From Nitrospirota bacterium (GTDB lineage Bacteria > Nitrospirota > JACRHJ01), in the NCBI GenBank assembly GCA_021789495.1, contig JAJYJM010000001.1:4018-68017 (forward strand): DNA of 64,000 nt, in the 5' to 3' direction. Made by a program: the position numbers and the translations under genes. Shown in pieces: positions 1 through 64,000 of the stretch; position 1 is the stretch's first letter, and every line of letters begins with the position of its first letter. Under the pieces are notes generated by a model. The model saw nothing but the letters and a program-made list of their open reading frames with translations, was not told the DNA's origin and searched no databases.

Positions 1-375
1 ACGGCCGGCATTGCCGGCTGGTCTCGCTATATTCCCTATCTCGCCGTATTCTTAAGCGTGGTATTGATTGTCTTTCAGATTACGGGGACGAGGAAGATAA
101 TGAACCCCAGGGTGACGAAGTTCCCGGATATAAAGGTTTCGTTCTGCTCAAGTCAGGTCCAGAAGCTTAAGGAGAACGCCGAGCTTTATTATTTCGACTA
201 TGGTCTTTATCCCCAGGACATCTCCGTGCTTAAAAAACTGGATTACGACACAAATATAATCGACCCCTGGGGAAAGCCGCTACTTTTGAATTACGGCGGC
301 GGAGAGGCGATTGTTTCAAGCGCAGGCCCCGACGGCGCCTTCGGCACGTCGGACGACATCTCCAGTAATCCGTAA
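1..375 (+). CDS. type II secretion / type IV pilin-like pseudopilin (GspG-like), 5'-truncated by window edge
   Basis: Reading frame is open from base 1. C-terminal region carries the GspG-like DPWGKP...SAGPDGAFGTSDDI signature. A hydrophobic stretch lies at the window start. Confidence 0.5.
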   Translation, partial: TAGIAGWSRYIPYLAVFLSVVLIVFQITGTRKIMNPRVTKFPDIKVSFCSSQVQKLKENAELYYFDYGLYPQDISVLKKLDYDTNIIDPWGKPLLLNYGGGEAIVSSAGPDGAFGTSDDISSNP

Positions 376-406
376 CAAGTTTACATAATATATCTTATAG
401 GACGTT

Positions 407-1640
407 TTGATTATTCGGGCAAAAAAGATATTGCCGATAACCGCGCCGCCGATAGACAACGGCGCCGTTGTTGTTCAGGGCCGCAGGATAGCCGCAATCG
501 GCAGGGAATCCGCCGTCATAAAGAAATATCCGGCAGAGACGGTTGTGGATCTGGGCGACCGGCTTGTCATGCCGGGGCTGGTTAACGCGCACACCCACCT
601 CGAACTCTCGCACCTCAGGGGCAAAATCGGCGAACGGCGCGAGTTCTTTGATTGGATAATCGAACTGGTGGAGGCCAGGCGCAGGCTCGGCACGAAAGGG
701 CTTCAGCAGGCTCTGAGGGCCTCGCTTATGGAGATTTTAACCTCCGGCACGACCTGCATCGGCGACATATCCGCAACCGAGGCCGCGCTTCCGATGCTCT
801 CCAAAAGCGGACTCAGGGCGACGGTATTCCTTGAAGCGCTCGGCCCGGACGAGCGCAAGGCGGAGCAGGTATTCAAGGGCCTGAAGGCCCGCCTTGCGAA
901 ACTCGAAACCCTGCCGGACAGGGTCTCAGTCGGCGTGTCGCCGCATTCGACTTATTCGGTATCTCCATTGTTAATAAAGAAGATAGCAGAATATACATCA
1001 GAAAATAGTTTATCTGTTGCAGTTCATCTATCTGAAAGTAAACATGAAAATCTATATATAAACGGCAAGGCCTCAAACATCGACGGCTACATGAAACACT
1101 TCGGCTGGGATAGGATAAAAAGGAAAAAGGCCCGCTCGCCCCTAGGACTTCTGAGCCGGGCAGGGCTTGAGAATTTTGCGGCGGCGCACTGCGTGCACAT
1201 CTCCGGGCAGGACATCAAGCACATGAAAAGCAAGGATATTTCCGCCATTTTCTGCCCAAGGAGCAATTACTTCCTTGGTGTCGGCAAGGCGCCCGTGGAA
1301 AAAATGACACAGGCGGGGCTTAACATTGCCATTGGGACGGACAGCCTGGCGAGCAACGTAAACCTCAACCTCTGGGACGAGATGCGGTTTGCCTACCTCG
1401 TGAGCCGCCTCCCGGCAAGGAATATCATTGAGATGGCGACGATAAACGGGGCCAGGGCCCTGGGGCTTGAAGGGATAACCGGCTCTCTCACGCCGGGCAA
1501 GGAGGCGGATATTATCGCCATTCACAGCGACGCAGCAAGGTCGAAAGACCCGTATTATACCCTCCTGATGGACACGCGCGGCCAGGACGTCTCCACCGTA
1601 ATCGTCCAGGGCAGACCCCTGCATTCCACCGACGGATACA

Positions 1641-1657
<17 letters not shown>
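407..1657 (+). CDS. amidohydrolase family protein (MTA/SAH or aminodeoxyfutalosine deaminase-like)
   Basis: TTG start. PGLVNAHTHLELS metal-binding motif and overall chlorohydrolase/MtaD-like architecture. Directly followed by mqn radical SAM genes. Confidence 0.75.
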
Positions 1658-2720
<1,063 letters not shown>

Positions 2721-2738
2721 GAAAGGGACGAAAAAACC

Positions 2739-2852
2739 TGGATTCCCGATTAAATCAATCGGGAATGACGAACAAAAGCAGACTGTCATTCACGCGAAAG
2801 CGGGAATCCAGTGACTTTCATAACTCACCTAAATCATTCGGGAATGACAGGT
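2739..2852. repeat. cluster of short repeat segments: hairpin attcccgat-N7-atcgggaat, a TGTCATTCACGCGAAAGCGGGAATCC copy and an inverted partial copy
   Basis: Read directly in the mqn intergenic spacer. Related to copies at 17488, 31177, 43466, 45811, 50238 and 50763. Confidence 0.6.
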
Positions 2853-2854
2853 AA

Positions 2855-3913
2855 ATGAAAGCACTGCTTAAAAAAGCCGCGTGCGGCAAGCGCCTGACAA
2901 AGGACGAGGGAATCTCCCTGTTCCTTGGAGCGGACCTGCTGTCCCTCGCCAGGACTGCGGACATGGTGCGGAAGCGCTTGCACCCGGAGGGCGTCGTCTC
3001 CTTCATCATAGACAGGAACATTAACTATACCAATGTCTGCGTAAACCAGTGCCGGTTCTGCGCTTTTTACAGAAGCGAGGACGCGCCGGAGGCATATCTC
3101 CTGCCGGATGACGTAATATTTCAGAAAATTAAAGAGACCGTTGAGGTCGGCGGCACGCAGATACTCATACAGGGCGGCCTGCACCCAAGGCTCGATATTT
3201 CATATTACAGGAGACTGTTCTCCGCTATAAAGAAACGTTTTACCATTAATATTCATGGGCTTTCGCCTGCGGAGATAAAGCATATTGCGAAGAATTCAGA
3301 GCTAACAATCAGAGAAACCTTGATTAATCTGAAGGAAGCCGGTCTGGATTCGATACCCGGCGGCGGCGCGGAGATACTGGTTGACAGCGTCCGGGGCGAG
3401 GTAAGCCCTAAGAAAATATCGTATGAGGGCTGGCGCTACGTGATGCTGACGGCCCAGGAACTCGGCTTTCCCACAACAGCGACGATGATGTTCGGAAGCG
3501 TGGAGAGGCCTGAGGACATTGTCGAGCATATCTTCCGTGTGCGGGAGATGCAGGACGCGCATCACGGCTTCACCGCATTTATCCCCTGGACGTATCAACC
3601 GGGCAATACCGAACTTGGCGGAAAAACGGCTACAAGCGTGGAATACCTCCGGGTACTCGCGTTCTCCCGGCTTTTCCTGGACAACGTCCCAAACTTGCAG
3701 GTCTCGTGGGTTACGCAGGGGGCGGCAATGGCCCAGGCGGCGCTTCGGTTCGGAGCGAACGATTTCGGGAGCACGATGCTCGAAGAGAACGTCGTGGCCG
3801 CAGCCGGAGTAAAAAACCGCTTAGACACTAGGGACATTGTATATCTAATTAAAAATGCAGGTTTCACCCCTGCGCAGCGCGATACCAAGTATTCGATTTT
3901 AAAGGTTTTTTAG
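2855..3913 (+). CDS. menaquinone (futalosine pathway) radical SAM enzyme, MqnC/MqnE family (second paralog)
   Basis: CVNQCRFCAF motif. Paralogous to the preceding ORF with the same conserved blocks. Confidence 0.8.
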   Translation: MKALLKKAACGKRLTKDEGISLFLGADLLSLARTADMVRKRLHPEGVVSFIIDRNINYTNVCVNQCRFCAFYRSEDAPEAYLLPDDVIFQKIKETVEVGGTQILIQGGLHPRLDISYYRRLFSAIKKRFTINIHGLSPAEIKHIAKNSELTIRETLINLKEAGLDSIPGGGAEILVDSVRGEVSPKKISYEGWRYVMLTAQELGFPTTATMMFGSVERPEDIVEHIFRVREMQDAHHGFTAFIPWTYQPGNTELGGKTATSVEYLRVLAFSRLFLDNVPNLQVSWVTQGAAMAQAALRFGANDFGSTMLEENVVAAAGVKNRLDTRDIVYLIKNAGFTPAQRDTKYSILKVF

Positions 3914-3994
3914 CCCACGTTTTAAATTCTCCTGTGTTTTCCTCGACTTAAGGCCCCAATCCACAATCTCTGTGGAAAAACTGTTGAAAACACT

Positions 3995-4035
3995 GTTGAA
4001 AATAAAACAATCCCTCTCCCGGCAACAGTCGGGAG
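3995..4035 (-). terminator. rho-independent terminator-like hairpin (ccctctcccg-N8-cgggagaggg followed by T-run on minus strand)
   Basis: Perfect 10 bp GC-rich stem. Downstream T-rich tract when read on the minus strand. Lies downstream of the minus-strand lipoprotein gene. Confidence 0.45.
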
Positions 4036-4146
4036 AGGGTGCTTAAAAACTAAGCATCTTTAAAAAATATAAGCAAATTTTAATCTGAAAACGGTTGTCA
4101 TTTAAATGACGGAACCATATAAAATATAAAATTTATCGTCAAGAAA

Positions 4147-4827
4147 TTAACGGCTTGAGATTTTCACCAGCAAATCCCGCAGGGACTGGTTGTCCAGGAT
4201 GCCCTTGTTTATGAGTTTTGCGAGCGCCTTGTCGAGCCGTTTTATCAGCTTGTTGCGGTCGGAAGTCGTCAGCTTGTTCTCCGACTGTGCCTTGTAATCC
4301 GACCAGAGCACGTCGCCGGTCTTTACATCCAGCACGTAAAGTTTAAACGAGCCTGTAACTTTGACATGGCTTCCGACGAGATTCCTCCTGGAATCCGCCA
4401 TGAAGTCCATAACCTTGGCGCCGAAGGCCACCTGTACGTCAGGATACTGCTCCATCAGCTCTTTCCGGACCTTCGCCGCGCTTTGCCTGTCGAGCGGAGT
4501 CGCAAGCCCGGTTCTGACCATTTTTACGCCGAGCCGGCCAAGTTCCGCCTCGATTGAATCCCGGAATACATCCGAGACCGTTTTATCGTTAATCTCGTAG
4601 CGCACGTTTCCGCTGTAATCCGTGCGCTTTATGATCTGTTTCGGATACGTTTGAGTCCCCTGCCTTGCGTCCACAACCGTCAGAAGCGTGCCGATTACGG
4701 GCTTCGGTATCATCGTTACCTGGCCCTGGTTCGCGTTATAGGATACGTTCAACCTTTCGCCGGCGCACCCGCTAAATACAAATACCAGTGAAATCAATGC
4801 AATATCCACTGCAACATTAAGTTTCAT
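4147..4827 (-). CDS. hypothetical lipoprotein
   Basis: Signal peptide with lipobox (VFSGC). No recognisable catalytic motifs. Confidence 0.5.
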   Translation of the reverse strand: MKLNVAVDIALISLVFVFSGCAGERLNVSYNANQGQVTMIPKPVIGTLLTVVDARQGTQTYPKQIIKRTDYSGNVRYEINDKTVSDVFRDSIEAELGRLGVKMVRTGLATPLDRQSAAKVRKELMEQYPDVQVAFGAKVMDFMADSRRNLVGSHVKVTGSFKLYVLDVKTGDVLWSDYKAQSENKLTTSDRNKLIKRLDKALAKLINKGILDNQSLRDLLVKISSR

Positions 4828-4851
4828 ATTAACTTTACCTCCTTTGGATGA

Positions 4852-5850
4852 TCAGCCTGCCTTAAGCTCCTCGACGAGAGAAACCGGCGCCGGGCGCACC
4901 TCGATTATCCTTGTTTCCTGCCCGGAAGATACTTCCATTGCCATGGAATCGAGCCCCCCGTTATCCGAATATCTTGCCGTAATCCTGGCCGCAAGTTCGA
5001 TATCGTCTTCGGTCGGGCTGCCTCTGAAAACGGACACTGGCCCCGGAACGTCCCTCGCCTTTATTATAACCTCTCTCTCTCCGGCGAGCGCAATGAGCTT
5101 CTCGTTGTCTCTTTCGTTCCTGCCGACATGGAGAGTCCCCGCCGGAAACCTGAAGAACCTGCCCACCGTAAGGATCTGTATGTCCCGCGCGTCCGCCGGC
5201 TCCTCTCTTTTATAGAGGAATTCCCGTATCCTCTTTGAGAGCGTCGGGTCTGTCAGTATGCAGCCCCCGGCGGGTGTCGCATAGTCTTTTATCCCGAACT
5301 TCTCGGCAAGCTCCATCTGTCCCCTGCGCGAGCGTCCGGAGAAACCGTACAACCTTTCCCGGTCGATAAACCCCTTTTCTTCAGGGATTGTCGGCGGCAT
5401 GAGCTTTGCGCAAAGCGGCCTTAAGAGATAGCCCTTCAGCCCGGAGTCCCGCTCGACTATACTCATGGCGTCGCGTCTCTGGGACATGGGCCTCTGGCCG
5501 AGCACCTCTCCGGAGATGATAAAGTCCGCACCCTCGTTGAGCATAAGGTTCCGGGCCTTTTTCATCATGAATATCTTGCAGTCGAGGCACGGGTTGAAGT
5601 TCTTTCCGTAGCCGTAGACTGGCCTTTTTACCATCTCCATGTATTCCGGCGAGACGTCGATTATGCGGACATTAAGGCCGTATTTTCCCTTGAAATCCCC
5701 GGCGGCCTGGGCCTCTTTTCCCTTGTTTTTGTAGCCGAAGAAGGGCGTAATGAAGTGTAGCGCCGTAACATCCACGCCCTGCTCCATTACGACCCTCGCC
5801 GCAAGCAGGCTGTCCAGGCCCCCGGAAAATAGAGAAAAAGCTTTATGCAT
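4852..5850 (-). CDS. ThiI-like PP-loop ATP pyrophosphatase (sulfurtransferase family, no THUMP domain)
   Basis: SGGLDS PP-loop. CLDCK...ISGEVLGQRPMSQ matches the ThiI CxxC/GESLGQVASQ region. Confidence 0.6.
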   Translation of the reverse strand: MHKAFSLFSGGLDSLLAARVVMEQGVDVTALHFITPFFGYKNKGKEAQAAGDFKGKYGLNVRIIDVSPEYMEMVKRPVYGYGKNFNPCLDCKIFMMKKARNLMLNEGADFIISGEVLGQRPMSQRRDAMSIVERDSGLKGYLLRPLCAKLMPPTIPEEKGFIDRERLYGFSGRSRRGQMELAEKFGIKDYATPAGGCILTDPTLSKRIREFLYKREEPADARDIQILTVGRFFRFPAGTLHVGRNERDNEKLIALAGEREVIIKARDVPGPVSVFRGSPTEDDIELAARITARYSDNGGLDSMAMEVSSGQETRIIEVRPAPVSLVEELKAG

Positions 5851-7132
5851 CGATTATTCCCGTCGTAGAAGCCCTGTCCACGCCAATTATTTTAACATCG
5901 ATTGGCCTGCCCGGGGCGGCATTTTTGCCGTGGAAGGCGACCCGTACGTAATTGTCCGTGAGTCCGGAGAATTTACCGTCCTTTTCCTCCGCGACGACCG
6001 TCATCGTCTTCCCGACGAGCGAGAACCGGAAGTCTATGTTCTTTTTATTACCCAGTTCCCGAAGTCTCTCGCTTCTCTCGCGTTTCGCGTCCCCCGGCAC
6101 CGGGTCTCCTATAGCATACGCCCTTGTGCCCTTTCTGGGGGAATAGCTGAAGACGTGGAGATAGTTTATCGGTGAGTCGTCTATCCGCCTCAGCGTCTCT
6201 TCAAATGCGTCTTCATCCTCGGCGGGATAGCCTACAATCACGTCCGCGCCTATGCACGCTCCGGGAGCGGCCTTTTCGATTTTTTTGACGACCGACAGAT
6301 AATCTTCCCACGTATATCCCCGGCCCATCGAGGCGAGGACTCTATCGCTTGCGCTCTGGAGCGGCACATGAAAATGGCGGCAGAGCTTTTCGTGTCTCGT
6401 CAGATCAATCAATGCCTCGTCTATCTCCATCGGCTCGACGGAACTTATGCGCAGCCTTCCAAGCCCCGGCCTTTCCAGAAGCTTCAAGACAAGGCCGGAA
6501 AGCCTTGCGTCGCCCGAATCCTTCCCGTATGCTCCGAGATGCACGCCGGTAAGCACAATCTCGTAATATCCCCTGGCTATGAGTTCGTCCGTCTTCGCCA
6601 GGACGTCTTCCGGCCTTGCGCTCCGGGAGCGGCCACGCGTATACGGGACGATGCAATACGAGCAGAAGGAGTCGCAGCCTTCCTGAACCTTCAGGAATGC
6701 GCGGGAACGCCCGCCAACTGCTTGAGCGAAGTGAGAATCCGCGGATTCAAAACAATTTGCAGGTGCCGGGTTTATCGGTATTGCGGGCGCAATTAATTGC
6801 GCCCCTACGATGTCCGGGATATTTCCCCGCCCGTCGTTCCCGACGACCACGTCTACGCCGCCGATTCCCTTTATAACGTCCGGGGCAACCTGGGCGTAGC
6901 ACCCGGCAACGAGCACCATGCCGCCCGGCTTCTTCGCCCTTACCGCCCGGCGTATCTCCCGGCGGCACTGGTAGTCGCTCTTGCCGGTAACGGTGCATGT
7001 GAAGATTACCTGCACGTCGGCCTCATTGGGCAACGCCGCAGCCTGTCCGCCGCGCGCCGAAAGGCTCTCGCCAAGCGCCGCTGCGTCGAACTGGTTTATC
7101 TTGCAGCCGAGGGTTTTTATGTGGAATTTCAT
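5843..7132 (-). CDS. MtaB-like tRNA methylthiotransferase (radical SAM MTTase)
   Basis: N-terminal TLGCKINQ UPF0004 motif. CDSFCSYC radical SAM motif. C-terminal TRAM-like region. Confidence 0.75.
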   Translation of the reverse strand: MKFHIKTLGCKINQFDAAALGESLSARGGQAAALPNEADVQVIFTCTVTGKSDYQCRREIRRAVRAKKPGGMVLVAGCYAQVAPDVIKGIGGVDVVVGNDGRGNIPDIVGAQLIAPAIPINPAPANCFESADSHFAQAVGGRSRAFLKVQEGCDSFCSYCIVPYTRGRSRSARPEDVLAKTDELIARGYYEIVLTGVHLGAYGKDSGDARLSGLVLKLLERPGLGRLRISSVEPMEIDEALIDLTRHEKLCRHFHVPLQSASDRVLASMGRGYTWEDYLSVVKKIEKAAPGACIGADVIVGYPAEDEDAFEETLRRIDDSPINYLHVFSYSPRKGTRAYAIGDPVPGDAKRERSERLRELGNKKNIDFRFSLVGKTMTVVAEEKDGKFSGLTDNYVRVAFHGKNAAPGRPIDVKIIGVDRASTTGIIDA

Positions 7133-8481
7133 ATTAGAACGCCTGCCAGCGAATGTTTTCTGCCTTCGATAACTTTTACCCGCACAAGCCTTCCGACAAG
7201 CTCCGGCGGGCCTTCAAAGTTCACAATCTTCCCCTGCCTTGTCTTGCCGGTGAGCCTGCCCATTTCTCCCGATTTGTCCGGGCCTTCGACCAGCGCCTCC
7301 TCGACAAGGCCGATGCGCGCGCTTATCTTCTCCTGCATTATTTTGTCCTGGAGTTCCAGAACCTTATACAGCCGCTCGTCCCTGACATCTTCCGGAAGAT
7401 GACCTGGTAATTTCAACGCGGCGGTATTAGGCCTGTTTGAATATTTGAAGGCGAATATGCCGTCAAAGCGAATATCCTCAAGTGCGCTTATCGTCGCCTG
7501 GAAGTCCTCTTCCGTCTCGCCCGGAAATCCTGCGATTATGTCCGTGGATACGGCGAGGTCAGGGACGGCGTCTCTCAGCGCGCCAAGCCTGTTCATGTAA
7601 TCCGTGAAGGTATATTTCCTGTTCATCCGGCCAAGCACACTGTCGGACGCGGACTGAAGCGGCAGGTGTATCGCGTTGCAGACCTTCGGGAGATTTGCCA
7701 TGGCGCCGATAAGGGAGCCGGAAAGGTCCTTCGGGTGCGAGGTTACGAAGCGGATGCGAAGAAGGCCGTCGATGGCATTTATTTCTTTTAGCAATTCCGG
7801 AAAGTTGCAGTTCTTTTCATTCATCCCCCTCTTAAGATAAGAGGGGGAAAGAGGGGGCGTTATGACAGGTTTTCCATACGAATTTACGTTCTGGCCAAGC
7901 AGCGTAACCTCCCGGCAACCGGACTTCACGAGTTCTTCTACCTCGCGGATAATGTCACCCGGTCTCCGGCTCCTCTCACGGCCCCGGACGAAAGGCACGA
8001 CGCAGTAGGTGCAGAAATTGTCGCAGCCGTACATTATGTTCACGAAGGCGGCCACCGCGCTCTCCCGCGAAGCGGGGATTGCGGTATGCTCGTAACCATC
8101 CGTGAAACGGGTGTCGATGGCGGTCCCGCCTGCGGATTCTTCAATCAGGGACGGCAATTTATCGATGTTCTGATTACCGAAAAGAATATCTATATACGGA
8201 GCCCGCCGCAGCATGGACTTTCCTTCCTGCTGGGCTATGCAGCCGGACACGGCGATTTTCATGGAGGGGTTCTGCTTCTTGAGTTCCCGGAGCTTGCCGA
8301 GCGCGCTGTAGAATTTCTGCTCCGCCTTTTCGCGGATGCTGCATGTATTGAGCAGGACGAGGCCCGCGTCTTCGAGCCTTTCGGATTCGCTGTAGCCCTC
8401 GGCTTTCAGGAGACCCGCCAGTTTCTCGGAGTCGTGCTCGTTCATCTGGCAGCCGAAGGTAAGGATTTTGAAGCTCTTCAT
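7129..8481 (-). CDS. miaB: tRNA-i6A37 methylthiotransferase MiaB
   Basis: FGCQMNEHDSE N-terminus. CDNFCTYC radical SAM motif. 450 aa MiaB-like length. Confidence 0.8.
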   Translation of the reverse strand: MKSFKILTFGCQMNEHDSEKLAGLLKAEGYSESERLEDAGLVLLNTCSIREKAEQKFYSALGKLRELKKQNPSMKIAVSGCIAQQEGKSMLRRAPYIDILFGNQNIDKLPSLIEESAGGTAIDTRFTDGYEHTAIPASRESAVAAFVNIMYGCDNFCTYCVVPFVRGRERSRRPGDIIREVEELVKSGCREVTLLGQNVNSYGKPVITPPLSPSYLKRGMNEKNCNFPELLKEINAIDGLLRIRFVTSHPKDLSGSLIGAMANLPKVCNAIHLPLQSASDSVLGRMNRKYTFTDYMNRLGALRDAVPDLAVSTDIIAGFPGETEEDFQATISALEDIRFDGIFAFKYSNRPNTAALKLPGHLPEDVRDERLYKVLELQDKIMQEKISARIGLVEEALVEGPDKSGEMGRLTGKTRQGKIVNFEGPPELVGRLVRVKVIEGRKHSLAGVLI

Positions 8482-8485
8482 CCTC

Positions 8486-8854
8486 CTACCCCAGCAGGTC
8501 TTTCGTCCTGTCGAGGAGATCCTGCGGCGAGAAAGGCTTCGTTATGTATTCGTCCACGCCCACTTCCAGCCCCTTTATCTTGTCGGATTCCTGGCCCTTT
8601 GCGGTCAGCATAATCACGATTATGTCTTTCGTATTCGGGTCGTTTTTAAGCTCCGAGCACACCTCGTAGCCGTTCATGCCGGGCATCATGACGTCAAGGA
8701 ATATAAGCGCGGGTTTCTCCTCCCGCACTATTCTCAGCGCATCGACGCCGTTCAACGCGGTAAGGACTTCGTATCCGGCGGATTCCAGCTTGTACTTGAC
8801 GATCCTCAGGATATGCATCTCGTCATCCACTGCAAGGATTTTTTTGGACATCAC
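8486..8854 (-). CDS. single-domain response regulator (CheY-like receiver)
   Basis: DDE...D...K receiver residues in context (LAVDDE, FLDVMMPGMNG, LTAKG). Confidence 0.8.
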   Translation of the reverse strand: MMSKKILAVDDEMHILRIVKYKLESAGYEVLTALNGVDALRIVREEKPALIFLDVMMPGMNGYEVCSELKNDPNTKDIIVIMLTAKGQESDKIKGLEVGVDEYITKPFSPQDLLDRTKDLLG

Positions 8855-8869
8855 ATTCTCCCGGATAAG

Positions 8870-9688
8870 TTATCGCTTTCTTATAAAAACCTTGTCGCCC
8901 CTCTTGAACCCGCATGTCTTTCTGGCGTCCCCCTGGCAGACGAATATCTCGAGGAACCCGCCGCCGTTTATTACGGCCCCCGTCTCGCCTTTCCTGAGCG
9001 CGGAATAAAACGGCGAGAACCCGCTTAACGCAAGCCGGCCCGCCTCGATTCCGCACTGCGCGTCCTGGCCGCAGAACTCCTCGATGTCAGAGGATGCTAT
9101 GTTGGATATGGCGTTTCCGAACTTGTCGATGTAGACAATCTCTCCGGCCACGCCGTCATTCTCCCTGCGCGAGCGCGGGATGTTGAAGCGCACGTAATCG
9201 GTTATCTCTTCGCCGAAATTCTCCGCCTCGATTCCTTTAGAGAGCCATGCCGCCGCCGGCGCGAATATGTCCCTTGCGTTAAACGTGCTGCCCTGCCAGG
9301 CGCCGGTCGACCGGCCCTCACGGAAGTAGTGGCTCGCGGTAAGATGGATTACCTTTAAAAAACCGGGGTCGGCATAGACGAAGGAGAGAACGCCGTTGTC
9401 CGGGGCGATGAAGTAATGCCTGTCCGTTACGGCGAGCACGGGCCTCCTGTCGCTCCCCACACCGGGATCGACAACGACAAGATGAATCGTTAGCTGCGGA
9501 AAATATTCATACGCCGCCCCCAGGAGGTAGGCTGCCGCCCAGATATCGTGCGACGGCACCTCGTGGGAGATGTCGATAATCGAAGCATCGGGGTTAATGC
9601 CGAGTATAACCCCCTTCATCGCGCCTGAAAAATAATCCTTCGTCCCGAAATCCGTCGTAAGCGTAATAAGTTTTTTCTTAAGGTCCAT
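8870..9688 (-). CDS. SAM hydroxide adenosyltransferase (DUF62, fluorinase/chlorinase-like fold)
   Basis: LTTDFGTKDYF N-terminal motif and length typical of the DUF62 family. Confidence 0.7.
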   Translation of the reverse strand: MDLKKKLITLTTDFGTKDYFSGAMKGVILGINPDASIIDISHEVPSHDIWAAAYLLGAAYEYFPQLTIHLVVVDPGVGSDRRPVLAVTDRHYFIAPDNGVLSFVYADPGFLKVIHLTASHYFREGRSTGAWQGSTFNARDIFAPAAAWLSKGIEAENFGEEITDYVRFNIPRSRRENDGVAGEIVYIDKFGNAISNIASSDIEEFCGQDAQCGIEAGRLALSGFSPFYSALRKGETGAVINGGGFLEIFVCQGDARKTCGFKRGDKVFIRKR

Positions 9689-11099
9689 TATTCCCTCTGT
9701 GAGCGCCGCCCATACGTTCGTATTTTTTAAAATCGAAATTAGGGCTGCGATATTCGTCGTGACATCTCGTGCAGACCTTTTCCTTCACATGGACAGGCGG
9801 GACGTTATAAGGATCCAGGTAGTTCCCCGGTCTCTCGTAGTTGTAATGCAGTCCACCCGCCCCGTGGCAGTCCTCGCAGGTGACGTTCCTTAAGTCCGTC
9901 CTTCCGCCCTTTGCCTTGTCTCCGTAGCCGGTGGGATAACCATACCCCGTGACGTGGCAAGGCAGGCACTCCGGGTCGTACTGGTCGCCCGTCTTCACCA
10001 GCGCGGAAAAAGCCCTCGCGTGTTTCGTCGAAGACCAGTTATGGTAGCTCCGCGCATGACATTTTTCGCACCTGTCAGGCCCGGCGAAATAGCCCTTCAG
10101 GCCGGTCATGTCCGTGAAAGCGAATTCTTTCTTCTTAAGCTCCTGCCTGTACTCGGCCAGAAGTTTCTCTACATCCGGGTCCGGCAGAATATCCTCCCCC
10201 AGGCGCACCGCTTTATATTTATAGCTTTTTATTTTTTTGTTCCCTTTTTTAAGCCACAGGTCGAGCCTGCCTATGAGCTTTCCCTCGTAGAAACCCTTCA
10301 CGACAATTGTATCGCCATACCGAAGCGGTTTCTTGAGTATACCGCCGTCGTCCCCAAATATTACCACGTCCGCGCCGGATTCGGCTGCGAATTTTTTCTG
10401 GTCGGAGACGCTTAAGTGCGCGAGGAGCACGACAATATCGGCCTTTTTCCGCAAGGCCCGAACCTGGCGCCTCGCCGCCGCAAGCGAGTTTTCGACCCTG
10501 AACCGCTTGAAGATGGACGGGAACGTCCCGTACGGGAATTTGTCGTCGATGACGCCGGTTATCCCGACGGTTACAGGCCCGACTTTCTTTATCATGGAGC
10601 CTTGAAACGCCAGTCCGGAGGCGGTATAAAGATTGGCGCAGATTAGCCTGTCGCCGGCTTCCCCGGCGTTATTTTTAAGCAGACCAAGCCCGAACTCAAG
10701 GTCGTATTCGCCGGGCAGTATGGCGTCGTATCCGGAAATTTTCATCGCCTTCATAAGCACGGAGGACTTGAGATTATAAAACGGCTTCCTGTCCCTGGGG
10801 TCGTCCAGGCCGTCGAAGAGCGTATCGCCCGCATCGAGCACGAGCGTTCTTTTGTTCCTGTGTGATTTTATATAGCTCGCCCTTGCGGAGAGGCCGCCCA
10901 GCTGACCGTCGGTGCAGCCGCAGCGTCTTATCATCCCGCGCGTGTCGCTGGAGAAGAATATCGTAATGCCTGGGCTTGACGCGGCATGGACGGCAACGGG
11001 AGCGGTAAACAGCAGGAACAGGATAATTCCGAAGCCGATTGACCGGCTAAGCCTGAACCTGACCGATGATATGGCGCGCGTGGTCGATTCCATTTTCAA
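9678..11099 (-). CDS. secreted fusion protein: degenerate 5'-nucleotidase/metallophosphoesterase-like domain plus C-terminal tetraheme cytochrome c
   Basis: Signal peptide. LVLDAGDTLFDG and 5'-NT-like blocks, but NDHHG is replaced by SDTRG and GNHEFD by GEYDLEF. Four CxxCH motifs in the last ~120 aa (CEKCH, CLPCH, CEDCH, CTRCH). Confidence 0.6.
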   Translation of the reverse strand: MKMESTTRAISSVRFRLSRSIGFGIILFLLFTAPVAVHAASSPGITIFFSSDTRGMIRRCGCTDGQLGGLSARASYIKSHRNKRTLVLDAGDTLFDGLDDPRDRKPFYNLKSSVLMKAMKISGYDAILPGEYDLEFGLGLLKNNAGEAGDRLICANLYTASGLAFQGSMIKKVGPVTVGITGVIDDKFPYGTFPSIFKRFRVENSLAAARRQVRALRKKADIVVLLAHLSVSDQKKFAAESGADVVIFGDDGGILKKPLRYGDTIVVKGFYEGKLIGRLDLWLKKGNKKIKSYKYKAVRLGEDILPDPDVEKLLAEYRQELKKKEFAFTDMTGLKGYFAGPDRCEKCHARSYHNWSSTKHARAFSALVKTGDQYDPECLPCHVTGYGYPTGYGDKAKGGRTDLRNVTCEDCHGAGGLHYNYERPGNYLDPYNVPPVHVKEKVCTRCHDEYRSPNFDFKKYERMGGAHRGNNGP

Positions 11100-11982
11100 T
11101 CAGATACCTTTCTATCCCGGCGATTATCTCCACCGGGGCGAGCGGGTTTACGAAATTGGCCGTGCCCGCGGCCACAGCCGTCGCTCCCGCAAGCATGAAC
11201 TCCAAGGCGTCGGAGGCGTCCATTATGCCCCCCATGCCGATAATCGGAAGCCCCACGGCGCGGTAAACCTGCCATACAATCCGCACCGCGACGGGCCTGA
11301 TTGCCGGGCCGGAAAGCCCGCCGGTGATGTTGGCTATCTTCGGCTTCCTGCTTTTTATGTCTATTGCCATCCCAAGAAGCGTGTTTATGAGCGAGAGCGC
11401 GTCCGCCCCGGCATGAGCCGCCCTGTCGGCGAACGGCACGACGTCCGTCACATTGGGAGACAGTTTCGCTATTACCGGCAGGGAGGTTGCATTGCGCACG
11501 GCCTTGATAACGTCATACGTAGCCTCCAGGTCCGTCCCGAACGCCATACCGCCATTTTTCACGTTCGGGCATGATATGTTCACTTCGATGGCGTGCACGC
11601 CCTTCGCGCGGTCGAGCCTTGCAGTAACGGCCTCGTATTCCTCGACGGTATTTCCGAAGATATTCGCTATGACCTTCGTATCGAAACCGGCCAGAAACGG
11701 AAGCTTCTTCTCTATGAACTCGTCCACGCCTACGTTCTGGAGGCCGATGGCATTCAGCATCCCGGAGGGCGTCTCGCAGAGCCTGGGCGGCGGATTGCCC
11801 TGCATGGGCTTAAGCGACAGGCCCTTTGTCGTTATCCCGCCGAGCAGGGAGAGGTCGAAATACTTCGAGTATTCCTCGCCGTATCCGAACGTCCCGGAAG
11901 CCGTGATGACCGGATTCTTCAGCGTCAACGGGCCGAGCTTAACCGCGAGAGAAGGTTTTATTGGGGTTAGGGTTTTTACCAT
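11047..11982 (-). CDS. pyrD: dihydroorotate dehydrogenase catalytic subunit (class 1B)
   Basis: MVKTL..ASGTFGYG..GGITTK motifs. Start moved to the internal ATG at 11982, which overlaps the pyrK stop. Confidence 0.85.
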   Translation of the reverse strand: MVKTLTPIKPSLAVKLGPLTLKNPVITASGTFGYGEEYSKYFDLSLLGGITTKGLSLKPMQGNPPPRLCETPSGMLNAIGLQNVGVDEFIEKKLPFLAGFDTKVIANIFGNTVEEYEAVTARLDRAKGVHAIEVNISCPNVKNGGMAFGTDLEATYDVIKAVRNATSLPVIAKLSPNVTDVVPFADRAAHAGADALSLINTLLGMAIDIKSRKPKIANITGGLSGPAIRPVAVRIVWQVYRAVGLPIIGMGGIMDASDALEFMLAGATAVAAGTANFVNPLAPVEIIAGIERYLIENGIDHARHIIGQVQA

Positions 11983-12821
11983 ATTATATCGTCCGCATCG
12001 AATACAGGCCCGTCGTCGCAGACCTTCTTGTATACGCTGCTTCCGTTCCCGCCGTCGAGCACGCTTATCACGCAGCCCATGCACGCTCCGATACCGCACG
12101 CCATGTTCGATTCCATAGAGGTGTAATTCTTGATCCCGTATTTCTTCGCCATTGCCGCGACGCTTATGAGCATGGCCTTCGGCCCGCAGGAATAAACCGC
12201 CCAGCCGCAGACGGTAGACCGTCCGCAGGCGTCCTTGCGCATATGCTCGCGGATGTAATCGTCCAGCACATGGGTTATCAGGCCCTTACGTGGCAGGCTC
12301 CCGTCCTCGGTCGCCGTGAATGTCTCGATTCTCTTCCGCCGGAACTCGTCCGCGCCAAGGACGTATTCCCTGCTCCTGCCGCCGATGAACGCGGCGGCGG
12401 TAATGTCTTGTCGTTCGTCCGAGATATAATCCGCAAGGGCCATGAGCGGCGCAACGCCTATCCCGCCGCCGACTATCAGCGCGTGTTTTATGCCCGTAGG
12501 TATGGGAAAACCGTTTCCGAGCGGCCCCAGGACGTCGAGCTCGTCTCCGGGGATAAGCCGCGAGAGAAGAGCCGTGCCCCTTCCGGACTGCCTGTACAGA
12601 AAGCGCACGGAGTCATCCGTTAGCTTCCTGTGCAGGCTGAGCGGACGCCTCAGGAGCGGGTCGGTGGACTGCCCGACCTTCAACATGTAGAACTGGCCGG
12701 GGACGGCTGGCCGCCCGGCTGCCGGTCGACCGGCTTCATGCAGACCTATGCCTTCGGCCTCAATGTCCACGAGGAAATAGCCGGAGGTAAGCTCCTCGTT
12801 CTTCCTGATGCGGGCTATCAT
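11976..12821 (-). CDS. pyrK: dihydroorotate dehydrogenase electron transfer subunit
   Basis: FAD/NAD-binding fold. C-terminal CGIGACMGC 2Fe-2S cysteine cluster. Start moved to the internal Met (MIARIRKNE). Confidence 0.8.
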   Translation of the reverse strand: MIARIRKNEELTSGYFLVDIEAEGIGLHEAGRPAAGRPAVPGQFYMLKVGQSTDPLLRRPLSLHRKLTDDSVRFLYRQSGRGTALLSRLIPGDELDVLGPLGNGFPIPTGIKHALIVGGGIGVAPLMALADYISDERQDITAAAFIGGRSREYVLGADEFRRKRIETFTATEDGSLPRKGLITHVLDDYIREHMRKDACGRSTVCGWAVYSCGPKAMLISVAAMAKKYGIKNYTSMESNMACGIGACMGCVISVLDGGNGSSVYKKVCDDGPVFDADDIIW

Positions 12822-12823
12822 CG

Positions 12824-13303
12824 CTACTCCTCGAAAAATATTTCCAGAATTTCGTAGTCCACAGTCCCCGCCGGAATCCTGCACGTAACGACATCGCCGA
12901 CGGCGTGTCCTATCAGGGATTTCCCGACCGGCGAGAGAACGGAAATCTTGCCCTCCTTTAAATCAGCCTCGTCCGTGCCGACTATGGTGTAGCGTTTTTC
13001 CTCCTCGGATTCCTGATCGAGAAGGACAATTGTCGCGCCGAAGACGACCTTTTCGTTGGAGAGCCTGCTTGTGTCTATAACCTGCGCTGCAACGAGCTTT
13101 CCCTGGAGTTCCTGCATCCGGCCCTCTATGAAACCCTGGCGCTCTTTTGCGGCGTGATATTCCGCGTTTTCGGAGAGGTCTCCGTGTCCCCTCGCCTCTT
13201 CTATGTCTCTTATATTTTTGGGCCGCTCCACCTTGCGGAGCCGCTCCAGTTCATCCTGGAGCTTTATGTAGCCCTTCTTCGTCATTGGAATTTTCTCAGC
13301 CAT
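12824..13303 (-). CDS. greA: transcription elongation factor GreA
   Basis: MTKKGYIKLQDEL...GDLSENAEYHAAKE signature. Confidence 0.9.
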   Translation of the reverse strand: MAEKIPMTKKGYIKLQDELERLRKVERPKNIRDIEEARGHGDLSENAEYHAAKERQGFIEGRMQELQGKLVAAQVIDTSRLSNEKVVFGATIVLLDQESEEEKRYTIVGTDEADLKEGKISVLSPVGKSLIGHAVGDVVTCRIPAGTVDYEILEIFFEE

Positions 13304-13331
13304 TGTTTTTCTTAATCTCTCCTTTCGGGGC

Positions 13332-16537
<3,206 letters not shown>

Positions 16538-16538
<1 letters not shown>

Positions 16539-17449
16539 TACACGTGCTCCTGGACCCAGCCCTCGTATAGTCCGTAACGCTCCATTACGTCCTGCGCGGC
16601 CAGGTATTCTTTCTCTGTTATCTTCCTGTCTATCTCCGGGTAATCAGCCGCCTCGTAAGTCGGGAAATACTGGTCCATTAAACTGACGGCAACCTGCGGT
16701 GATAGCTCTTTCGCTATAAATTTCAGAACCTCTTCCGTCCCGGAAATATTCTCCGGAAGGACGAGGTGACGGATGATAAGCCCGCGCGCAGCCATACCGT
16801 CGCCGTCCGTTTTAAGAAGTCCGACCTGCCTGAACATCTCCATTATTGCCGCCCGGTTATATGAGGCGTATTTCCTTGCCTTTGAATATTTCTTTGCAAG
16901 CTCGTCGTTTGAATACCTCATATCCGGGAGATATATGTCTACTACGCCGTCCAGGAGCCGAAGCGCCGGCAAGGATTCATACCCGCTCGTGTTATAGACG
17001 ATGGGGATATTGAACCCGCCTTCGACTGCGATAACCAGCGCCTCAAGAATCTGCGGCATGTAGTGCGTCGGCGTTACGAGGTTTATATTGTGCGCGCCTC
17101 GCCCCCGAAGTTCCAGCATAATCTTCGCAAGCCCGGTCGCGTCGTATTCTACGCCGTTTCCTTTGTGGCTGATGGGCCAGTTCTGGCAGTAGGCGCACTT
17201 TAATGTGCAGTGGCTGAAAAATATCGTGCCGGAGCCGCGAGCGCCGGATATTGCCGGCTCCTCGCCGAAGTGCAGGTTATACGATGCAGCCTTCGCCTTC
17301 GCGCCCGCGCCGCACAGCCCCACCTGCCCTTCCAGCCTGTTCACCCCGCAGTCGTTCGGGCACAGGTCGCATTTCTCAAGACGCGCCAGCGCGGATGATG
17401 CGCGGGAATTAAGTTCGTCGATAGAAATATTCAAACAATTTGCTTTCAT
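16538..17449 (-). CDS. radical SAM protein, PflX family (COG1313, PFL-activating-enzyme-like)
   Basis: N-terminal [12 protein letters not shown] cysteine motif followed by the [10 protein letters not shown] radical SAM motif. The listed N-terminal extension overlaps a repeat, so start is placed at MKANCLNI. Confidence 0.65.
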
Positions 17450-17487
17450 CAGTGATTTGTATGTTACCCGCCGTGAACATTGAAAGT

Positions 17488-17515
17488 CGCCGGGTTCCCG
17501 CTTTCGCGGGAATGA
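17488..17515 (-). repeat. copy of dispersed repeat (TGTCATTCCCGCGAAAGCGGGAACC)
   Basis: Read directly. Near-identical to the copy at 2788-2813. Confidence 0.6.
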
Positions 17516-17530
17516 CAATACAGATGGATC

Positions 17531-18676
17531 CTAATTCTTCACCTTCAGCTTCTCTATCTCCATCATGGCTATGAAGCGCTGGAAGAGATACGCCGAGTCG
17601 TGCGGGCCGGGGCTTGCCTCAGGATGATACTGCACGGAGAACGCCGGAAGATCCTTGTGCCTCATGCCCTCGACGGTATTGTCGTTTAAGTTCACGTGCG
17701 TAAGTTCTACCGTATCGGGCATGGTCTCCATGTCCACGGCGAATCCGTGGTTCTGCGACGTTATCTCTACCTTGCGGGTGCCGAGGTCCATGACAGGCTG
17801 GTTGGCGCCGTGGTGCCCGAACTTGAGCTTGTATGTCTTTCCGCCCAATGCTATGCCTAGCAGCTGATGCCCCAGGCAGATGCCGAATATAGGAACCTTG
17901 TCCAGCAGGGCCTTTATATTATCGACGGCGTACGTTACGGGCTCCGGGTCTCCGGGGCCGTTACTGAGAAGGACGCCGTCCGGCCTCAGGGCCATTACAT
18001 CCCGCCAGGAAGTTGTCGCCGGAACTACAGTAACCCTGCACGCAAGAGAGGAGAGTATCCGGAGTATATTCCTTTTTATCCCGAAGTCGTACGCGACGAC
18101 GTGAAGGGATGTATTTTTCGATTCGCCGTAGCCCTTCTCAATGTCCCACGTCGTCTGCCTCGTCTCGTACGGCTCCGCGCATGAGACCGCCTTTGCGAGG
18201 TCCTGGCTCGCCATAGAAGGCCGGGAGGCGGCTTTTTTTATCAGGCTCTCCGGATTGGTATCCACAGTGGAGATTACCCCCTGCTGGGCGCCGAAGTCCC
18301 TTATATGTTTAGTCAGGGCGCGCGTGTCTATCCCCTGTATGCTGACTATGTTATAGCTCTTTAGATAGCTGTCCAGGCTTCCCCTGTTCCGCCAGTTGCT
18401 GGGATACCCGCTGTATTCCTTTACGATAAACGCCTCCACCCAGGGCCTGCCGGATTCGACGTCCTCGGCGTTTACGCCGTAGTTCCCTATAAGGGGATAG
18501 GTCATCGTTACCATCTGCCCCTTATAGGAAGGGTCGGTAAGTATCTCCTGATAGCCGGCCATGGAGGTATTGAAGACCACCTCTCCGCCGGCCTCCCCAA
18601 TCGCGCCGAAAGAAACGCCCTCGAACCACGCGCCGTCGGCAAGGGCAAGAATTGCCTTTCTAATGCTTGAACTCAA
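17531..18676 (-). CDS. carA: carbamoyl-phosphate synthase small subunit (glutamine amidotransferase)
   Basis: CarA N-terminal domain plus class I GATase with GICLGHQ and histidine motifs. Confidence 0.9.
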
Positions 18677-19934
18677 TTTTTTTACCCTCGTGTATTGTCA
18701 TAACCGGCCATCCCTTCAGGACGAGACCGGAAAACGCGGTATTTTTCCCCTTGCTCAGCAGGATCTCCGGCCGGACGGTCTTTTCCGTTTCCGGGTCTAT
18801 AAGGACGATATCTGCGGGCGACCCGGGCAAAAGCGACGGCGGGGCCATACCGAGGGCCAGGGCCGGGTTTACGGTAAACTTCCTAAGCAGTTCAGCCATT
18901 GGGATAAGACCGGAATGCGCAAGGGCCATCGCAAGAGCCAGGGCCGTTTCCAGCCCGGAAATCCCGAAAGGGGCGAGGTCGAACTCCACGTCTTTTTCGG
19001 ATGCCGCATGCGGCGCGTGGTCTGTCGCTATAACGTCTATCGTGCCGTCTTCAAGCCCCCCGATTATCGCCTTCCTGTCCGCCTCCGTCCGGAGCGGGGG
19101 ATTAACTTTAAGGTATGTATTATATGACACAACTCCTTCATCGGTCAAGGTAAAATAGTGCGGGCAGGTCTCCGCCGTGACGCTTATACCCTCCGCCTTG
19201 GCGCGGCGAATCAGTTCGACGGAACCGGCAGTCGAGACGTGCGCGACATGGAGTCTTGCGCCCGTCAGCCTCGCCAGGGATATGTCCCTTGCGACCATGA
19301 CCTCCTCAGCCGCGGATGGTATCCCGCGCAGGCCCAGGCGTGCGGAAACCGCCCCCTCGTTCATAACGCCTCCGGCGGAAAGGGCCGGCTCTTCGCAATG
19401 CGAGATTATCGTTCTGCCGAATGTCTTGGCATACTCAAGCGCATGTCTCATCATCTCCGCATTGGCAACCGGCTTGCCGTCGTCGGAAAATCCTGTGCAG
19501 CCCGCCTCGGCCATCTCGCCCATCTCGGCAAGCTCCGTCCCCATTGAGCCTTTGGTTATCGCGCCAATGGGCAATACCTTGCAGAACCCGGCCTTTTTCG
19601 CCTGCCCGATGATGAATTCCGTGACGGAGCGGCTGTCGTTCACGGGGTTGGTGTTCGGCATACAGCAGATGGTCGTGAACCCTCCCGCCGCCGCCGCGCG
19701 CGCCCCGGATGCTATGTCTTCCTTGTACTCGAAGCCAGGTTCCCGGAGGTGGCAGTGCATGTCGATAAGCCCCGGCGCGACAATAAGGCCCCTGGCGTCG
19801 ATAACCTCTGAGCTGCTTGTTTTCTTTGTTTTGGGCGGCTGAATAATTTTATCGCCTTCGATATAAATATCCCGTATCCCGTCCATCCCGTTCGCCGGGT
19901 CGATTACCCTGCCGCCCCTGATTATCAGAGTCAT
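18660..19934 (-). CDS. pyrC: dihydroorotase
   Basis: [10 protein letters not shown] metal-binding motif. 424 aa multimeric-type DHOase. Confidence 0.9.
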
Positions 19935-20860
19935 ATTGCCCCCCTCCCCTCGGTCAGTAGGTATATAATTGCCATCCGCACTGCAACCCCGTTCGTTACC
20001 TGGTCGAGGATAACGGAATACGGCCCGTCCGCCACCTCCGTCGAGATTTCGACCCCGCGGTTTATAGGCCCCGGATGCATAATAATAACCCCTTCTTTCG
20101 CAAGCCGGACACGCTCCTGGTTCAGGCCGAAGAATCTCGAATATTCCCTGACGCCGGGGAAAAGCCCGCTTTTCTGCCGCTCCATCTGTATCCGGAGCAT
20201 CATAACGACGTCCGCGCCGTCGATTGCATCCTCCGGCCTGAAATAAACCTTCGCGCCCATTTTTTCAATATCGGCAGGTATGAGAGTCGCCGGGCCGCAT
20301 AAACGAACATTCGCACCCATCTTGTTAAGGCAGAGGATATTAGAGCGCGCGACCCTGCTGTGGGCGATGTCGCCGATTATGGCTATATTGAGCCCCTCGA
20401 CCCTCCCCAGCCGCTCTTTTATGGTAAACAAATCGAGGAGCGCCTGGCTCGGGTGTTCGTGAGAGCCGTCGCCCGCATTTATTACGGAACTTTTAAGCGC
20501 TTTGGCGAGTATCATGGGCGCGCCGGACATTGAGTGCCGGACGATTATCATGTCCGAGTTCATCGCCTCGATATTGCGCGCCGTGTCGAGCAGCGTCTCG
20601 CCCTTCACGACGCTGCTTGTGGAAGACGATATGTTTATGATGTCGGCGGAGAGCCTCTTTGCCGCAAGCTCGAAGGACGTCCTTGTCCGGGTCGAGGGCT
20701 CGAAGAAAAGGTTTACAATCGTCCTGCCCCTCAGCGCCGGGACCTTCTTGATGTCCCTGGTAGAAACCTCCTTGAAGGATTCCGCCGTGGAGATAATCTC
20801 TTCTATCTCGGCTTTCTCAAGGTAATCTATCCCCAGCAGGTCTTTTTTCTTCAGGGCCAT
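19931..20860 (-). CDS. pyrB: aspartate carbamoyltransferase catalytic subunit
   Basis: STRTRTSFE carbamoyl-phosphate binding motif. HPxQ-like region. Confidence 0.9.
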
Positions 20861-20866
20861 TTGAGT

Positions 20867-21418
<552 letters not shown>

Positions 21419-21437
21419 TTAACCTCTGCACGAAAGC

Positions 21438-21580
21438 AAAAAAAAAGCCTCCCACGTAATTTTGGGATGCTCCGTTATTGAAACTCGCCTGCCATATCAG
21501 CCCCCCTTTTTAGCCTCGCCGGGCTATGTTAAAGGTCGGCTATTAAACTACCCTATCCTGAGGCGCATGTCAAGGCAAAT
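21438..21580 (-). promoter_or_regulatory. pyr operon leader: sigma70-like promoter, PyrR-binding loop and intrinsic terminator (attenuator)
   Basis: All read on the minus strand. Promoter is -35 TTGACA (21568-21573), 17 nt spacer, -10 TAGTTT. PyrR-binding loop AGCCCGGCGAGGCU (21512-21525) matches ARUCCNGNGAGGYU at 13 of 14 positions. Terminator is hairpin GCAUCCCA-loop-UGGGAGGC followed by U9 (21438-21470), immediately upstream of the pyrR TTG. Confidence 0.6.
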
Positions 21581-21945
21581 CAGCGCTGTATTTTGCTGTT
21601 CATGGAATCGATGGAAAAAGGAAACTCCCGTTTTATTCCGTAGCCGTAGTCTACCTCTTCGCTCCAGGAAAACTTTATCTCGACGCTTCCGTCGCTGTTT
21701 CTGATAAACGAGATATCGCTTCTCTTTATCGGGAGGCCCAGGTCGTCTATCTTTTTCATAAGGTCTCCGATTATGACGTTGTCGCTGTCTATCGTTGCGA
21801 GGCTTAACTGCTGGGAGACTTCGTCGTCCAGGGCATAGTAGTGCATGTAGGGAGGTACGGTCTTGATGACGGCGTAGATCGCCACTATCCCTATGAGTAT
21901 ATAAAGTAATGTTGCGGCCTTGCCGCCGCCGCGGTTGTTAAGCAT
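21580..21945 (-). CDS. hypothetical membrane-anchored protein
   Basis: Single N-terminal TM helix. No recognisable motifs. Immediately downstream of lepB. Confidence 0.4.
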   Translation of the reverse strand: MLNNRGGGKAATLLYILIGIVAIYAVIKTVPPYMHYYALDDEVSQQLSLATIDSDNVIIGDLMKKIDDLGLPIKRSDISFIRNSDGSVEIKFSWSEEVDYGYGIKREFPFSIDSMNSKIQR

Positions 21946-21949
21946 TTTT

Positions 21950-22564
21950 TTATTTCACCAGGCGTCCTATCCTGTTCCACCGGACAGAGTCGTTGTTTGC
22001 GTCCCATGACCAGTAAATAATCATCGCCTTGCCGAGTATCTTGCTTTCGTCCACAAATCCCCAGAATCTGCTGTCGCGGCTCCTGTCCCGATTGTCGCCC
22101 ATCATAAAATACTCGTGCGGGGGGACGGTTACCGGGCCGAAATTGTCCCTCGGCTCCAGCGCTCTCGGCAATATCTCGCTGTCTTTGTGAATCGTATAAG
22201 GCTCGGTGAGGGGCTTGCCGTTAATGTATACCACCTTGTCGATAACCTGCACGACATCGCCGGGCATGCCGATCAGTCTCTTTATGAAGTCCACGGATTC
22301 TTTCTCAGGATATTTGAATACGATTATGTCTCCCCTTTCGGGCTTGCGGATAGTCAGTATTTTAATGTTCGTGAAGGGTATGCGCGTGCCGTAGAGGAAC
22401 TTGTTCACGAGGATGTGGTCTCCGACCAGTATCGTGTTCTTCATCGACCCTGACGGTATTTTGAACGCCTGCACGACGAAAGTCCTTATGAAAAGCGCAA
22501 GGACCGCCGCGACGATAATTGCTTCCGCGTACTCCCGGAATACCGACTTCTTTTTCGCTGACAA
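21950..22564 (-). CDS. lepB: signal peptidase I
   Basis: S26 motifs: GSMKNT (Ser box), GDHILVNKF, GDNRDRSRDSR. Confidence 0.9.
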   Translation of the reverse strand: MSAKKKSVFREYAEAIIVAAVLALFIRTFVVQAFKIPSGSMKNTILVGDHILVNKFLYGTRIPFTNIKILTIRKPERGDIIVFKYPEKESVDFIKRLIGMPGDVVQVIDKVVYINGKPLTEPYTIHKDSEILPRALEPRDNFGPVTVPPHEYFMMGDNRDRSRDSRFWGFVDESKILGKAMIIYWSWDANNDSVRWNRIGRLVK

Positions 22565-22582
22565 TTTAGGTTACCTCCGATG

Positions 22583-24382
22583 TTAATCCTTTACCTTTAA
22601 TACCGCAAGGAACGCCTCCTGCGGCACCTCAACGGAACCGAGCTGCTTCATCTTTTTCTTCCCCTCCTTCTGCTTTTCAAGGAGCTTTCTCTTTCTGGTT
22701 ATGTCGCCGCCGTAGCACTTTGCGATTACATCCTTGCGAAGCGGCCTGACTGTCTCCCTGGCGATTATCTTGGAGCCTATCGCCGCCTGTATCGCCACCT
22801 CGAAAAGCTGCCGGGGTATCAACTCCTTCAGCTTAACCGCCAGTTCCCTGCCGCGCATGACCGCCTTGTCCTTGTGAGTTATCAGGGAAAGCGCGTCCAC
22901 GCCCTCGCCGTTCAATAATATGTCGAGCTTGACCAGGTCCGATTCCCTGTATCCGATGAAGTCGTAATCCAGTGATGCGTAGCCCCGGCTGACGGACTTC
23001 AGCCTGTCATAGAAATCCAGGACTATCTCGTTTAACGGCAGTTCGTAGGCTATCATCGAGCGGTCACGGTCCAGGTAGCTCAGGTCTTTCTGGATTCCCC
23101 GCCTCTCCTGGCACAGCGAGAGTATGGAGCCGATATACTCGTTCGGGACCATTATTGTCGCCAGTATGAAAGGTTCCTCCATCTTCTCAATCTTCTGGAG
23201 GTCGGGGAGTTTCGCGGGGTTGTCCACCATGACGACTTCCCCGTCCGTTTTCGTAATCCTGTAGACGACGGTGGGGGCGGTGGAAAGGAGGGACAGAGCG
23301 AACTCGCGCTCCAGGCGCTCCTGAATAATCTCCATGTGCAATAGCCCCAGGAACCCGCAGCGGAAACCGAATCCCAGCGCAAGCGAGGTCTCCGGCTCAT
23401 ACGAGAAAGAGGAGTCGTTGAGCCTGAGCTTTTCAAGGGCGTCCCGGAGGTCTTCGTACTGCTGCGTGTCCGTGGGATAAAGCCCGCAGAAGACCATCGG
23501 CTTTACCTCGCGGTAGCCCGGAAGCGGCTCCGGCGCGGGCCTGTCGGCAAAGGTGATTGTATCGCCTATTTTTGAGTCCTGCACCCTCTTTATCCCCGCT
23601 ATGATATAGCCTACGTCGCCCGCGGTAAGCTGTTCCGTCTTTATCAGTTTCGGGGTCGAATATCCTACCTCCATGACCTCTAATACCTTGTTATTCGAGA
23701 AAAGCTTTATCTTCGTCCCCTTGCCGACGCGCCCATCAACAACTCTCACCAGCACAACCACTCCCTGGTAGTTGTCGAACCAGGAGTCGAATATCAGGGC
23801 CTTTAATGGCGCGTCCGGGTCGCCCTGCGGGGGGCTGATTTTCTCCACCACCGCTTCGAGCGTCTCCCGTATCCCGATGCCTTCCTTCGCGCTTACGGGT
23901 ATCGCCTGGGAGGCGTCCAGGCCGATGACGTCCTCTATCTCCGTCCGCACGCGCTCGATGTCCGCGCTCGGAAGGTCTATCTTATTTATAACCGGGATTA
24001 TCTCAAGGTCGTTGTCTATGGCGAGGTATGCGTTCGCAAGCGTCTGTGCCTCCACGCCCTGCGAGGCGTCCACCACCAGAAGCACCCCTTCGCACGCGGC
24101 GAGGCTCCGGGAAACTTCGTAGGTAAAATCCACGTGTCCCGGCGTGTCGATAAGGTTCAGGATGTAGTCCTTCCCGTCCGCGGCCCGGAAGTTTATCCTT
24201 ACGGCATGGGCCTTTATGGTTATGCCGCGCTCGCGCTCAAGCGGCATGTCATCAAGGACCTGGTCTTCCATCTCGCGGGAACTGAGCGCGCCCGTAAGTT
24301 CGAGGATCCTGTCTGCCAGCGTGGACTTGCCGTGGTCTATATGCGCAATAATGCTGAAATTTCTTATATTCTGGATTTTCAT
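22583..24382 (-). CDS. lepA: elongation factor 4 (LepA)
   Basis: GTPase G1-G4 motifs ([17 protein letters not shown]). 599 aa with LepA C-terminal domain. Confidence 0.95.
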
Positions 24383-24418
24383 GCGAATTTAGAATTTTAT
24401 ACTGAATTTATTCTAAAG

Positions 24419-25390
24419 TCAAAGGGAAACAGGAGGTTTCGTTTTCAGCGCAAGTCCCGCCGCGCCGAGGATTCCGGCGTCGTCTTTGAGTTTTCCCCGG
24501 ACTATTCTGCACCGTTGCGCCGGTATTTTGAACGCCCTGGCCTGGACTTCCTCCCTGAGCGGCCCGATGAAAAGCTCCCATGCTCCGGACATCCCGCCCC
24601 CGATTACAACACACTCCATATTAAGAAGGTCAATTAGGTCGGCAATGGCGATACCAAGGTATTTACCGGCCTCCGAATAAATCCGCGCCGCCGCCCTGTC
24701 GCCTTTTTTCGCTGCATCCGCAATGGCTTCCGGCGTTAACATGCCGTTTTTCAGCAGGGTTTTCAGGGTGGTTTTCCCGTTCCCTGAGGCCGCGGATTCC
24801 GCCATTTCCATAACCGCCGTGGCCGAGGAATACCTCTCCAGGCACCCCCGGTTCCCGCACGGGCAGAGCGGCCCGTCCGGGTTTACGGTGATATGCCCGA
24901 CCTCTCCGGCCATGCCGTCCGCGCCCCGCCAGATGCCCCCGTCCAGAATTATACCCCCGCCGACCCCGGTGCCAAGTGTAATGCAGACCATGCTTTTTGC
25001 GCCCTTCCCGGCGCCGAACCAGTACTCGCCCAAGGCATAAGCGTTTGCGTCGTTTTCCACGTATACGGGGTATTGGAAGTTTTCGCTTAAGTGCGAGCGG
25101 AGCGGCACATCCCGCCAGCCTGGCAGGTTCGGGGAAAGCCGCACGATGCCATCCCTGGCCGATGTTATACCGGGGACTCCTATGCCGATTCCGGCCACTT
25201 CCAGCCCCATCGATTCCGCCTTCATGGCAAGCGTCCGGATGCCGCTCGTCAGCCTCTCAAGGACAATCTCCACCCCCTCCGTGGCCATTGTCCCGGTGAG
25301 ACGGCGCGAGATTATCTTTTCGTCCTCGCTCACCAGCCCGAAACGCAGGTTCGTGCCTCCGAGATCGACCCCTATGGCGGCTCTCTGCAA
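24419..25390 (-). CDS. ROK family glucokinase
   Basis: N-terminal DLGGTNLR ATP motif. ROK zinc motif CPCGNRGCLE. Confidence 0.8.
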   Translation of the reverse strand: MQRAAIGVDLGGTNLRFGLVSEDEKIISRRLTGTMATEGVEIVLERLTSGIRTLAMKAESMGLEVAGIGIGVPGITSARDGIVRLSPNLPGWRDVPLRSHLSENFQYPVYVENDANAYALGEYWFGAGKGAKSMVCITLGTGVGGGIILDGGIWRGADGMAGEVGHITVNPDGPLCPCGNRGCLERYSSATAVMEMAESAASGNGKTTLKTLLKNGMLTPEAIADAAKKGDRAAARIYSEAGKYLGIAIADLIDLLNMECVVIGGGMSGAWELFIGPLREEVQARAFKIPAQRCRIVRGKLKDDAGILGAAGLALKTKPPVSL

Positions 25391-25582
25391 CGGATTTTCT
25401 CCTTTAGGTTTGATTAACGAAAATAATAATTCCTCCGGCGCTTTTTGTCCACGATAAATTCAAGGAACCGTCCTTATAATAATAAATTTTCGCAACCTTG
25501 TATGCAAGGCTTGAAATTATTGAAGAAAAATAAATGTAAATTACCTTGAAATTTTTTCTTATACGTGGTATGTTTTTAAAGA

Positions 25583-27085
25583 ATGTGTTTTTCTAATCCG
25601 GATTCGGCCTTCAACCGAGTACTACTTATCCAGCCGCCTTTCTCAAGATGGCCTGGAGAAGCGAAAGTCGTGCAGCCGCCGCTTGGGCTTGCATACATCG
25701 CAGCCGTTCTTGAAAAGGACGGGTACACGGTCAAGATCATCGATGCGCCATTGGAAGGGTACGAAGAGGAAATAAAATTTTCTGATGGCAGACACAGATA
25801 CGGGCTGAGCTATGAGGAAATACTCAAGAGGGTTAAGGAATTCAGACCGGACATCATAGGCATATCCTGCTCTTTTTCGACCCTTTTTTACACGGTCTGC
25901 GAGTTAAGCCGCGAGATAAAGAAATTCGACAAGAGCATAAAGATATGCGTTGGCGGGGCACACCCGACATCTGTCCCGGAAGAGGTGCTTGAACGGGAGG
26001 AGATAGATTTCGTCATCATAGGTGAGGGCGAGGCCAGGTTCAGCCAGCTTCTTGCGGCCCTGTCGGCGGGAGAATCCCTTTCCGCGATTGACGGCCTGGG
26101 ATACAGGCAGGGTAACAAGGTTTTGATTAACCCGCCAGTGAACTACATCCGGGACCTCGATGAAATACCGTTCCCGGCGCGGCATCTGCTCGACATGGAA
26201 AAGTATCTCCGGATCAACAAGCCGCACGGGGTCTCGACGAAGGGTGACCGCGCGACGACCATCATAACGTCGCGCGGCTGTCCGGCGAACTGCATATTCT
26301 GCTCGATTCACGGCATCTGGGGCAGGAAGTTCAGGGTCAGGTCTCCTGAAAACGTTATAAAGGAAATAGAACTCTTGAAAACGCAGTACGGCATAGACGA
26401 GATCCTCTTCGAGGACGACAACCTTACCTTTGATAACAAACGGGCCGAGAAGATATTCGACCTTATGATCGACAAGGGCTTCAACCTGCACTGGAAAACC
26501 CCCAACGGCGTGGCGCTGTGGCGGCTTACTGAAACCTTGATTGCCAAGATGAGGAAAAGCGGGTGCTACCATCTGGCCTTTGCCATCGAGTCAGGAAACG
26601 ACCATGTGCTCCACGGGATAATCAAGAAACCGCTCAACCTTAAGAAGGTCAAAACTCTTATCGATGCGGCTAAGAGGTGCGGAATAATAGCTGAGGGCTT
26701 CTTTGTGCTGGGATTTCCGGGTGAGACCTTCGAGCAGATGAAAGAGACGTTCAAATATGCCCTGCATCTAGGGCTCGACAAGGCTAACTTCATGATAGCA
26801 ACGCCTTATCCGGGCACACGGCTGTATGAGGTCTGCGTCAAGGACGGCTATCTCGCCGACGGTTTCGACTACAAGGACCTGATTACGAGAAGGGCCAGCA
26901 TCAAGACTCCGGACTTTACGCCCGCGCAGGTGGAAAGATTCGTCTCCAGGTTGATTCTGAGTTTTCAGGCACACAGGATAATAAAAAACCCATTCGGAGC
27001 GTTTCGCATATTAACTACCAGGTTCATGTCCGACCCGATAACCATGTTCAAGTGGCTATTGGAAAGGGTAACGGAAGCCTGTTAA
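25583..27085 (+). CDS. B12-binding domain radical SAM protein (class B radical SAM)
   Basis: N-terminal cobalamin-binding Rossmann region (LLIQPP...PLGLAYIAA). SRGCPANCIFCS radical SAM motif. 500 aa. Confidence 0.75.
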   Translation: MCFSNPDSAFNRVLLIQPPFSRWPGEAKVVQPPLGLAYIAAVLEKDGYTVKIIDAPLEGYEEEIKFSDGRHRYGLSYEEILKRVKEFRPDIIGISCSFSTLFYTVCELSREIKKFDKSIKICVGGAHPTSVPEEVLEREEIDFVIIGEGEARFSQLLAALSAGESLSAIDGLGYRQGNKVLINPPVNYIRDLDEIPFPARHLLDMEKYLRINKPHGVSTKGDRATTIITSRGCPANCIFCSIHGIWGRKFRVRSPENVIKEIELLKTQYGIDEILFEDDNLTFDNKRAEKIFDLMIDKGFNLHWKTPNGVALWRLTETLIAKMRKSGCYHLAFAIESGNDHVLHGIIKKPLNLKKVKTLIDAAKRCGIIAEGFFVLGFPGETFEQMKETFKYALHLGLDKANFMIATPYPGTRLYEVCVKDGYLADGFDYKDLITRRASIKTPDFTPAQVERFVSRLILSFQAHRIIKNPFGAFRILTTRFMSDPITMFKWLLERVTEAC

Positions 27086-27175
27086 ATGGGGGACGCGCAG
27101 AAACGACGGTTAAAACAAACCGGCAAAAGCTGCGCTTACAAGTTGAATCCAGCCAATAACAACGGGACATCTGCC

Positions 27176-27577
27176 ATGAAAAACGTAGATGGTGTCAAGT
27201 ACAGAATGACCAAACAGAAGAGGGTTATCCTCGAAGTTCTGAAGAACACGAAGTCCCATCCGACGGCTGACTGGGTATACGACAGGGTGCGTAAAAAAAT
27301 ACCCAATATCAGCCTCGGCACGGTGTACAGGAACCTCAATATTCTGAAAAACCAGGGAGAGATACTCGAGCTGTCCTACGGCAAAGGTTTCAGCCGGTTC
27401 GACGGCAATGCGTCGAGGCATTACCACTTCACCTGCGAGCACTGCGGCAGGATACTCGACATCGAGACCCCGGAATTTATAGAGATGGAGCATGAGGTCG
27501 CCAGACGGATGGGCGTAAAAGTGGCGCGGCATCGCCTTGAATTCTACGGCTCCTGCCCGGACTGCATGACCGACTGA
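27176..27577 (+). CDS. Fur family transcriptional regulator (Fur/PerR/Zur)
   Basis: Winged-helix N-terminus (RVILEVL...HPTADWVY). HYHFTCEHCG and CPDC metal-site motifs. The longer listed ORF starts 1 nt after the rSAM stop, so the internal Met was chosen. Confidence 0.8.
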   Translation: MKNVDGVKYRMTKQKRVILEVLKNTKSHPTADWVYDRVRKKIPNISLGTVYRNLNILKNQGEILELSYGKGFSRFDGNASRHYHFTCEHCGRILDIETPEFIEMEHEVARRMGVKVARHRLEFYGSCPDCMTD

Positions 27578-27600
27578 TATATCCTTACTTACGGCACCGG

Positions 27601-28095
27601 ATGACTCAATCACTCAAGCTCGAAGAATCTTTTTTGAAGATAGCCTCGGATGAGGCGCTTCCCTTAAGACTTACCCTCGCCAACCGCGAAAGGCTGACCG
27701 GCGTGGTAAAATCGGTCGGGAAATACGACCTGACGCTCGAATCCGAAGGGCGCGTAGTCGCGCTTATGAAAAAGGAAGTCTTCCAGGCGATTCCCCCGCG
27801 CGACATCCTCGATGAATCCTTCTTCAAAGCCCCGATGGACGAAGAGCAGTTTCCGCAGAAATCCCGCGTGCAGGACGAGTTCCTGAGCCGCTTTGTAAAG
27901 GAGCGGACTCTCGCCCTCCTGCGGCTCATAAACGGCGAAGAAATCCGGGGCGTCATAGACGGCTACGACGGCTTCACCATCTCCATAAGGACCGGCAGGG
28001 GCCAGGCTATGATATACAAGCACGGTATATGCAGCATCAGCCCCGGTTACAGGCGGCGGCAGACCGGCAGCCCGGCTTCAGTCGAGGGAAAATGA
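27601..28095 (+). CDS. Hfq-like protein with two tandem Sm domains
   Basis: Two repeats match the Hfq pattern (QSL..FLN..R.E..PV.I.L.NG..L.G.I.SFD.F.ILL.....Q.MVYKHAIS). The second carries the MIYKHGI Sm2 motif. Confidence 0.6.
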   Translation: MTQSLKLEESFLKIASDEALPLRLTLANRERLTGVVKSVGKYDLTLESEGRVVALMKKEVFQAIPPRDILDESFFKAPMDEEQFPQKSRVQDEFLSRFVKERTLALLRLINGEEIRGVIDGYDGFTISIRTGRGQAMIYKHGICSISPGYRRRQTGSPASVEGK

Positions 28096-28493
28096 ACGGC
28101 AATCCGTTTGACGATACGCTCGAAGAGTTTTATTCCAGGGGAACGGAGGCCGCTTTTGTCCTGAAAGACGGCTCCCGGCTCACAGGCAGGATAAAGCGGT
28201 TCGACGGCTATGTCGTTTTCCTTGAAAACGGCGCCGAGATGATGGTATATCGCCATTCAATCCTGAAACTCTCCGAAGCCGCGGCGCAGGATCGCGCCGA
28301 GACTCAGACGCGCCCGTTATCCGAACCCAAGACGGCTCCAGCGCCGAAATCCCGCCCGAAAACCCTTCCGCGCCCCAAAAGACCGCCCAGAAAGGAACAG
28401 TCTTTTTCCGTCCAGCAGAAGGAGCCGGGGGCTGTTTCCAGGATGGGGGAAGAGCTCCTGAAGTGGCTTAAAAACCAGAAGGGCAATGAGTAA
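28092..28493 (+). CDS. Hfq-like Sm domain protein with basic Pro/Lys-rich C-terminal tail
   Basis: A third Hfq-like domain (LTGRIKRFDGYVVFLENGAEMMVYRHSI). ATGA stop/start overlap with the preceding ORF. Low-complexity tail. Confidence 0.6.
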   Translation: MNGNPFDDTLEEFYSRGTEAAFVLKDGSRLTGRIKRFDGYVVFLENGAEMMVYRHSILKLSEAAAQDRAETQTRPLSEPKTAPAPKSRPKTLPRPKRPPRKEQSFSVQQKEPGAVSRMGEELLKWLKNQKGNE

Positions 28494-30021
28494 CATTTCC
28501 CTGTTTTTCCTCCCCGTTATCTCCGGCATCCTCCTCGCGCTGTCCTTCCCGAAGCCGGACATGTCCGCCCTGGCATGGGTCGCGCTCGTCCCGCTCCTTT
28601 ACTCGATACGGGAAAAAACGCCCCGGCAATCCTTCAAAGAGGGCTTCGCCGCCGGAATAGTCTTTTATACCGTTTCCCTGAAATGGGTTCTTATAGTCAT
28701 GCGGCAGTACGGGGGGCTTGGTTTAATCCCAAGCTTTTTCCTGCTCATCGCGCTCTCGGCCTATCTCGCCCTTTATGTCGGCGCGTTCGCGTGGCTGTAT
28801 GCAAAGGCGCGCGCATATGCCGGGCAGGCGGCGCTCTTCCCGGCCCCTGCGTTCTGGGCGGCGTTGGAACTGCTGCGGAATTACGCCATCTCCGGCTTCC
28901 CCTGGAACCTGCTCGGATATTCCCAGCACAATAACCTGCCCATGATACAGATTGCCGACATTACCGGCGTTTACGGCGTGTCCGCCTTGATTGTCCTTGT
29001 AAACGCGGCGATTGCCGAACTTGTGGCCATAATGGCCCGCAGGGAATATGCAAACTACAGAAAATATATTATGCCCATCATAGCCTCGGCGGTTTTTGCG
29101 GCATGCGCTTTATATGGAAATTACCGCCTTGCGAACCTCCCGCGTCCTTACGGCTCCATGAGGATAACCCTCGTCCAGGGGGATATTGACCAGTTTCATA
29201 AATGGAACCCGGCCTTTCAGGACAAGGTATTCGATATTTACAAGAACCTTACGGCCGAAGCCGCCGCGCAGAAAAACCGTCCGGACCTGATAATCTGGCC
29301 TGAGACGGCCACTCCGTTCTGCTTTCAGGACAGCGGCATGGAGGCGCAGCTTAAAGACGCGGTAAGGAAGGCGGATACATGGCTTCTGACCGGCAGCCCG
29401 TCGATTGAGGAAAAGAACGGCGACGACATAGAATACAACAGCGCGTATCTGCTTGACCCGTCGGGCCGGGAGGCCGGTCGCTACGACAAGACCCATCTTG
29501 TCCCATTCGGGGAATATGTGCCGATGCAGACCTTCCTGCCGTTCGTGAACAAGATGGTTCACGGCATAGGCGACTTCGGCGCAGGCACGGAATATACCGT
29601 TATGCGCACCGACAAGGGCGCTTTCGGGACGGCTATATGTTTCGAGGTGATATTCCCGGAGCTTGTCCGAAAGTTCGCGCTTAACGGCGCTACTTTTCTC
29701 GCCACCATAACAAACGACGCGTGGTTCGGGAACTCCGGCGCGCCGTATCAGCATTTCGACATGGCGGTCTTCCGGGCGGTGGAGAACAGGAGGGCGATGG
29801 TGCGCGCCGCCAATACGGGTATCTCCGGAATTATCCTGCCGTCGGGAAGGGTATCCGCCGAAACGGAAATCTTCACGCGCGGCGAGATAACGGGAAATAT
29901 CCCACTGATGGATAAAATGACATTCTACACCCGGCACGGGGACGTTTTCGCCTATTTATGCTCTGGAATAACAGCGCTCTTTATTGGTATAATCCTATCC
30001 AGGAGGTTTATAAAGACATGA
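28486..30021 (+). CDS. lnt: apolipoprotein N-acyltransferase
   Basis: Multi-TM N-terminus plus CN-hydrolase domain with catalytic CFE (ICFEVIFPE). Confidence 0.9.
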   Translation: MSNISLFFLPVISGILLALSFPKPDMSALAWVALVPLLYSIREKTPRQSFKEGFAAGIVFYTVSLKWVLIVMRQYGGLGLIPSFFLLIALSAYLALYVGAFAWLYAKARAYAGQAALFPAPAFWAALELLRNYAISGFPWNLLGYSQHNNLPMIQIADITGVYGVSALIVLVNAAIAELVAIMARREYANYRKYIMPIIASAVFAACALYGNYRLANLPRPYGSMRITLVQGDIDQFHKWNPAFQDKVFDIYKNLTAEAAAQKNRPDLIIWPETATPFCFQDSGMEAQLKDAVRKADTWLLTGSPSIEEKNGDDIEYNSAYLLDPSGREAGRYDKTHLVPFGEYVPMQTFLPFVNKMVHGIGDFGAGTEYTVMRTDKGAFGTAICFEVIFPELVRKFALNGATFLATITNDAWFGNSGAPYQHFDMAVFRAVENRRAMVRAANTGISGIILPSGRVSAETEIFTRGEITGNIPLMDKMTFYTRHGDVFAYLCSGITALFIGIILSRRFIKT

Positions 30022-31155
30022 TAACGATGGAAGAGGTTCAGCGGGAGCTGGCTCGCCTCCAGGACAGGGTCTCGGCCCTGGGGAGGCATCTTTGACATAC
30101 CGGCCAAGGAGAGGCGCGTCCGGGAGATAAACGCACTTATGGAGGCGCAGGGGTTCTGGGAAAACGCCGAGGCCGCGCAGTCGCTCATGAAGGAGAAGAC
30201 CGCGCTCCAGAACTCCATAGCGTCATGGGAATCCCTGAGCAAGGCGTCCGAAGACCTGTCGGTCATGCTGGAGCTTTCCTCTGAGGAAGGTGGCGAAGCC
30301 CTGGTTTCGGATATAGATGCGGGGATGCAAAAACTCGCCCATGACGTGGACTCGGCGGAACTTGAGCTTATGCTCTCAGGCGAAAACGACAGGCTGAACG
30401 CCATCCTCACAATCCATCCCGGCGCGGGCGGCACGGAATCCCAGGACTGGGCGGAAATGCTCCTTCGGATGTACCTGCGGTGGGCGGAGCGGAGCGGCTT
30501 CAGGACGGACATCATAGACTCGCTGCCCGGCGAAGAGGCTGGCATCAAGAGCGTGACGGTCGAGGTAATCGGCAAAAACGCGTTCGGCTATTTGAAGGCC
30601 GAGGCCGGAGTCCACAGGCTGGTAAGGATTTCCCCCTTCGACGCCAACAAGAGAAGGCACACGAGCTTCGCGTCCGTCTTCGTATATCCGGAGGTCGAGG
30701 ACGACGTAAAGATAGAGATAGACGAAAAGGACCTGCGGATAGACACCTACCGCTCCTCCGGCGCGGGCGGCCAGCACGTAAACAAGACCTCCTCCGCAAT
30801 ACGCATCACGCACATCCCGACGAACATTGTCGTGCAGTGCCAGGACGAGCGTTCGCAGTTCAAGAACAAGGACAAGGCGTTCAAGGTCCTGCGCTCCCGC
30901 CTCTACGACCTGGAGGTGAAGAAGAAGGAAGAGGAGCGCGATAAAATTAACAGCACGAAAAAGGACATCACCTGGGGAAGCCAGATACGCTCCTACGTCT
31001 TCATGCCCTACCAGATGGTAAAAGACCACAGGACGGGCCACGAGGTCGGCAATATAGGCGCCGTCATGGACGGAGACATAGACGGCTTCATCGAGGCGTA
31101 TCTCCTGGGCAAGCGCGCCCAGCCGGGTGAGGAAAACGCCGATAAACTATCATAA
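30018..31155 (+). CDS. prfB: peptide chain release factor 2, with programmed +1 ribosomal frameshift
   Basis: ORF0 starts at ATG 30018 and ends at the in-frame TGA at 30093. The shift site GGGAGG CAT CTT TGA C sits at 30081-30096. The +1 frame continues into the main ORF with the SGAGGQHVNKT GGQ motif. Confidence 0.85.
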
Positions 31156-31176
31156 CTCCCCCGATAAAGGAAGGTC

Positions 31177-31202
31177 GTCATTCTGAACGAAGTGAAGAAT
31201 CC
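31177..31202 (+). repeat. copy of dispersed repeat (GTCATTCTGAACGAAGTGAAGAATCC)
   Basis: Read directly. Overlaps the annotated GTG start of the following gene. Confidence 0.6.
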
Positions 31203-31845
31203 GCCCTTAGTTATTGACGAGCTTTTGCGACATTACAAGTCACGCAAAGCCGAAATACGCGCCCGCCTCGCCGAGTTCAAGGAAACATGGCGGCAGGGAG
31301 ACCTTGCGATATTCAAGGAACTCTGCTTCTGTATCCTGACGGCGAACACCTCCGCGAGGATGGGCATCACCTGCATCGAGGCTGCGGACGACGACATTCT
31401 GACCGCCGACGCCGAAGGCATACGGAATATCCTCTGCGGCAGATACCGCTTCTGGAAGACCCGTCCGAATTATATTGTGCATACGCGGGAATACTTAAAA
31501 AGCGAGTGCGGCCTTAAAATCAAGAGGCAAATCGAATCCCTGTCAGACTTTCACGAGCGCCGCGATTTCTTCGCCGACAACCCCGGCGTCAAGGGCCTGG
31601 GCTACAAAGAAGCGAGCCACTTCCTGCGGAACATCGGTTTTGAAGGCTACGCAATCCTCGACATACACGTAGTCCGCCTGCTGCACGAACTGGGCGTGCT
31701 CCCGGAGGCGAGACGCCCGGCGAACAGGAAGCAGTATGTCTTCATGGAAGAGAGGATGCGCGAGTTTTCAAAGGACATCAAAATCGGGATGGATGACCTC
31801 GACCTCGCACTATGGAGCTACAGGACGGGGGAAATACTGAAGTAG
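31192..31845 (+). CDS. N-glycosylase/DNA lyase (Ogg2/archaeal-type 8-oxoguanine DNA glycosylase)
   Basis: HhH-GPD pattern with conserved K and D (KGLGYKEASHFLRNIG...ILDIH). Confidence 0.75.
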   Translation: MKNPPLVIDELLRHYKSRKAEIRARLAEFKETWRQGDLAIFKELCFCILTANTSARMGITCIEAADDDILTADAEGIRNILCGRYRFWKTRPNYIVHTREYLKSECGLKIKRQIESLSDFHERRDFFADNPGVKGLGYKEASHFLRNIGFEGYAILDIHVVRLLHELGVLPEARRPANRKQYVFMEERMREFSKDIKIGMDDLDLALWSYRTGEILK

Positions 31846-31859
31846 CCGCCTTTATTCCC

Positions 31860-31888
31860 TTGACCTGCCTGCAATTTCTTTCTATAAT
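31860..31888 (+). promoter_or_regulatory. sigma70-type promoter upstream of lysS
   Basis: -35 TTGACC, 17 nt spacer, perfect -10 TATAAT. A GAGAGG Shine-Dalgarno lies 8 nt before the ATG. Confidence 0.55.
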
Positions 31889-31921
31889 TCCAAGACGTTA
31901 TAATTCACGAGAGGAATAATA

Positions 31922-33406
31922 ATGCTTGAGGACAACGAGCTGATACAGGTACGTAAAAAGAAACTCGAAGAGCTTCACGCGATGGGAATAAACCCTTACG
32001 GGCAGCGCTACGAAGTAAAAGACCACGCTAAGGAACTTCACAACAAATACGGTGAAACCTCCAAGGAAGAACTGGAGAACAACAAAGTCCAGGTAAAAGC
32101 GGCGGGGAGAATAGTCGCACTCAGGAGCTTCGGCAAGGCCGCATTTGCGCACATACTCGACGCGAGCGGCAAGATCCAGATTTACATGAAGCGCGACATG
32201 CTGGGCGAGGAGCAGTTCAAGCTGATGAACCTGCTGGATGTCGGCGACCATATCGGCGTCGAAGGTTTTCTCTTTCGCACGAAGACAAACGAACTGACAA
32301 TAGAGGTGGAGAAGCTTGCGCTTTTGTCCAAATCGCTTCGGCCTCTGCCTGAGAAATGGCACGGCCTGACCGACATCGAGACCCGCTACCGCCAGAGATA
32401 CGTGGACTTAATCGTAAACCCGGAAGTCCGCGATACGTTTGTCACGCGCAACAGGATAATAAAAGCGATACGCGCGTTTCTGGAAGGGCTGGGGTTCCTT
32501 GAAGTCGAGACGCCGATGATGCAGAGAATTCCAGGCGGTGCGACCGCAAGGCCGTTCATCACGCACCACAACGCGCTGGACATGGATTTATACTTGCGTA
32601 TCGCACCGGAACTTTATTTGAAGCGCCTCATCGTAGGCGGCCTTGAAAGGGTATTCGAGCTTAACAGGAACTTCAGGAACGAGGGCATCTCCATAAAACA
32701 CAATCCTGAATTCACGATGCTCGAATTTTATATGGCATATGCGGACTACCGCGTCCTTATGGACCTGACAGAGGAACTGTTTGCCCATACCGCCCAGGAT
32801 ATGAAAGGAAGCCTGAAGTTTACATATCAGGGCGACGAAATAGATCTGACTCCTCCCTGGCCGCGCATGAGTATGGAAGAGGCCATTGTAAAATTCGCGG
32901 GAGCTCCCGCCGGGGATTTAGGCGACCTTGAGAGCGCGCGGCAGTTCGCAAAGAAAAATAACGTGCCGCTCGAAGACGACCTCTCTCTTGCGAAAGTGGT
33001 CAACGAGATATTCGAGAAAACAACTGAATTTAAGATAATGAACCCGGTGTTTATCACCGACTATCCAGTCGAACTATCCCCGCTCTCGCGCAGGAATGAC
33101 AAGAATCCGGACATGGTAGACCGCTTCGAGCTTATAATCGCAGGTCGGGAAATGGCGAACGCGTTCTCCGAACTTAACGACCCTCAGGATCAGCTATCGC
33201 GCTTTCAGGATCAGGTCGCTCAACGTGAAAAAGGAGACCAGGAAGCGCAATTCATGGACGAGGACTATATTCGCGCGTTAGAATACGGTATGCCTCCGAC
33301 TGCCGGAGAGGGAATAGGAATCGACCGCCTCGTGATGCTGATGACTGACTCGCCGTCAATTCGTGATGTAATCCTTTTTCCGCAGCTTCGGAAAGAGCAG
33401 CCTTAG
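31922..33406 (+). CDS. lysS: lysine--tRNA ligase (class II)
   Basis: OB-fold N-terminus. Class II motifs (FRNEG, GGGIGIDRLVM). Confidence 0.95.
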   Translation: MLEDNELIQVRKKKLEELHAMGINPYGQRYEVKDHAKELHNKYGETSKEELENNKVQVKAAGRIVALRSFGKAAFAHILDASGKIQIYMKRDMLGEEQFKLMNLLDVGDHIGVEGFLFRTKTNELTIEVEKLALLSKSLRPLPEKWHGLTDIETRYRQRYVDLIVNPEVRDTFVTRNRIIKAIRAFLEGLGFLEVETPMMQRIPGGATARPFITHHNALDMDLYLRIAPELYLKRLIVGGLERVFELNRNFRNEGISIKHNPEFTMLEFYMAYADYRVLMDLTEELFAHTAQDMKGSLKFTYQGDEIDLTPPWPRMSMEEAIVKFAGAPAGDLGDLESARQFAKKNNVPLEDDLSLAKVVNEIFEKTTEFKIMNPVFITDYPVELSPLSRRNDKNPDMVDRFELIIAGREMANAFSELNDPQDQLSRFQDQVAQREKGDQEAQFMDEDYIRALEYGMPPTAGEGIGIDRLVMLMTDSPSIRDVILFPQLRKEQP

Positions 33407-34633
33407 ATGTCTTACTCCTCTTTTATCGCGCTCCGCTACTTGAAAGGCAAGCACAAGCGCGCGCCTATCTCGCTCAATACCATCATCTCCATCGGCGGCG
33501 TGGCGCTTGGCGTTATGACGCTTATCGTCGTGCTTTCCGTGATGAGCGGGTTCGAGAACGACCTGGAAAGCAAAATCCTCGGCACCAACTCCCCCATTAT
33601 AGTAACGTCATTCTACGACAAGGGCATAGCGGATTACGGCGTCCAGATGAAGAAGCTACAGGCGATCCCTCACGTTGTCTCCGTCGCTCCGTTTACATAC
33701 AGCGAGGTCATGCTCACATCTCCCAACAGCGTCTCCGGGATAATCCTGAAAGGTGTTGACCCCTCGTCCATAGGAAAGGTTACAAAGCTCTCGAAGACAA
33801 TGGTCTCCGGGAGCATATCTGGTCTCTCAGCGCCCGGTTCCGCGCCTGGAATACTTCTTGGGCGGGAATTGGCTGTCAACCTCGACGTGCGGATGGGAGA
33901 CAAGGTGCGGGTGGTATCTCCGTTCGGCACCATAACCCCGCTCGGCCCGGCGCCGAAGTTCAAGGAATTCACAGTCCGCGGGATTTTCGACACCGGCATG
34001 TACGAATACGACTCCAAGCTTGCGTACATATCCATCCCGGAGGCGCAGAAATTCTTCGGATTCGGAGATTCCATCACGGGCTTCGAGGTGCGGATAGACG
34101 ACCTTGGCAGAGCCGCGCCATTGGCCAAAACGATACAGAAACGCCTCGGCTTTCCGTTTCGCGCGCAGGACTGGATACAGATGAACCGGAGCCTTTTCTC
34201 CGCGCTGAAGCTTGAGAAGATTACCATGTTCGTCATACTCGTGCTTATCATCATAGTCGCGTCTTTCAACATCGTCAGCACGCTCATAATGATAGTCATG
34301 GACAAGGCGAGAGAGATTGCGATACTCAAGTCAATGGGTGCGACAAATAGAGGCATAATGAAAATATTCATGATAAACGGCACGATTATCGGACTCGTCG
34401 GGACGTTCATCGGGCTTGCGGGCGGGCTTGGGATATGTCTTATCGTAGAGAAAACACATCTGATAACGCTCCCCAGCGATATTTATTACATCAACCATCT
34501 GCCCGTAAGGATGGACCCTGTCGAGATAATAGTCGTGTGCGCTTCCGCCATAATAATCAGTTTCGGGGCGACGCTTTATCCGTCCCGGCAGGCGGCGAAG
34601 CTCGACCCGCTTGAGGCCCTCAGGTACGAATAA
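33407..34633 (+). CDS. lipoprotein-releasing system permease (LolC/LolE family, FtsX-like)
   Basis: MSYSSFIALRYLKGKHK N-terminus, 4 TM helices with large periplasmic loop, MacB/FtsX-like C-terminus. Confidence 0.85.
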   Translation: MSYSSFIALRYLKGKHKRAPISLNTIISIGGVALGVMTLIVVLSVMSGFENDLESKILGTNSPIIVTSFYDKGIADYGVQMKKLQAIPHVVSVAPFTYSEVMLTSPNSVSGIILKGVDPSSIGKVTKLSKTMVSGSISGLSAPGSAPGILLGRELAVNLDVRMGDKVRVVSPFGTITPLGPAPKFKEFTVRGIFDTGMYEYDSKLAYISIPEAQKFFGFGDSITGFEVRIDDLGRAAPLAKTIQKRLGFPFRAQDWIQMNRSLFSALKLEKITMFVILVLIIIVASFNIVSTLIMIVMDKAREIAILKSMGATNRGIMKIFMINGTIIGLVGTFIGLAGGLGICLIVEKTHLITLPSDIYYINHLPVRMDPVEIIVVCASAIIISFGATLYPSRQAAKLDPLEALRYE

Positions 34634-34646
34634 AGGAGGTAATGGC

Positions 34647-35297
34647 ATGAGACTTAAAACTATCGCGGCTTTCGTGGTATTCTCCGTCTTTATCGCTTCC
34701 CAGGCGTTTTGCGCCGGGACGGGCGGACAGATCTCTTCCAATTCCGGCTTCCTGCTTCAGGGCTCGGTATACAAGCAAAGCGGCGCGATAAGGAACGGAA
34801 TCATCGTCATCCACACAAGCTGGAAGCTTCCGGCCATCGCGCCCACGTACAGGTACGATTTCGATATCCTTCGCGGCAATACGGAAGGCAGCCTTTACAG
34901 CTTCATGCTCTCCGACGTCTCCCGGATGGAGTTCCTGCCCGTCGAAGGCGACAGACAGCCGGTGAACATACTGCTCAGAAACGGCGCGATGCAGAAAGTG
35001 ATACTGTCGTCTGAGAGCGAAGGCATTTTCGGCAACATGAACCTGCAAGTGAAAGAAGTGGACGTCTTTACGCGCTACGGAGAGAATATAATCTCCGGCG
35101 GAGACGTCCAGAAGATAGTATTCACCGCCCCGCCAGATATGCAGAACCAGTCCCTTGGCGACGTGATAAACCTGCTCGGCAAGACGCTCCATGCAGGCGC
35201 GAAGGACGGGCTGGCGGATAAAAAATTTATGACCGTGCTGGAAAAATTATATTCAAGGCTGAAGGTAAAGGCCGGAGAAATTAGCGGAAACAAGTGA
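34647..35297 (+). CDS. secreted hypothetical protein embedded in lol operon (possible LolA/LolB-like carrier)
   Basis: AAGGAGG Shine-Dalgarno. Cleavable signal peptide. GTGA overlap with the lolD start. No recognisable motifs. Confidence 0.4.
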   Translation: MRLKTIAAFVVFSVFIASQAFCAGTGGQISSNSGFLLQGSVYKQSGAIRNGIIVIHTSWKLPAIAPTYRYDFDILRGNTEGSLYSFMLSDVSRMEFLPVEGDRQPVNILLRNGAMQKVILSSESEGIFGNMNLQVKEVDVFTRYGENIISGGDVQKIVFTAPPDMQNQSLGDVINLLGKTLHAGAKDGLADKKFMTVLEKLYSRLKVKAGEISGNK

Positions 35298-35977
35298 GCG
35301 CTCCGTTCATCATATCCGTCCACGGCCTGCTGAAATCGTTCCGCATGGGAGACTCCGAGGTCTCGGTCCTGAAGGGCATCGACCTCGACATCCCGCATGG
35401 GGAAATGCTTTCCATTGTCGGCGCGTCGGGCGTCGGGAAAAGCACCCTTCTGCACGTAATCGGGGCGCTGGACAAACCCACGTCCGGCCAGGTCCTCTAC
35501 GACGACAGGGACATCTTCGGAATGCCTGACAGGGAGCTTGCCTCGTTCAGGAACAAAAATATCGGGTTCGTGTTCCAGTTCCATCACCTCCTGCCGGAGT
35601 TCTCCGCCCTTGAGAATGTCCTGATACCGTCCATGATAGGGGGTATCGACCCGAAAACGGCGAGGCTCCGCGCCGAGGCGCTGCTCGATGAAGTGGGGCT
35701 TTCCGGGCGGCTTATCCACCGGCCCGGCGAGCTTTCCGGCGGGGAACAGCAGAGGGTGGCAATCGCCAGAGCGCTGATGTCCGAGCCCAAGGTAATGCTC
35801 GCGGACGAACCTACCGGCAACCTCGATACGCATACCGCACAATCCGTGCACGAGCTTTTAAAGAAGCTGAACCGGGAAAAGGGCCTCACTTCCATAATTG
35901 TGACGCACAACGAGAAGCTTGCCGGGATGGCCGACAGGACGATACGCATGGTGGACGGCATCATATATCGCCCATAG
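35294..35977 (+). CDS. lolD: lipoprotein-releasing system ATP-binding protein
   Basis: Walker A GASGVGKST. LSGGEQQRVAIARAL signature. Confidence 0.9.
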   Translation: MSAPFIISVHGLLKSFRMGDSEVSVLKGIDLDIPHGEMLSIVGASGVGKSTLLHVIGALDKPTSGQVLYDDRDIFGMPDRELASFRNKNIGFVFQFHHLLPEFSALENVLIPSMIGGIDPKTARLRAEALLDEVGLSGRLIHRPGELSGGEQQRVAIARALMSEPKVMLADEPTGNLDTHTAQSVHELLKKLNREKGLTSIIVTHNEKLAGMADRTIRMVDGIIYRP

Positions 35978-36036
35978 GCGCTTTTGCGGTTATTTCCCCG
36001 TTTCTTGAATCTGACAGGACTTCTTTGGAAGAACTT

Positions 36037-36876
36037 CTACTTTTCCCGCTTGAGAATATTCGCTATTCTCTCAGCCGCGTCGCTGACATCGGCGGGCAAT
36101 CCAACGTCCAGCCCCTTTTCCTGAAGCTCCTTGAAAAGCTCCACGAGAATGGGGAAATCGAGCCTTGCGTGCTTATAGTAATCCGTCCGGGAGAAAAGAT
36201 CCGCCGGCGTATCCCGCACCATTATCCGGCCCCCCTCACCCAGGACGTAAACGGAGTCCGCCATCCGGCTTACGATGTTTATGTCGTGCGTAGACATAAG
36301 TATGGACATGCCCCACTTCTTGTTCAGCTTGTTGAGGAGCGCGGCCAGCTCTTTCCGGGACATAGGGTCGAGCCCCTCGAACGGCTCGTCGAGCACCAGG
36401 AGTTCCGGCTTCAGCACAAGCGCCCCCGCAAGCGCAACCTTCCTCTTCTCGCCGCCGCTTAAGTAATGGCATACTTTCTTGCGGATATTGTTTATTCCAA
36501 GCTCGCTTAGCGCCTCGTCCACAAGGTGTTCAACACCGTGCTTCGGATAGCCGTAATTCCTCGGCGCGAACGAGACGTCTTCCTCTACCGTCGGCGCGAT
36601 AATCTGGTCTTCCACGTTCTGGAGCACCACGCCGATCTTCTCTCTTATTTTATCAAAATCCTTCGAGGGGTCGTATCCGAATACCTTTATGTCCCCCTTG
36701 TCCGCCTTCAAAAGCCCCAGGATATGGAACAGAAGCGTAGTCTTTCCGCTGCCGTTCGGGCCGATTATAACTACCCTCTCCCCCCTCCGGACGACAAAAT
36801 CAAGCCCGCAGAGATAAACCTCCGTGGAGTCGGGATATATATGTCTTATACAGCTTATGCGGACGATTTCTTCCAA
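36037..36876 (-). CDS. cbiO: cobalt/ECF transporter ATP-binding protein (CbiO/EcfA)
   Basis: Walker A GPNGSGKTT and ABC signature LSGGEKRKVALAG. Confidence 0.85.
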   Translation of the reverse strand: MEEIVRISCIRHIYPDSTEVYLCGLDFVVRRGERVVIIGPNGSGKTTLLFHILGLLKADKGDIKVFGYDPSKDFDKIREKIGVVLQNVEDQIIAPTVEEDVSFAPRNYGYPKHGVEHLVDEALSELGINNIRKKVCHYLSGGEKRKVALAGALVLKPELLVLDEPFEGLDPMSRKELAALLNKLNKKWGMSILMSTHDINIVSRMADSVYVLGEGGRIMVRDTPADLFSRTDYYKHARLDFPILVELFKELQEKGLDVGLPADVSDAAERIANILKREK

Positions 36877-37658
36877 AACCTCAGGGCCTCCATCGACACA
36901 ACATAGATTGTAACAACAATTAAAATTATAATACCGCCCCCGGAAAAAGGGCCTTTCTTAAGGATTGCCATAATCAGGAAGGCCGCGGTAACCAAAAGAT
37001 ACGGCATGTCCCGAAGGCCCGGTCTTGAAATTTCCCTCCGGGCACAGAGCTTGCCGTTGTAGCCCCGTATGGACATTACGTCGTAGAGCCTCTGGCTCTT
37101 CTCGTATGCAAGTATGAAAAGCATCCCTATCCCCGCAGCCATGTTCGAGGCGTTGCTCACCATCCGCCTTGGTCTCAGCCCGCCGCGCAGCCTCAGGGCC
37201 GTCAGGAAATTGTTCATAAGCCCAAGCAGTATGAAGAACGAGCGGTATGTCATGAAAATCCCGTCCCTTATGACCTGCGGCATCCACCGGCCCGCGAGAT
37301 CCACGACCTCCGTAAACGGGGTTGTGGAAATGAGCAGTATCATCGCCGATGCGGCTGTAACGGCCTTCAGCATAATCGTCGCCGGCAATATCCAGCCGCC
37401 GGACGCGAGGCTCAGGGCGTAAAGTATCGTAAACGCCGCCGGCAGGAGCGATATTGCGATTACATATCTTACGGGAAGCATGGAGAGCCTCACTGTCATA
37501 AGCACGCTCAGGTACAGGCCCGCCAGCAGGCCCAGGTCCCACGTGATTATGACGGAGGCTATTACCATGGACGTGGCGATGACTTTTGAGACGGGCGAAG
37601 ACCTGTGTATGACGCTTTTCCCGGAAGCGGCCCAGTAATCTATCCGCGTGATGTCCAA
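36855..37658 (-). CDS. cbiQ: cobalt ECF transporter transmembrane component (CbiQ/EcfT)
   Basis: Five TM helices. Conserved RxxG region (AMILLISTTPFTEVVDLAGRW). Confidence 0.8.
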   Translation of the reverse strand: MDITRIDYWAASGKSVIHRSSPVSKVIATSMVIASVIITWDLGLLAGLYLSVLMTVRLSMLPVRYVIAISLLPAAFTILYALSLASGGWILPATIMLKAVTAASAMILLISTTPFTEVVDLAGRWMPQVIRDGIFMTYRSFFILLGLMNNFLTALRLRGGLRPRRMVSNASNMAAGIGMLFILAYEKSQRLYDVMSIRGYNGKLCARREISRPGLRDMPYLLVTAAFLIMAILKKGPFSGGGIIILIVVTIYVVSMEALRFWKKSSA

Positions 37659-37667
37659 GTGCCCGTC

Positions 37668-38366
37668 CTATGAGATTATTTCAGGCTTGACCCTGCTGAT
37701 GAACCTTACAGCCACCCCAGTAACCAGGGCCTCTATAACCCAGCCTATCGGGCCGAGACCGAGGGCTGCGACGGCGAAAAATTTGAAATTGAAACCGGTA
37801 TTTATCTTCAAAAGCCCGCCCAGCGCCTTTGCTGGATGCGTCTCTATAATATCCCGTATCTCGCCGGACGACGGCAAGCTGAAGTTTATATTTGCGAGAT
37901 AGACTATGAGGAGCATGAGACATGTTGACATGAAGAGCGTAATGACCGTCGCGGCGGCGGCGGATTTGCCGGGTTTCGCCATTCTTCGGAAGACGGAAAA
38001 CAACCAATAGCCCATCACGCCCTCGAACCCTATGACAATCGTATTGAGGCCGACGGTCGTCACCCCGCCGTGCCCCACAAGCGATAGAATAAAGTTTACT
38101 ATGAACGCGGCCACGATAGCCAGCCACGGGCCGACTATGATGCCGGTTATGACGGACAGGTTCACGTGATAGGCTATCGGAGCCATTTCAAGGCTCATCC
38201 CGACGAGCATCATCGCGGACATCATGCCGAGGAGCGGCACCTTCTTCTTCAAGTCAACCTTGCGCACCATGAAAAGCGACAGGGCGACGGCTATCGCGGC
38301 TATAACATACCCGGTAAGCCAGAACCATACCGGAAGGACACCGTCCGGAATATGCAGGTGGGACAT
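37668..38366 (-). CDS. cbiM: cobalt/nickel transport protein CbiM
   Basis: MSHLHIPDGVLP N-terminus (metal-binding MHxPxG-type). 232 aa, 6-7 TM helices. Confidence 0.85.
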   Translation of the reverse strand: MSHLHIPDGVLPVWFWLTGYVIAAIAVALSLFMVRKVDLKKKVPLLGMMSAMMLVGMSLEMAPIAYHVNLSVITGIIVGPWLAIVAAFIVNFILSLVGHGGVTTVGLNTIVIGFEGVMGYWLFSVFRRMAKPGKSAAAATVITLFMSTCLMLLIVYLANINFSLPSSGEIRDIIETHPAKALGGLLKINTGFNFKFFAVAALGLGPIGWVIEALVTGVAVRFISRVKPEIIS

Positions 38367-38737
38367 TACGACCTCCCTTTGAAGAAGTGAAACTCGGCGT
38401 CGAAAAGTATCGAGATTAACCAGCTGACGAGGCTGATTACGAGCGCGCCCCAGAAGGCCGGCCAGAAGCCCGTAACCTCAAACCCCGCCACTGCCCACGA
38501 GACGAGCTTCAGCATAAGGGCGTTTATCACAAGCGTAAAGAGCCCAAGCGTAAGGATATTGAGCGGCATGGTAAGTATTATAAGGACGGGCCTTATGAAT
38601 GCGTTGACAATCCCCAGGAGCGCGGCGGCGGTAACGCCCGACCGGAAGTTGAGGATATGGATGCCGTAGACCAGGTAGCCGGCTGCGAATACCGCGAGCG
38701 AGTTTATAAGCCATTTTATCAGCAGCCTGGGTATCAT
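38366..38737 (-). CDS. DUF360 / YvlD-like 4-TM membrane protein (phage holin 4 superfamily)
   Basis: Strong match to the YvlD pattern (GIVNAFIRPVLIILTMPLNILTLGLFTLVINALML). Confidence 0.8.
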   Translation of the reverse strand: MIPRLLIKWLINSLAVFAAGYLVYGIHILNFRSGVTAAALLGIVNAFIRPVLIILTMPLNILTLGLFTLVINALMLKLVSWAVAGFEVTGFWPAFWGALVISLVSWLISILFDAEFHFFKGRS

Positions 38738-38740
38738 TTT

Positions 38741-39214
38741 TTATTCGGCGGATTTCTTTTCCACCTTTGCCATCAGAAAATAGGAAAGAACCAGCACCAG
38801 CACTATCGCGGCGCTGACCCCAAGCTCCTCAAGAGAATAATAGTCTGCGTGCCCGTTAATGGACATCTGCGCCTCAAGCATCAATATCCGCCGCAGGCTC
38901 GAAATAATGCCTATCCCAAGGAAAGGCTTCAGAGAAAACTCCTGGCGCTTGAGATACCTGATGACCGTCCAGAAAAGCTCCATTATAATCAGGACGAACA
39001 GGATGTCGTTTATAATCAGGAGTATTGAGGATATGTTAACGGCGGCGAAATCCGTCGCCGTAAAAACAAGCATGAAAACGGCGGATAAAAGCAGCGCAAG
39101 CGCAACGAAAACGTGCACCACGTCGTCCGCGTAAATCAATATCTTCCGTATGGTGCAAATCAGCTTCGGGCTTCCACGCCCATTCTCGTTCTCCCTGGCC
39201 ATCCGCTCCTCCAT
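38741..39214 (-). CDS. PsiE-like (phosphate-starvation-inducible E family) membrane protein
   Basis: IMELFWTVIRYLKRQEFSLKPFLGIGIISSLRRIL resembles the PsiE core. Confidence 0.65.
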   Translation of the reverse strand: MEERMARENENGRGSPKLICTIRKILIYADDVVHVFVALALLLSAVFMLVFTATDFAAVNISSILLIINDILFVLIIMELFWTVIRYLKRQEFSLKPFLGIGIISSLRRILMLEAQMSINGHADYYSLEELGVSAAIVLVLVLSYFLMAKVEKKSAE

Positions 39215-39331
39215 GCGTAATGCTCCGGTAAACTATGAAATATACCACGAGGATATATTCCATGACAATAAAAATAATACCAGAGAGGCGCGCTTCCGGC
39301 AAGGGAACGGGTAAAATACCGGCATGTTTTC

Positions 39332-39360
39332 TTGACTAACGCCTTAAATTAAAATATCAT
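39332..39360 (+). promoter_or_regulatory. sigma70-type promoter upstream of queD
   Basis: -35 TTGACT, 17 nt spacer, -10 TATCAT. Confidence 0.45.
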
Positions 39361-39400
39361 TAGAAGATTACCCGCACTGAAAAATACCGAGGGACATGAA

Positions 39401-39769
39401 ATGTACGAACTTATGATAGAGACGAAATTCGCCGCCGCGCACCAGCTAAGGAATTACGGCGGCAGATGCGAGAGACTCCACGGCCACAACTGGAAGGTGG
39501 TGGTCTGCGCCGTAGCGGAAAACTTAAACGAGATAGGTCTGGCGATGGACTTCAAGGAACTCAAGGACAACACGAACGAACTGCTTTCCATAGTCGAACA
39601 TGCGTTTCTTAACGAGGTGTTCCCGTTCACGGAGATTAATCCATCCTCGGAAAACATCGCAAAATGGATATACGAGGGCCTGTCCAAGAAGATCAACACG
39701 GAGGGCGTCCAGGTATCCATGGTAACCGTCTGGGAATCCGACACCGCTTCCGCAAGCTACTATGAATGA
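39401..39769 (+). CDS. queD: 6-carboxy-5,6,7,8-tetrahydropterin synthase
   Basis: CERLHGHNWKV CxxxHGH motif. 122 aa. Confidence 0.9.
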   Translation: MYELMIETKFAAAHQLRNYGGRCERLHGHNWKVVVCAVAENLNEIGLAMDFKELKDNTNELLSIVEHAFLNEVFPFTEINPSSENIAKWIYEGLSKKINTEGVQVSMVTVWESDTASASYYE

Positions 39770-41126
39770 AACGGAAAAACACGAGGAAATCATCCTTGGC
39801 GCAGCGGATGACGCAGCCGAAGCGCTGCGTGAAAAAGGCGCGAGAAGCTTCGACGTATACGTCCGATGGAACTCCTCCATAAGCGCCGAGGCCAAGGATA
39901 AAAAACTTGACGCCTTCGAACAGGCGCAGTCCTGGGGCGCGGGCATCAGGACGCTCATGCCGGATGGGCGGCTCGGCTTCTCGTTTGCCGCCGGGTCGGT
40001 TGAAGCGGTGCGCGATGCGGTTATTATGGCCCTGGAGAGCGCGCGCAACTCTGAGCCTGACGGCTCAAACAACATTCCCGTCCCATCCGGCGAGGCGTTC
40101 CCGGATATATTGGAATACGACGAAGAGGTCGCAGAAACCTCCGCGGATTATGCGGTTGCCCGCGCAATAGAGATCGAAGAAGCGGCAATTTCTTACGACC
40201 GCAGGATTACGAAGGTGCGCAAGGCGTCGGTGTCGATAACCACAGCCCTCTGGACAATAATAAGCTCGGAGGGCCTCAAGGCCCTCTCGCGCGGCACATG
40301 GCTTTCCTGCGGCGTAATGGCCGTCGCGGAAGAAGACGGAGACTCTCAGATGGGCTACGGGTTCGACTATTCCCGCAGGCTCTCCGGATTGGACTACCAT
40401 GCAGCCGGGGCGGAGGCGGGAGAAAAGGCCGTAAGCCTGCTCAAGGCACGGAAGACCCCGACAGGAAAATTCCCCGTGATACTTGAGAACATAGTCGCCT
40501 CGGAATTCCTTGGGACGCTTGCATCGTCGTTTTCGGGCGAATCTCTCGTGAAGGGCCGGTCGCTCCTGGCCGGAAAAACGGGAGAGAAGATATTCTCCGA
40601 CGCCATAAGCATCATCGACGACGGGACGCTCCCCGGGGGCCTTTCCACCCGCCCGTTCGACGACGAGGGCGCCGCATCGCGCAGAAATATACTGGTGCAA
40701 GGCGGGGTTTTTAAGGGCTTCCTGCATAACGCCTACACGGCCAAAAGAACGGGCGGCGCCTCGACAGGGAGCGCCGTCAGGGGCGGTTTCCGCTCCGCGC
40801 CGGGAGTCGGCCCCGCAAACCTCTACATCGAAAAAGGGAATTTAAACAAAAACGATCTTATCAGCCGCATCGACAATGGTCTTCTTGTCCGCGAAGTCCT
40901 CGGCATGCACACGGCAAACCCCATATCCGGCGATTTTTCCGTCGGCATCGCGGGCCTCTGGATAGAAAACGGCAGGGTCGCCTATCCAGTGCGCGAAGGC
41001 GCTATTGCGGGGAACCTCATCTCGATTTTTTCCGGGATCGACACGGTAGGGAGCGACCTGCGCTTCGTCGGCAGGCTCGGCGCGCCGTCGCTCTTGCTTA
41101 AGCCCATCTCCGTCAGCGGGAGCTGA
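39762..41126 (+). CDS. TldD/PmbA family metalloprotease
   Basis: 454 aa with glycine-rich C-terminal blocks (GGVFKGFLHN, LGMHTANPISGDFSVG). Confidence 0.8.
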   Translation: MNETEKHEEIILGAADDAAEALREKGARSFDVYVRWNSSISAEAKDKKLDAFEQAQSWGAGIRTLMPDGRLGFSFAAGSVEAVRDAVIMALESARNSEPDGSNNIPVPSGEAFPDILEYDEEVAETSADYAVARAIEIEEAAISYDRRITKVRKASVSITTALWTIISSEGLKALSRGTWLSCGVMAVAEEDGDSQMGYGFDYSRRLSGLDYHAAGAEAGEKAVSLLKARKTPTGKFPVILENIVASEFLGTLASSFSGESLVKGRSLLAGKTGEKIFSDAISIIDDGTLPGGLSTRPFDDEGAASRRNILVQGGVFKGFLHNAYTAKRTGGASTGSAVRGGFRSAPGVGPANLYIEKGNLNKNDLISRIDNGLLVREVLGMHTANPISGDFSVGIAGLWIENGRVAYPVREGAIAGNLISIFSGIDTVGSDLRFVGRLGAPSLLLKPISVSGS

Positions 41127-42384
41127 GATTATCATACATCCCGTCATCCGAACAAACCACCTGCGCCTTGCCGCCCTTGAACGCCGCCCAGACGCGCTCC
41201 CGGCGGAAATAAAGCGTAATTATCGAGCCGAACATAACAATGCAGGAGGCGGCAAGGGCCAGGAGGGCGCTCGGGTCGCGGTTGATGTCGAAGACGCTGT
41301 AGGAGAGCATGTCGAGGTCGGTGAACTTTACGTCCACGTCGGGGTTGTGAAAGGTATCATTCTGCGGCATCTTGAGGAATATCCAGCCGGAGGACTCCGG
41401 TTTTCCGTTCTTTAGTAAGGTTATCATTGCCGCCGGGTTCGCAAATTCGTCCGACTGTGAATATGGCGCGCCGTTTTCGTCAACGGCAAAGTCGCTTATG
41501 AAACCGTCCACCCGAACCCTGTAGGGCGTGTCGGGAATCTCTGCATAACCCGCAGTTTTCGGTATTTTCAGGTATCCGCCGGTCTTGTTGGATTTTACGG
41601 ACGCCCTGATAACGATGCCGTTTAGATCCTGCCCGAAATCGCGCTGATATATCGCCGCGCCGCGCACGAACATCGGCCTGTTCGCGCCCGCGAATGCCTG
41701 TTTTATCACGCTGCCGTCGCCCTTCAATGCGGTAAGTTTGCTCCCGTAGTCCTTCAGGCTCCCGTCCCGCCTGAAGTCCACCCGCACCTTGTCCAGCCGG
41801 AGGTAATAATCGCCCTCCGGGGCCTTGATTGTCCGGCCTTCGTTTATCCTGACACCGCCGTGCCTGTAGCCGGACACGGCGCTTATGAGGTGCGCCACGA
41901 GCACAAAAACGACACCGATGTGCACGACATACGGAATAAACGGAAGCCACCGGTTCTTCTCGGCGAAGAGCAGGTTGTCCTGAGCGAACACCCTGTATCC
42001 GCTCCTTGCAAGTTTCGCCGAAAGCTCCGCCTCCGGGATTTCGAGCAGGACGCCTTTTTCTCCTCCGGCCTCAACCTCGCGCAGGTTCGAGAGCGGGTCC
42101 CTGTATTTTTTTACGACCTTCGGCAGGCGATCAATCGTGCAGACGGACGTGTTTATGCCGAAGAGCAGGACGAGGAATATCAGGAGGAATAGCCACCAGG
42201 ACAGGGAGAGATGGCCGATGCCCGTCGTGAACAGAAAGGGGAAGAATATATTCATATCCATGTCCCCGAAGATTTGGGGATGGAAGTAAATCACGAACGA
42301 GCCGTACATGGCGACCGCCGTTATCGCCAGGACGAGGTATACGGTGAGCTTAAGCGAGTTGAAGAAATCCCAGAGTCGTCTCAC
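41113..42384 (-). CDS. resB: cytochrome c biogenesis protein ResB/Ccs1 (system II)
   Basis: N-terminal TM region (FNSLKLTVYLVLAITAVAM), large periplasmic domain, C-terminal TM. Confidence 0.85.
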   Translation of the reverse strand: MRRLWDFFNSLKLTVYLVLAITAVAMYGSFVIYFHPQIFGDMDMNIFFPFLFTTGIGHLSLSWWLFLLIFLVLLFGINTSVCTIDRLPKVVKKYRDPLSNLREVEAGGEKGVLLEIPEAELSAKLARSGYRVFAQDNLLFAEKNRWLPFIPYVVHIGVVFVLVAHLISAVSGYRHGGVRINEGRTIKAPEGDYYLRLDKVRVDFRRDGSLKDYGSKLTALKGDGSVIKQAFAGANRPMFVRGAAIYQRDFGQDLNGIVIRASVKSNKTGGYLKIPKTAGYAEIPDTPYRVRVDGFISDFAVDENGAPYSQSDEFANPAAMITLLKNGKPESSGWIFLKMPQNDTFHNPDVDVKFTDLDMLSYSVFDINRDPSALLALAASCIVMFGSIITLYFRRERVWAAFKGGKAQVVCSDDGMYDNLSSR

Positions 42385-42397
42385 AATAAACGGCCCC

Positions 42398-43177
42398 TTA
42401 TAGTTGGTGCGTGTTCTTCATAAAAATGCCGACGCCTATATACGTGAACATGGTTATGGCGAAACCGAGTATCGAAAGCCAGGCGACCCCCCTGCCGCGG
42501 AGCCTCTTTACGTAATATGCGTGCAGGAACCCGGCATAGAATATCCAGATAAGAAACGACCACATCTCCTTCACCTTCCACAGCCACCACGTCCCCCAGG
42601 CGAGATACGCCCAGATGCCGCCCACGACCATCGAGATTGTGAACAGGACGTAGCCGTAATAGGCCGTGCGGAAGACAAGTTCCTCAAGCCGCCTTTCGGC
42701 CTCGGCCTTCGAGACGAGATACAGCGCCGCGCCCGCGAAAGACGCCCCGAAGAACCCGTATCCTACGAAGGCCGAACCAACGTGCGTCGTGAACATCCAT
42801 GTATCGAGCGCGGGATAAAGCGGCGTGATTTGGCTGGGCGATATGCTCACCATGAACATCACCAGCGCGGCCAGCGGCATGAGGAAATACCCGATACGGA
42901 ATTCCCTGTAGCGTATCCTGACGAACCAGTATACGAAGCCTATCGACCAGGCGAACGAGGCGAGGGACTCGTACCTGTTGGCCATAGGGGCATGGCCGGA
43001 TTCAATCGTCCTGACGGCGAGCGAGAGGGTTATGGCCGCAAAATATAAAAGCGTCAGCGCCTCGGCGGCAATGAGCACGGGCTTTTTTGAAACCGCCGGC
43101 CTGAGCAGGAACACTGCTCCCGCGCCTATGGAAAGCCAGAGAGCGGCCACGCGCGCAACCGACTCGATGTTATGCAA
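42398..43177 (-). CDS. ccsA: cytochrome c biogenesis protein CcsA/ResC (heme exporter)
   Basis: Trp-rich WAYLAWGTWWLW motif and flanking His residues. Confidence 0.85.
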   Translation of the reverse strand: MHNIESVARVAALWLSIGAGAVFLLRPAVSKKPVLIAAEALTLLYFAAITLSLAVRTIESGHAPMANRYESLASFAWSIGFVYWFVRIRYREFRIGYFLMPLAALVMFMVSISPSQITPLYPALDTWMFTTHVGSAFVGYGFFGASFAGAALYLVSKAEAERRLEELVFRTAYYGYVLFTISMVVGGIWAYLAWGTWWLWKVKEMWSFLIWIFYAGFLHAYYVKRLRGRGVAWLSILGFAITMFTYIGVGIFMKNTHQL

Positions 43178-43179
43178 TT

Positions 43180-43440
43180 TTACGGGTGCCTTTCAGGCGC
43201 GGGCTGCTGGGGAATGAACGAATAATTCTCCAGTTCGTCCTCGTATTTCCTGCGCCAGACGGAGTGCTCTTTGAGCCAGATGGAATAGTCCTTCATATTG
43301 GCTATGCCGTGCGCCTTCATAAAACCCGTTTCGGTAATATCTATTTTCGCCGGGCATGTCTTCGGGGTATCTCCCCAGGAAGAGTGCATGAAAAGGCCAA
43401 GTGAGAGGATGATAACGGTGAATTTCAGGAAATTTTTCAT
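43180..43440 (-). CDS. small secreted hypothetical protein
   Basis: Signal peptide. 86 aa. No motifs. Confidence 0.35.
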   Translation of the reverse strand: MKNFLKFTVIILSLGLFMHSSWGDTPKTCPAKIDITETGFMKAHGIANMKDYSIWLKEHSVWRRKYEDELENYSFIPQQPAPERHP

Positions 43441-43534
43441 AACTTCCTCAGTCTTATGGATTTACCGGAATGACAGGCTTTCTTGTATTGGAATATTAAT
43501 ACAGGCCGGTAAATTATTCAAGAGGAATTACGGA

Positions 43535-45748
43535 TTAAGCCTTGCGCAGGCGAAGTGAGTTGCTCACGACGGACACGGAAGAGAGGGCCATGGCGGCTGC
43601 GGCCATTACAGGCTTTAGGAGAATCCCGAAGGACGGGTACAGGACTCCGGCGGCCATCGGAATGCCGACGGTATTATAGAAAAACGCCCAAAAAAGGTTC
43701 TGCTTTATCGTCCTGAGGGTCTTCCGGCTTATCTCAAGGGCCTCCGCCGCGCGTGTAAGCTCAGGCTTTATAAGCATTATGTCGGATGCCTCGATTGCGG
43801 CGTCCGTCCCTGTCCCCACGGCGATGCCTATGTCGGCCCTCGCAAGCGCGGGCGCGTCGTTTATGCCGTCCCCGACCATCGCAACAATCCTGCCCTTTGC
43901 CTGAAGCTCGGATATTACCTTCTCCTTCCTGTCCGGCAGCACCCCCCATATCACATTTTCGACGCCTACCTTCCTGGCCACAGCGCGCGCCGCAAGCTCG
44001 GTGTCCCCGGTAAGCATTATGACTTCAAGGCCAAGCTCCTTGAGCCTCCGTATGCCTTCTACGGAGCCTTCCTTTACACCGTCGGCAATCGCTATTATGC
44101 CTGCCGGCTTTTTGTCCCTTGCAACGAATATCGATGTATAACCTTCCTGCGCGTAAAGCGCCCCGGCATGGGTGAACTGCGCCGTATCCACGCCGTTTTC
44201 GGCCATGAGACGGGCATTTCCTATAAGCACATCTTCATCCCCAATCCTTGCCCGAGCCCCGTAGCCCGGCAGGGCCTCGAAACCGGACGCCGGAGATATT
44301 ACGAGGTTTTCCTCCCTCGCCTTTTCCGTAACGGCAAGGGCGACGGGATGCTCGGAGTAGTTCTCTACCGATGCGGCAAGGGCGAGGAAATCCTCACCGC
44401 CGTCCCCCAGTTCTTTGAGCGCCATAACCCTGGGCCTGCCTTCCGTCACCGTCCCGGTCTTGTCCAGGACAATCGTATCCGCCTTGGCGAACCGCTCTAA
44501 TACATCACCGCCTCGGAATATTATGCCCTTTTCGGCGGCCCTGCCCGTCCCGACCATTATAGCCGTCGGCGTGGCAAGACCCATCGCGCACGGACATGCT
44601 ATTATAAGCACTGCGATAAAGGCCAGCAGGGCGAACGTAAAGCCCTCCCCTGCGGCGAGCCATACCCCGAAGGCCACGAACGCCACTACTATAACCGACG
44701 GGACGAAATACGCCGCCACCTTGTCCGCGAGCCTCTGAATCGGCGCCTTCGCGCCCTGTGCCTCTTCAACGAGCTTTATTATCCCGGCCAGAACCGTGTC
44801 TTTTCCAACCCTTTCGGCCTTAAACTTAAAGCTGCCCGTGAGGTTCAGCGTCCCGCCGAAAACCGTCTCGCCCTCGCCCTTTTCCACGGGCAGGCTCTCG
44901 CCCGTGAGCATGGACTCGTCCAGCGAGGAAAACCCTGAGATTACGGCCCCGTCTACGGGCACTTTCTCTCCTGGCCGGACGATTACCACGTCTCCCGGCA
45001 TAACGTCTTCCGCCAGTATTTCCATCTCCTGCCCGTCCCGGACTACCCTCGCCGTCCTGGGGGAAAGCTTCATAAGCCGCTTCACGGCCTCGGACGCCTT
45101 GCCCTTCGAGCGGGCTTCGAGGAACTTCCCAAGCAGGATGAGGGTTATAATCATCGCGGAGGTGTCGTAATAGACGGCGCTGCCGAAACCGGCGAAGACG
45201 CCGGGGAAGAAGGTGATGACTGCACTGTAGAAATAGGCCGTGGACGTGCCCGTGGCAATAAGGACGTCCATGTTGGCGCTCCCGTGGGAAAGCGTCCCCC
45301 ACGCGCCCTTGTAGAACCGCTGGCCCGCCCAGAACTGCACGGGCGTCGCAAGCGCGAAGAGTATGAAATCGAGCACCCTGTGAGAAACCGGCATGGATAC
45401 GCCGTGGAACGAGGACGCCATTATAACGGAGCTTGCGACTATGCTGAAAATCACCTTTATCCTGAGATCCCGAAGCTCCTCTTCCTCCCTGGCCTCCTTT
45501 ATCTCCGGGGCGGCCTCTTCCTTATCAAGCACCTGATATCCGGTCTTTATTACCGCTTCCTTTAGCCCGGCCTCGGAAATCTCCGCCGGCACGTATTCCA
45601 CGCGCGCCGTCTCGGACGCGAGGTTTACGTTCGCGGAGATTACCCCCGGCCGCTTCTTCAGCGCGCGCTCGACCGCCGCAGAGCACGAGGCGCAGGTCAT
45701 TCCGCCGATATTCAGGGTGCTTACAGCCGTTTTGTTGTTATCCGACAT
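43535..45748 (-). CDS. copA: copper-translocating P-type ATPase
   Basis: N-terminal HMA domain GMTCASC. CPC transmembrane motif. DKTGTVT phosphorylation site. GDGINDAP. Confidence 0.95.
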
Positions 45749-45810
45749 GGCTTATCACAGTAAAAAAGGGGCTCTCTCACGCCCCTAGGCTTACAGCAAA
45801 CATTACAAAC

Positions 45811-45903
45811 TGTCATTGCGAGCTTCAGCGAAGCAATCTCGGTTTTTAAGAGAATCAGTAAATTCCGGGATTGCCGCGTCGCCTTCGGTTCCTCGCAATG
45901 ACA
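45811..45903. repeat. two inverted copies of the dispersed repeat bounded by a perfect 12 bp terminal inverted repeat (TGTCATTGCGAG ... CTCGCAATGACA)
   Basis: Read directly. Located between the copA start and the YtxH-like gene. Confidence 0.65.
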
Positions 45904-45917
45904 AAATCTGTCAACGC

Positions 45918-46232
45918 TTACGCGTGGCTATGGAGGCGCGCCTTCTCCTCTTCCATGGCCTTTTTCCCGGCCTCTACCGCGCCCTGTATGGCCGGTTTTT
46001 TCTCTTCAAGGTATTCCCGTCCGCGGCTTAAGGTATCCGCAATCTTAAGCTTTGCGCTCTGGCCCACACTCCAGACCTTGTCCTTCGCGTCTCCGGCGAA
46101 CTCGCTGATTTTTTCCCTTGTCTCGCGCCCGGACTGCGGTGCCGTCAGAAGCGCTATGCCGGCGCCGACGATGCCGCCGACAAGGAACGAAATAACCATC
46201 GAACCGGTGGAGAAGTTCTTTTCTTCGTACAT
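45918..46232 (-). CDS. YtxH domain protein
   Basis: GGIVGAGIALLTAPQSGRETR motif. Confidence 0.75.
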   Translation of the reverse strand: MYEEKNFSTGSMVISFLVGGIVGAGIALLTAPQSGRETREKISEFAGDAKDKVWSVGQSAKLKIADTLSRGREYLEEKKPAIQGAVEAGKKAMEEEKARLHSHA

Positions 46233-46646
46233 TTAAGCTACCTCCTTCTTTTTCCATGACCTGAGGTTTTCGACCAATGTCCGCACCCCGGCCTTTATCC
46301 CGGCGAGGTACGCCGCCGCATCGATTAATGGACCCCGTATGTTCTCGTTTATTATGGCATTTATGCCATTGACCGTGCCGGTTACCGCATCGACCGTCCC
46401 CTCGACTTTTTCAACCCCGGTCTTTGCCGCCGCAACTATTCCGTTTACCTCATCGATCGTATTCCTCACAGAGCCGACCAGCGGCATTACTTCCACGTTT
46501 ATCAGCGTCTTTACGGAACCGTTCAGGTCGTTCAAGGTGGATTCAATGGATTTCAGCGTGCTTCTAAGCTGTATCATGACCGGAATCAGCGTCAGGACCG
46601 CAACTGCAAAGGCAATGGCTATTATCAGAACCGCCGCAGGAAGCAT
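46233..46646 (-). CDS. DUF948 domain protein
   Basis: N-terminal TM helix (LIIAIAFAVAVLTLI) followed by coiled-coil. Usually paired with YtxH. Confidence 0.7.
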   Translation of the reverse strand: MLPAAVLIIAIAFAVAVLTLIPVMIQLRSTLKSIESTLNDLNGSVKTLINVEVMPLVGSVRNTIDEVNGIVAAAKTGVEKVEGTVDAVTGTVNGINAIINENIRGPLIDAAAYLAGIKAGVRTLVENLRSWKKKEVA

Positions 46647-46826
46647 TTCAAAATCCTCCTTTAGTTTAAATATACCTCAAGCCGGCCTTATTAACAAGAC
46701 GGCCGGTGAGATTCCCGGGCAACGACATCCGATACCTCGCTCCCGTCCACCGGGATTAAGATATATTCATACATAGTAAATTTATATCAGAGAGGCTGGA
46801 AGCAGTCAAAGGGAAAAGGCGTGTAT

Positions 46827-47675
46827 TCAGGGCGATACGCCCTGTTTTGCGCTGGTGAACAGAAGACCCCTGACAACCTCGGCACGTTTGCCGAGCGGCC
46901 CCATATCCTTGCCGTTGAGCCGGGCGCGCACTCCGCCCGCGTTTCCGAGCGTCAGGACTATCTGTTTGTTCGCATTTATTATCCGGGCGTTGCCCTTTTT
47001 CAGGATACCGCTCATCCCGCTTGCATTGTCGGCCCTGTAGGAGTAGTAGCTGTCCTCGACGGCGAAAAGCTTGAGAGTGAGCGGGCCGATTGCCTGAAAG
47101 GGTTTCCGGGCGGTATGGGATACGGTCGTGCGGTTTTTGAAGGACGTTACGGCCTTCATTGCCGGGGCCGGAGGCTTTTGCGCCACGGGCGCCGGGGCCT
47201 GGCGAACGGGCGGCAAGGGGAGCTTTGGAGCCTGCGCCTTCATGGGCCTTTTCGGAACGAACAGGAGGGTTATTCCCGTGAGGGCCGCGCCTGCGAGAAG
47301 CCCCGCAATGATTATCAGGTATACCGGGTGTTTTTTCCCCGTCGGTCTTTCCGCCTGGTGTTTACCGCGGGATATACTTATAAGCGAGGGCTTGGGGCGG
47401 TGTTGAACATCCCGGTCATCCGGCGCGGGCGCCTCCCTCGGCGGGAGATTCAGCTCCCTGTAGCGCGCCAGTATATCTTTGACGTTCAGGCCCAGTTCCT
47501 TTGAATAAGTCCGCAGGAAACCGACAACGAAGACGTCGCCGGGGATGGCCGAGTAATCGCCGTCCTCCAGGGCCTTGAGGAATGTATGGCTTATCCTCGT
47601 CCTCTCGGCTATCTCGGTAAGGGAAAGCCCTTTGGCCTCCCTCGCCACCTTTAGTTCTTCACCGATGTTTGGCAT
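46827..47675 (-). CDS. rodZ: RodZ-like cytoskeleton protein (HTH XRE plus DUF4115)
   Basis: N-terminal HTH (LSLTEIAERTRISHTFLKALE), TM helix, Pro/Ala-rich linker, C-terminal DUF4115-like domain. Confidence 0.75.
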   Translation of the reverse strand: MPNIGEELKVAREAKGLSLTEIAERTRISHTFLKALEDGDYSAIPGDVFVVGFLRTYSKELGLNVKDILARYRELNLPPREAPAPDDRDVQHRPKPSLISISRGKHQAERPTGKKHPVYLIIIAGLLAGAALTGITLLFVPKRPMKAQAPKLPLPPVRQAPAPVAQKPPAPAMKAVTSFKNRTTVSHTARKPFQAIGPLTLKLFAVEDSYYSYRADNASGMSGILKKGNARIINANKQIVLTLGNAGGVRARLNGKDMGPLGKRAEVVRGLLFTSAKQGVSP

Positions 47676-47676
47676 T

Positions 47677-48429
47677 TTACTTTAATAGATTCAGATACTT
47701 GTCAGCCTGCGCCGAAAGCCTGGAGTTCGGAGCCAGGCTTTTTGCCTTCTCCAGGCTCTCCGCGGCCTTGGCGTTCCTGCCCTGCTGGAAATACACCAGG
47801 CCGAGCTCGTAATAAGCCTGGGCGCTCTTTGGGGCAGCATCGATAGTCTTCCTGAAGAACCTCTCCGCGTTCTTCATGTCGCCAAGTTTTTTATACTCGT
47901 CCGCAAGGCCGTACATCGCGTCGACATTGTAGGGATTCGACAGCAGCGCCTTGCGGAAGGATTTGGCCGCCTTCTTGTGTTTTCCCATGGAGTCGTAGAC
48001 GTTTCCGATGTTGACAAGCGCCTGGTCTTTTGTGGGATAAACCGGATTGTTTATAGCCTTTTCAAGCTCCGTTATCGCATCGGAATAATCTTTCTTCCGC
48101 GCGTACGCAAGCCCAAGGTTGTTATGGGCCTCGCCGTAGTTCGGGTCGAGCGATATGGTCGTCTTGAACTCCGATATCGCTTTGTCGAAGCTCCCTTCGT
48201 TGTAATAGATTATTCCCGCCGCGAAATGCGCGCCGAGATTATCCGGGTTCTCCTGAATCGCCATATTGAATTCGTATAGCGCGGATTCGTTGTTTCCGGA
48301 CTGCATCCGATTCAGTCCGTTCTTATAGTGGGATATGGATTCCTGGACTGGAGTCGGGCCGCTTGCGCAGGCGGAGAGAAGCAGAGCGGAGGTCAGGAGG
48401 GTCAGGATAATAAATATCGGCTTTTTCAT
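47677..48429 (-). CDS. TPR-repeat lipoprotein
   Basis: Lipobox LSACA. At least five TPR units. Confidence 0.75.
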   Translation of the reverse strand: MKKPIFIILTLLTSALLLSACASGPTPVQESISHYKNGLNRMQSGNNESALYEFNMAIQENPDNLGAHFAAGIIYYNEGSFDKAISEFKTTISLDPNYGEAHNNLGLAYARKKDYSDAITELEKAINNPVYPTKDQALVNIGNVYDSMGKHKKAAKSFRKALLSNPYNVDAMYGLADEYKKLGDMKNAERFFRKTIDAAPKSAQAYYELGLVYFQQGRNAKAAESLEKAKSLAPNSRLSAQADKYLNLLK

Positions 48430-49337
48430 GCTATGTCCTCGAAAAATGTTATCTTCCTAAACTCCCTGTAGCGCCCTTCGATTTCCTTGTAGTCGAGACT
48501 TTTCATCCCGTTCAGGCTGAAGTCCTCCACGTTGAAGGACGCCATGACGCTCCCGAATATTATCGCCTGCCGAAGCGACGCCTCGTCGAAATTCTGCACG
48601 TTGTCCAGGTATCCCATGAACCCGCCCGCGAAGCTGTCCCCGGCGCCGGTCGGGTCGAATACGGCCTCAAGGGGATATGCCGGGGCGGAGAATATCCCGC
48701 CGGAATTGAACATTACGGAGCCGTATTCGCCCCGCTTTACGATAAGGGTGCCGGGCCCCATCGCCTGCACGGCCCGCGCGGCCTTGACGAGGTTCGGCTC
48801 CCCGGCGAGTTCCCTCGCCTCGGCCTCGTTTATAAGGAGTATGTCCACCTCGGCCAGCGTCTTTACAAGCTCGTCCTTTTTTCCGCCTATCCAGAAGTTC
48901 ATGGTATCGCAGGCGACGAGCTTCGGCCTGTTTATCTGGTGCAGGACTTCCCTCTGGAGCACAGGGTCGATATTGGCGAGGAACACGACATCGGATGCGC
49001 GGTATGCGTCCGGGATATTCGGCCTGAAGCTCTCGAACACATTCAACTGCGTATCGAGCGTCCTGGCTTCGTTCAAGTCGTAGCCGTACTCGCCCTTCCA
49101 CCGGAAGGTCCGTCCCTCGGATTTCTGGAGGCCGGAGACGTCGATCCTGCGGTTTTTAAGGAACTGGACGTGCTTGTCCGGAAAATCATCCCCGACGACC
49201 GCGACAAGCTTCACGTCCGTGAAGTAGCTTGCCGCCGTGGAGAAATATGTCGCGGAACCGCCCAGTACTTCATCGGCGGCTCCAAACGGTGTCTTGACAC
49301 TGTCGAACGCAATGGAACCCACGACCAGCAAGCTCAA
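48426..49337 (-). CDS. PfkB family carbohydrate/nucleoside kinase
   Basis: DPTGAGDSFAGG motif near the C-terminus. N-terminal GG dipeptide region. Confidence 0.8.
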   Translation of the reverse strand: MSLLVVGSIAFDSVKTPFGAADEVLGGSATYFSTAASYFTDVKLVAVVGDDFPDKHVQFLKNRRIDVSGLQKSEGRTFRWKGEYGYDLNEARTLDTQLNVFESFRPNIPDAYRASDVVFLANIDPVLQREVLHQINRPKLVACDTMNFWIGGKKDELVKTLAEVDILLINEAEARELAGEPNLVKAARAVQAMGPGTLIVKRGEYGSVMFNSGGIFSAPAYPLEAVFDPTGAGDSFAGGFMGYLDNVQNFDEASLRQAIIFGSVMASFNVEDFSLNGMKSLDYKEIEGRYREFRKITFFEDIA

Positions 49338-49340
49338 TCG

Positions 49341-50213
49341 CTATACCTCCTGCCCGACGTATTTCCCGATGATTGCGTCGAGTTTCCTTTTGGTTTCCTC
49401 CGGTATAAGCTCAGCCGAGGTCATTATGGCGTATTTCAGGGAATCCCCGCACGCGCACGAACGCGAAACCGGCATGGCCTCCACGGCTATCTGAATAATC
49501 TTCTTGGCTGTCTCCACGTTCTTTCTGAGGATGGCGATTACGGCCTCGATTGTAACGTCTTCCTCGGTCTCGTGCCAGCAGTCGTAGTCCGTCGCAAGCG
49601 CAAGCGTCGCATAGCATATCTCCGCCTCGCGCGCAAGCTTCGCCTCCGTTACGTTAGTCATGCCGATTACGTCCACTCCCCAGCCGCGGTATATCCTCGA
49701 TTCGCCCCTGGTGGAGAACTGCGGGCCTTCCATGCAGATATACGTCCCGCCCCTATGCATCTTCGCGCCGGCCTTAACTCCCGCGTCATAAAGCGCGCCC
49801 GCAAGCTCCGGGCAGACCGGGTCTGCAAATCCGACGTGCGCCACGACCCCGCCGCCGAAGAACGTGCTGACGCGGTTCTTAGTCTGGTCGTAGAACTGGT
49901 CCGGGACGACAATCTCGCCGGGCCGGATTTCCTCCTTCATGCTCCCGACGGCGGAGACGGATATTATACGCTCGACGCCGAGTTTCTTCATGGCGTAGAT
50001 GTTCGCCCGGTAGTTTATCTCCGAGGGCGTGAACCTGTGCCCCCGGCCATGTCGCGGGAGAAACGCGAGCCTCCTGCCTTCAAGGGTGCCCAGGACGAAC
50101 TCGTCCGACGGCTCCCCGAACGGTGTATCCACCCGGACGGACGTAACGTATTTAAGGCCCTCCATGTCGTAGAGACCGCTTCCGCCTATGACTCCTATCT
50201 CCGCTTCGGACAA
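49341..50213 (-). CDS. mtnP: S-methyl-5'-thioadenosine phosphorylase
   Basis: [12 protein letters not shown]-terminus. PNP/MTAP family blocks. Confidence 0.85.
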
Positions 50214-50762
50214 TTCAAGCTCCTTTTTTCTTTGTCATTCGGAAAATGCCAATAGAACTAAAGAATTATAAGGCATTGGAACTGTTTTGTAAAGGGATTT
50301 CGGGCGGACTAAAAGCAGGGGCTTAAGTTTATTGCGTCCGGCATTCCCGTGAAATCGGGAACCCGGCGGCTTTTCTTACCCTCGCCCTTTCATGGGAGAG
50401 GATGGCCGAAGGCCGGGAGAGGGTTCGCCGTTTTCCTGATTTGTAATTGCCAGATTCATCGGGCGGCGTCTGGAAATTACGATGCGATTTAATTATAATA
50501 TCGAGCCACGCACCAAGAGTAAACCTAATCGGTCGGGAAAGTTCGTTCTCAGGATAATTTACTATGAGCTACGATAACTCCCCGCCAACTTTGGATTATT
50601 TTTATAAATTCCCGAATTTTTCGGCGGAATCGGAAACGGGCTGAAAACGGGCCGTTTTCGGGCATTTTCGGGGCAAAAAGGAGGGGCGGAGAAGGGGGCG
50701 ATTTGGCGGGTTTTCTATGGATATTCCATTTATTTTACAACCGGTTAAACAATAAAACGCTG

Positions 50763-50789
50763 TCATTCCGAGCGAAGCGAAGAATCCGA
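50763..50789 (+). repeat. copy of dispersed repeat (TGTCATTCCGAGCGAAGCGAAGAATCC)
   Basis: Read directly. Lies within the 700 bp ORF-free region. A partial copy is also at 50238-50255. Confidence 0.6.
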
Positions 50790-50928
50790 CTATCGCCTTT
50801 GTAACCCATTGAAAACGTTGAAATCCTATTTTGCGTTTTCGGCGGGTTTGAACGGCCTGCGGCGACTTATTGAAGGTTATTTATATAATGAGAGAAACGG
50901 CGGGTTTTTAATCGCCTTTAATCAGGCG

Positions 50929-51468
50929 TTATTCCTTGAAATATCCGGAGGTTACCCTCTCCCAGTCTCCCCTCGCCTGAAGGATTAAATCTATGACCTC
51001 TCGCACTGCGGCCTCGCCCCCGCGCCTCTCCGTTACCATGTCCGCCGCCTCCCTGACATACGGCTCGGCGTCCGCAACCGCGATAGAAAGCCCCACCCGC
51101 CTCATAACCGGCAGGTCCACATTATCGTCCCCGATGTAAGCGACCTCCTCGTCCACTACGCCCAGTCTGTCCTTAAGCTCTTGATATGCCGGGAGTTTTT
51201 CCTTCGCCCCCTGGATTACGTGCTCTATTCCAAGCTCCCCGGCCCGGACATTCACCACCTTGGAATTCCTGCCCGTAATGAGCGCTACATCCACCCCGGC
51301 GCGCATCAGAAGCTTTATTCCGTGCCCGTCCCGGACGTGAAAGACCTTATATTCCAAGCCGTTACCGTCGAGTATTATCTCCCCACGGGTCAACACTCCG
51401 TCCACGTCGGATATAAAAAGCTTTATTTTCGAGGCCTTGCGCCGTATTCCCAAGTCCTTGTTTTTCAT
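50929..51468 (-). CDS. kdsC: 3-deoxy-D-manno-octulosonate 8-phosphate phosphatase
   Basis: HAD motif I FISDVDGVLT. KdsC-size (179 aa). Confidence 0.85.
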   Translation of the reverse strand: MKNKDLGIRRKASKIKLFISDVDGVLTRGEIILDGNGLEYKVFHVRDGHGIKLLMRAGVDVALITGRNSKVVNVRAGELGIEHVIQGAKEKLPAYQELKDRLGVVDEEVAYIGDDNVDLPVMRRVGLSIAVADAEPYVREAADMVTERRGGEAAVREVIDLILQARGDWERVTSGYFKE

Positions 51469-52421
51469 ACGATTCCCGCCTTCAGCAGGTCGTGCAGGTG
51501 GATTATCCCGTCCGGGCGGCCCTTTTCGTCCACGGTCAAAAGCGAGGTTATGGAATGCCTCTCCATTACGGAAACCGCCTCCGCCGCAAGCGAATTCCTG
51601 TTTATTATCTTGGGGTTGCCATGCGCAAGCTCTCCGGCGCTCCGGGAGAAGAGATCGTCGGATTTCTCAAGATAGCGCCTTAAGTCCCCGTCGGTTATGA
51701 CGCCGACCAGCTTCCCATTGTCGTCCACGACAGTCGTTACGCCCATCTTCTTCGAGGTTATCTCGAAAAGCGCCTCACGCATGGAGGTTTCCGCTTTTAC
51801 GACGGGCACTTCCGGGCCTTTGTGCATGAGGTCCTCGACCCGCAGGAGGAGCCTTTTCCCAAGGCTTCCGCCGGGGTGGAAGCAGGCGAAGTCCTCCTCT
51901 TTAAACCCGCGTTTTTCAAGGAGAGTAATGGCAATTGCGTCCCCCATCGCGAGCGCGGCGGTGGTGGAAGCCGTCGGAGCAAGCCCAAGCGGACAGGCCT
52001 CCTCGGAGACGCCAACGTCAATCGTAACCTCGGCGGCCTTGGAAAGCGAGGAATCCATCCCGCCGGTAAGGGCTATGACTGGGATTGCCAACCTCTTGAA
52101 AACAGGGAGCAATTTTACTATTTCCTCCGTCTCTCCCGAATTGGATATGGCTATTACAATGTCGCCCCTCGTTACCATCCCCAGGTCGCCGTGTATTCCA
52201 TCGGCGGGGTGCAGGAACAGTGCCGGAGTGCCGGTAGAGGCAAGCGTTGCGGCGATTTTTTTGCCTATAAGGCCGGATTTCCCCATGCCTGTAACGACTA
52301 CGCGGCCCTTGCAGGCAAGGATTATCTCCATAGCCCGCGTGAACCCGCCGTCTATCCTGTCGATAAGGGCAAGTATCGCCTCGGCCTCGATTTTCAGGAC
52401 TTTTTTCGCACCGTCGAGCAT
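51465..52421 (-). CDS. kdsD: arabinose-5-phosphate isomerase (KdsD/KpsF; SIS plus tandem CBS)
   Basis: SIS motif VTGMGKSGLIG. Two C-terminal CBS domains. Start moved to the internal Met. Confidence 0.85.
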   Translation of the reverse strand: MLDGAKKVLKIEAEAILALIDRIDGGFTRAMEIILACKGRVVVTGMGKSGLIGKKIAATLASTGTPALFLHPADGIHGDLGMVTRGDIVIAISNSGETEEIVKLLPVFKRLAIPVIALTGGMDSSLSKAAEVTIDVGVSEEACPLGLAPTASTTAALAMGDAIAITLLEKRGFKEEDFACFHPGGSLGKRLLLRVEDLMHKGPEVPVVKAETSMREALFEITSKKMGVTTVVDDNGKLVGVITDGDLRRYLEKSDDLFSRSAGELAHGNPKIINRNSLAAEAVSVMERHSITSLLTVDEKGRPDGIIHLHDLLKAGIV

Positions 52422-53329
52422 TATGCCTCCGCCGTCGCGGGCCGGCCCGCCGCCGCGCGGACTGCAATAATCTGCTTTATTATCATAGACATTCCGGCAA
52501 TATCCACCATGTTCGGCCCGTCGCAGAGGGCCTCGTCGGGGCATGGATGGACTTCCATAAATATCCCGTCGATGCCGACAGCCGCAGCCGCGCGCGCAAG
52601 GGGCGCGACGAACTGCCTGTCGCCTGAGCTTTTGTCCCCTCCTACGCCGGGCAGCTGGACACTGTGTGTCGCGTCGAATATCACGGGATAGCCCATTTCG
52701 CGCATTATTATAAGCGCGCGGAAGTCCACGACAAGGTTGTTATATCCGAACGAGGCGCCGCGCTCGGTGAGGATAATGTCATCGTAAACCCCTCGCCCTG
52801 CGGGAGAGGGGCAGGGGGTGAGGGCTTCATCTGCCGCTCTTATTTTGTTTATTACGTTCTTCATCTCCCAGGGTGACATAAACTGGCCCTTCTTCACGTT
52901 CACGGGTTTGCCAGTCCTGGCCGCCGCCTGGAGGATGTCCGTCTGACGGCAGAGGAATGCCGGTATCTGAAGCGCGTCCAGGACCTCAGCCGCGGGAGCC
53001 GCCTGTTCCGGGAGGTGAATGTCTGAAATCACCGGGACGCGAAAAGTCTCCTTCACCTTGGCAAGAAGTTTTAAACCGTCCGCCATACCCGGCCCACGGT
53101 ATGAGGACGATGAACTCCTATTCGCCTTGTCGAACGACGACTTGAATACGAGCGGCACGCGCAGGTCTGCGGCGGCCTTAACAACCTGCTCCGCCGCATT
53201 CATAAGCTTCGCCTCGGACTCGATGACGCACGGCCCGGCAATCAGCACGAGCGGACTGCCGCCGCCGAGTTTGATGGGACCTATTTTAATTTCTTTTGTC
53301 ACCCTCTCCCCCATCCCCTCTCCCATCAA
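52421..53329 (-). CDS. kdsA: 2-dehydro-3-deoxyphosphooctonate aldolase (KDO8P synthase)
   Basis: Conserved KSSFDKANRSS, GANFGY.NLVVD and DATHSVQ blocks. Contains a ~14 aa insertion coincident with a GC-rich hairpin element. True start probably the ATG at 53326 or 53314. Confidence 0.85.
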   Translation of the reverse strand: MMGEGMGERVTKEIKIGPIKLGGGSPLVLIAGPCVIESEAKLMNAAEQVVKAAADLRVPLVFKSSFDKANRSSSSSYRGPGMADGLKLLAKVKETFRVPVISDIHLPEQAAPAAEVLDALQIPAFLCRQTDILQAAARTGKPVNVKKGQFMSPWEMKNVINKIRAADEALTPCPSPAGRGVYDDIILTERGASFGYNNLVVDFRALIIMREMGYPVIFDATHSVQLPGVGGDKSSGDRQFVAPLARAAAAVGIDGIFMEVHPCPDEALCDGPNMVDIAGMSMIIKQIIAVRAAAGRPATAEA

Positions 53330-53344
53330 GGGCGAGGGAAAAAA

Positions 53345-55764
<2,420 letters not shown>

Positions 55765-56686
55765 TCGACGAACTTCGGCACGCCTTCCTCGACCTTGGTA
55801 CGGGGATTATATCCGAGCATTTTTTTCGATTTCGTGATGTCGGCATAGGTAACCTCGACGTCGCCGGGCTGGTCGGGCAGCTGTTCTATGATGGCCTTTT
55901 TGCCAAGGTTCTTTTCGATAAGCTCTATAAGCGTCCTGAGTTCTGTGGTCCGGGATTCGCCGATATTGAATATCTCGAAGGCGAAATTGGCGTCGATTGC
56001 CTTGATGACTCCGTCCGCGATGTCGTCGATGTATGTGTAGTCCCTGCGGGACGAGCCGTCGCCGAACATCGGGACTGGCTTTCCCTGGTCGATAAGCCGT
56101 GTGAACTTGTGTATGGCCATCTCCGGCCTCTGGCGCGGGCCGTAGACGGTAAAAAACCGAAGGCAGGAAATATTAAGGCCGTAGAGGTGATGATATGTGT
56201 GGCATACAAGCTCGCAGGCCTTTTTCGTCGCGGCGTAGGGAGATACGGGATTGTCCACGAAGTCGGTCTCGGAAAAGGGGACTTTTTTGTTGTTGCCGTA
56301 AATCGACGAAGAGGACGCGAAGATAAAGCCCGGCAGACTGTTTTCCCTGGCCGCCTCAAGGAGGTTCATCGTCCCCCGGACATTGACGTCCTCATACAGA
56401 AGCGGGTCGGCTATGGAAGGCCGGACACCCGCCCGCGCCGCGAGGTGAAATACCCGGTCGAACTTCTCCCGCCTGAAAAGCCCCTTAAGCAGTTCCAGGT
56501 CGCGTATGTCCCCTTCGACAAGCTTATATGCCGGGTTTTTAAGCGCCGCCTCGATGTTACGTCTCTTGATTTTCGGGTCGTAGAACTCGTCGAAGCAGTC
56601 GATTACGACGACCTCGTCCCCGCGCGCAAGGAGCTTCTCCGCAACGCTCGACCCTATGAAACCCGCTCCGCCGGTAACAAGTATTT

Positions 56687-57673
56687 TCATATTAATGATT
56701 GCCTTATAGTTTTTCTTAACTGCTCCAGCTTCACCGTCGCAGTCCCCACCTCGCCCACGACAATGCCCGCCGCGTGGTTGGCGATTACAGCCGCTTCGCG
56801 CATGTCAGCTCCGGAGGAAAGGGCCAGCATGAGCACGGCTATTACCGTATCTCCCGCGCCGGTGACGTCGTAAACTTCCTTGGCGACTGTAGGTATGTGC
56901 GTCGGCTTACCGCCGTTCAGGAATAAGCTCATGCCCTGCTCGCCGCGGGTAATCAGAACCGCGTCGCTCTTCAGCCTTTCGATAAGCTTCTTGCCGGCGG
57001 CGGCGAGAGAGACCTCGTCTGTTATCTCGAACCCGGCGGCCTGCGAGGCTTCGAGGTTATTCGGCGTAACGACCGTTACATTTTTATAATAATCGAAATG
57101 CCCGACCTTCGGGTCTACGGCGACGGGTATTTTTCTCCCCTTTGCCATCTTCACAATCCCGGAGACGAGCTTCTTCGTAACGACGCCCTTGGCGTAGTCG
57201 GATATTATAATCCCGGAGAAGGAATGGTAATGGGTCTTGAGGTAGTCGAGGATAATGTACTCGGAGGCGCAGGCGATGTCGCCCTTGCTCTCGCGGTCGA
57301 AACGGACGACCTGCTGGCTGTGCGCTATGACCCGCGTCTTGACGGTGGTCGGACGGCAGTTGTCCACGATTATTCCGCCCGTGTCGATTTTCTTAAGTCT
57401 TAGCTCGTGGATTATCCTTCGGCCCATCTCGTCGTCGCCGACGGCTCCGCAGATGCCGGCCCTGCCTCCGAGCGAGGCGATGTTGTTCAGGACGTTTGCC
57501 GCACCGCCCAGCATTATGGATTCGTGGTTGATGTCAACCACCGGGACGGGGGCCTCAGGCGATATGCGCGAGACCTTGCCCCAGATGAATTGGTCGAGTA
57601 TGATGTCCCCGACAACGAGGATATTGGCGGACTTGAAACGCTCCAGGTGTCCGAGAATATTTTTTTTATCCAA
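56687..57673 (-). CDS. D-glycero-beta-D-manno-heptose 7-phosphate kinase (HldE/RfaE domain I only)
   Basis: PfkB-type fold with the RfaE-like N-terminus VLVVGDIILDQFIWGKVSRISPEAPVPVV. Lacks the adenylyltransferase domain. Confidence 0.8.
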   Translation of the reverse strand: MDKKNILGHLERFKSANILVVGDIILDQFIWGKVSRISPEAPVPVVDINHESIMLGGAANVLNNIASLGGRAGICGAVGDDEMGRRIIHELRLKKIDTGGIIVDNCRPTTVKTRVIAHSQQVVRFDRESKGDIACASEYIILDYLKTHYHSFSGIIISDYAKGVVTKKLVSGIVKMAKGRKIPVAVDPKVGHFDYYKNVTVVTPNNLEASQAAGFEITDEVSLAAAGKKLIERLKSDAVLITRGEQGMSLFLNGGKPTHIPTVAKEVYDVTGAGDTVIAVLMLALSSGADMREAAVIANHAAGIVVGEVGTATVKLEQLRKTIRQSLI

Positions 57674-57711
57674 AACGCTCTCTCCCGAAAGACATATAAA
57701 AACGAGCTATT

Positions 57712-58848
57712 TTATATTACTTTCCTGTAAACCTCAAGAGTCTTCTGGAGTGTTTTTGTCCAGGTAAAGTTTTCCGATTTTAATCTTGCCCTTTTTCCTG
57801 CCTCATATCTCGCCTTTTCGCAGGAGAGATACTGCAAAATGGCCGCGAGTCCCGCCGCGTCATCAGGGTTTTTAAGCACAAAACCGCTTGAGCCGTCCTC
57901 AATAATCTCCGCTACGCCGTTCTGTACCGTGGTTATAACCGGCAGGCCGGTCGCCATGGCTTCAAGGCAGGAATTGGAAAACGGGTCGTATTTCGTCGGC
58001 AGTACGAAAATATCCGCCGCGCCGTAAAGCGCCTCCGGTTCCGGGACATGGCCGGCAAAGATAAGCCGGTCTGAAATTCCCAGCCGTCCAGCCTGCCTGA
58101 GGAACGGCTTCGGGTCGTCCTTCCCGGCTATCAACAGCTTGATTTTACTGACGTTTCCCTCCATATCCTTCGCATATCCGATTGCGTTTACGGCCGTCTG
58201 AAGCCCTTTTCTCCTATACCCCGCCCCGACGAAGAGCGCGATTAAGTCGTCCCCAAGGCCGTATTTTTGCCTGATTTCGGCCCGCTTCAGCCGCGCGGAG
58301 ACCGGATTGAATTTCTCAAGGTCAACGCCGTTATACGCAACGAAGACGTTCTCCGGCGGGATTGGGTAATGCTTGAGCAGGCCCTGTTTTGAAAATTCCG
58401 AGTTCGTGATGACCGCCCTGCACCCGCCTGGCCTGTATCGCTCTTTTTCCATTTTCAGGACAACACTGTGCAGAGGGTTCAGGAAGTCGAGCGGATTTCC
58501 CATCCTGTCCATGTATTCCGCATGACATCCGCCGCCCACCGTAACAACCCCGTCCGTGAACGGTCTTATCTGGTTATGCACGAGGTCGATGTCTCTTCTG
58601 CCGGACAATACCCGCAGGAGATTGTTTTTAAAGTTCGCCACCTTAAGAAAAGACGGCCCGGAGACCATCGGGACAATATTTACCTCCGCCCTGAAGTCCG
58701 GCTCTTCAATGGCCGCCGCGAATATGGAGACTTCCACGCCCGCTTCCACGAGTCCTCCGGCGAGGTTCCACGCGCGCCTCTCGCTGCCGCCTTTCCTGTC
58801 GAAGCGAATGGAAGCGAGTCCTATGCGCATCCGAGCACCTTCCGACAA
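57712..58848 (-). CDS. glycosyltransferase family 1 (LPS core, RfaG-like)
   Basis: GT-B fold. EX7E-like C-terminal region. Confidence 0.7.
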   Translation of the reverse strand: MSEGARMRIGLASIRFDRKGGSERRAWNLAGGLVEAGVEVSIFAAAIEEPDFRAEVNIVPMVSGPSFLKVANFKNNLLRVLSGRRDIDLVHNQIRPFTDGVVTVGGGCHAEYMDRMGNPLDFLNPLHSVVLKMEKERYRPGGCRAVITNSEFSKQGLLKHYPIPPENVFVAYNGVDLEKFNPVSARLKRAEIRQKYGLGDDLIALFVGAGYRRKGLQTAVNAIGYAKDMEGNVSKIKLLIAGKDDPKPFLRQAGRLGISDRLIFAGHVPEPEALYGAADIFVLPTKYDPFSNSCLEAMATGLPVITTVQNGVAEIIEDGSSGFVLKNPDDAAGLAAILQYLSCEKARYEAGKRARLKSENFTWTKTLQKTLEVYRKVI

Positions 58849-59918
58849 AACGCCTCCGTATCGTCGAGCATCTTCTCTTTCGTATGACCCTCTATTGCCA
58901 TGCGTCTCCCGGCCATTCCCATTTCGCGCGCTTTTTCCGGGTCTGACAGAAGTTTCAATATCGCGCCCGCGAGGGCTTCGGGATTCCTGGGCGGCACGAT
59001 ATAGCCGTTTATCCCGTCTCTGAGCACCTCCGGTATGCCGCCCGTCTCCGTGCCTGCAATGGGCTTACCGGCGGCCATAGATTGAATGGCGAACTGCGGG
59101 ATGCCTTCCGAGGCGTAAGATGCCATCACGGAGACGTCGAAGGCGGCTATTATATCCGGTATATCCTCGCGATGCCCGGCAAGTATTACGGAATCCTGCA
59201 GCTCAAGCTCCGCCGTGAGCTCCGTTATTCCTTTCCGGAGGTCGCCTTCGCCCGCAATTAAAAGCCTCGCTTCCGGGAAATATCGGACGATTTCATGCAT
59301 GGCGCGGAGTATATGCAGATGCCCTTTCCAGCTCCTGAGCGCCGCGGCTATGCCGATTACCGGCACGTCCTCGGCTATGCCGAATTCCCGCCGCACCCTC
59401 CCGCCATCCGCATCCATGAATCTCCCGACGTCTATCCCGGTAGGTATCGAGAATATTTTATCCGGAGATAATTTCAGCTCCCGGACAAGCTGCTCCTTTA
59501 TGAAATTCCCGGTCGTGACGATTCCGTCGGTCAGAGGGCCGTAGACTAGCCTGGTAAACGGGTTCGGCCTTAACCTCGACGAGATGTGCCTGGTGCGGAT
59601 GACCTTTATGCCGGCGATTCTTCCGGCGATGCCCCCGGCCCAGCTGTCCCGCGAACTGTGGGTATTGAGTATCTGAATGCGCTCGGATTGGATTAGTTTC
59701 CGGAGTTTGTGTCCGGTTATAAAGAGATTTTTCCTGTCGAAGTCTATCCCGAAAACCTTTATTCCCGCACTGGACGCCCTTTTATAAATCTGTGAATGCT
59801 CCGGCGCCGCGAGGGCCACGGCGTGTCCCCTCTCCTTCATCCCAAGCATCTCGTTCAAGATGCGGATTTCCTGCCCGCCCCAGCCCACGGAGGCCTCGGT
59901 ATGAAGTATGCGGAACAT
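58821..59918 (-). CDS. glycosyltransferase family 1
   Basis: GT4-like GT-B fold motifs. Confidence 0.7.
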   Translation of the reverse strand: MFRILHTEASVGWGGQEIRILNEMLGMKERGHAVALAAPEHSQIYKRASSAGIKVFGIDFDRKNLFITGHKLRKLIQSERIQILNTHSSRDSWAGGIAGRIAGIKVIRTRHISSRLRPNPFTRLVYGPLTDGIVTTGNFIKEQLVRELKLSPDKIFSIPTGIDVGRFMDADGGRVRREFGIAEDVPVIGIAAALRSWKGHLHILRAMHEIVRYFPEARLLIAGEGDLRKGITELTAELELQDSVILAGHREDIPDIIAAFDVSVMASYASEGIPQFAIQSMAAGKPIAGTETGGIPEVLRDGINGYIVPPRNPEALAGAILKLLSDPEKAREMGMAGRRMAIEGHTKEKMLDDTEAFCRKVLGCA

Positions 59919-60048
59919 TAAAAGTATCCCAAACCCTTGAGCTGTTCTGCTATCATGCGCTGGTCTTCTTCATCCGTTTTTCCGGTTGACCAGTTGTATG
60001 CTTCGCATTCAGTATCGGTTGATACCTCAGGGATATTGGTCCCCCTCC

Positions 60049-60543
60049 CTAAACTTTTCTCAGTTTAAACCGCAGATACCGCACCAGCAGCGACGGAAGT
60101 TTCAGAAACATGGTTTTTCTGAATCTGACCGAATATGCCCATGATTCAAGCCCCTGATACGGCCTCAAAAAAGACATATTCTTTTTGGCCCAACCGAGAA
60201 GCTCCTTGGAGAACGCCTTCCTCAACACCTTTTTCTGGCGCCGGCTAAGGAACGGCTTCTGCTTTTCGTATATTATCTTGTAATATAGTCCCCTGCCCTG
60301 AATAAAGTTTGTAAAATTCTCTTCATGCTCTCGCCGATTGTATAAGTCCGGAAACCATATGTCGTCATGGTCCAAAAAAGCGATATATTTGCCCGTCGAG
60401 GTCTTTATACCGATATTTCTCGCTCGGGCTACGCCGCGACCTTCTTCATGCGCGCACCCCTGAGAGTTCTTCAACCAAGGATACATATTTTTTAATATAA
60501 TCCGTAAGCGCGTATTTTTCCGCCACTGTCTTCCGGCTCTCAA
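60049..60543 (-). pseudogene. family 2 glycosyltransferase remnant (N-terminal half missing)
   Basis: Contains only the ARNIGI...GKYIAFLDHDD segment of GT2. Overlaps the 3' end of the upstream GT1 gene by ~100 nt. No upstream in-frame Rossmann portion. Confidence 0.4.
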
Positions 60544-61465
60544 GGCCCATCTTCTTTCGTAGAGAACTGTCGGCTATCAGTTCCGAAAGACGCGCCTCCC
60601 ACTCCTCGTTGCTGCTTGCAAGAAAGCCGTTCACGCCGTGTTTTATGATGTCGCAGTTTATGCCGACGGGAGATGCCACGACAGGCACGCCCACGGAAAA
60701 ATACTGGAGTATCTTGAACCCGCACTTCCCCCGACTCCAGATGTCGTCCGTAAGGGGCATAAGCCCAATGTCCAGTTCGCGCAGGTATGCGAGCTCGTTC
60801 TCGACGCTCCACTTCCTTCTGTTTACCTTTATCCCTTCAAATTCAGGAAAATCGCTGCATATAACCGAGAGGGAGATGTCCGGGAATTTCCCGGCCAGTT
60901 TCTTAAATACCGGCTTAAGGGCTTCGAGATAAAACAGGTTCCCTTTTGTGCCTATCCAGCCGATTACGATTTCCTTTTTATCGTTCGGCCTGCCTGGAGA
61001 ATATTTCTCCACATCGACAGGAGTGGTCAAAATCTCCACCCGCTTGCAATATTTCTTGGCCTCCTCAGCCAGGTATTCGTTCCCGGCGACGGCTATGTCA
61101 GTAATCTCCATTATTCCCCTGAACCTGCCCGTGAACCTGCTTATACGCCGGGGATCCGTATACATGATAGCGTCGTCGAAATCGAAGATTATCTTCTTCC
61201 TGAGCGCCTTCAGCACGCGAAGCTCAAGCCGGTTGAATAGCTTTTTGTGCAATAAAATAATGTCTGAGTTAAAAAACCTAAGAAAGAGGCGAATCCTGCC
61301 GATAAATCCCTTCGGCACACCGCGAACTTCGCATTGCCAGCCTCTTTTTACCATCTCTTCTGCCACGGGATAAATCCTGGCGCGGCTGCCGGGATAATCC
61401 TTTTTATGAACTACAAGAATGATGTCGATTATACTCATAAAGGTTTTCTCCGGAACGTTTTTCAT
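60446..61465 (-). CDS. glycosyltransferase family 1
   Basis: GT-B fold. C-terminal sugar-nucleotide binding region. Confidence 0.7.
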   Translation of the reverse strand: MKNVPEKTFMSIIDIILVVHKKDYPGSRARIYPVAEEMVKRGWQCEVRGVPKGFIGRIRLFLRFFNSDIILLHKKLFNRLELRVLKALRKKIIFDFDDAIMYTDPRRISRFTGRFRGIMEITDIAVAGNEYLAEEAKKYCKRVEILTTPVDVEKYSPGRPNDKKEIVIGWIGTKGNLFYLEALKPVFKKLAGKFPDISLSVICSDFPEFEGIKVNRRKWSVENELAYLRELDIGLMPLTDDIWSRGKCGFKILQYFSVGVPVVASPVGINCDIIKHGVNGFLASSNEEWEARLSELIADSSLRKKMGLESRKTVAEKYALTDYIKKYVSLVEELSGVRA

Positions 61466-62493
61466 AAGTAAGTTTTTATAAGTTCTTCTATCGCCCGGAT
61501 TACCTCAGGCACGGTTATGGCTTCGAGGCAGTCGCTTTTTTTGCTTCCGCCGCAGCCGTCCTTCCGGCAGGGCAGGCAGGGAAATTTTTCCTTTTTCATC
61601 ACAACGCGGGCCTTGTCGGTATACGGCCCCCACACCTTATAATCGGAAGGACCGAAAAGGGCGACTACCGGCGTCCCGACAGCCGCAGCCATGTGCATCG
61701 GCGCCGAATCCACGCCGAAGAACAGCCTGCTCATTTTGAGAAGCGAGGCGAGCTGCCCAAGAGTCAGCAGACCGGAAAGGTTTATTGGCCGCGCCTTAGC
61801 ATATCCTGCAATGGTCTCCGCCTTGTCCATCTCTTTTCTGTCCGGGCCGGATGTCAGAACCACATTGAAACCCTTGTCGTGCAGGTAGTCTATAACGCCG
61901 GCGACGGACTTGTCGTTCCAGCATTTGAAGAGCCAGCGCGATGTCGGATGCACAACCGCTATCCGGGCGCCGTCCTTGATTCCCCGCCCGGCAAGCATGT
62001 CAAGAACGCGTTCGTCGCTTTCTCCGGACGTATAAAGCTCAAGCCTCCGGCCGCCCGGCTCGATTCCAAGCGGCCTTATCATCTCCATGTCCATGAGTGC
62101 GCGGTGCCTGTCCCACTTCTGGGGCACGAGGTCGGTAAAAAGCCTTTCCTTGCCGATGAAACCTCTGCCCATCGGGTCCGCCCCGATTCTCTTCGCTGCT
62201 CCGGAAGCGGCACACATTATCGCGCCCCTGTCTCCCTCCGTCATGTTTATCGCAACATCGAACCTTGCGCGGCGAATGGCCTTAAGCAGTCTCAGTTCCT
62301 CAATAATGCCGCTGCCTTTTTTGAACGGAAGCACCTCTGCCACGCATGGATTCAAGGACAACATCTCTTCCATCCCCTGCGGAATTACCGCCGTTATCCC
62401 GGCATCAGGATAGAAATCTTTCAATGCGCGGAGCATAGGGGTCATCATCAGGACGTCCCCGATATTCCGGAGTTTTACGACCAGTATCCGCAT
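61462..62493 (-). CDS. lipopolysaccharide heptosyltransferase (GT9, RfaF/RfaC family)
   Basis: MRILVVKLRNIGDVLMMTP N-terminus typical of ADP-heptose:LPS heptosyltransferases. C-terminal CxxC. Confidence 0.8.
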   Translation of the reverse strand: MRILVVKLRNIGDVLMMTPMLRALKDFYPDAGITAVIPQGMEEMLSLNPCVAEVLPFKKGSGIIEELRLLKAIRRARFDVAINMTEGDRGAIMCAASGAAKRIGADPMGRGFIGKERLFTDLVPQKWDRHRALMDMEMIRPLGIEPGGRRLELYTSGESDERVLDMLAGRGIKDGARIAVVHPTSRWLFKCWNDKSVAGVIDYLHDKGFNVVLTSGPDRKEMDKAETIAGYAKARPINLSGLLTLGQLASLLKMSRLFFGVDSAPMHMAAAVGTPVVALFGPSDYKVWGPYTDKARVVMKKEKFPCLPCRKDGCGGSKKSDCLEAITVPEVIRAIEELIKTYL

Positions 62494-62497
62494 CTTT

Positions 62498-63244
62498 TTA
62501 TCTCAAGCCCGTCTCCATGAGCTTCGCGTATTTCGAGAACGTATAATACGAGTAAAGCCCGGCGAGCAAAAGACCGTGGATGCCGTCCCGGAAGCCGCCT
62601 TTAAATAAATACATTTTGATGAACGTCATATGCGGTCTTAAGAGCAGGTCGGAGATTGTTGCCCTGCGTCCCTCTTTTCGCATCTCCTGCGCCGCGAGGG
62701 TGGAATATTTATCCGCCCTGATGATGTAATCAGAGACGCTGTCGTAGGTGAAGTGGAGCATCGGGTTTTCTATGTATCCCGCCTCCCCGTCCAGTTCAAC
62801 AGCCTCGTGCACGGCCCGGTCTTTAAATCTGCCCCGTCTCCTGTCGAAAAGGCGAATCGAATAATCCGGATACCAGCCGCCGTGCCTTATCTCCCTGCCC
62901 ATGAAGTGATTTCTTCGCGGGCAATAATAACCCGGCCTGTCAGGCCCGGCATCCACGAGCTTCCTTATCTCTTCGGCAAGGGCCGGAGTTATCCGCTCGT
63001 CGGCGTCGAGGACGAACACCCAGTCGTTCCCGGCCAGTTCCACCGCTCTTTGCTTCTGGCCTGAGAACCCGCGCCACTCCTCCTGGAATACCCTGTCCGT
63101 AAATCCCCTGCAAATATCGACCGTGCCGTCCGTGCTGAAGGAGTCCAACACGACTATCTCGTCCGCGAAAGACGCGCCGGCGAGCGCATCACGGATATTC
63201 TTTTCCTCGTCCTTCGTGATGACGACGACGGAAACGGCGGTCAT
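62498..63244 (-). CDS. family 2 glycosyltransferase (LPS core, KdtX/WaaE-like)
   Basis: VSVVVITKDEEKNI..VLDSFSTDGT DxD region. Confidence 0.75.
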   Translation of the reverse strand: MTAVSVVVITKDEEKNIRDALAGASFADEIVVLDSFSTDGTVDICRGFTDRVFQEEWRGFSGQKQRAVELAGNDWVFVLDADERITPALAEEIRKLVDAGPDRPGYYCPRRNHFMGREIRHGGWYPDYSIRLFDRRRGRFKDRAVHEAVELDGEAGYIENPMLHFTYDSVSDYIIRADKYSTLAAQEMRKEGRRATISDLLLRPHMTFIKMYLFKGGFRDGIHGLLLAGLYSYYTFSKYAKLMETGLR

Positions 63245-63412
63245 TACGAAAGCTTCTCCGCCTCGTCAATCAGCATTACCGGTATGTCGTCCTTTATTGG
63301 GTATTTCAGCTTGCAGGCGTCGCATATCAGCCCGTCGCCGCTTTCTGTCAGCCGTATATCTCCCTTGCACTTCGGGCATGCGAGTATTTCCAGGAGTTCT
63401 CTGCTTATCATT
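63245..63412 (-). CDS. Trm112/YcaR-like small zinc-ribbon protein (UPF0434); 55 aa, not in supplied ORF track
   Basis: Hand translation gives MISRELLEILACPKCKGDIRLTESGDGLICDACKLKYPIKDDIPVMLIDEAEKLS. CPxC...CxxC pattern. TAATG overlap with the GT2 start. Confidence 0.65.
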
Positions 63413-64000
63413 TTTTTTCCTCCAGCATCTCCTCCGCCGCGCGGAAGACGTCTTCAACCGTAATATCCTTCATGCACATCATATGCTTTTTCTCCGGGCA
63501 TTCCCTCTTAAGACAAGGAGAACAGGCCGCGCCGGATGTAATTACCCTGTGGCCACGCCCGTACGGGCCGGTGCGTCCAGGATCTGTCGGGCCGAATATC
63601 GCCAGCGCTCTTGTCCCCATTGCCGCCGCAATATGCATCGGGCCGGAGTCGTTCGTTATCATCAGCCGCGCCCTGCCGAGTAGCGCCGCAAGGCCCTTCA
63701 GGGATGTTTTCCCGAACGCGAGGCTCTCCCGGCCTGTAAGCCCTTCCAGTCCGGACATTACGCCCGCTTCATCTGCGCTGCCGATAAAAATATATTTCAA
63801 CCCCCTGCGTTCCTTCAGCGCCAACGCGAGGCGGGCGAATTTTTCCGCCTCCCAGCGCTTGGTCATCCATCTCGCCGACGGGGCAATGGTCGCGAACTCA
63901 TCGTTTTCGCCTATGCCCGCGTCTTTCAGGATTCGCCCGGCCTCGGTTAAGTCGGCGCCGTTCACAGCAATGTCGAATCTCGGAGTCTCAGGCGCGGCGA
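63408..64000 (-). CDS. lipopolysaccharide heptosyltransferase (GT9), 5'-truncated by window edge
   Basis: C-terminal half with NDSGPMHIAAA motif. Reading frame stays open to base 64000. Confidence 0.75.
   Translation of the reverse strand, partial: AAPETPRFDIAVNGADLTEAGRILKDAGIGENDEFATIAPSARWMTKRWEAEKFARLALALKERRGLKYIFIGSADEAGVMSGLEGLTGRESLAFGKTSLKGLAALLGRARLMITNDSGPMHIAAAMGTRALAIFGPTDPGRTGPYGRGHRVITSGAACSPCLKRECPEKKHMMCMKDITVEDVFRAAEEMLEEKK

Follow-up and report, generated by a model that had tools for sequence, protein, structure and literature searches.

An in-frame BoxC/PIT/TM_ECO-type repeat within kdsA of a Nitrospirota bacterium and its putative relation to DUF559 cassettes

The kdsA gene in the 64,000-nucleotide stretch of Nitrospirota DNA analysed here (the window) carries an in-frame insertion, which we confirm as real. 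As judged from its sequence, the inserted DNA is a copy of the BoxC/PIT/TM_ECO repeat (hereafter TM) and not a private palindrome. It is best read as the solo, non-autonomous end of a cassette in which two inverted TMs enclose a gene for a DUF559 nuclease. We demonstrate the identity of the repeat, its empty and filled sites, its position in a loop, its recurrence within other genes and the TM-DUF559-TM architecture as a physical arrangement. No explanation has been available for BoxC/PIT/TM_ECO repeats from the time they were described in E. coli; a repeat long held to be purely intergenic can be carried and translated inside an essential cell-envelope enzyme without destroying that enzyme.

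The inserted repeat and its copies in the window

The features of the window that bear on the insertion are as follows.

52421-53314, minus strand: kdsA, encoding KDO-8-phosphate synthase (297 aa), from the ORF call and translation; host of the insert
52784-52828, minus strand: in-frame insert encoding EALTPCPSPAGRGVY, with a single Ser codon at the same place in close relatives
52789-52824, plus strand: three-arm repeat core of the BoxC/PIT/TM_ECO type, CCCCTCGCCC-TGC-GGGAGAGGGG-CAG-GGGGTGAGGG
53302-53338, minus strand: second three-arm copy, in the opposite orientation to the in-gene one and situated between kdsA and the stop codon of pyrG
50379-50423, plus strand: third three-arm copy, intergenic, downstream of kdsC, with a mini-hairpin (GGCCGAAGGCC) in the spacer between its two G arms
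4012-4039, no strand assigned: perfect two-arm hairpin with the same arm sequence, CCCTCTCCCG gcaacagt CGGGAGAGGG, between convergent ORFs

The kdsA product is an exact match to database protein P0001, for which Pfam PF00793 is recorded, and solved KDO8PS chains match it at E=1e-84. Alignment with homologues showed that all family-invariant residues and columns are kept in the insert-bearing protein; signature, invariant residues and TIM-barrel fold all place it among the KDO-8-phosphate synthases. The earlier note had claimed an insertion of about 14 aa relative to reference enzymes, and this is borne out: when KdsA was aligned with 114 homologues, extra residues at this position were found only in P0001-P0005. 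DNA alignment revealed 46 nt at the filled site in place of CTCG, which lengthens the gene by a net 42 nt (14 codons). In the sense direction the insert reads GAA GCC CTC ACC CCC TGC CCC TCT CCC GCA GGG CGA GGG GTT TAC, giving EALTPCPSPAGRGVY. The empty sites of three relatives (L007, L009 and L010) read ..GCCGG CTCG GACGAC.. and are mutually consistent, and their DNA is collinear.

Holder et al. 2015 (Nucleic Acids Res 43:10126, PMC4666352) listed 23 copies of the motif in E. coli K-12, always intergenic in MG1655 and, in that strain, without a link to mobile elements. They also catalogued it in 262 proteobacterial genomes, cite the Hoyne/Maher work on PIT elements and equate the motif with BoxC. 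The E. coli sequence forms an intrastrand triplex in vitro as single-stranded DNA, as observed by CD and NMR (PMC4666352). The motif, whose definition comes from the same paper, was taken as a C-rich arm (CCCTCNCCC), a loop of 3-6 nt and a pairable G-rich arm (GGGNGAGGG), with one mismatch allowed, followed by a third arm (again GGGNGAGGG) that lies on the same strand and is the mirror repeat of the second. The in-gene copy meets this definition at 52790-52798 (CCCTCGCCC), loop TGC, 52802-52810 (GGGAGAGGG) and 52816-52824 (GGGTGAGGG). Taken with 10-nt arms, it comprises a C arm at 52789-52798 (CCCCTCGCCC) and G arms at 52802-52811 (GGGAGAGGGG) and 52815-52824 (GGGGTGAGGG), separated by the loops TGC and CAG. 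A repeat search returned the first two of these as 90% complementary across the 3-nt loop, with one G.A mismatch in the hairpin. The inserted DNA had been described as a palindrome; its two arms stand, but the two-arm description missed the third at 52815-52824.

The spacer between the G arms is 5 nt (GCAGG) with 9-nt arms and 3 nt with 10-nt arms (GGGAGAGGGG CAG GGGGTGAGGG), and the literal published pattern, which requires exactly 3 nt in the second loop between arms of 9 nt, is missed by 2 nt. Arms of 10 nt are also a feature of the E. coli 'A mm' copies, their extra pair being on the loop side, whereas in the kdsA copy it is at the distal end. We treat the kdsA copy, from its sequence, as a register variant of the published pattern. 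It shares with the E. coli repeats the three arms (CCCTCNCCC, GGGNGAGGG, GGGNGAGGG), their order, the short loops and the occurrence in multiple copies and inverted pairs, and with the 'mm' copies the mismatch type, CCCTCGCCC opposite GGGAGAGGG. In contrast to the published repeats, it is intragenic, translated and found in Nitrospirota, and its family flanks DUF559 genes.

The same element had also been reported at three intergenic sites, which holds fully only for 50379-50423, a three-arm copy with an ortholog at 14568-14612 in the relative L006. The copy at 53302-53338 (CCCTCGCCC TTGAT GGGAGAGGG GAT GGGGGAGAGGG on the minus strand) also has three arms but is not purely intergenic, because the called kdsA ATG (53314) falls within it, together with a Shine-Dalgarno-like GGGAGAGGGG. 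The hairpin at 4012-4039 has two arms only; it could be a two-arm relative of the repeat or else a terminator. The pattern CCCTCNCCC-N2-12-GGGNGAGG occurs at four sites in the window (seven strand matches) against 0.00 expected from 100 shuffles, and the single-arm pattern GGGNGAGGG 14 times against 4.45 expected. The 64 kb contain three three-arm copies and one two-arm copy where none would be expected; more copies are present in relatives, although the whole genome was not covered. Membership of a repeat family, as first proposed, is upheld by the recurrence of the three-arm motif in the window, in intergenic regions of relatives and across bacterial phyla.

As RNA, 53302-53338 folds at -23.1 kcal/mol (z=-3.1) and 4012-4039 at -25.2 kcal/mol (z=-6.2). 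Folding of the in-gene copy on either strand was no better than that of composition-matched shuffles (z=-1.5 and -1.0), and we accordingly claim no selected mRNA structure for it. A G.U wobble on one strand, considered as a sign of selection at the RNA level, was dropped, because the two strands show G.A and T.C mismatches, respectively. No Rfam family matched 49500-54000 at E<=1.

Separately, a GTG at 53302 is an alternative kdsA start that aligns with the Met of relatives (MTKEIK); the N-termini read MGERVTKEI in the window and L008, versus MTKEI or MTREI in relatives.

Distribution and predicted position of the insert

The insert is missing from 110 of the 115 aligned proteins, including P0006-P0012, which are 86-89% identical to KdsA. 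The four filled alleles (window, L005, L006 and L008) have common junctions and linked downstream synonymous variants (GAT GAy ATT). The comparison of kdsA in relatives, which the earlier note had put forward as a check, supports a lineage-specific insertion and no ancestral loop, as far as sequence comparison can tell. The inserts of the window and L005 differ at two positions, both non-synonymous (P to L, A to T), with the arms kept. A longer form is present in two lineages, L006 and L008, where a second copy lies inside the hairpin loop of the first and adds a further 66 nt, or 22 residues, in frame. The kdsA ORF remains intact in insert-bearing relatives that have diverged by 15-19% at the DNA level. 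L008 (filled) and L009 (empty), which come from the same sample, show two differences in the 147 nt upstream of the site and 11 in the first 37 nt downstream of it. The identical insert-bearing gene is found on seven contigs, and the four places sampled represent four independent assemblies or runs.

The AF2 model of KdsA has a pLDDT of 91.4 and TM-scores of 0.88-0.94 against 3und and 2nxg; outside the insert it superposes on solved KDO8P synthases at 1.2-1.5 Å. Insert residues 163-177 are modelled between a helix (148-165) and a strand (180-184), and residues 166-171 have a pLDDT below 50. The suggestion that the insert lies in a loop fits this AlphaFold model, in which it forms a loop of low confidence that joins helix 5 of the TIM barrel to strand 6. 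This loop, predicted to be disordered, is on the barrel face opposite the catalytic one. We infer that the insert is a neutral passenger; neutrality is deduced from persistence and position and was not measured. The repeat is stop-free in all three sense frames, and the absence of stop codons within it best accounts for the kdsA copy being tolerated. The insert marks a permissive loop in KdsA.

TM repeats in other genes and around DUF559 genes

A scan of species genomes identified the TM motif at 120 loci or more, in many phyla. We screened 28 long stop-free stretches across TMs, leaving uncounted the 15 without a Pfam match, and found in-frame TMs at no fewer than nine loci, either inside a Pfam domain or between the domains of a single protein. 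The hosts are IleRS (twice, in the same loop), DnaE, LigA, DnaX, an AcrB-family transporter, PrmC, MetRS and a HODM-like protein, encoded by ileS, dnaE, ligA, dnaX, an acrB-family transporter gene, prmC, metG and one further gene. Two of these cases were confirmed as insertions against solved structures. L092 and L127 were not counted as in-frame insertions; their TMs lie outside domains or between domains that can be explained separately. In-frame TM copies in essential genes are recurrent, and since TM ends lack stop codons, such elements could, on the tentative proposal given below, colonise essential genes (kdsA, ileS, dnaE, ligA, dnaX, metG) as translated loops. TM-derived peptides (PSPxGRG-like) in proteins like IleRS, DnaE, LigA and KdsA represent inserted selfish DNA rather than functional motifs specific to a lineage. 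For annotation, read-through of a TM leads to false N-terminal extensions and false start codons.

Among loci selected for TMs, all five DUF559 matches lay 10-36 nt from a TM. We define a cassette as two inverted TMs with their third arms facing inward, 400-650 bp apart and enclosing a DUF559 ORF. The enclosed gene encodes a DUF559 nuclease of about 105 aa (Vsr-like PD-(D/E)XK) that matches PF04480 and REase-like families. A further 80 metagenomic loci were chosen by DUF559 similarity only, with TM-adjacent DUF559 proteins as seeds. A hairpin core was found within 150 nt downstream of the DUF559 gene at 64 of the 80 (77 had enough downstream sequence), within 350 nt upstream at 66 (76 with enough upstream sequence) and on both sides at 56, against only 14 cores in the 116 kb of far flanks of these loci. 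Owing to the TM-adjacent seeds, the association applies to this subfamily and need not extend to the whole of PF04480. Complete cassettes (n=38) have a median length of 448 bp, and in L030 an entire TM-DUF559-TM cassette lies in frame within metG. E. coli ycjD ends in a degenerate TM, with Holder's copy no. 9 about 170 nt downstream, and is one example of a TM-flanked DUF559 gene. The literature we searched contained no paper linking DUF559 to BoxC or TM repeats, though such a link may still have been published elsewhere; on TM_ECO and PIT it offered only Holder 2015 and reviews of triplex DNA.

It is an inference that TMs are moved by the DUF559 protein and that the kdsA copy came in this way. 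The kdsA copy itself does not qualify as a cassette: its inverted partner (53302-53338) is 549 bp away, and what lies between them is kdsA codons 1-163. As a solo end without an enclosed DUF559 gene, it is filed as a non-autonomous derivative. Searches of the window and about 60 kb of the Nitrospirota relatives (L001-L010) for DUF559, by tblastn and with an HMM built from metagenomic DUF559 segments, returned noise only, which leaves an autonomous partner in this genome unproven. No target-site duplication was found at the kdsA site or at the 38 complete cassettes. An apparent 15-nt direct repeat at L186 was rejected as a duplication, being a tandem arrangement of TM pairs.

More broadly, BoxC/PIT/TM_ECO repeats would be the terminal inverted repeats of pan-bacterial selfish cassettes of about 450 bp, whose single gene, for the DUF559 nuclease, would mobilise the cassette and its solo or paired ends. 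We offer this tentatively and rate its chances at slightly less than even. Mobilisation may proceed by structure-specific cleavage at extruded mismatch-bearing hairpins, perhaps followed by repair-mediated copying. We know of no strand-transfer activity for this nuclease of about 105 aa, which leaves the chemistry of transposition unexplained. If the proposal is true, the cassettes would be a counterpart of REPIN/RAYT that relies on a different enzyme, and among the smallest autonomous mobile elements known. The TM-DUF559 link provides the first testable enzyme candidate behind BoxC-type repeats and offers a function for the widespread DUF559 domain, including E. coli YcjD, as well as a mechanistic explanation for the local instability of genomes which Holder et al. 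tied to such motifs.

Origin of the kdsA copy and comparison with known elements

Taken as a whole, from the origin of the insert in kdsA and its fate as a passenger loop to its later spread and its membership of a family of cassette ends, we consider the following account likely. A single TM would have entered kdsA in the ancestor of a small Nitrospirota clade, with 4 nt swapped for 46 nt where helix 5 of the TIM barrel meets strand 6. Its arms would have supplied C-runs and G-runs without a stop codon in the frame used, and with these stop-free arms and a net length of 42 nt kdsA would have stayed open. The element would now be merely translated, as a loop of 14-15 residues rich in Pro, Ser, Gly and Arg. 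Homologous recombination with short tracts of conversion would later have spread it through related populations or removed it from them, and in one sub-lineage a second TM would have entered the hairpin loop of the first, adding 66 nt in frame. TMs form the terminal inverted repeats, of about 35 bp, of the DUF559 cassette of about 450 bp, and solo TMs and inverted TM pairs would be its non-autonomous derivatives, as REPINs are to RAYT or MITEs to a parent IS.

Local templated copying, with the TM of the pyrG-kdsA spacer, some 500 bp upstream, as donor in template switching or ectopic gene conversion, would need no element-encoded enzyme and remains possible, though we think it the less probable origin. 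In L007, whose kdsA site is empty, a TM upstream of kdsA (7896-7930) has the same orientation as the in-gene copy and shares with it 25 consecutive identical nt (AGCCCTCACCCCCTGCCCCTCTCCC) plus GCGAGGGG. The replacement of 4 nt without a target-site duplication is also in keeping with copying, as is the association of GC-rich hairpin/triplex motifs with replication slippage and local instability discussed by Holder et al. 2015 (PMC4666352). However, the kdsA target (GGCTCGGAC) has no homology to TM flanks that could seed conversion. Furthermore, members of the TM family occur in unrelated genes and in many phyla and are physically linked to a nuclease cassette, which favours an active spreading mechanism. 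Templated copying does not exclude a cassette origin and could be how solo TMs are copied.

The insert might instead have been co-opted, the 14-aa loop adding an interaction or regulatory property to KdsA, or the mRNA or DNA structure modulating kdsA expression. Its retention across alleles 15-19% apart, and even its enlargement in one lineage, could be read in this way, as could the overlap of the inverted partner copy with the kdsA ribosome-binding site and start codon. We nevertheless regard co-option as improbable: both differences between the window and L005 inserts alter the protein while the arms are kept, model confidence for the loop is very low, the loop accommodates 22 more residues in L006 and L008, and in close relatives KdsA functions in its absence. 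Earlier studies that Holder 2015 (PMC4666352) cites likewise found no promoter or terminator activity for the motif.

An ancestral variable loop that resembles the repeat by chance, or a misalignment, is effectively already refuted and we give it almost no weight: length does vary here in the family, with about seven extra residues in the Burkholderia KDO8PS, but 36 nt fit a defined three-arm motif for which no chance match is expected, the closest relatives' empty sites are collinear in DNA, and only 5 of 115 homologues carry the insert. Still harder to credit is an assembly or chimera artefact, for although repeats can collapse in metagenome assemblies, and L001 and L002 are 100% identical until just past kdsA and then diverge, this allele occurs in each of four independent assemblies, and diverged versions with intact reading frames occur in two NCBI MAGs and another contig.

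The solo cassette end that we favour can be set beside several known elements. Rickettsia palindromic elements (RPEs), reportedly described by Ogata and colleagues in Science in 2000 (290:347) and mentioned in papers such as PMC1779305, are small palindromic repeats that, like TMs, lie in frame in conserved coding genes, are translated and are tolerated through surface location and a kept frame. RPEs are AT-rich, 100-150 bp long and limited to Rickettsia and its relatives, and we know of no gene associated with them. In contrast, TMs are GC-rich, about 35 bp long and spread across phyla, and share no sequence similarity with RPEs. The kdsA insert (42-46 nt, GC-rich) does not meet the RPE definition of 100-150 bp and the RPE consensus, and the resemblance is behavioural only.

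REP/REPIN elements and RAYT transposases, which Nunvar and colleagues in 2010 and Bertels and Rainey in 2011 are said to have described, are also short GC-rich imperfect palindromes, single or in inverted pairs, with a small single gene between inverted repeats, an arrangement that follows the logic of TM-DUF559-TM. REPs are rarely reported in frame in genes. The TM repeats differ from them in having a third arm, and the gene they flank is a PD-(D/E)XK Vsr-like nuclease matching PF04480 (DUF559), not the IS200/IS605-type Y1 transposase that would define a REP/REPIN-RAYT system.

Bacterial MITEs that insert into ORFs are the subject of two reviews by Delihas (PMC2229807, PMC3184786) and of a paper on Coxiella MITEs (PMC5896051). 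MITEs carry a terminal inverted repeat at each end, usually come with a target-site duplication and have a parent IS with a DDE transposase. The kdsA element is a single end without a duplication, and its parent cassette encodes a nuclease; the defining pair of terminal repeats with a duplication is absent at kdsA.

Steczkiewicz et al. 2012 (PMC3424549) grouped Vsr-like (EDxHD) homing endonucleases of the I-Bth0305I type with Vsr and DUF559. In these, as in the cassettes, the DUF559 nuclease fold is used by selfish elements inside essential genes. Homing endonucleases are carried by introns or inteins, which splicing removes, and home to one allelic site, whereas TM/DUF559 cassettes are unspliced and found at many unrelated sites. 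The short conversion tract at the kdsA site resembles homing-endonuclease co-conversion.

The three-arm repeat and its copies in the window

The palindrome that the earlier note had described in frame inside kdsA, with further copies in the window, is real, and the insert and the other named sites were all recovered. On the plus strand, 52789-52824 reads CCCCTCGCCC TGC GGGAGAGGGG CAG GGGGTGAGGG. An inverted-repeat search pairs CCCCTCGCCC with GGGAGAGGGG as a 10-nt inverted repeat (90% complementary, 3-nt loop), and the third block, GGGGTGAGGG, absent from the first description, is a mirror copy of GGGAGAGGGG. The arm motif GGGNGAGGG is over-represented in the window (14 occurrences against 4.45 expected), and CCCTCNCCC-N2-12-GGGNGAGG was found at four window sites and in none of 100 shuffles. 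The other sites had been taken for the same element; the copies exist, but they are not alike, two having three arms and one only two.

Features of the window
52421-53329, minus strand: ORF hosting the insert; 297-aa product starting at 53314
52784-52828, minus (sense) strand: in-frame inserted segment, encoding EALTPCPSPAGRGVY
50379-50423: three-arm copy
53302-53338: three-arm copy
4012-4039: two-arm hairpin between convergent ORFs

The 297-aa product is identical to the database protein P0001, which has Pfam PF00793, and matches solved KDO-8-phosphate synthases (KDO8PS) with E=1e-84. The hairpin at 4012-4039 is a perfect 10 bp with the same arm sequence, without the third arm and with A/T-rich runs on its flanks; the convergent ORFs end at 3913 and 4147, and it may work as a bidirectional terminator.

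The family is already known: the pattern 5'-CCCTCNCCC N3-6 GGGNGAGGG N3 GGGNGAGGG-3' was described as TM_ECO, formerly PIT or BoxC, with 23 copies in E. coli K-12 and 3610 across 262 proteobacterial genomes (Holder et al. 2015, PMC4666352). It forms an intrastrand triplex in vitro, has been linked to local genomic variability, and lacked promoter or terminator activity in earlier work cited there; in E. coli K-12 MG1655 it was 'always located intergenically', with no association with mobile elements found (PMC4666352). The family was thus described as intergenic, whereas the kdsA copy lies in coding sequence. Its arms are the same as those of TM_ECO, and its stem mismatch, with CCCTCGCCC facing GGGAGAGGG, is of the type most frequent in E. 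coli. Only the register differs: the arms of the kdsA copy are 10 nt long, and the literal 3-nt second loop of the TM_ECO pattern is therefore missed by 2 nt. That mismatch type occurs in all three three-arm window copies and 15 of the 23 E. coli K-12 copies, but in only 6-9% of 247 copies elsewhere, where the perfectly paired type is dominant. Rfam holds no family for the repeat.

Filled and empty kdsA alleles

Among 115 aligned KdsA homologues, extra residues at the insert position occur only in P0001-P0005, and seven relatives 86-89% identical to the window protein (P0006-P0012) have a single Ser there. The segment of about 14 aa is therefore an insertion, as first proposed, and not an ancestral loop; the suggested comparison with close relatives lacking it gives the same picture in DNA, with CTCG in place of 46 nt. 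Seven kdsA alleles were aligned for this filled and empty site comparison. The empty site in L009 reads GCCGG-CTCG-GACGAC, and L007 and L010 are near-identical; in the window and L005 the replacement of CTCG adds a net 42 nt. The filled sites of L006 and L008 are 66 nt longer still with the reading frame kept, the extra sequence being another three-arm copy that has a mini-hairpin in the spacer and sits within the hairpin loop of the first.

The insert-bearing allele was found on seven contigs, the four places returned representing four independent assemblies or runs, which rules out an assembly artefact as its source. Because the junctions and the linked downstream synonymous states GAT GAy ATT (GAC GAC ATC or GAA GAT ATA in empty alleles) are common to all four insert alleles, these sequences point to a single origin. 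Overall kdsA similarity does not predict which alleles carry the insert: the closest relative of L008, a filled allele, is the empty L009 from the same sample. Upstream of the site, 147 nt hold only 2 differences between the two, but the first 37 nt downstream hold 11; short-tract recombination has therefore exchanged the insert site.

In an AlphaFold2 model of KdsA built from the 115-sequence alignment (mean pLDDT 91.4), the insert spans residues 163-177, in the stretch that leads from helix 148-165 to strand 180-184; pLDDT falls below 50 at residues 166-171. Outside the insert, the model can be superposed on the KDO8PS of Burkholderia and Aquifex at 1.2-1.5 Å, and the family-invariant residues are all present in the window protein. 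The prediction agrees with the proposal that the insert is tolerated in a loop, and the length of this loop also varies elsewhere in the KDO8PS family (Burkholderia). A TIM barrel has its catalytic residues on the face formed by the C-terminal strand ends, and alpha-to-beta loops are found on the other face. The insert is modelled as a translated loop of low confidence, which is probably disordered.

Copies in conserved genes and the DUF559 cassette

A relaxed repeat pattern returned at least 120 loci from one genome per species. Titles of the matches listed name Proteobacteria of all classes, Chloroflexota, Planctomycetota, Verrucomicrobiota, Cyanobacteria, Thermoanaerobaculia, Omnitrophica, Bipolaricaulota, a Bifidobacterium MAG and Thermodesulfovibrionia. 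Every listed copy was checked for long stop-free frames on both sides, and the 28 best candidates were compared with Pfam; among these, the copy lies within a conserved protein at at least nine loci.

Copies in conserved proteins (loci of the species-genome scan)
IleRS, L033 (Devosia) and L087 (Gallionellaceae): same loop; proteins 39% identical
DnaE, L075: between finger and HHH_6 domains
LigA, L108: within adenylation domain
DnaX, L018: tau linker
HODM-like protein, L018: just upstream of matched part of domain
AcrB-family transporter, L062: within domain
PrmC, L026: between N-terminal and methyltransferase domains
MetRS, L030: between anticodon-binding and tRNA-binding domains

Aligned with solved IleRS (8c9e) and E. 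coli LigA (4glx), the repeat-derived peptides are clean insertions. The kdsA-type core is open in three sense frames and one antisense frame; survival of the gene needs only a fitting frame and length. Both IleRS copies, one alphaproteobacterial (L033) and one betaproteobacterial (L087), follow TPQWFxxM, reflecting either independent insertions into one permissive loop or a site preference of the element. A further insertion, of about 52 residues (query 117-168, against 4glx residues 104-109), is present in the LigA of L108 besides its repeat-derived peptide.

Inside metG of L030, two inverted copies enclose a complete DUF559 domain in a single reading frame throughout. A tblastn search with this domain gave five matches in repeat-selected loci, all of one architecture and all 10-36 nt from a copy. 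In E. coli K-12 the annotated DUF559 protein YcjD ends ...NRRSPSP* in a degenerate repeat copy, with Holder's copy no. 9 following some 170 nt downstream of ycjD. We then examined the 80 metagenomic loci most similar to the five-sequence alignment, chosen without reference to the repeat, although the alignment was seeded with repeat-adjacent proteins. A hairpin core lies within 150 nt downstream of DUF559 in 64 of the 80 (77 with enough sequence; all three arms in 53 of the 64), within 350 nt upstream in 66 (76 with enough sequence; all three arms in 45), and on both sides in 56, whereas the far flanks hold only 14 cores in 116 kb. The 38 complete cassettes measure 399-651 bp, with a median of 448 bp; the loops of their left and right ends are mutually complementary, so the ends are true inverted repeats, and no consistent target-site duplication was seen at these 38. 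Because cores flank the DUF559 genes, the ends are inverted and the far flanks are poor in cores, the repeat is, on sequence evidence, the terminal inverted repeat of a tiny cassette encoding a Vsr-like PD-(D/E)XK nuclease. Vsr and a homing endonuclease of a group I intron have been placed in one group with DUF559 (Steczkiewicz et al. 2012, PMC3424549). No link to the repeat was found in the searched papers that mention DUF559, which does not prove that it is unpublished, and no DUF559 gene was found in the ~120 kb examined (window and Nitrospirota relatives). In L186, a repeat-flanked DUF559 locus (1100-1200, 1650-1747), both flanks of DUF559 carry the same unit, in which a right-end copy is followed, 15 nt (AATCTGCGCTCTTCT) later, by a left-end copy; this looks like cassettes or their ends in tandem.

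The insert in kdsA represents a solo end of this repeat family; the insert arose once, was then passed among alleles by recombination and later became the target for a second copy. Solo and paired copies would be non-autonomous derivatives of the DUF559 cassette, much as REPINs relate to RAYT genes, with the nuclease step provided by DUF559. A Vsr-like enzyme may recognise its target in part through the conserved mismatch in the stem. At the kdsA site 4 nt are replaced and no duplication is seen. Alternatively, the repeat upstream of kdsA could have served as a local template from which the insert was copied, which does not exclude a cassette-derived origin; in favour of such copying, the upstream repeat of L007, whose own kdsA site is empty, has 25 identical nt in common with the in-gene copy. 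The initial reading of a real palindromic element is supported overall. Taken alone, the kdsA case adds an instance to a type of event already known from Rickettsia RPEs, in which a gene carries selfish palindromic DNA that is translated; its wider value lies in exposing recurrent invasion of core genes by the family and in tying the family to a specific nuclease gene.

The kdsA start and the pyrG-kdsA spacer

The upstream copy at 53302-53338 contains both the start called for kdsA (ATG at 53314; start region 53300-53314) and a Shine-Dalgarno-like GGGAGAGGGG. The relatives' Met aligns with the GTG codon at 53302, so that the repeat either borders on the native start of translation or has taken its place. 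It adds at most four residues (MGER) to KdsA, and L008 is arranged alike. The first 163 kdsA codons are bracketed by two copies (52790-53338) whose orientation and 549 bp span match DUF559 cassette ends (399-651 bp), an unexplained arrangement that may be coincidence.

The relatives' spacers carry other small hairpin repeat families (GTAGGGGCGCAATTTATTGCGCCC, GTCATTCCCGCGAAAGCGGGAACCC, GTCATTCTGAGCGAAGCGAAGAATC).

Spacer regions with other hairpin repeats
L005: 600-690
L006: 9915-10100
L007: 7945-8000
L009: 1270-1420
L010: 4870-5010

The spacer differs in almost every relative and is therefore a hotspot for small repeats. The 341-aa KdsA call P0005 (L006, 10001-10100) has a 45-residue N-terminal extension of translated intergenic hairpin repeats; this is an annotation artefact, the true start being the ATG of MIREIKIG. 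L001 and L002, from different samples, are 100% identical across pyrG and kdsA and begin to diverge about 56 nt beyond the kdsA stop (position 3950 onwards, 1290 mismatches), with different genes downstream of kdsC, which suggests that the pyrG-kdsA segment was recently recombined or transferred between strains. The homologues P0027 and P0040 have an internal duplication of about 70-90 residues repeating the IPAFLCRQTD...KKGQF region, which could be either a true tandem duplication or an assembly artefact.
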